A DNA stretch of 28,085 bases from Candidatus Heimdallarchaeota archaeon. GTDB taxonomy: Archaea > Asgardarchaeota > Heimdallarchaeia > Heimdallarchaeales > Kariarchaeaceae. A program made the translations under genes and the position numbers. How positions within the stretch are numbered: position 1 is the stretch's first letter; each line of letters starts with the position of its first letter. The stretch is taken from NCBI GenBank assembly GCA_015523565.1, contig WAKA01000213.1, positions 1 through 28,085 on the forward strand, written 5' to 3'. Below, piece by piece: positions 1 through 28,085 of the stretch. The notes beneath the pieces were generated by a model, which searched no databases, was not told the DNA's origin, and was given only the letters and a program-made list of their open reading frames with translations.

Positions 1-154
1 CAATGATTGCATACCAGAATTTCTGAACTTTCAATAATAAAGTTGATGATATTGTTATAACAAATATCGAAAAAATTTACAGTGATTTACCAGCATTTTA
101 AAAATACATAAGAAATTGTTCGAAATTTTTAATTTATTTATATTTTTTTGAGAC

Positions 155-1732
155 CTATATTTGCTGAAAATTTTTAAAAATTAAATTTTGTAACTTTGAA
201 TAATGTGATGAATTACCATAATAGACCTTAATTCTTTTCAGTAATGAATTGAGAAATTTAATCCAATAGAACGAAATGTCTTCAACACTTGAAGCATGAT
301 ATTGGATTTTGTGGACTATCAAATTCTTTGAATCTTCCAAATCCAAGTAAGCACGTCTAGTGAATGATTTCAATAGATTCGGATCTTCTCCCCTCATTTC
401 AGAGATGATGGAGATTATTAGTTTCATACCTGTCCTTTCAAATTCTTCAAGATGTTTAAGGGAATAGTACCAATTCTTTCCTATATTAATGCCAATCAAA
501 AAAATTGTTAGTGCAACCGATTGAACAATAAAATTTCTGAAAGAGATTGGGAAAAGCAAATCAAAAAGACTTTTTTCTTCTTCTGTTGATTTCGTAATGT
601 TGTATTGCGATAAAATATCACCAGATACCTTTTTTGCCTCCTCTGTGTTTTTCAAGCTTAATGAAAATGAAAACGGACCCCCTACACTAACGAACTTATT
701 TTGTCCAACAGAATTCACGTATGATACATTAATGGCAGGCCAAACGTAAACCCCTTCCGTTATATTGGACAACTCAAGAAAATAGGTTAATCGTATCATC
801 CCACCGTTTTCTGCCTCCCTTACACTTATTTTAATTGAATTTCCTTGAATGAGAGTATTAGCGATAAGTTCACTTGAAATTCCAGTAAATGCGTTGATTT
901 TTATTGGAGTAGATACAAGGATTTCCAAGTTTTTGATAGGACCATAACTACCAAATGAAATATATGTAACGATTTTTGCCAAATCTTCATGCAAATCAAT
1001 ATTCTCTATGCCTTTATGTTCAACATAAACTTCTGCATTGAACGGAGGAAACTGGATGATAGGGGAACCATCCCAACTTCCTTTTGAAAGCAGGTCAGTT
1101 TCAGATAATTCATCAAAAGAGGTATCAACAGAAGTGACCCCGTTTTGCAATGTTCGTTTGTAGGTTAGCAAAATAGAGAACTGCTCTTTAGGTTCAAAAG
1201 TAATTTGGTTTTTAACTGTAATTAATTGGAATTCAATAGACCAAATACCATTTTTTTTATCATTGGAGGTTGCTAGTTGTGAAAAAGGGGGATTAACGGT
1301 TTTATTAGGGAAATTTCCCCCATCATATTTTATTGACATCAAGACTGGAGAAGTTAATGCAAATGAGATATTCAGAAGCATATCCCCTTCAGATTTACTG
1401 TTACTTTCATCCAAATCAAGGTAAATCATGAAGAAACTGTCATTGGATATTGAGGAACTTTCCTTCAGTTCACCAAAAAAATAAAGACTGGATAGATAAT
1501 AACCTATTTTTAAAGTGACAGGGATTTCTGTTTGATTGAAAAGAAAAATAGTTTCAATATTTGGCACTGAATCCCATAATGAGTCCTTTTTACCGTCAAT
1601 ACGAGGCGCGGATTTCAAAATTTCACCTTGTAGATAAGTAGGAGTGTAGCCTTGTGAAAAGACAGGGGCAATACCCATTATCATGCAAACAAATATGAAA
1701 AAAATAATTTTATTCAATCCAAATACCTCCAT
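155..1732 (-). CDS. Secreted/single-pass membrane protein with CBM9/DOMON-like N-terminal domain, Ig-like (BatD-like) domain, C-terminal TM helix and cytoplasmic tail
   Basis: ORF 155..1759; ATG at 1732 (MEVFGLNKIIFFIFVCMIMGIAPVFSQ) reads as a signal peptide. APRIDGKKDSLWDSVP and WSIEFQL resemble CBM9/DOMON-like motifs. GVYVWPAINVSYVNSVG is typical of Ig-like surface domains. TM is FIVQSVALTIFLIGINIG. Overlaps the stop of the upstream ORF. Confidence 0.6.
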   Translation of the reverse strand: MEVFGLNKIIFFIFVCMIMGIAPVFSQGYTPTYLQGEILKSAPRIDGKKDSLWDSVPNIETIFLFNQTEIPVTLKIGYYLSSLYFFGELKESSSISNDSFFMIYLDLDESNSKSEGDMLLNISFALTSPVLMSIKYDGGNFPNKTVNPPFSQLATSNDKKNGIWSIEFQLITVKNQITFEPKEQFSILLTYKRTLQNGVTSVDTSFDELSETDLLSKGSWDGSPIIQFPPFNAEVYVEHKGIENIDLHEDLAKIVTYISFGSYGPIKNLEILVSTPIKINAFTGISSELIANTLIQGNSIKISVREAENGGMIRLTYFLELSNITEGVYVWPAINVSYVNSVGQNKFVSVGGPFSFSLSLKNTEEAKKVSGDILSQYNITKSTEEEKSLFDLLFPISFRNFIVQSVALTIFLIGINIGKNWYYSLKHLEEFERTGMKLIISIISEMRGEDPNLLKSFTRRAYLDLEDSKNLIVHKIQYHASSVEDISFYWIKFLNSLLKRIKVYYGNSSHYSKLQNLIFKNFQQI

Positions 1733-2900
1733 TTTGCCATTGAAAGACCATTGCGGCAAGAATATTTACGCTTTCTTGCACGTATTTTGTCAAAATTTCC
1801 TCTTGAATGATGCCCATTCTATAGAAAACAGCCATTGCCGAAGGCAAAAAAATGCCAACAGGGTCCAATGCATTCTCATCAATACTTGACCCATAAGCTC
1901 TATAAGTAATGTTTCTAGAGGTTAGATATAACTTGGAAATGGGGTATGCTGACAAGAAGTAATCATCTTCAACTATTGAAGACCCGTTTGACTTGATTTG
2001 AATATAAGAGGAATGAGGCAAGAACAAATTTTCTCCAACACTACTTTCAAATCCAAAAACACGATCAACTGCATCAGAATAGGAAACATCACCTGCTTCA
2101 GAGTAGGTTTCAAAAAGGGGTTTGCCACCAATAAACATAACACTCCCACCAGATTTAAAGAAGAATTCCAAAGTTGTAATGTTTTCAGCTGTTGGAGCCA
2201 ATAAAAATTTTGGAATCTTGTCTTGGACAAAAATGAGCCATCGCATTTTTGAAGAATAGGGGGTTTGCTTAATGTATTCTTTTAAAATAGTTTCAGATGA
2301 GATTTTCATTATTCCATAATTTTGTGACCTTTGAAGTATTGATGCAGATAATTGATCTTGCAGAAAAAGTGATTGGGATTCTGTAATCATGCCAGTAGAT
2401 TTCCCCTTCTCAAAGAAAATTGCAAAAATATTTGACGTTGAAGGCTCTACATAGGGAAGAGTGAGACTATATCGTGAAATCAATGGTTTTAAGGTTCCAA
2501 TCAAAGAGTAAATGAGAAAGATTTCAATTCCCATTAAAGATTCAAGCTCCGTTGTTTCGTTCTCTGCAAAAATAACAATAGAAGTGTTGAGATTTGGTGA
2601 AATGGAATAGGTTTGATCAAATTTCCAATAAAATTCTGAAGAGGAGGTTGAAATTATAACATTTCTAAGGAGAATTCCTTTTGAATAAGTCCTAACAAGA
2701 AGTGTAAGCTCGTCAATCAACCCATTTCTAGATTTATCCAAAATTTTGGTTACATTTATTATTTCAAGGAATGAATTGGAGAAATTTTGTTCGTTCGTGG
2801 TGTCATTTTCCTGTAATTGGATAACAAAACCGCTGGAAACAATAATTAAAAGAACAACGTAAGGAGTCACCGATTTGATGATTAAGCTAGAATCATTCAT
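1710..2900 (-). CDS. Membrane-anchored/secreted hypothetical protein with pilin/archaellin-like N-terminus and C-terminal class I glutamine amidotransferase-like domain
   Basis: 396 aa ORF with N-terminal hydrophobic helix (KSVTPYVVLLIIVSSGFVI). DKSRNGLIDEL is a Dx[DN]xDG-like loop. TLEFFFKSGGSVMFIGGKP matches the 'L..fv..GG.l..ig' signature of GATase1-like domains. Confidence 0.5.
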   Translation of the reverse strand: MNDSSLIIKSVTPYVVLLIIVSSGFVIQLQENDTTNEQNFSNSFLEIINVTKILDKSRNGLIDELTLLVRTYSKGILLRNVIISTSSSEFYWKFDQTYSISPNLNTSIVIFAENETTELESLMGIEIFLIYSLIGTLKPLISRYSLTLPYVEPSTSNIFAIFFEKGKSTGMITESQSLFLQDQLSASILQRSQNYGIMKISSETILKEYIKQTPYSSKMRWLIFVQDKIPKFLLAPTAENITTLEFFFKSGGSVMFIGGKPLFETYSEAGDVSYSDAVDRVFGFESSVGENLFLPHSSYIQIKSNGSSIVEDDYFLSAYPISKLYLTSRNITYRAYGSSIDENALDPVGIFLPSAMAVFYRMGIIQEEILTKYVQESVNILAAMVFQWQNGGIWIE

Positions 2901-2945
2901 CTACAATCGTTGTTTGCAGGATATTTTTTAAAGAAAAAGATAGAA

Positions 2946-3785
2946 TTAGGTGGTCTTTGGTTGGTTATTAGTTTCTCTTGCATCAACTTCTGCACGAAGT
3001 TCTTCTATTGCGGACATTATCCTGTCAACAGCCATCTTGGATACTTCTTTGGATGGTGGGAGTTGTCTTAAGTCATCAAGATAAACTGGTTTACCATATT
3101 TGACCAATATCTCAATTGAACGGAACCTTCTTCCCCAAGTAATTGATTTGCCTACGGGCATGGCCTTTTCAGGACCACGTAGAAACACGGGGATCACAGG
3201 AACATTGGTAGCCGTGGCAAGCCATCCACTGCCAAGTTTACCAGGATTACATTTATTGAGCCAAGGTTGCTTATGTCTTTGCCCTTCAGGATACCAAAGC
3301 AAAGTGTTGCCGCGTTTTACTAGATTTATGGAATACTCAACAACACTTAATTGTTTTGCGCCTTTTCTTACTGGAAAAACATTAAGATGGGGCGCGAGTT
3401 TTCTGAATATCGGGTTTTTGAACAATTTTTCATCAGCAATGAAATGAACAGGACGGGATGGATATAAGGGAATATTAACGGCAAAACTATCCAAATGTGA
3501 TAAATGGTTTGGCATGAATATGCAATGCATGTTCTTAGGGAGATTTTCTTTGCCTTCAACCCTGAATTTCCATAAAATCCGGGCAATAACAATTGTAAAC
3601 ATGCCAATGACATAATAAAGTAATCTAGAAGTTGTATATTTGTATTCGAAAGATTCAGTAATTCCCGCCGGACGTTTCTTATATTTATTCTTTGTAATGC
3701 CAAAAATTCTTCCAACAATACCATACCTGTATTGGACGGGGGAATCACTTACTTCTTTCATATGTCGTTTATTTAGAAGTACCAT
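2946..3785 (-). CDS. plsC: 1-acyl-sn-glycerol-3-phosphate acyltransferase (LPLAT/PlsC family)
   Basis: Catalytic NHLSHLD (HX4D), plus FPVRKG, WYPEGQR (FPEGTR-like) and VPVIPV. Likely start is ATG 3785 or 3761 rather than the ORF-track start 3911, whose extension is AT-rich and intergenic-like. Confidence 0.9.
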   Translation of the reverse strand: MVLLNKRHMKEVSDSPVQYRYGIVGRIFGITKNKYKKRPAGITESFEYKYTTSRLLYYVIGMFTIVIARILWKFRVEGKENLPKNMHCIFMPNHLSHLDSFAVNIPLYPSRPVHFIADEKLFKNPIFRKLAPHLNVFPVRKGAKQLSVVEYSINLVKRGNTLLWYPEGQRHKQPWLNKCNPGKLGSGWLATATNVPVIPVFLRGPEKAMPVGKSITWGRRFRSIEILVKYGKPVYLDDLRQLPPSKEVSKMAVDRIMSAIEELRAEVDARETNNQPKTT

Positions 3786-3860
3786 ATAAAAATTCCCTTG
3801 AAATGCTAATTTGCTTTTATCTGGAAAAATCAGGCCAGAGAGAAGAGGGTAGGAAATATT

Positions 3861-3996
3861 ATTTGAAATTATTTGAAATATATTTATTTTGCACCAAATA
3901 TATTTATACATCGGTATAACATTATACCCTCATAAAACACGACATTTCAAATGTCCGAAATTTAAAATTTTGACCAACATATAACTCATTTTAAAT
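3861..3996. promoter_or_regulatory. Cluster of five ATTT-N-AAAT pseudo-palindromes, one extended to GACATTT-C-AAATGTC; candidate operator upstream of plsC
   Basis: Copies at 3861-3869, 3871-3879, 3944-3952 (perfect 7-bp arms 3941-3955), 3960-3968 and 3988-3996. The AT-rich background lowers significance. Confidence 0.3.
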
Positions 3997-4012
3997 CAAA
4001 AATCCACAACAT

Positions 4013-5743
4013 TTATTTGCTTTTGGAAAGGAAACGTTGACGTAATATCTCCTGAGTTGGATTAAGTTCAGGAGTTATTTCAATTCTATATTTAGGAACA
4101 AATTTTACATTTTTGATGGTGGTTTTCATTTCAATCTTGTCATGGAAATAGGTGATTTGCAAATTAAAATGTTCAGGATATGCTTCAATGATTTTTTTAA
4201 TTCTTTCAGGCTCATATTTATATCCCTGTACCGCTATAATTTCATCATTAGGACAAAGACCTGTTTCAGAGGCAGGACTATCTGATCTGATTGATTCTAT
4301 AATATTGGAATTATTTTTGAATTTAATGCCAACTAAATTTTCAGCGGGAACCATTTCCTTGATGAAAGAAAATCCAATTTCCTCAAGGTATTTAGTAAAA
4401 GGAAGTTCATCAACACCATATACATATTTTTTGAAGAATTCTGAAACAGACACTCCAGTAAATGATTCAATTTCCTTGTCAAATTGATCAGGATCATAGC
4501 AGTAAGAAGGGTTTTCTTTATATTTTTTGTAGAGATGTCTAAAAAAGTCATCTAGTTTTTGAATACCATTAGTTTTTTTCAGAATTTCAATATCAAGCAA
4601 TAAGCCAACAAGACCACCTTTTAAATAATAGCTGACGTTTGAATTAATTGAATTTTCATCAGGTCTATAGAGTTTAATCCATGCGTCAAAGCTAGACTCA
4701 GCTAGAGACCTAACAAAACGACCAGGGGTATCGAAGTACTTGTTGATTGCCATGGAAACCTGATCAAGATATTCTTCAAGGGTCATAAGACCAGCATACA
4801 GCAGTATTTTTTTCTCGTAATAATTGGTAAGCCCTTCTGCAATCCAAAGAGCGGTTGTATATACCTCTTTTTCGTAATCAAATGAATCAAGCTGTTGGGG
4901 ACGGATACGTTTTACATTGTAGACATGAAAGTGTTCATGTGATTCCAACCTAAGGACATTCAAGTAATTTTTTCGATCAGAAAAGCTCCAGCGAGAAGTA
5001 ATGCTAACATTTGAGAATTTATGCTCCAAACCGCCCCCACCCTTGTCTACAAGGTAAAGCATCCACAAATACCTGTCATAAGGTAATTCACCAAACATTT
5101 CAATGGATGCATGCTGTATCTTTTGTAAATCGTCCGCTAACTGATTTATGTCATGATTCCCTCTTTTTCCGATTATTGCCAATGTACATGGAATACCGTC
5201 AATTTCATACTCTTTTTGGTCTAAATAGTCCCTAATAGCAAAACCAATTGGAGAATCATACAATTCATCGAAATTGTCAACTTCAAAATACTCATCTTTG
5301 CTTTTCATGCTTGTAAAAATCTCAAAGTCTAGAGAATTTATTTTCACCTTAATAGGGGTATTTTTTATTGGGGTCTTTGGATTGCTTCTGCAGGGATAAA
5401 AAAAAGTTGCAGTGCCATTGATAAGACCTATGTAATTATCCAAATAATTTGTTCGAACTGTCATTTCAAAACAATAGACATTGTACGATACATTGACCTC
5501 ATCCCCCTCTTTTGCAAAAATTTGCCAATTGTTTTTGGTGATTTTTTTCCATGGGACACTCATTTTATTGCATGACACAGAAAAATCTTGGATATGCCGT
5601 GAATATTCCCGTATTAAATAAGATCCAGGAGTCCAAGAGGGCAATTCAAGAATTGGATTGTCAGAGGGGGCAGTAAATTTCATCACAATAGAAAGAAGAT
5701 GTTCTGATTTTCTTTCTGTTGAAACAGTGAATTCAATGGACAT
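4013..5743 (-). CDS. M61 family metallopeptidase (glycyl aminopeptidase) with C-terminal PDZ domain
   Basis: LPSWTPGSYLIREYSR, GGGLEH, HEHFH (HExxH) followed by NVKRIRP, LWIAEGLTNYY, SYYLKG. PDZ signature DSPASETGLCPNDEIIAVQG. Confidence 0.95.
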   Translation of the reverse strand: MSIEFTVSTERKSEHLLSIVMKFTAPSDNPILELPSWTPGSYLIREYSRHIQDFSVSCNKMSVPWKKITKNNWQIFAKEGDEVNVSYNVYCFEMTVRTNYLDNYIGLINGTATFFYPCRSNPKTPIKNTPIKVKINSLDFEIFTSMKSKDEYFEVDNFDELYDSPIGFAIRDYLDQKEYEIDGIPCTLAIIGKRGNHDINQLADDLQKIQHASIEMFGELPYDRYLWMLYLVDKGGGGLEHKFSNVSITSRWSFSDRKNYLNVLRLESHEHFHVYNVKRIRPQQLDSFDYEKEVYTTALWIAEGLTNYYEKKILLYAGLMTLEEYLDQVSMAINKYFDTPGRFVRSLAESSFDAWIKLYRPDENSINSNVSYYLKGGLVGLLLDIEILKKTNGIQKLDDFFRHLYKKYKENPSYCYDPDQFDKEIESFTGVSVSEFFKKYVYGVDELPFTKYLEEIGFSFIKEMVPAENLVGIKFKNNSNIIESIRSDSPASETGLCPNDEIIAVQGYKYEPERIKKIIEAYPEHFNLQITYFHDKIEMKTTIKNVKFVPKYRIEITPELNPTQEILRQRFLSKSK

Positions 5744-5787
5744 ATAATCATGACAATAATGGTCTCATAATAAAGATTTGAATATGG

Positions 5788-6306
5788 CTATTGGTCACTC
5801 CCTCTTTTTTTTAATTTTTTCTTCTCTCTTTCCCGCCTTTCTGCTTCTTTTCGTTTAATTTCCCTCCATTCCTCTTCAGTAATTTCTTTTCCCTTATAGG
5901 TTTTTGGAGCGATTTTATTGATGATTTCATCAATGTCCTCATTTTCGTCAGCCACTATTTGAAGAAGAACTGCACCCAAAGGAGGATTGTCTTCAAAATC
6001 AACAAGGCTCAAGCGCCCATTCCACAAGGCTTGGCGGTTAAAATACAAAGAAGTCATTCCTTCATATTCCTTGTTTTGAAACATCCGTTTCCGAATTGTA
6101 TCAAGAAGTCTTTGGGTTCGGATTGCTTCATAGAAAGTAGAAAGTGCGCTTTCATCAGTTGTTACAATTACAAGGTAAATACCGTCAAAACGTTTGTCTA
6201 TTTTAATCTCATCTTGTACAAGGAAATTCATTACTTTCCTTACTTTTGTTTCGTCTTCAGTTTCATTCAATTTGGCTTCGCATGTGATGTACATCCAATC
6301 ATTCAT
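5788..6306 (-). CDS. UPF0201 (DUF54) putative RNA-binding protein
   Basis: LNETEDETKV, IRTQRLLDTIRK, FNRQA..GRLSL and NPPLGAV motifs. Its start overlaps the stop of the UPF0200 gene, a conserved archaeal pairing. Confidence 0.85.
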   Translation of the reverse strand: MNDWMYITCEAKLNETEDETKVRKVMNFLVQDEIKIDKRFDGIYLVIVTTDESALSTFYEAIRTQRLLDTIRKRMFQNKEYEGMTSLYFNRQALWNGRLSLVDFEDNPPLGAVLLQIVADENEDIDEIINKIAPKTYKGKEITEEEWREIKRKEAERREREKKKLKKRGSDQ

Positions 6307-6874
6307 TCATTAGATAAGTCAAAAATTCTTTGAAATATGCCCTTGCTTTTTCCAGATTGTTGGGAGGGGTCAACATATAATCAGCAAGGGCAATGACATG
6401 TCCTATACCTACCTCCAATTCTTTCTTGTCCCTGAGTAGGAATGCTTCTGAAGAGGTTGAATCATCATTTCTTTTTCTTCTTAAGGTTCGCATCTTTCTG
6501 ATACTGGGGCTTGCATGGATTGCGATTATCAAAAAGTCAGGAAATTCAGCCTTGAAAACATCAACTTCTTGGGGTGAACGTATTCCGTCAACCAAGATGT
6601 AGGATTCACCAGAAGAAACCAATGACTTGATTTGCTTTAGGACTCGTTTGGCAACAACATCATAACCTTCTTCCTTGCGTAGAAGCACCATTATGTTATT
6701 GCAATTTTCTCGTGTTGGTTCCAGACCCCTTGCACGACACTCATTCCGTATTACATCTCCCATCACAATTTGTTTGAAACCCATAGTTTTTGCCACTTCA
6801 GCAAATTCATTTTTACCTGACGCAGGTAGACCGGTCACTCCGATAATTAATGTCTTATCCCTATATTTTGCCAC
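6299..6874 (-). CDS. UPF0200 P-loop kinase (archaeal dephospho-CoA kinase-like)
   Basis: GVTGLPASGK Walker A, MGDVIR, VDGIRS..EV, IHASP..R, RD..EL..GIG.VIALADY. Likely start GTG at 6874; the ORF-track start 6937 overlaps the divergent gene. Confidence 0.88.
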   Translation of the reverse strand: MAKYRDKTLIIGVTGLPASGKNEFAEVAKTMGFKQIVMGDVIRNECRARGLEPTRENCNNIMVLLRKEEGYDVVAKRVLKQIKSLVSSGESYILVDGIRSPQEVDVFKAEFPDFLIIAIHASPSIRKMRTLRRKRNDDSTSSEAFLLRDKKELEVGIGHVIALADYMLTPPNNLEKARAYFKEFLTYLMNE

Positions 6875-6928
6875 TTCTAGACTCAGGAAAATCAATTTTT
6901 TTAAGTTGGCGAAGGAATACAGGATTGA

Positions 6929-7489
6929 ATGAATCACATGGATACGGATCGATGCTTTATTGCAGTCAAGATAAATCCGTTTACAGAAGCTTATGAATTT
7001 CTTACTGAAATTAAGAAGAATTTTCAGGGAAAGATTTCACTGACACTCCCTCAGAATTATCATATTACAACTCACTTTTTTGGTGATATAACGAAACCAA
7101 TTCAAGAAACCATTGCAGAAGTAATGGACGATTTAAAATTTAGCAAGTTTCTTTTGAATCTTAATGTGCCTGGATTTTTCCCGAAACATCAACCGACAAG
7201 ATTGAGAGTTCTCTATATTGCCCCTTCACAAGGAGAAAAAGAATTTATGAATCTATATGATAAATTAACCACTTTGCTTAGAGGAGTTAAGTTCAAGAAG
7301 AAAAAATCATTCTCTCCTCATTTGACTGTTGGAAGAGTTAAATATGGTAATACTAGTGATTTGGCGGAAAAGTGGAAGAATTTCAAGGTTGAGAAAATAT
7401 TTGATGTAAACAAGATAACCTTGTACAAGTCAATATTGAAACCATCGGGTGCAGAATACACAGTGCTCCATGAAAGGAGATTTGATTAA
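6929..7489 (+). CDS. thpR: RNA 2',3'-cyclic phosphodiesterase (2H phosphoesterase, LigT/ThpR)
   Basis: RCFIAV N-terminus, two HxT motifs (YHITTHFFGD, FSPHLTVGRVK) and LYKSILKPSGAEY. Start at 6929 or 6938. Confidence 0.92.
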   Translation: MNHMDTDRCFIAVKINPFTEAYEFLTEIKKNFQGKISLTLPQNYHITTHFFGDITKPIQETIAEVMDDLKFSKFLLNLNVPGFFPKHQPTRLRVLYIAPSQGEKEFMNLYDKLTTLLRGVKFKKKKSFSPHLTVGRVKYGNTSDLAEKWKNFKVEKIFDVNKITLYKSILKPSGAEYTVLHERRFD

Positions 7490-7490
7490 G

Positions 7491-8003
7491 TCACCACCAA
7501 ACATCCTTCCACCCCATTTTATAAGCAAAAATGTTAGCGGCAACATGCAAAACCAATGCAGCCAAAGTTACAAGACCAAACCATAGCCAATTAATTCCTA
7601 CAAAGGGCCAAACAACCAAAAACGAGAAAACAATAAAGCCAATCTGATCCATAATTGGGAAGGGCCCACCTGGCTTCAAGTTGATTCTTCTTTTGAGAAA
7701 TGAACCAAAAGCATCGCCAATCATTGCACCAAATCCTTCAAGAAAACCAAGCCATATAGGAAATGAGCCCCAAATGTTGGGAAAGAAATAATACAATGCA
7801 ATACCTGCCATTCCTCCAGATATTACTGCAGAGAGCAGTCCACCAATAGTTTTGTTTTTTCCAAGCAATGGCTTGCCATCAAAAAAGTTGAGACCGCCAT
7901 CAATTCGACCAAAACCACCAATAAATACAGGAACTGCATTTGCAAAAAATGCAGGCATCATAAAAACAAATCCAAATATCAGTTCATTTAGAAAATTGAC
8001 CAC
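7491..8003 (-). CDS. carS: CDP-archaeol synthase (CDP-2,3-bis-(O-geranylgeranyl)-sn-glycerol synthase)
   Basis: PAFFANAVPV, IDGG..FFDGKPLLGKNKT, GAMIGDAFGSFLKRRINLKPG, PIMDQIGF, LH..AN..AY..G.KDVWW; multi-TM. Confidence 0.95.
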   Translation of the reverse strand: MVNFLNELIFGFVFMMPAFFANAVPVFIGGFGRIDGGLNFFDGKPLLGKNKTIGGLLSAVISGGMAGIALYYFFPNIWGSFPIWLGFLEGFGAMIGDAFGSFLKRRINLKPGGPFPIMDQIGFIVFSFLVVWPFVGINWLWFGLVTLAALVLHVAANIFAYKMGWKDVWW

Positions 8004-8060
8004 GTATTTTCTTATAAAGTGTTATTACTTATAGTTTACCCAATTTGTTAAGATGGAAGA

Positions 8061-10157
8061 TTAGCCAAGAATAGTTTTGAGTTCTGTTATGACTTTATCC
8101 TTCAACCCCGGTAAGAATTTGATGCTTCCGACAGAATCATAGCCACCACCAGAAATCATGGCATTTGGCAATGCGTTCTCAAGTTTTTCAAGAATGCTGT
8201 CAAAGTTCACCTTGTCACTGGAAATTCTCAAAATTAGATAATCAGTGCCAATTCCCACTGAAATTGCCTCATTGTTAATCTTGTCATGGTATGCAGTGAC
8301 AAGCCCGCCATGGGAAGGATATTCAAATCTTTGGGCAAACTTTTCAAGGTCTAACAAGTGGAGATCTCCAGAGCCTGTGGATACAATATCAGCATATTCA
8401 CTGATTACTTTAACTGCTTTTTCCATGGCACTGTTACCAACAGCGGCAAGTTCCTTAACTAATTCAAGACCTTTTTCCCGTCTTCTTCCTATTCCAATTA
8501 AGTCCCTGATGGTTTCCCCGCCATCGCTGAATCGTAATCCAAAGAGGACATATTCAATGGCAGAGGCAACGGTTTTCACATCATCAGGAGTCATTACTGC
8601 GTCTTCGTTGCTTTTGAGTTGTTCTGCATACATGTCATATTCTTTTCCGAAGGCACGTGTATGATTGGCTCCAATTAAGGGGAGATATTGGAAGTTGAAA
8701 TCATATTCCGCCAATACCATTCGTGAAATTTCATATGCAAGCATTGAAACAGAAATTTTTGTCTCATTGACTTTATTGTCTGTCCCGACAAGAGTGATTT
8801 TCCCATGAACCTCTGGATCGGAACCGAGATGAGTGACAGAAATAACTGGCAACCCATACATTTCAGCGAAAGAATAGGCAGGAAGTGATTCTTTACTAAA
8901 ACCGGCATTCAAAAGAACAACCAAGGGCATTCGGTCGCCTGGCACAGGACCATCAAGTACAAAAGATATGTCCCTCATTATGTCACTTGTTTCATACACA
9001 TTTCCTTTCAATGGGATTCGTTTAATGAAATGACGAAATTCGCTGGCTTTCTTGCCACGGGATCTTAAGAAGCCCCGTAATGCAAAATCCAACTCATAGG
9101 CCGCTACAGTGCTGTCAACACTTGCAGAATTGTATTTAAGAAGGACGTTTCTTCCAGTGATTACGGCCTCCCTTATCTGAGTTGCGGCTTCAATAATCTC
9201 GTCCCTGAATTTGGAAAGTGTTTCACTTTCAATTGAAAGCTCAAGGTCTTGTAGTTTCTTTTGCTTTCTGAGCACAACTTCTGCAAGTTGCCTATAAAGT
9301 TCCTGCCTTTTCTCGTAGGGAACAGGCTTGAATGAATGAATTGTGAATCTTTCGGCACCTTTGTATGTAGTCATCTCACCGATAACTTCAACAACGGCAC
9401 CCCTATCATATTTTGGATAGGCAGGTCTGCCACCAATCCCGAATGCAGTACCAACTATTGTTTCCCCTGAAGCATCCAACAAAGTAAAGAAAGAAGGCCC
9501 TCGCCTGAGTCTTTTAACATAAACGATCTGTCCTATGAATTTGCCTGTAACGTGATCAACACCTTTTTCCTTGAATTCGGCAATGCTTCTTTCTGGAACG
9601 TCCGCATGTACAACCTTGATTTTGAAGTTCTTTTGTCTAATTGGAATTACATAATACAGCCAATCTTTGTTTGGATCAACTTGTCTTTTGATTTGAACTG
9701 GCAAAATTTGACCTTGCTTGAAAATTCGAGCTTGACCTGTCTTGAATTTGCCTTTAAGTCCAGCCCCCAAGTCCACAAAAACAGTGTCTTTTGAAACCTT
9801 GGTGACAACCGCGGCAACAGCCCTTTTGCTGTTTAGGTACTCTTTGGCTATCGGTTTGATGAACCGAATGACGTAAGGTTCTTCTCGACACTCGTCACAC
9901 ACGTTATTGTCTTTCTCACTGATTTCTTTTCCACAAAAGTCACAGTAGTACAGATAGCCATTGTCACAGTCATCTGGACAAATCTCTTTTTCTACAAATT
10001 TTCCTGCGCCGTTGCATTCAGGGCACCGATCATTGGTTTCATTTGCGGAACCGGTTCCCTTTGTCATTTTTGTTGTGCCAAGTCCACCACATTTCTCGCA
10101 AACAGTCACATGTTCTATATAGCCTTTACCATCACAAGTTAAGCATCTTCTTCGCAT
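8061..10157 (-). CDS. Archaeal RecJ-like protein (COG1107/HAN type: DnaJ-type Zn fingers, S1, OB fold, DHH/DHHA1) with degenerate catalytic motifs
   Basis: CLTCDGKG, CEKCGGLG, CPECNGAG, CDFC and CDEC zinc motifs; S1 VFVDLG; OB fold GPSFFTLLD...AF..GGRPAYP; FEYPSHGG; GGGYDSVGSIKF at the C-terminus. Confidence 0.88.
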   Translation of the reverse strand: MRRRCLTCDGKGYIEHVTVCEKCGGLGTTKMTKGTGSANETNDRCPECNGAGKFVEKEICPDDCDNGYLYYCDFCGKEISEKDNNVCDECREEPYVIRFIKPIAKEYLNSKRAVAAVVTKVSKDTVFVDLGAGLKGKFKTGQARIFKQGQILPVQIKRQVDPNKDWLYYVIPIRQKNFKIKVVHADVPERSIAEFKEKGVDHVTGKFIGQIVYVKRLRRGPSFFTLLDASGETIVGTAFGIGGRPAYPKYDRGAVVEVIGEMTTYKGAERFTIHSFKPVPYEKRQELYRQLAEVVLRKQKKLQDLELSIESETLSKFRDEIIEAATQIREAVITGRNVLLKYNSASVDSTVAAYELDFALRGFLRSRGKKASEFRHFIKRIPLKGNVYETSDIMRDISFVLDGPVPGDRMPLVVLLNAGFSKESLPAYSFAEMYGLPVISVTHLGSDPEVHGKITLVGTDNKVNETKISVSMLAYEISRMVLAEYDFNFQYLPLIGANHTRAFGKEYDMYAEQLKSNEDAVMTPDDVKTVASAIEYVLFGLRFSDGGETIRDLIGIGRRREKGLELVKELAAVGNSAMEKAVKVISEYADIVSTGSGDLHLLDLEKFAQRFEYPSHGGLVTAYHDKINNEAISVGIGTDYLILRISSDKVNFDSILEKLENALPNAMISGGGYDSVGSIKFLPGLKDKVITELKTILG

Positions 10158-10419
10158 TTATACTTTCTCCTTAAAATTAAGTTAATTCTTTCGCTTTGCG
10201 GCGAGTGCTTGCTATCTTTCTTTTCAAATTTCATATTAAGAGTTTCACCATTATGAACGGCATAAAAAAAATTAATTTCTGAACTTTCATTACAAAAAAC
10301 ATTAATTTTAACGTAATGAGTAAGTAAATAATATAACATTATTCCCTTTTATTCCCAAAATCAAAAAAATGCAAATACTAAAATGAAATGCAATTGAGAA
10401 GTTCAAATGAAAAAGGGCA

Positions 10420-11481
10420 TTAATTTAATCTTTGACGAGGGTCTGTCAAAATGCTAAGCAGATCCAAGAAAGTGACCATCAACATGGTGATAAAAGAAAG
10501 AACCAATGATCCTGCCAATAAAACAGGAATATCCACCACTTTTGCAGATACGACCATCAGTTGTGCAAGTCCAGGATAATCAAATACGAACTCAACCATT
10601 GCAGTTGTAGTTAAAGAAGCAGGAATAGTGACTGCAATCGCATTGATTGCTTTTGGTATGATATTTGGAAAAATATGACGGACTATTACATCCTTAGGTT
10701 TCAAACCTTTTGCTTTAGCGGTTCTGACGTATAACATTCTTGATTCCTTGATAATTAAACCACGGATCAACCGAAAAACGAAAACAGAAGAAATGAGCCC
10801 AGCAACCGCGACAGGTATCCAAAATTTGTCAAGACCACTCATTTCATTGAAATTCATGCCTGATTTGAAGAAATATCCATAAAAATCTAGTTTTTCAATT
10901 TCATGGCGGTTTGAGGCGTCCCTCGTAAGAAGAGACACATTGGGATCCAAAGAGATACGCAATACATATATTGAAAAAAGGATAGAAGGAACAGAAAAAG
11001 AAATATTTGCAAAGACGCGTATCAGGAAATCCAATGTGCCATTGGGTTTAAGACCTGCAATAATCCCTAATGCAACCCCAACTATCGAGTAAAACACAAA
11101 AACCGATAAAAATAAAATCATCGTGTTAAATGTTCCCTTGGCTATGAGATCATCAATAGGTCTCCCGAATGTTGAGCCTTCCCACCCTACCCCAAATGTC
11201 CGGTTGCATGATGAGCTAAAAAACGATGAAACTTCACAATCACCTAAGATCAACCCTTTCCAAAAATTCCAAAATTGTTGAGTATAGGGTATCCCTGTTC
11301 CAAGAAGCCTTTGTTCATTTCTAATTTGAGTTTCCCTTACATCAGGCGGTGCAAGAAAATTATGGACTACAGCAGGGTCATAATTCATGAATGCATAAAT
11401 GGCGAAGAGGAGAATGGAAATGCCAAAAAGTTGGACAGCCATAAAGACAATCCGGAAAAACAAATAAGTTGATAACCTCAT
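10420..11481 (-). CDS. ABC transporter permease, DppB/OppB family
   Basis: YLFFRI N-terminus, PYTQQFWNFWKGLILGD, LGIIAG, SVPS, EAA loop YVRTAKAKGL...VIVRHIFPN, VEFVFDYPGL, DIPVL, DLLSILTDPR. Confidence 0.92.
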   Translation of the reverse strand: MRLSTYLFFRIVFMAVQLFGISILLFAIYAFMNYDPAVVHNFLAPPDVRETQIRNEQRLLGTGIPYTQQFWNFWKGLILGDCEVSSFFSSSCNRTFGVGWEGSTFGRPIDDLIAKGTFNTMILFLSVFVFYSIVGVALGIIAGLKPNGTLDFLIRVFANISFSVPSILFSIYVLRISLDPNVSLLTRDASNRHEIEKLDFYGYFFKSGMNFNEMSGLDKFWIPVAVAGLISSVFVFRLIRGLIIKESRMLYVRTAKAKGLKPKDVIVRHIFPNIIPKAINAIAVTIPASLTTTAMVEFVFDYPGLAQLMVVSAKVVDIPVLLAGSLVLSFITMLMVTFLDLLSILTDPRQRLN

Positions 11482-13127
11482 TTCAATACCTCCGAAGGAA
11501 CATCAAGTTTTCTTTTGGGACTGACAGGTCTTTCTGAGATAATTTCATCCACCAAATCAGAAAGGTCTGCACTTATTTCATCAGTCAGAACGGCAGGATT
11601 AATTTTCTTGATTCTGTCTGGTTGTAAGGTTCGGGCTGTTGGATCCAAGGCATCTTTTAGGGCATCAGTAAACAATGCAATACCAAAAATTGTTATGCCT
11701 ATCCAAAGTGTTGACCACAAAAGAAAATAATCAGTCAAGGTTTGTTTATAATATCCTGGATCCAAGCGCCTGCTTATGTCTGAACCCCAAATCAAATCCC
11801 CTTCAAGTCCGATTGCAATGGAAATGGAAACGGCAACAACAATATATTCTACAAAAAGAGACAAGAACATAATAAAAACAGGGGGGAGTAAATTTGGAAG
11901 AACATGTTTACGTAATATACGGAAATCAGATGACCCCAACACATATTGAACCTGCACAAATTCCTCTTCTTTGATGCTTATGACTTCTTGCCTGATTACC
12001 CTGAATGGAGAAGCCCAATAAAGTCCTGCCAACAAGACAAAAGCTTGGAAATAAAAAGCACCAGGAAGAGGATATTCAAAATGGACACCATTTATATCAA
12101 ATTGAAACAAGTCCCTTGGCAACGCAATTGCGAACATCCAAAGAGCAAAAGGTGGAATTAGCATGAGGGAATCTGAAAAGGATTGAAGAATTCGATCAAA
12201 AATACCACCATAGAAGCCAGAAATAGTACCTAAAAGACTTCCAACAGTAATGGGAATTAGAGCACCAACAATTGCAACAGTTATCGTGTAAAATGTTGAA
12301 TAGACTAACCTTGAGAAAATATCACGACCCACAAAATCTGTCCCAAACCAAAATTCACTGTCAGGGGGCCTGTCAATTGCCAGTTCACGGTAACGGTCGT
12401 CAAATGCAAAAGCATAGCTTGGATTTTTGAGAAAACCAGCTTCTGAAGTTGTAAATGAGTTGGGAGGGAAGACAATATGTGAAAATGCACCCCAAAGGTA
12501 AACAAAAAAGACAAGAACTAACAAGATCGTTCCAGTCAATCCACCAGGATCGGTTATAAGTTTTCGGAACAAGCTTTGTTTTTTCTTCTGAGTGAAAAAT
12601 CTGATCAAAGAATCATTGAATTCCAATGCAAAGATGGCAAATATTTCTTGAATTTTCTTCCCGTTTCTGAAATCTTTTGGATTGAGTCGTAGAAAATGAT
12701 CAAGAGAAAAAACATTGACAGTATAAAGTGTTCCTCTTAAAAATGGGATTATAGACGGTGATTCAATAATTTCAACAAGTTTGAGGGTTTCATAAGGGAT
12801 AACCTTCCATTTCCAAATCATTTTGCGATAAAATATTCCTGTGGAATTGATTTTTAGTTTACCAAATGGCATTCGGAGAAGTGAAAAACCACTTAAAAAG
12901 CAACCAATTCCAATCAGAAGGATTACAAGTCCCTCTTTAAAAAAAGCTTGGGCAAAAGATGGGCTTTGATAAAGAAATGCAACTATTTGAAATGAAATGT
13001 AGCTAATTAGGAGAAATATTATTGAAAATACTTTTTTTAGATACGCCATGAAGGTTGGGTTGAATACTTTTTCATCCGTATCTTCCAAGATAATGGAAAC
13101 AATTCCTTTTTTTTCCACATGTTCCAA
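11478..13127 (-). CDS. ABC transporter permease, DppC/OppC family, with extra N-terminal membrane + PH-like domain
   Basis: PPDSEFWFGTDFVGRDIFSRL, GTISGFYGG..DRIL, EEFV...VLGSSDFRILRKHVLPN, DALKDALDP. About 190 extra N-terminal residues. 4-nt overlap with the DppB-like gene. Confidence 0.9.
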   Translation of the reverse strand: MEHVEKKGIVSIILEDTDEKVFNPTFMAYLKKVFSIIFLLISYISFQIVAFLYQSPSFAQAFFKEGLVILLIGIGCFLSGFSLLRMPFGKLKINSTGIFYRKMIWKWKVIPYETLKLVEIIESPSIIPFLRGTLYTVNVFSLDHFLRLNPKDFRNGKKIQEIFAIFALEFNDSLIRFFTQKKKQSLFRKLITDPGGLTGTILLVLVFFVYLWGAFSHIVFPPNSFTTSEAGFLKNPSYAFAFDDRYRELAIDRPPDSEFWFGTDFVGRDIFSRLVYSTFYTITVAIVGALIPITVGSLLGTISGFYGGIFDRILQSFSDSLMLIPPFALWMFAIALPRDLFQFDINGVHFEYPLPGAFYFQAFVLLAGLYWASPFRVIRQEVISIKEEEFVQVQYVLGSSDFRILRKHVLPNLLPPVFIMFLSLFVEYIVVAVSISIAIGLEGDLIWGSDISRRLDPGYYKQTLTDYFLLWSTLWIGITIFGIALFTDALKDALDPTARTLQPDRIKKINPAVLTDEISADLSDLVDEIISERPVSPKRKLDVPSEVLK

Positions 13128-13174
13128 ATTATCAAGCCTTTTAAGTTATTGTGAAGGAGCCTCTAAACAATTGG

Positions 13175-14266
13175 TCATTCTTCCCTTAGGTCATGAACAA
13201 CTAATTTCAGATCAAGGCTTCCACACCAGTTTTTTATTTCTTCCATTGCTTTTTCAAGTGTTTTTGAAAATGCACCAGATGCTGCTGCATGACCACCACC
13301 ACCCAACTTTTTTGCAAGCTCGTGAAGTTGAATTTTTGAGTTGAGTTGTGGGGAAAGTCCTTTTGACCTTCTTAGGGAAATGCGAAATCCATCATGCCCT
13401 TGTGTTAAGGAGATAACAACCTTTGGACCACGGTTTTGTAGATATCGTCGAATAGAGAACACATCATACTGTTCATCTGAAAGAATTACAACAACACAAT
13501 CAGATGTCTTAAGTTCCTGTGCAATTTCATATGCCTTCTTTCTTTCTTTTCTTAATTCGTTTATTTGAGGGAGAAACCTTGTGATACCTTCGAGCCCTTT
13601 AGAAGCAAGAGAGTTTACAAGCTTGTTCCAATCCTTTAATGCATAACAACTTGCTACAGCATCATCCAAAAGATACGCACGTTGTTGGATTGTTTCATTG
13701 ACTTTTTTTAGGTCATCAAAAAAATAAAAGGGAACCTGTAAAATCCCTTCAAGGTTTTCAAGCTCATTATCAGGTGGGATCATTGTATAACTTGCCGTAT
13801 CTGTTATTCTGGTAAGTGTTGCAAGCTCAACAACATACTGGGGAAATTCTCCAAGAAAACCACTTAGAAGCAATTGATATGAACCTGAATCACCGTCTGC
13901 GTCAAAACGAACCTGCTTGGCATTTAATGGGTGACCGATTGAAGACACATGGTGATCAACCCAAAATTTTACTTGCCGTAAATTGAAAGGAGCAAGATCA
14001 ATAATCCCTTCAAAGGGCAATTGTTTCAAGATATGGCCAGCATCTTCATTGTTCAGGTACCAATAGTCTATGGGAATGATTTTTGCATAAGGTACTGCAT
14101 TCCGTACCATCGCAGCGGCAACAGCACCATCTGTACAATGACCATGGGTTGCAAAAAGTCGGTCGTCTGGTTCAATTGTTTCAAGGAGCCTGTCCAATTC
14201 CTCAAGGAATTTTCTACGTTTATCATCCTCAGGAAATGATGTAATTGTTTTCTCAAGCACAATCAT
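13175..14266 (-). CDS. DHH/DHHA1 family phosphoesterase (nanoRNase/oligoribonuclease-like)
   Basis: Intact motifs THGHCTDG, IIDL, WVDHH, RITDT, ISLRR and GGGGHAAASG. Confidence 0.88.
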   Translation of the reverse strand: MIVLEKTITSFPEDDKRRKFLEELDRLLETIEPDDRLFATHGHCTDGAVAAAMVRNAVPYAKIIPIDYWYLNNEDAGHILKQLPFEGIIDLAPFNLRQVKFWVDHHVSSIGHPLNAKQVRFDADGDSGSYQLLLSGFLGEFPQYVVELATLTRITDTASYTMIPPDNELENLEGILQVPFYFFDDLKKVNETIQQRAYLLDDAVASCYALKDWNKLVNSLASKGLEGITRFLPQINELRKERKKAYEIAQELKTSDCVVVILSDEQYDVFSIRRYLQNRGPKVVISLTQGHDGFRISLRRSKGLSPQLNSKIQLHELAKKLGGGGHAAASGAFSKTLEKAMEEIKNWCGSLDLKLVVHDLREE

Positions 14267-14363
14267 TTAACAAGAGTAAGGTATGAAAAACCCTTCACTC
14301 AGTGACGCAAGATGTTAAGCTACCACTGACTTTATCAAATAAGATAACAAATTCATCCTGTCC

Positions 14364-15248
14364 GTGACAACCATAATTCCTCTTGAAACGGGAAGACATC
14401 TTGCAGAACAACTCTCAAATGAAATTAAAGCAGACTTGGTCTTCCCCGAATTGAAAAGATTTCCAGATGGTGAATCGTACATTAGAATACCAGAAATTAA
14501 TGATGAAAATTATTTGATTGTACAGTCCTTATATCAACCACAGGAAACTCATCTGTTCAATATGCTTAATCTTGCTAGAACCCTTAAAAGAAAAGGAGCA
14601 ACACATATCAAGGCAATTGCCCCTTATTTGTGCTATGCAAGGGCGGACAGGGAAGTAATTGGAGGGGAGGCCATCAGTATTGAAACAGTATTCACGATTG
14701 CCAAAAGTGTAGGGATTGACGAACTCATAACAATCGATATTCATAACCCAGCAGTATCGGAATATTGTCCACATGGATTTAAATTGACAAATTTGCTCCC
14801 GACTAGATCAATGGCCAACTTTCTTTCAAAATATAAAGAAATAGACGAAGAATGGATTGTCCTTGCACCAGACAAAGGTGCAAAGTATCGCGCAAAAGCC
14901 CTCGCAGAGGAATTGGGGATTTCATTCAATTATTTTTTGAAAAAAAGAGATCCAAAAACAGGAGATGTGAGTCTAATAGGGGAAGCGGGACTGGCGCCAT
15001 TGAAAAAAAATGTGATATTGGTTGATGACATTATGGCAACAGGAAGGTCATTACTTCAAGTGATAAATCATTTATTGATGGAGGGAGTTCAAACAGTCAA
15101 TGTTCTTGTAACACATGCATTCGGTACAGATGCTGTCGATCAAATGATTGAAATGGGAAACGGACTCGTTGCCTCCACTATATCCGTACCATCACCAATT
15201 TCACGAATAGAAATACATGAGGATATTATCCGCTATCTCTGTGAATGA
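14364..15248 (+). CDS. prs: Ribose-phosphate pyrophosphokinase
   Basis: RFPDGESYIRI, PYLCYARADR, DIHN, APDKGA..RA and PRPP-binding LVDDIMATGRS. Confidence 0.95.
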   Translation: MTTIIPLETGRHLAEQLSNEIKADLVFPELKRFPDGESYIRIPEINDENYLIVQSLYQPQETHLFNMLNLARTLKRKGATHIKAIAPYLCYARADREVIGGEAISIETVFTIAKSVGIDELITIDIHNPAVSEYCPHGFKLTNLLPTRSMANFLSKYKEIDEEWIVLAPDKGAKYRAKALAEELGISFNYFLKKRDPKTGDVSLIGEAGLAPLKKNVILVDDIMATGRSLLQVINHLLMEGVQTVNVLVTHAFGTDAVDQMIEMGNGLVASTISVPSPISRIEIHEDIIRYLCE

Positions 15249-15273
15249 ATAGGATACTTTTTGTTGAGCAGGA

Positions 15274-16296
15274 TTGAGCAAGGGGTTGAGCTTGAAGAAT
15301 ACTTATTTGGCTGTGCTTTCGCAAGAAAACCTGCAACTATCACATATGGAAATTAATAGAATGTTTGAAGGAAGGATAATAGAAATCAGGAATCATTTGG
15401 CATTTATTTTTGGAACACAAAGGGAATTAATGAAAAAAGCCAAGAAAAGTGGGGCGATCAGGAAGCTCTTTGAAATTTTTCAAATTTGGGACAATACAAA
15501 TAATATAGAGGTGAAAATAAGGGCGGCTCTACAGGATAATGGAATTAACCCCGCTTCATTTGCTGTCCGAGTCTACAAGTTGGATCAAAAAATCTCATTT
15601 AGCTCCAGAATGTTGGAAGGAAAAATCGGGAAAGTTATCCGTGATTTGTTTCCGAATAGTACAGTCAATTTAGACCATCCTGAAATTCAATTCACATTGA
15701 TTTTTTGGAATAATTCATTGGCTTTTGGAAAATTCATTTTGGAAAACAAGGGAAAGGAATACAATTGGAAAGCACCAAAAAATCTCCCCCATTTCAGAGG
15801 TGGTGCATTAAAACCCATCATTGCGCGACAAATGTGCAACATTCTCAATCCAAAAGAGGGAGAGATTGTGGTAGACCCTTTCTGCGGCCATGGAGGGATG
15901 TTGCTTGAATTGGTCGACATCGGTTGCAAACCAATCGGAATTGAATTGGACGGAAGGGTAGTTCGACAAGCCCAAGAAAATTTGAAGTTCATAGGATATC
16001 AAGATCCAATTCACCTATTGATGGGGGATGCCTTTAATCTACCCCTTAGAAAGGGAAGTTTTAGGAAAATTGTAACTGATCCCCCCTATGCCATTCAAAC
16101 AACAACATCAGGAAAAAAACCCGGAACTTTGGTTTACGAATGGCTTGAAAAATTTCCATATAAAACGGAAATAGTCTTTGCATTGCCAAAAGAATTTCTG
16201 AAAGAACTTCCGAAACAATGGAAAACATTAATGGAAGGGGATAATTACGTGCATAAGAATTTAACAAGGAGAATCAGGTTGATAACGAATGAATGA
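15274..16296 (+). CDS. trm11: tRNA (guanine(10)-N2)-methyltransferase, THUMP + Rossmann MTase (Trm11/TrmG10 family)
   Basis: THUMP SFAVRV...EGKIG...VNLDHPE; SAM motif VDPFCGHGG; TDPPY; YVHKNLTRRI. True start may be a few codons downstream. Confidence 0.85.
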   Translation: MSKGLSLKNTYLAVLSQENLQLSHMEINRMFEGRIIEIRNHLAFIFGTQRELMKKAKKSGAIRKLFEIFQIWDNTNNIEVKIRAALQDNGINPASFAVRVYKLDQKISFSSRMLEGKIGKVIRDLFPNSTVNLDHPEIQFTLIFWNNSLAFGKFILENKGKEYNWKAPKNLPHFRGGALKPIIARQMCNILNPKEGEIVVDPFCGHGGMLLELVDIGCKPIGIELDGRVVRQAQENLKFIGYQDPIHLLMGDAFNLPLRKGSFRKIVTDPPYAIQTTTSGKKPGTLVYEWLEKFPYKTEIVFALPKEFLKELPKQWKTLMEGDNYVHKNLTRRIRLITNE

Positions 16297-17227
16297 CATT
16301 CAAATTACTTTTTTAGGAACAGGAGCGTCGATTCCACCACCAAATAGATTTCAATCATCAATCGCAATACGCCATAAAGGAGGACTGTTCATCTTTGACG
16401 TGGGTGAAGGTGCACAATACAATCTTAGAAAGTTTAAAGTACCTTTACGCAAAGAAATTACCATTGCCATTAGCCATGCACATGCAGATCATTATCAAGG
16501 GTTAGGTGGACTATTGGCATCATTTAATTTATTAGATAGAAAGGAAAAGGTGACAATTATTGGACCGCCAAAATTTGAAGAAATCCTGAAATTGCTCCTA
16601 ACTGCCCTTCAAGTTCAAGTTTCCTATCCTTTGGTTTTTGTGCCTATGAACCCTGGAGACACATTCAAAGGCAATGGATACAGCTTGACCGCAATAAAAG
16701 CCTTGCACTTCAACAATTCACTTTCATTTAGATGGCAAGAAGACCCTTATCCTGGAAAATGGGATACAACCCTTCTTGAAAAGTATAAGGTGCCCAACAA
16801 AGATCGAAAGCAACTAAAGCTGGGAAACTCAATAACTGTTGAAGATGGGACAGTAATCAGACCTGAGGACATAATTGGACCTGAGCGGGAGGGAAGATCC
16901 ATCGTATACTCTGGAGACACAAAGTATAACCCCTCCCTCATTAAATTTGCACATAAGTGTGATGTCCTTATACATGAGGCAACCTACCCTTCAGACGATA
17001 TAGAACAAGGACAAAAAAGGGAACATTCTACAGTACGGGAAGCCGCAATGGTGGGAAGACTTGCAAAAGCAGACATTACCCTTTTGACCCATATAGGTAC
17101 ACAAATCCTGAATTTCAAAAAAGAAAAAGAAATGCTGAAATCCATTACGAAAGCATTGTTTACTTTTGATGGATTTGTTTTCAAGATACCATATGAAAAG
17201 GTAGGGAAGAACTTGCAACCTCAATAA
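16289..17227 (+). CDS. rnz: Ribonuclease Z (tRNA 3' endonuclease)
   Basis: FLGTGASIP, FDVGEG, SHAHADH, exosite arm, YSGDT, LIHEAT, HST, LTHI. Overlaps the trm11 stop. Confidence 0.95.
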   Translation: MNDIQITFLGTGASIPPPNRFQSSIAIRHKGGLFIFDVGEGAQYNLRKFKVPLRKEITIAISHAHADHYQGLGGLLASFNLLDRKEKVTIIGPPKFEEILKLLLTALQVQVSYPLVFVPMNPGDTFKGNGYSLTAIKALHFNNSLSFRWQEDPYPGKWDTTLLEKYKVPNKDRKQLKLGNSITVEDGTVIRPEDIIGPEREGRSIVYSGDTKYNPSLIKFAHKCDVLIHEATYPSDDIEQGQKREHSTVREAAMVGRLAKADITLLTHIGTQILNFKKEKEMLKSITKALFTFDGFVFKIPYEKVGKNLQPQ

Positions 17228-17316
17228 ATTTACTTTTATAACAGGAAAGCCCATATCAATTCACAATTAATTCATTTTTAGTTCACTTTTAATATACCCC
17301 CGTTGCATTTATATCC

Positions 17317-18540
17317 TTGGACAGCAATATTGAATCGTTGACAAACCTATTTGAGAAATATACAGCAGATTCCGTTTTCAAGGATAGAGTAACACTAACC
17401 CCAGAATATGTCCCTGATGAAATGCCAGGAAGGGAAGACGAGCAAAATAGAATGGTCGAGGCATTGTCAATCCTTTTAGACCCTTTTCGTCCAGTTGCAG
17501 TCAATATAGCAATTATAGGACCAGCAGGTGTGGGAAAGACCACATTGGCCAAAAGGATTACAAAAGACCTCCATAGCTATGCCCAGACCATGAACATAAA
17601 TCTGGACACCCATTATGTCAATTGCCATTCATTCAGAACCAAAACATCAATCCTCAGAAGACTTGTAACAGACGGCTTCTCAAACATACAAGGAAGAGGC
17701 TTCAGTGACGAGGAAATGATGGAAATGCTTGCTAAAAAGCTGATGAGGGAAAATAAGAGAATCGTCTTGACAATTGATGAGGCAGGGATGCTGAAAGGGG
17801 AGGACATATTAGGACTGATCCATATGAACGAACTTTTCCCGCCAGGAGAAGGAAGATTTTCAACAATCATCATAACCAGAAGGCAGCAATGGTCATTGAT
17901 GCTGAACACCCACCTTTCAGGCAGGGTTCAAGATCAAATCAACATGCCAAGATATACTCGTGAGCAATTAAAGACAATTCTCGAATATCGAGCCAGACTT
18001 GGATTTTTCGCGGGAGTGCTGAATGATGAGGTTTTGGAAATGATTATTGATATAGCAGCAACCACTGGGAATGCAAGACATGGAATAGAAATAATGCTTC
18101 GATGTGGAATGATCGCTAATGCCAAAAAATCATCGGTGATTACTCCAGAATTTGTCAGAGCGGCAAAAAATGAAGTTTATCCAGAACTGCGCCCAGATGT
18201 CTTCAACGACCTTAAAATTAATGAGCTCCTTGTAGCCCTTGCAATAGCCACTATTCTATCCAAAGGAGGAGGGGCAGTCCATACGACAATCAACGAGGCA
18301 TATCAAGTCTATAAAATGTATTGTGAAACCTATAATGTAAAGGGACAATCAAAAGCGACATTCAGGATCTATCTCGATAATCTAACACAACTAGGCATTG
18401 TTGTTTCTCAAGTCAAACCGATGCCTGATGGAAGTCGAGGAAGAAGATCAATTATCACACTCCATGACATTCCTGCCATTATTGTCAAAGAAAGGGTTGA
18501 GGAGGCCATCAAAAGAAAATTGAAAGAAAGAATGAATTGA
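17317..18540 (+). CDS. cdc6: ORC1/Cdc6-type DNA replication initiator
   Basis: VFKDRVTLTPEYVPDEMPGRE, Walker A GPAGVGKT, YVNC, Walker B TIDEAG, YTREQL..IL..R, GNARHGI and winged-helix RGRRS. TTG start. Confidence 0.95.
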   Translation: MDSNIESLTNLFEKYTADSVFKDRVTLTPEYVPDEMPGREDEQNRMVEALSILLDPFRPVAVNIAIIGPAGVGKTTLAKRITKDLHSYAQTMNINLDTHYVNCHSFRTKTSILRRLVTDGFSNIQGRGFSDEEMMEMLAKKLMRENKRIVLTIDEAGMLKGEDILGLIHMNELFPPGEGRFSTIIITRRQQWSLMLNTHLSGRVQDQINMPRYTREQLKTILEYRARLGFFAGVLNDEVLEMIIDIAATTGNARHGIEIMLRCGMIANAKKSSVITPEFVRAAKNEVYPELRPDVFNDLKINELLVALAIATILSKGGGAVHTTINEAYQVYKMYCETYNVKGQSKATFRIYLDNLTQLGIVVSQVKPMPDGSRGRRSIITLHDIPAIIVKERVEEAIKRKLKERMN

Positions 18541-18639
18541 AGGACACCATTTACCATTTTAGCCAAAATAAAGGACAAAATCCAAAATAATTTCAATAAA
18601 TTAGAAAACATTTATATCTGATTGCGGAAAAGGGAAATT

Positions 18640-19761
18640 ATGCAACAAAACATCAATTCAAATTCACTCGAGAGTTATCTAGAACAGTTTACAACAGATA
18701 TAGCGACAATCACGTCACAACCTGTTTTTCAGGAAATCTACGAGATTTACGACTTGATAAGTCAATCCATGAGAACCTATTTGGTGAGTCAAGGCTTTCT
18801 AGAGTTTAAACCTCCTCTCATTGGTCCAGTGACGGATCCTGGAACTAGAGGGGCAAAACAGGTTGCCATAGACTATTACGGAAAAGAGTATAAATTCATG
18901 AGTAGTGGAATTCTTTACAAGCAACTCCTTAGCATATCGAGGAAAATGGCTGGTAAAGAAGGTAAAATTTTCTTCTTTGCAGACAATCTGAGACTGGAAC
19001 CACTTGAAACAGCAAACACGGATAGACATTTGGCAGAATTCATCCAAGTTGACTTGGAAATTGTCGATGCAGATCATCATCAAGCAATGGATGTTGCAGA
19101 AGGACTGGTAAGTTATTTGCATCAAGAAATGAAAAAATACGAAGCAAAACTCAAACCTATTTGGGAGTTTTTTGAGCCATTAAGTTCACAAAGAGGATTG
19201 AGAAAAAGAGAATCGTTGCCTGAGATTGTTGGAGCTTTCAAAAGGTATACCCATGCAGAAGCTGTTGATCTTTTACAGACATACATTGGAGAAAATCCGG
19301 ATGTTGTTAAAGAAATTCAACAACGATTTGGAGTCAAGGCTTCTAGATTATCTCCAAAGTCTGAAATTCCATGGGAATATGAGTGGCTTCTTTCTCATAT
19401 CCATGACGAACCCTTCTTCATCTATGATTATCCAAAAGGTGCAAGGGGATTTTATGACAGGGAAAGTCCCCAACAGCCAGGAATTCTAATGGATTTTGAC
19501 TTGATTTTTCCGCATGGGTATGGAGAGGCAATTTCTGGTGCTGCAAGAGAATTTGAGGTCTCAAAGGTCATTCCACGAATGAAAGAAAGTGGGGAAAGCC
19601 TTCAGAAATATAGATGGTACCTTGAATTCCTCAAGAAACATGGTCAACCAACCGCAGGGTTTGGAATTGGACTTGAGAGAGCAGTGAGATACTTCTGTGG
19701 ACTTCCTTCAATATTTTTGGCATTGCCATACCCACGAGTGCCAGGAGTTTTTTCAGCGTAG
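18640..19761 (+). CDS. Archaeal-type ammonia-dependent asparagine synthetase (AsnRS/AspRS catalytic-core paralogue lacking the anticodon-binding domain)
   Basis: Class II aaRS motif 1 (FLEFKPPLIGPVTDP), SGILYKQ, motif 2 (NLRLEP...RHLAEFIQVDLE), GYGEAISGAARE and motif 3 (GFGIGLER). No N-terminal OB domain. ATG 18640 preferred over TTG 18622. Confidence 0.88.
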   Translation: MQQNINSNSLESYLEQFTTDIATITSQPVFQEIYEIYDLISQSMRTYLVSQGFLEFKPPLIGPVTDPGTRGAKQVAIDYYGKEYKFMSSGILYKQLLSISRKMAGKEGKIFFFADNLRLEPLETANTDRHLAEFIQVDLEIVDADHHQAMDVAEGLVSYLHQEMKKYEAKLKPIWEFFEPLSSQRGLRKRESLPEIVGAFKRYTHAEAVDLLQTYIGENPDVVKEIQQRFGVKASRLSPKSEIPWEYEWLLSHIHDEPFFIYDYPKGARGFYDRESPQQPGILMDFDLIFPHGYGEAISGAAREFEVSKVIPRMKESGESLQKYRWYLEFLKKHGQPTAGFGIGLERAVRYFCGLPSIFLALPYPRVPGVFSA

Positions 19762-19765
19762 GTGA
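19760..19765 (+). promoter_or_regulatory. Shine-Dalgarno AGGTGA overlapping the upstream stop codon (translational coupling)
   Basis: gcgTAGGTGAgatcATG; GGTGA is the archaeal SD core. Confidence 0.65.
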
Positions 19766-19769
19766 GATC

Positions 19770-21176
19770 ATGTACCCATATAAACAGATAATAGACAGGG
19801 CAAGAAACGGAAGAACTGCGGTATACCCAAAAGCATCTGATTCTTCAAGATTATCCATCATGGGAGCTAAAATCACAGGTGAATTTAAAAGATTCCCGAC
19901 TATGGAAGACATATTAATTGTTCCGCCATTGTTCACCCCTCAAAGACTTGAAAAATCTATAGACTTACTTGTGCGTGAACCAGTATTTTTTGATGTTGAA
20001 CTTGCAGGAAAATTGGGAGGGTTCCATGTTTCCATGCCATTAGTTCAATCATCCATGGGCAGTCCAGACGTTTGGAACCTTCTTGCACCTTATGCAGCAA
20101 AAGCATGTGCATTGGAAGGGATAATATATGGAATAGGGGAAAACGTCGCAGCAACATGGGGCTATGAGACAAGGAAAGTCAAGAGCCAGCCTTGCCTTAA
20201 GGAGAGAATACTTGCATATTTTGAAAATTTCCATGGAAAAGGAGGAGTCGTTATTCAACAAAATGAGGAAGACGCACAAAGTGAATTATGGAACAGGTTA
20301 TACTCAGACCCTGACCTGACACAGTTTTTCGAAGATGGATTTATTGCATTTGAGATCAAGGGAGGTCAGGGGGCAAAAGCTGGCATGGGAGGAGAAAGAT
20401 ACATAGACAGAAAAACGGCTCTTGAACTGAAGGACACTTATTATATTCATCCAGATCCAGAAATGGTGGAACAAGAAAGATATGAACGACATTCAGCCCC
20501 AGATATTTTTACAGAAGAAATTTTGCGAAACAGGATTATCAAGATGAAAAACGACTACCCAAACGCAAAAATCTGGCTGAAAGTTGGACCATATAGAGAT
20601 TTAGCAAGAGTATTGGAAATTGCGGGAGATACTGGTGTAGATTGCCTTAGCATTGATGGAAAAGAAGGGGGGACAGGGATGAGCCCCTCAGTTGCAATGT
20701 CACATGTTGGACTACCGATACTTGCCTGCATTGCATTGATCAGTGAACAAAAGAAGAAATATCCAAGAACAGATGTCATAATCTCTGGAAGAATGATGTC
20801 AGGCGCAGATCTTGTCAAGGCAATGGCCTTGGGAATGAATGGAATTGCCATGGGAAGACCATTTTTGATTTCAGGCTATAGTTTCAGGTTTGCTGAAAGA
20901 TACCTTGCCTCTGAGCTTTACAGGAAAAAGCTTATTGCAAAGATTGCAATGAAAATAAGGAAACCAAATGAACAATCAGTGCAGTTAATTCGCAATTTTG
21001 TTGAAACTATTCGTATAGAAGCACAGTTGCTGACAGCAGGACTTGGGAAATACGATTTGAAAAAATTGTCTAAAGAGGATTTGGCAACTGTTTCTGAGCA
21101 AATTGCAACTATGTTGGACATTCCAAGCATCTATAGTCAAAAAGAAATGTTTGTGAAACCCCTGATAGTTGCTTAG
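19770..21176 (+). CDS. FMN-binding glutamate synthase family protein (stand-alone GltB FMN domain, no Fe-S cysteines)
   Basis: SSMGS, GIGEN, EIKGGQGAKAGMGG, KIWLKV, SIDGKEGGTGMSP, VGLP and SG...SGADLVKAMALG...MGRPFL. Confidence 0.88.
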   Translation: MYPYKQIIDRARNGRTAVYPKASDSSRLSIMGAKITGEFKRFPTMEDILIVPPLFTPQRLEKSIDLLVREPVFFDVELAGKLGGFHVSMPLVQSSMGSPDVWNLLAPYAAKACALEGIIYGIGENVAATWGYETRKVKSQPCLKERILAYFENFHGKGGVVIQQNEEDAQSELWNRLYSDPDLTQFFEDGFIAFEIKGGQGAKAGMGGERYIDRKTALELKDTYYIHPDPEMVEQERYERHSAPDIFTEEILRNRIIKMKNDYPNAKIWLKVGPYRDLARVLEIAGDTGVDCLSIDGKEGGTGMSPSVAMSHVGLPILACIALISEQKKKYPRTDVIISGRMMSGADLVKAMALGMNGIAMGRPFLISGYSFRFAERYLASELYRKKLIAKIAMKIRKPNEQSVQLIRNFVETIRIEAQLLTAGLGKYDLKKLSKEDLATVSEQIATMLDIPSIYSQKEMFVKPLIVA

Positions 21177-21400
21177 GATCTAAAAGTTCCACATTCCATA
21201 CAAACGAAAATTCCTTTTGAATAGAGCTCAGTAATAAAATTTGATTGACATCTGACACATCTTGTCTCAACTTCAATGGGACCACTGAATTCGGGGAATT
21301 TGGAAATCCCTTCATCACTATGGAATTCGAGAATTTGAAGGGCTACTTCCAGGACTTCTTCAATTTTAGGGATTAGTTTCGGTTCATTTTTTGTTTCCAT
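21173..21400 (-). CDS. Small zinc-ribbon protein
   Basis: 75 aa with CVRC...CMECG. GGTGA SD upstream (ggtgatgacaaaATG). Stop overlaps the stop of the convergent GltB-like gene. Confidence 0.75.
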   Translation of the reverse strand: METKNEPKLIPKIEEVLEVALQILEFHSDEGISKFPEFSGPIEVETRCVRCQSNFITELYSKGIFVCMECGTFRS

Positions 21401-21414
21401 TTTGTCATCACCAT

Positions 21415-21511
21415 AATTCTAAACCGCCCTTTTGAGGAGGGTTAGGTATCATGAGTTCTCAGGGAAGGGCGGATTACTTTCGGGACAGTCTCTCTGACTG
21501 AGCTACTGTGC
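21415..21511 (-). ncRNA. Candidate structured ncRNA or 5' leader (two hairpins)
   Basis: GC-rich island in an AT-rich intergenic region. Hairpin 1 is ACAGT-AG-CTC-AGTCAGA-GAG-ACTGT. Hairpin 2 is CCGCCCTT..TGAG...CTCA..AAGGGCGG. TATA box just upstream. Confidence 0.5.
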
Positions 21512-21559
21512 AATATTATTGACTTTAGTATTTAAACTCCGACAAAATATTACTTTCGG
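21473..21559. repeat. 11-bp direct repeat ATTACTTTCGG (21473-21483 and 21549-21559)
   Basis: Exact copies on either side of the TATA box, 76 bp apart. Confidence 0.6.
21529..21536 (-). promoter_or_regulatory. Archaeal TATA box TTTAAATA
   Basis: Consensus-type TATA about 25-30 nt before the start of the hairpin region on the minus strand. Confidence 0.55.
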
Positions 21560-21576
21560 TAAACACTCCCACCCAC

Positions 21577-21915
21577 TCATATGGGGATAATGCTTATGGT
21601 CTCTCGCTCAGAAATGATGACGGGAAGATTATCCTCTATTGTTTGCTGGATCTTGTCCAGATAATCCATTAGATCACTTTCTCGATCATCCCAAGATCGA
21701 CGGAAAATAAAAATGAATTCCGCATCCCCTGCAATGCCAAGGTAATCCAAACGAAAGTCTACATTTCGGTAGGGTTCAACCTTGTTGAGTTCATCAACCA
21801 GTTCGGCAGACAGCATGTCAAGTTCGGCAAATTCCATCTCATCTTCACCTTCGGTCAGGTATGCAGAAAAAAGTACTGTTTGCCGATAGTTTCCTGATGA
21901 AGACACTAAACACAA
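21577..21915 (-). CDS. Small acidic protein, probable ferredoxin-like fold resembling a stand-alone Lrp/AsnC ligand-binding (RAM) domain
   Basis: Apparent beta-alpha-beta-beta-alpha-beta pattern. IAGDAEFIFIF resembles vtGdyDiivkv, DLMDYLDKI is helical, and ISERETISI resembles vkrteTliv. Start uncertain (21915 or GTG 21906). Confidence 0.5.
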   Translation of the reverse strand: MCLVSSSGNYRQTVLFSAYLTEGEDEMEFAELDMLSAELVDELNKVEPYRNVDFRLDYLGIAGDAEFIFIFRRSWDDRESDLMDYLDKIQQTIEDNLPVIISERETISIIPI

Positions 21916-21943
21916 AAAACTTGAGGAATATATGAAAATTTGC

Positions 21944-23908
21944 TTAGGCTGTTGGAACTGAGGAGTTGTCCTTTCCTCTCTTGTTTACGATAACTAAATC
22001 ATCATCGGACAGTTCTTCATTAATTTTTTTGTTGGCTCTTTTTTCCTGAACATCATAGGATGTAGCAAATTTATCAGCCACATATGAGTATTCGGGAACA
22101 AGTGCCGCCCTCAATACCTCGTCAAAGGTTTTCACAGGAATGATTTCAAGCTTGTCTTGAAATTCAGGATCCAGTTTTAGATCACGAAGATTTTGATGGG
22201 GAATAATCACTCGTTTGATTCCGACACGAGCAGCGGCCTCTGCCTTATAGGTAACCCCGCCAATTGGAAGAACCATTCCCCGAACGCTCAACGAACCCGT
22301 CATGGCAGTGTCTTGACGAACTGGGGCTTCTTCAATTGCAGAAACAATGGCGGTGGCAATCGTGATTGACGCAGAATCACCTTCAACACCGTGAACCCCA
22401 ACAAATTGGATATGGATGTCATGATTTGAGATATCCTTGCCCAAATAGTTTTTAATTAACGCAGAGATATTTTGCACGGATTCTCGGGCAATAACACGGA
22501 GTTGACCTGTTGCATAGATCTTTCCTGCGCCTACTGTAGAAGCAGGAGTGATAGCCGCCTCTATCGGCATGACAGAACCTGCGGTATTTCCATAAACAGC
22601 CAGCCCGTTTACTCTTCCAATCAGTCCCTTGTTCACTTGTATCAAATCGTAATCTTTTCTCGCTTCCAGGATCTGAAGACTCAATTGATTTTCCAAAGTG
22701 ATGGCAAGACGACGGGCATCGAGGACGTCTTCCTCGAGTACCAAGGAATGACCACGTTCAACAGCAAGATCACCTGCTGTTCGAACCAATCCACCAAGGT
22801 CTCTAAGAAGGAGTGTCAGAGAGTTGGGACGCCCAGCACGTCTTTGTGCCTCAAAAATAACCTGTTCAACTGCGGCCTTGGTAAAATGGGGGATTTTATG
22901 ATCCTTTGCAACCTCCTGTGAGACAAACCTTGCCAATTTTCTACGGTTTGCCATAGTATCCTCCATAGTTGTTTCCATGACTATTTCGTATCCTTGCCCT
23001 CTAATTCGAGAACGAAGTGCAGGATGTAGATTTCGAATTGTCTCTTGGTTACCTGCCGCTATGAAAATGAAATTGCAGGGGACAGGTTCTGTTCGAACCA
23101 TGGCACCAGATGAAAGTTCGCTTTGACCCGTAATGGGGAACTTCTTTTCTTGAAGGGCTGTCAGCAATTTCTGTTGTGTCTTTATGCTGAGGGTTCCAAC
23201 TTCATCAATATACAGTATCCCCTTGTTTGCTTTGTGGATCAAGCCCACTTCAACCCTTTCATGAGGAGGGGTGCCCAAACCCCCTGATTGGAAGGGGTCA
23301 TGTCTAACATCACCTAATAATGCCCCACTATGTGCACCCGTTGCATCAACAAAAGGGGCAGTATCAGATTGGGAAGTGTCTACAAGTATTTTTGGAACCA
23401 AAAACTCACTCCGACCTCGGACACTGTTGAGAACCATAAAGGCAAACAAGGCAACCAATGTTGCCCATATAAGGGAATCGACATTCCAGCCTGATAAAAG
23501 ACCAAACAAGAATATCAAAGAGAGTGGAATAAGAATTGCAATCAGATTTTTTGTGCTTTCTTGTTTCCTTGCCCTTTCTTGTGCAATTTCAACTCTTGCC
23601 CTGCCTTCGCCTGATGGAAGGGTCACGATCCTTGGATTGTTTGGGTTTTTGGGATTGGCAACAACAAGAATGTCTTCCAATGTGTCTTTGGGGAGGAGTT
23701 CAGCTGTGGCGGCACCCAAAAGTGATTTTCCAGTTCCAGGTTCTCCAATTAACATGACATGGCGACCTTGCAAGGCGGCCTTTCTAATTATCCGGACTGC
23801 CTTGTCTTGTCCGAGGACTTGATCAATTAGTTTCGGAGGGACACTTATCTCGCTTGTATCACGAAAATCGATATCCAAGATAGGTGTGTTACGTTTGGCA
23901 TTCATCAT
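21944..23908 (-). CDS. lonB: Archaeal membrane-anchored ATP-dependent protease LonB
   Basis: VPPKLIDQVLGQDKA, Walker A GEPGTGKS, two-TM insert, GALLGDVRHDPFQSGGLGTP, YIDE, and the Ser-Lys dyad VEGDSAS...PIGGVTYK. Confidence 0.97.
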   Translation of the reverse strand: MMNAKRNTPILDIDFRDTSEISVPPKLIDQVLGQDKAVRIIRKAALQGRHVMLIGEPGTGKSLLGAATAELLPKDTLEDILVVANPKNPNNPRIVTLPSGEGRARVEIAQERARKQESTKNLIAILIPLSLIFLFGLLSGWNVDSLIWATLVALFAFMVLNSVRGRSEFLVPKILVDTSQSDTAPFVDATGAHSGALLGDVRHDPFQSGGLGTPPHERVEVGLIHKANKGILYIDEVGTLSIKTQQKLLTALQEKKFPITGQSELSSGAMVRTEPVPCNFIFIAAGNQETIRNLHPALRSRIRGQGYEIVMETTMEDTMANRRKLARFVSQEVAKDHKIPHFTKAAVEQVIFEAQRRAGRPNSLTLLLRDLGGLVRTAGDLAVERGHSLVLEEDVLDARRLAITLENQLSLQILEARKDYDLIQVNKGLIGRVNGLAVYGNTAGSVMPIEAAITPASTVGAGKIYATGQLRVIARESVQNISALIKNYLGKDISNHDIHIQFVGVHGVEGDSASITIATAIVSAIEEAPVRQDTAMTGSLSVRGMVLPIGGVTYKAEAAARVGIKRVIIPHQNLRDLKLDPEFQDKLEIIPVKTFDEVLRAALVPEYSYVADKFATSYDVQEKRANKKINEELSDDDLVIVNKRGKDNSSVPTA

Positions 23909-24003
23909 ATTGGTATTTCATACTAGATAGAGACAACGACATTAAAAAGAAATTCTATTGAACCGAAAAAAAACAATATGTCGGAAAAATGAAATAAAGA
24001 AGG

Positions 24004-25440
24004 TTATTCATTTGCATCATTCTCTTTTTTTGATGCTTTCCCCTTTTTTGGGAGAAAAGACCCTATCTTTTTTATACTTTTACGACTTGTGTTTCCTACG
24101 CTTCCTAGTATATTTTTGGCAAGGCGAGGGGGTGTTTTGAGGGTTGAAACAATTTTGTTTTCTTTTTGGACTGGTTCGGGTCTTTTTACGACAGATTTCC
24201 CATTGTCTTCTTGCGCCATCTCATTTCTTTCATCTGTTAGATTTTTTATATCAGGGGAGGGGGTAGTATTATCTGAAGACAGTTTTTCACTGGAAGAGAC
24301 ACCCATATCAATTTGCTCTCTTTTTTCGGAATATTCGTTCTCATCATTTAATTCTTCACTTTGAATCTCAAGTGATTCATCTGTTGACCTGTCTACAGGG
24401 GATTCAAGTTTTTCGTTCTTGCTTGAGAAGGGAAGTCGAAGAATACCCTTGATTTTGGATTTTTTTTCTTGAATCTTTTTTGCTCGTTCTTCACGTTTCT
24501 TTCGTTTTTCTTCCTCTTTTCGCCGTTTTTCCTCCTCTTTTTCATATTGTTCGAGTCGTTTTTCCATGCTTTTGTACTTTTCAACGTCAAAAATCAGTTC
24601 TGTCATGGCAACAGGGATGTCGAGCCTCTCCAAGGTTTTCCCTGTAATTTCACCCCTGAAATAGAAATAATAGGCAGTAACCAACATACCTAAAGGCATT
24701 GTCAAAAGTATCATACCATTAGCTAGAAGTGTCAAGAAAATCAATAAGTTATCGAGAAATGATAAGTTGGGATCTGAAGACAAAGAAAGCCCAGCAGTTA
24801 CAGCTCCTATTGTAATAAAACTATTGAAACGCGCACGGTATTTGTCTGAGACACGCCAATTGATCTTTTTGCCTTTGTGCCAAGATTTCAATTGCAAATC
24901 TTCCATAGCCCAAACAACAGGAATTATCGGAGTCAGAATGACTGGCACTACAAATAAAATAACACTCCAACCGATAGTAGATGCCATTTCCCTGATTGGA
25001 GATTCAGGTCGTATTTCAGGTTTGACTTGAATTGCAAGTTTTACCAGTGTAGTGGTAACACCTAGAAATGCAATTCCAATGTTAATGAATCTACCAATTG
25101 GTGCAAACAATCCAATTTTTTCACGAGATTCAACATATTCGGAATATATGAGATTTCCACCAGAGATTAACTTCTTGCCCAAAAATGATTGAGTGACAAA
25201 TTCAATAACCCAAGGGGCAAACACTGGAGTGAATTTTCTCCAAAGGGGAAAAACAAAAGCAACTGAAAAGACAGAAGCAGCAAAGAGAAAAAAGCCAAGG
25301 ATTGGATTGGGAGTGACAAAATACACAAATTGAAGATAAAAGCCAAGTGCAATCAAAAGAATCATTGTAATGTAGGGAAGTTTATTGATTACCCATTTTA
25401 TTCTCCTTCCAATCCATTTGAGTAAATACCATTCCGACAT
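24004..25440 (-). CDS. Hypothetical polytopic membrane protein (about 6 TM) with ER/K helix and long disordered charged C-terminal tail
   Basis: Several hydrophobic segments, then EKEEEKRRKEEEKRKKREER and an S/E/K-rich tail. Likely ATG 25440; the ORF-track start overlaps the GGR gene. Confidence 0.75.
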   Translation of the reverse strand: MSEWYLLKWIGRRIKWVINKLPYITMILLIALGFYLQFVYFVTPNPILGFFLFAASVFSVAFVFPLWRKFTPVFAPWVIEFVTQSFLGKKLISGGNLIYSEYVESREKIGLFAPIGRFINIGIAFLGVTTTLVKLAIQVKPEIRPESPIREMASTIGWSVILFVVPVILTPIIPVVWAMEDLQLKSWHKGKKINWRVSDKYRARFNSFITIGAVTAGLSLSSDPNLSFLDNLLIFLTLLANGMILLTMPLGMLVTAYYFYFRGEITGKTLERLDIPVAMTELIFDVEKYKSMEKRLEQYEKEEEKRRKEEEKRKKREERAKKIQEKKSKIKGILRLPFSSKNEKLESPVDRSTDESLEIQSEELNDENEYSEKREQIDMGVSSSEKLSSDNTTPSPDIKNLTDERNEMAQEDNGKSVVKRPEPVQKENKIVSTLKTPPRLAKNILGSVGNTSRKSIKKIGSFLPKKGKASKKENDANE

Positions 25441-25498
25441 CAATATTAATAGAGAAAAATCTGAACTTAAATGATGAGAAACTTCTTCTGGATAAATG

Positions 25499-26866
25499 CT
25501 AAATTTTGGTATTTTCCAGCTTCTTGAGTTTTTTGAGCCAAGGTTCAAAATTTTGTGGATCTGGATAGTTTTTCATGTGCTTTTGAATATTCTTGGCAAG
25601 ATTTACAGTCTTTCTCAGATCCCATAGAACGCGAGGACGACCAATTCCACGAAGGGCACGTTGAATTAAGGGAAGCTCCCTATCAGGCTCATTGACCATC
25701 ATGAGAACATCATGTTCCTCAATGATACCTTTACGCATAATCCAATCAAGAACATCCATACCATGTTTCAAGTAAAATTTTACAATGGCAATGCCCCAAC
25801 TGAACTCAACTCCATAAGTATGGGCAATCCAGCGATTATATTCCCACAGACCTTCTTCAGACCAATCACCTTTTTTGATTGCATCTATTGCATACATCCC
25901 AGCTTTTGCACCACTTAAGATTGCAGGTCCGTGTCCTTCCCCTGTTAATGGATTGGCCAAGGCGCCTGCATCACCTGCAGCCATAAAACCATTATGTACC
26001 AAACTTGGCAAGGGAAGCCGTGCAGGAATTTGGTGACCCTGGCTTGCCAATACCTCACATTTAGGGAAGTATCTTTCCCTTACACGTGAATTGATTTTCC
26101 GAAGGTTTTTTCCGACGTTTTTCTCATACAGCATATAACCGAGACCAATGTTAAGTTCTTTTTCACCTCTGCTGAAAAACCAATAATATCCAGGCATGAC
26201 TTCCTCTATTTCAGGAACATATGTCAAGAAGATTGACTTCTGGAATGGATGTGGTTCTGGTGTGCGGATTATCTCACGATACGCTGCAATCATCTCATGC
26301 TTGGGAATACGTTTTGGGAATTTTTGGCACATTGAATCAGGAAGTCGAGCACGAACAGCACCACTTGCGCCAGACGCATCAATTGTAATCTTTGAACGGA
26401 TTTCAAAATTCCCTTTTTCTTGGTTATAACATTTGAGACCTTTCAGAAAGCCATCTTCAATAATTGTATTCATCACCCGTGTATTCGGAATTACAGTTAC
26501 ATCAGGAATTTTCATGAGTTCTTTCAAAATTTTTTGTCCGTATAGCCATCTATCAACTGTTGAGGTTTTTGAGCCAACAGCAAGGCGGGTTGTTGGGTTC
26601 TTCCCTATTATAACTGCTTCATCGCAATATTCCTTCAATGTGCCATCTTCTTTTGTTGGTATTGGAAATCCGATCCATTTGTTTGCAGTTTCAGGATATT
26701 CAGGGGAAAGAGCATCTCCACAAACCTTGTCCCCTATTTTCTCCAAGGGTTTACGATCAATGACAATTGTCTTGAGTTTTGACTTACCAGTAGCCATTGC
26801 AGCGGCACTACCAGCAGGACCACAACCAACAACCAATATGTCTGCAATTAATGATTCATCAGCCAT
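25499..26866 (-). CDS. Geranylgeranyl reductase family FAD oxidoreductase (digeranylgeranylglycerophospholipid reductase-like)
   Basis: DILVVGCGPAGS, KVCGDA, IDASGA, PGYYWFF (YxWxF), NIGLG and AGDAGALANPLTGEGH. Likely ATG 26866. Confidence 0.9.
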   Translation of the reverse strand: MADESLIADILVVGCGPAGSAAAMATGKSKLKTIVIDRKPLEKIGDKVCGDALSPEYPETANKWIGFPIPTKEDGTLKEYCDEAVIIGKNPTTRLAVGSKTSTVDRWLYGQKILKELMKIPDVTVIPNTRVMNTIIEDGFLKGLKCYNQEKGNFEIRSKITIDASGASGAVRARLPDSMCQKFPKRIPKHEMIAAYREIIRTPEPHPFQKSIFLTYVPEIEEVMPGYYWFFSRGEKELNIGLGYMLYEKNVGKNLRKINSRVRERYFPKCEVLASQGHQIPARLPLPSLVHNGFMAAGDAGALANPLTGEGHGPAILSGAKAGMYAIDAIKKGDWSEEGLWEYNRWIAHTYGVEFSWGIAIVKFYLKHGMDVLDWIMRKGIIEEHDVLMMVNEPDRELPLIQRALRGIGRPRVLWDLRKTVNLAKNIQKHMKNYPDPQNFEPWLKKLKKLENTKI

Positions 26867-27039
26867 CAACACGTCACTTATCGGAGATTTTAGAACTTTT
26901 CTAAGGTCGACCAATCACAGAAGAAGAATTTCTGCTTTATCAAACATATTATGGAAATATCAAAAAGAAAATGGAAATGATGCCATGTCATCCCAAAAGT
27001 TTTATTTTTGTGAATGTACTTTCTCTTTTTAGAAGACAC

Positions 27040-27723
27040 ATGTTCGGTAGAAAAAAAAAGAAGTCGCTAGAGGATTATTATCCAGATCATGAACCATATA
27101 ATGACATTGAAAACATGAAACGTGTCAATTATGTTGAAAATACCGTTTCTGTAGAACACAAGGAATTGGAAAACCTTGTCGATGAGTATTGGGACTTAGT
27201 GCATCCACTTTTGCGGGATTACATTAATTCCTACGCTAAGACTTATGACAAGCTTGTTGAGCTTTATGAAGAAACAAAGCAAAAAGTAGATACCGCTAGA
27301 AGAGCATTGACTCTAGAACAAGAAAATGTCCAGGATCTTTCTGACGAGGTTAGAGAATTGAAAAAAGCATTGGCAAACGAGGCTACTATCCGAAAAGACC
27401 TTGAAGAAAGATTGAAAGACGAACGTTCTGCAATGGAGGCACATTTCAATCAAGAAAAGAAAGCCCTTGAGTTAATTGCTCAAGCAAAATTCCCTGAAGG
27501 GACTGACATTAATGAAATTGTCAAGCAGATATCTGAAAATGTCGGATCGTCGGAGGAAGTAGAACGACTAAGGAGAAAAATACGCGACCTTGAAGACAAA
27601 ATCAAGGAAGAAAGGGAGGAAAACGAAAGAATCCAAGCAGAGCTCTCACAAAGCTTTATGGAGAAAATAGTCAAGGCAGAAGAAATGATTCAGAATTTAA
27701 AGGAAAGACTTGGTGAAGCATAA
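27040..27723 (+). CDS. Hypothetical coiled-coil protein with N-terminal FG-polybasic motif
   Basis: ATG 27040 gives MFGRKKKKSL. Long E/K/R-rich heptad stretches (VQDLSDEVRELKKALANE; VERLRRKIRDLEDKIKEE). Confidence 0.8.
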   Translation: MFGRKKKKSLEDYYPDHEPYNDIENMKRVNYVENTVSVEHKELENLVDEYWDLVHPLLRDYINSYAKTYDKLVELYEETKQKVDTARRALTLEQENVQDLSDEVRELKKALANEATIRKDLEERLKDERSAMEAHFNQEKKALELIAQAKFPEGTDINEIVKQISENVGSSEEVERLRRKIRDLEDKIKEEREENERIQAELSQSFMEKIVKAEEMIQNLKERLGEA

Positions 27724-27784
27724 CCCGCGTATCAAAATATACTTTTTTTAAAGACAAATCATACCTCAGTTTAGAGGATCAACA

Positions 27785-28063
27785 ATGACCGATGTAGAAA
27801 AAGTGAAAGGTGTTGGACCCAAAACTGCCAAAAAACTGCGCGACGGTGGGTTTGACACTGCTGAAAAACTAGCCAAGGCTACAGTAGATGAGATTATTGG
27901 TTTGGGCATCGGTAAAGCTACAGCTTCAAAAATCATTAAAAACGCCGCAGAAGTTTCCACAAAGGTGGAAGAGGCGCCCGAAGCTGTAGAGGCTGAAACT
28001 TCTGCAGAGGCAAAGGCTCCTGCAAAGAAGAAAGCCAAGGAGCCCAAAAAACCTGCAAAGGCT
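27785..28063 (+). CDS. Helix-hairpin-helix domain protein with Ala/Lys/Glu-rich linker (3' truncated; missing from the ORF track)
   Basis: Manual translation MTDVEKVKGVGPKTAKKLRDGGFDTAEKLAKATVDEIIGLGIGKATASKIIKNAAEV...AKAPAKKKAKEPKKPAKA shows two HhH motifs (GVGPKTA, GIGKATA). GAGGA upstream; no stop before the adapter. Confidence 0.88.
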
Positions 28064-28085
28064 CTGTCTCTTATACACATCTCCG
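28064..28085 (+). other. Nextera/Tn5 mosaic-end adapter read-through (sequencing artefact)
   Basis: CTGTCTCTTATACACATCT followed by CCG is an exact match to the Nextera adapter start. Confidence 0.98.

Follow-up and report, generated by a model that had tools for sequence, protein, structure and literature searches.

Pairing of an AsnRS-Paralogue Asparagine Synthetase with a Glutamate Synthase-Related Flavoprotein in Archaea and Actinomycetes Points to a Two-Protein Route for Nitrogen onto Aspartate-Type Acids

In a 28,085-nt stretch of DNA from Candidatus Heimdallarchaeota archaeon (contig WAKA01000213.1; in the following "the window"), an asparagine synthetase gene (gene A) is directly followed by a gene for an Fe-S-less flavoprotein related to the FMN domain of glutamate synthase (gene B). 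The analysis established the family identities of both proteins, their linkage across archaea and bacteria, the fact that B depends on A but not A on B, and the distinctness of B from GOGAT. The A-B pair points to an undescribed two-protein route for nitrogen onto aspartate-type acids. In the reading that we prefer, with a probability of about 0.4, B is the dedicated nitrogen-handling partner of A and most likely deaminates glutamate at its flavin to feed ammonia to A. We infer the substrate of B, the direction of its reaction and the hand-over of ammonia to A.

The features of the locus are listed in Table 1. The two genes are separated by 8 nt (19762-19769), and the positions of this gap and of the AGGTGA motif on the first stop codon agreed with an earlier sequence-only reading of the same DNA. 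That reading had also regarded the two genes as a discrete unit between cdc6 and a convergent gene; the two neighbors, the latter a zinc-ribbon ORF, and the recurrence of the pair in other archaea and in bacteria bear this out. Its claim that the window has no amidotransferase, GXGXG or GltD gene held as well, as no match to these families was found among the scanned window ORFs of at least 100 aa. Three large ORFs of the window had no Pfam match at all, and the window harbors no genes for B12-dependent glutamate mutase, NRPS or PKS. From the position of the putative TATA box, a leaderless or near-leaderless A-B transcript is possible. Our promoter scan was of the bacterial type and is uninformative for archaea.

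Table 1. Features of the A-B locus (positions refer to the window).
Feature	Position	Strand	Remarks
Gene A	18640..19761	+	ATG 18640, TAG 19759-19761; 373 aa; AsnRS-paralogue asparagine synthetase (AS-AR / AsnA type)
Gene B	19770..21176	+	ATG 19770, TAG 21174-21176; 468 aa; Fe-S-less FMN (beta/alpha)8 barrel, relative of the GltS FMN domain
AGGTGA, Shine-Dalgarno-like motif	19760..19765	+	covers the last 2 bases of the A stop codon; 4 nt 5' of the B ATG
Possible archaeal TATA box, TTTATATC	18611..18618	+	21 nt 5' of the A ATG; read from the sequence
cdc6	17317-18540		upstream of gene A
Zinc-ribbon ORF, 75 aa	21173-21400	-	convergent; 4-nt overlap at the B stop

The product of gene A passed the equivalog cut-off of the NCBIfam model NF005052, "asparagine synthetase A" (429.9 bits, cut-off 368). 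The sole domain matched was Pfam tRNA-synt_2 (154.7 bits, residues 26-366 of 373); the anticodon-binding domain (N-terminal OB fold) is absent from A, as it is from Pyrococcus AS-AR and bacterial AsnA, which also have the class II catalytic core. These matches support the assignment of A as an ammonia-type AsnRS-paralogue synthetase, as first proposed from the sequence alone. AspRS and AsnRS proper are encoded in the same genome and have 431 and 436 aa. The closest solved structures were those of Pyrococcus AS-AR (1NNH and 3P8T; E ~1e-33). With 373 aa, A is longer than Pyrococcus AS-AR (294 aa), and the A family differs from AS-AR by an invariant loop of its own, GPVTDPGxRG(A/S)KQ, and by the coupling of most members to B; to our knowledge, AS-AR has no partner protein. 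Orthologues of A from archaea and actinomycetes are 40-70% identical, with a mean column identity of 56%. Genome G000 has AsnRS and AspRS, and AsnB was not found in it, so that A is the only asparagine synthetase found there; this supports indirectly that A converts Asp to Asn with ATP and ammonia. Two publications describe AS-A enzymes as strictly ammonia-dependent (PMC3854871, PMC4714757). Archaeal A genes without B often adjoin a gene for glutamine synthetase (with a class-II GATase) or NadE, a context of ammonia metabolism. The adjacency to NadE also raised the idea that B serves NAD synthesis as an aspartate oxidase like NadB, which we rejected, since A would not be required for an enzyme of that kind.

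Gene B matched the Pfam family Glu_synthase (PF01645) with 84 bits (cut-off 20.4). The match comprised residues 193-368 and only profile positions 138-310 of 369, that is, only the second half of the model, while the canonical FMN paralogue of the same genome scored 312 bits. B shares with the GltB FMN domain (1EA0, 1LLW/1OFD) the FMN (beta/alpha)8 barrel and the motifs GQGAKxGxGG and DGxEGGTG. Over 26 homologues, FExKxGQGAKxGxGG and DGxEGGTG were conserved and each invariant except for one position; K203 and Q200 of the QGAK catalytic lysine loop were invariant in the family alignment. The barrel fold was found in the AF2 model (pLDDT 84.7) and by Foldseek, which matched 1LLW and 1OFD with a probability of 1.00 but placed 2-hydroxy-acid oxidases about level with the GltS FMN domain (TM ~0.5). 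A weak match to TIGR02151 was obtained in the profile search. In contrast to the GltB FMN domain and the split archaeal GOGAT, B has neither [3Fe-4S] cysteines nor an amidotransferase, central or GXGXG partner. Its four Cys residues are scattered; none is located after GRPFLISG (GRPFLISGYSFRFAERYL...), and none is conserved in the family alignment, in line with the earlier view that B lacks an Fe-S motif. By eye, the invariant R240 could be equated with the distal-carboxylate arginine of GltS, but hhalign did not support this. As this arginine has no assignable counterpart in B, the substrate of B may differ from glutamate or 2-oxoglutarate.

Gene A was located immediately 5' of B in all eight Asgard loci with a B orthologue, and the A-B gap was 8-12 nt in those with intact genes. 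The same order was seen in Caldarchaeales, in Thermoproteales (Caldivirga, Thermoproteaceae), in one Thermoplasmatota MAG and in the majority of the retrieved actinomycete loci, where the genes mostly overlap by 4 nt. Among the 80 genome contig loci fetched, A was directly 5' of B in about 65. Since dozens of unrelated genomes have this gene order, the pairing is not due to chance. A pair restricted to close relatives would have spoken against the proposal made from the sequence alone; it is instead conserved from Heimdall-type Asgard archaea to Streptomyces.

B was always accompanied by A (8/8 Asgard, 35/35 Thermoproteota and 32/32 Streptomycetaceae genomes). In a sample of 251 Thermoproteota genomes, 35 had B and about 59 had A, leaving about 24 with A but without B. 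Among 201 Streptomycetaceae genomes, A and B were present in the same 32, one of them with two copies of each gene and another with both genes decayed. In two Asgard genomes A is retained along with a mere remnant of B, from which we conclude that A can do without B. In the A tree, B-linked and B-less forms were intermixed and separated by short branches, which argues that A is unchanged upon loss of B. A and B are unlinked in Vulcanisaeta-type genomes, and this, like the B remnants, counts against a partnership.

We also asked whether B serves as the FMN subunit of a split GOGAT in its hosts. Six archaeal genomes with B were tested (G000, G302, G304, G306, G307, G308), and each had a separate canonical GltB-type FMN gene (252-335 bits). 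The GXGXG gene adjoins this canonical gene and not B in four of them (G000, G302, G304, G308); among the five genomes searched for GXGXG (all but G307), only the Caldarchaeum genome G306 gave no match. GDH was found in each of the same five. For the genomes tested, we therefore rejected B as a part of the host GOGAT, and with it the case that would have refuted the earlier proposal, namely that B is a normal glutamate synthase with its subunits encoded elsewhere.

The phyletic asymmetry, with B never found without A and A often without B, matches what would be expected, by analogy, of an ammonia-donor subunit. In the two-subunit amidotransferases PabA/PabB, HisH/HisF, PdxT/PdxS and GatD/MurT, the donor likewise never occurs without the synthetase, the genes lie side by side with translational coupling, and the synthetase alone can use free ammonia. 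The donors of these systems are amide-hydrolysing glutaminases, whereas B is a flavoprotein without a glutaminase fold, so that any ammonia from B would need oxidative deamination.

In actinomycetes, the gene order is glutamate mutase (MutS-MutE), A, B and then NRPS, and NRPS or PKS genes adjoin the cassette. The mutase does not determine the presence of B: 37 of the 69 Streptomycetaceae genomes with MutE lack A and B, and none of the archaeal A-B pairs is accompanied by a mutase, so B tracks A and not the mutase. Judged by gene names and layout only, the streptolydigin genes slgE1/slgE2 (glutamate mutase), slgZ (AsnRS-like) and slgE3 have the same content as MutS-MutE-A-B, and slgZ and slgE3 are likely a precedent for the A-B pair, which in archaea differs by the lack of mutase and NRPS. 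The side chain of streptolydigin is a 3-methylaspartate beta-(N-methyl)amide, and its amino acid undergoes no net redox change. In this setting, nitrogen supply explains a partner of the amidating enzyme more easily than a tailoring redox reaction would. A role of SlgZ in the tailoring of 3-methylaspartate was reported by Horna 2011, as cited in PMC5357945. Our search of the literature on the A-B pair, methylasparagine and the slg genes returned nothing relevant beyond that article.

We propose that A and B would form a two-protein amide-forming module. A would adenylate the beta-carboxylate of aspartate, or of 3-methylaspartate in the actinomycete clusters, and attack of ammonia on the adenylate would yield the amide; this step is suggested by the close homology of A to the solved Pyrococcus AS-AR and by the reported role of SlgZ. 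B would be an accessory flavoprotein dependent on A, derived from the GltS FMN domain with loss of the Fe-S relay and acting outside the canonical GOGAT. The GltS FMN site joins ammonia and 2-oxoglutarate and reduces the imine. B may run this synthase half-reaction in reverse, with glutamate and FMN giving 2-iminoglutarate and then 2-oxoglutarate and NH3. The NH3 would be passed to A, by which the alpha-amino group of glutamate would become the amide nitrogen, and its ATP-driven use by A would pull the reaction of B. FMNH2 would be re-oxidised by some acceptor, NAD(P)-linked where B bears a flavin reductase domain. Retention of the GltS catalytic motifs in B, including the QGAK lysine, counts for deamination of glutamate; against an oxidative reaction counts that the surroundings of the A-B genes show no obvious electron acceptor and that many hosts are anaerobes. 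The narrower proposal is possible but doubtful: a new kind of amidotransferase, in which a reverse-running GltS FMN domain replaces the glutaminase as a glutamate deaminase and channels ammonia to an aaRS-derived synthetase. Archaea would then make asparagine, and actinomycetes the 3-methylasparagine units of their antibiotics, by a route that is driven by glutamate and independent of glutamine.

A physical complex or a tunnel had been suggested for testing by structure prediction. With custom alignments, the A+B prediction reached a median ipSAE of 0.40 (runs 0.52, 0.00 and 0.40), compared with 0.00 for the best of three controls, at a pLDDT of at least 80 for the partners. This was graded as weak support. 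Of 80 solved complexes, 58 attained that mark, against 2 among 110 mismatched pairs, but scores of 0.60 or below were seen for just 7 of the 80. Agreement between runs was 0% and no interface was returned; we claim neither contacts nor a tunnel.

Glutamate may also be the product of B rather than its substrate. B would then be a simplified, ammonia-dependent enzyme that forms glutamate from 2-oxoglutarate, NH3 and reduced flavin, the electrons coming from NAD(P)H or some other donor; it would merely be co-regulated with A in a set of genes for ammonia assimilation and would supply the mutase in actinomycetes. We consider this unlikely, despite the homology of B to the synthase site of GltS. 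In one lineage (two contigs) B is fused to an NAD(P)H-flavin reductase domain (Flavin_Reduct, PF01613), and a sister subfamily in Asgard archaea is fused to FrhB. Such modules normally supply electrons, so that both fusions suggest the reductive, glutamate-forming direction; the flavin reductase fusion is no less compatible with a reductive role of B than with an oxidative role. The other neighbors of A, GS, GATase and NadE, would allow for a nitrogen regulon. SlgE3 itself is annotated as "ferredoxin-dependent glutamate synthase" and, in PMC5357945, regarded as a glutamate supplier and not as a partner of SlgZ; expression of slgE3 goes up at the onset of production (Gomez 2011, cited there). 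A glutamate-forming enzyme should, however, be useful alone, whereas each of the 8 + 35 + 32 genomes with B also had A, and B is missing from more than half of the Streptomycetaceae genomes that have MutE. Moreover, the translational coupling is with A and not with the mutase, and the archaeal hosts tested already possess a canonical FMN gene (all six) and GDH (all five searched).

An enzyme acting downstream of A would likewise never occur without it, and B might thus act on the product or intermediate of A, either as a redox-neutral flavin epimerase or isomerase at C2/C3 or as an oxidase or reductase of (methyl)asparagine or beta-aspartyl-AMP. By fold, B is no closer to GltS than to 2-hydroxy-acid oxidases and IDI-2, and the TIGR02151 match, though weak, is in line with this. 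Type 2 IPP isomerase is redox-neutral and requires reduced FMN, a requirement that the flavin reductase fusion would fit. Some actinomycete clusters also have genes for an aminotransferase and a SnoaL-like protein directly 3' of B. The streptolydigin side chain, on the other hand, requires no redox change of the amino acid, the archaeal pair is located among housekeeping genes, and we know of no archaeal use of oxidised or epimerised asparagine and no precedent for flavin reduction of an acyl-adenylate. We therefore regard modification of the product as improbable. Still less probable is a covalent transfer, comparable to the argininosuccinate route or to peptidylglycine amidation, in which A would ligate the beta-carboxylate of aspartate to the alpha-amine of glutamate and B would oxidise the C-N bond of the N-acyl-glutamate, hydrolysis of the acylimine giving asparagine and 2-oxoglutarate. 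The net stoichiometry would be identical to that of glutamate deamination, and the tight pairing and the retained glutamate-type site would be accounted for. However, A proteins that have a B partner differ little from those that lack one, and the two are intermixed in the tree; a nucleophile of A that differs between them is thus unlikely, and A without B must use ammonia.

If B feeds nitrogen to A, the pair would be the first amidotransferase-like system with a flavoprotein donor that acts on glutamate instead of a glutaminase, and the FMN barrel of glutamate synthase would have gained a new function. The label "glutamate synthase-related protein" would have to be revised for well over 1000 actinomycete and archaeal genes, and the role now assumed for SlgE3 in the making of streptolydigin would be corrected. 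Mutase, A and B would represent a portable three-part cassette for building blocks of the beta-methyl-asparagine type, and the asparagine supply of several archaeal lineages without AsnB would be clarified. Whatever the mechanism, the strict pairing across domains singles out a family of uncharacterised flavoenzymes and offers a clear starting point for experiments.

Fusions of A to B or of B to NRPS were also considered. An apparent A-B fusion protein (P0237) stemmed from a frameshifted metagenome assembly, and at loci L051 and L085 B is a separate gene of 420 aa, not joined to the NRPS. The search for fused forms of 820-2340 aa was empty, which is weak evidence. Stand-alone FMN barrels of the GltB type are not restricted to the B family. 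MgsC (N-methylglutamate synthase subunit C) has GATase-like and GXGXG-like partner subunits, unlike B. The "FMN-binding glutamate synthase family proteins" of ~530 aa and the relatives from Phycisphaerae have an N-terminal Cys-rich motif that is absent from B, and they are unlinked to A. The ~530-aa family has the motifs ERHS, PDP and KTGxY in common with B, and some B homologues are named MgsC in the JGI annotation.

Gene A and gene B of the window are separated by 8 nt, and an AGGTGA motif overlaps the stop codon of A; the sequence coordinates thus agree with the spacing and motif given in the sequence-only reading. A has the catalytic core of a class II aaRS but no anticodon-binding domain. 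It matched the NCBIfam model NF005052 ('asparagine synthetase A') with 429.9 bits (cut-off 368), and its nearest solved structures were 1NNH and 3P8T, the AsnRS-paralogue asparagine synthetases of Pyrococcus. A alone is a known kind of enzyme. B matched Pfam Glu_synthase with 84 bits, and only in its second half. The motifs FExKxGQGAKxGxGG and DGxEGGTG are retained, and B has no cysteines at the [3Fe-4S]-binding region of GltB, so that its earlier description as Fe-S-less holds. The AlphaFold model of B (pLDDT 84.7) showed an FMN (beta/alpha)8 barrel. By Foldseek, this model was about equally near to the GltS FMN domain, 2-hydroxy-acid oxidases and type 2 IPP isomerase (all TM ~0.5, 13–18% identity), which on the predicted fold marks B as a distinct barrel family. 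The family is compact, with 69 clusters at E ≤1e-30 in an exhaustive profile search.

The pair lies among archaeal housekeeping genes, with PRPP synthase, a THUMP methyltransferase, a metallo-beta-lactamase-fold protein and cdc6 on the upstream side. Downstream and convergent are a small zinc-ribbon ORF, which overlaps the last codons of B by 4 nt, and LonB, with CDP-archaeol synthase farther off. The closest homologues are named Heimdallarchaeota or Kariarchaeaceae. None of the scanned ORFs of at least 100 aa in the window matched an amidotransferase, GXGXG or GltD family, in agreement with the sequence-only reading.

Table. Coordinates of the gene pair, other ORFs of the window and related loci (L, loci from other genomes)
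Feature	Location	Strand	Description
Gene A	window, ATG 18640 to TAG 19761	+	asparagine synthetase, 373 aa
Gene B	window, ATG 19770 to TAG 21176	+	FMN barrel, 468 aa
Zinc-ribbon ORF	window 21173-21400	-	75 aa, CxxC...CxxC; weak TFIIB zinc-ribbon match, E 2e-4
Large ORF	window 155-1759	-	534 aa; no Pfam match at E ≤0.01
Large ORF	window 1710-2900	-	396 aa; no Pfam match at E ≤0.01
Large ORF	window 24004-25548	-	514 aa; no Pfam match at E ≤0.01
ORF	window 8061-10157	-	698 aa; N-terminal DnaJ-type CXXCXGXG zinc finger, weak OB-fold (tRNA_anti-codon) match
B remnant	L135 4534-4659		Asgard; after intact A, matches last 40-50 residues of B
B remnant	L136 3669-3815		Asgard; after intact A, matches last 40-50 residues of B
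B-PF01613 fusion	L161 7784-9814		actinomycete metagenome contig; inside MutS-MutE-A-B-NRPS cassette
B-PF01613 fusion	L162 6416-8446		actinomycete metagenome contig; inside MutS-MutE-A-B-NRPS cassette
FrhB fusion	L010 1288-3693	-	another Asgard family, 801 aa; 4Fe-4S/FrhB (F420-type) module and B-like FMN barrel; also L011 and protein P0240

True B orthologues (E <1e-100) were present in 8 of 301 genomes of the phylum, in two families, and A lies directly upstream of B in all eight. A wider survey with one genome per species yielded 545 loci with a relative of B. In about 65 of the best 80 of these, which were inspected, B is closely preceded by a same-strand A (40–49% identical). These loci span Caldarchaeales, Caldivirga, Thermoproteaceae, a Thermoplasmatota MAG and nearly all of the actinomycetes among the 80 (Streptomyces, Kitasatospora, Kribbella, Amycolatopsis, Nocardia, Micromonospora and others), with a 4-nt overlap of A and B in most actinomycete loci. 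Conservation beyond close relatives, on which the sequence-only reading had staked its proposal, was therefore found from Asgard archaea, Thermoproteota and Thermoplasmatota to actinomycetes. Exceptions were Thermoproteus (A and B divergent), Vulcanisaeta (both present, unlinked) and a B-like subfamily of Phycisphaerae, which has a Cys motif at the N-terminus and lacks A. All actinomycete A sequences formed one clade nested among archaeal ones, next to the Thermoplasmatota sequence (support 99/90). This tentatively suggests, given the long Thermoplasmatota branch, that the pair moved from archaea to actinomycetes.

Archaea show a one-sided co-occurrence of A and B, actinomycetes a strict one. 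Among 251 Thermoproteota genomes, all 35 with B had an A orthologue; A was present in about 59, hence about 24 had A but no B. Three of 11 A-bearing Asgard genomes lacked B, and two of these keep only a C-terminal remnant behind A, which looks like recent loss. B-linked and B-less sequences were interleaved on short branches of the maximum-likelihood A tree, which means that B was lost repeatedly with no visible change in A. In 201 Streptomycetaceae genomes, A and B occurred in exactly the same 32, one with two copies of each and one with both genes decayed.

B is not an ordinary glutamate synthase. The genome of the window encodes GDH and, on a different contig, a canonical GltB-type FMN gene (312 bits) flanked by GATase-like and GXGXG genes. 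Caldivirga, Thermoproteus and Vulcanisaeta genomes have a canonical FMN gene adjoining a GXGXG gene, plus GDH; Caldarchaeum has the FMN gene and GDH with no GXGXG match, and the Thermoplasmatota MAG, examined for the FMN gene only, has pieces of it at contig ends. A separate canonical FMN gene in the B-bearing archaea tested argues against B being a normal glutamate synthase with subunits encoded elsewhere, the case named earlier as refuting. The genome of the window (~90% complete) has AspRS and AsnRS but no AsnB, which leaves A as the one asparagine synthetase detected in it. The neighbours of A without B are consistently ammonia-handling enzymes: in B-less Thermoproteota, A lies beside glutamine synthetase and a class-II GATase protein of 263 aa (loci L141-L145, L150) or directly upstream of the ammonia-type NAD synthase NadE (L140, L146, L147, L149, L151, L152).

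In the conserved order of the actinomycete loci, B12-binding MutS and then MutE glutamate mutase precede A and B, and an NRPS or adenylating enzyme comes after them; SARP or HTH regulators and transporters are close by. For streptolydigin precursor supply, PMC5357945, which cites Gomez 2011 and Horna 2011, describes slgE1-slgE2 as glutamate mutase, slgZ as AsnRS-like and tailoring 3-methylaspartate, and slgE3 as a 'ferredoxin-dependent glutamate synthase' said to produce glutamate. By names and layout, not by sequence, this is the gene content of the MutS-MutE-A-B cassette, and both gene types had already been seen together in the streptolydigin cluster. The literature searched yielded neither a description of A-B as a module conserved across domains, nor any biochemical study of family B, nor a report on the pairing in archaea. 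There is a substantial chance that A-B is a truly new type of amidotransferase. MutE of the cassette appears to form a separate subclade by its scores on PF06368 (mostly 260–307 bits, with lower values for a few truncated genes); in Streptomycetaceae without A and B, the majority of MutE genes reached 370–467 bits.

The pattern of A and B mirrors that of nitrogen-donor subunits and their synthetases, in that B never occurs without A, A is self-sufficient in many archaea, translational coupling is tight, and the pair is independent of GOGAT and of the mutase. The only recognisable chemistry of B is the glutamate/2-iminoglutarate/ammonia site of GltS. On these two grounds we read B as deaminating glutamate at its flavin, from where ammonia would be handed to the beta-aspartyl-adenylate on A; we give this a probability of about 0.4. 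It is in substance the proposal of the sequence-only reading. The main evidence against an oxidative B comes from fusions. In one real fusion of 676 aa, on two independent contigs, B is followed by a C-terminal PF01613 flavin reductase domain; the Asgard FrhB fusion belongs to a related subfamily, its barrel being 37% identical to B, and has no linked A gene. B therefore needs a redox partner. The fusions are compatible with either direction of electron flow.

They would also suit a reductive, glutamate-forming B that is only co-regulated with A. MutE adjoins the pair in 32/32 Streptomycetaceae genomes with A and B, but 37 further MutE-bearing genomes of this family have neither, and B therefore tracks the amidating enzyme rather than the mutase, which speaks against plain glutamate supply. 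We consider the reductive role unlikely. Action of B on the product of A, or a need for reduced FMN in an isomerisation, is improbable to a similar degree, and covalent nitrogen transfer through beta-aspartyl-glutamate is very improbable. The prediction of an A-B complex, suggested earlier, gave a score rated as 'weak support' (median ipSAE 0.40; runs 0.52, 0.00, 0.40; best control 0.00) and no interface, and it carries no weight in our reading. Kariarchaeaceae-type A proteins have two lineage-specific insertions of ~6 and ~21 aa, and the corresponding B proteins one of ~30 aa after GRPFLI, absent from other archaeal and actinomycete lineages; together these may form a co-evolved contact surface. 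Phycisphaerae-type relatives of B have a shorter insertion at this position.
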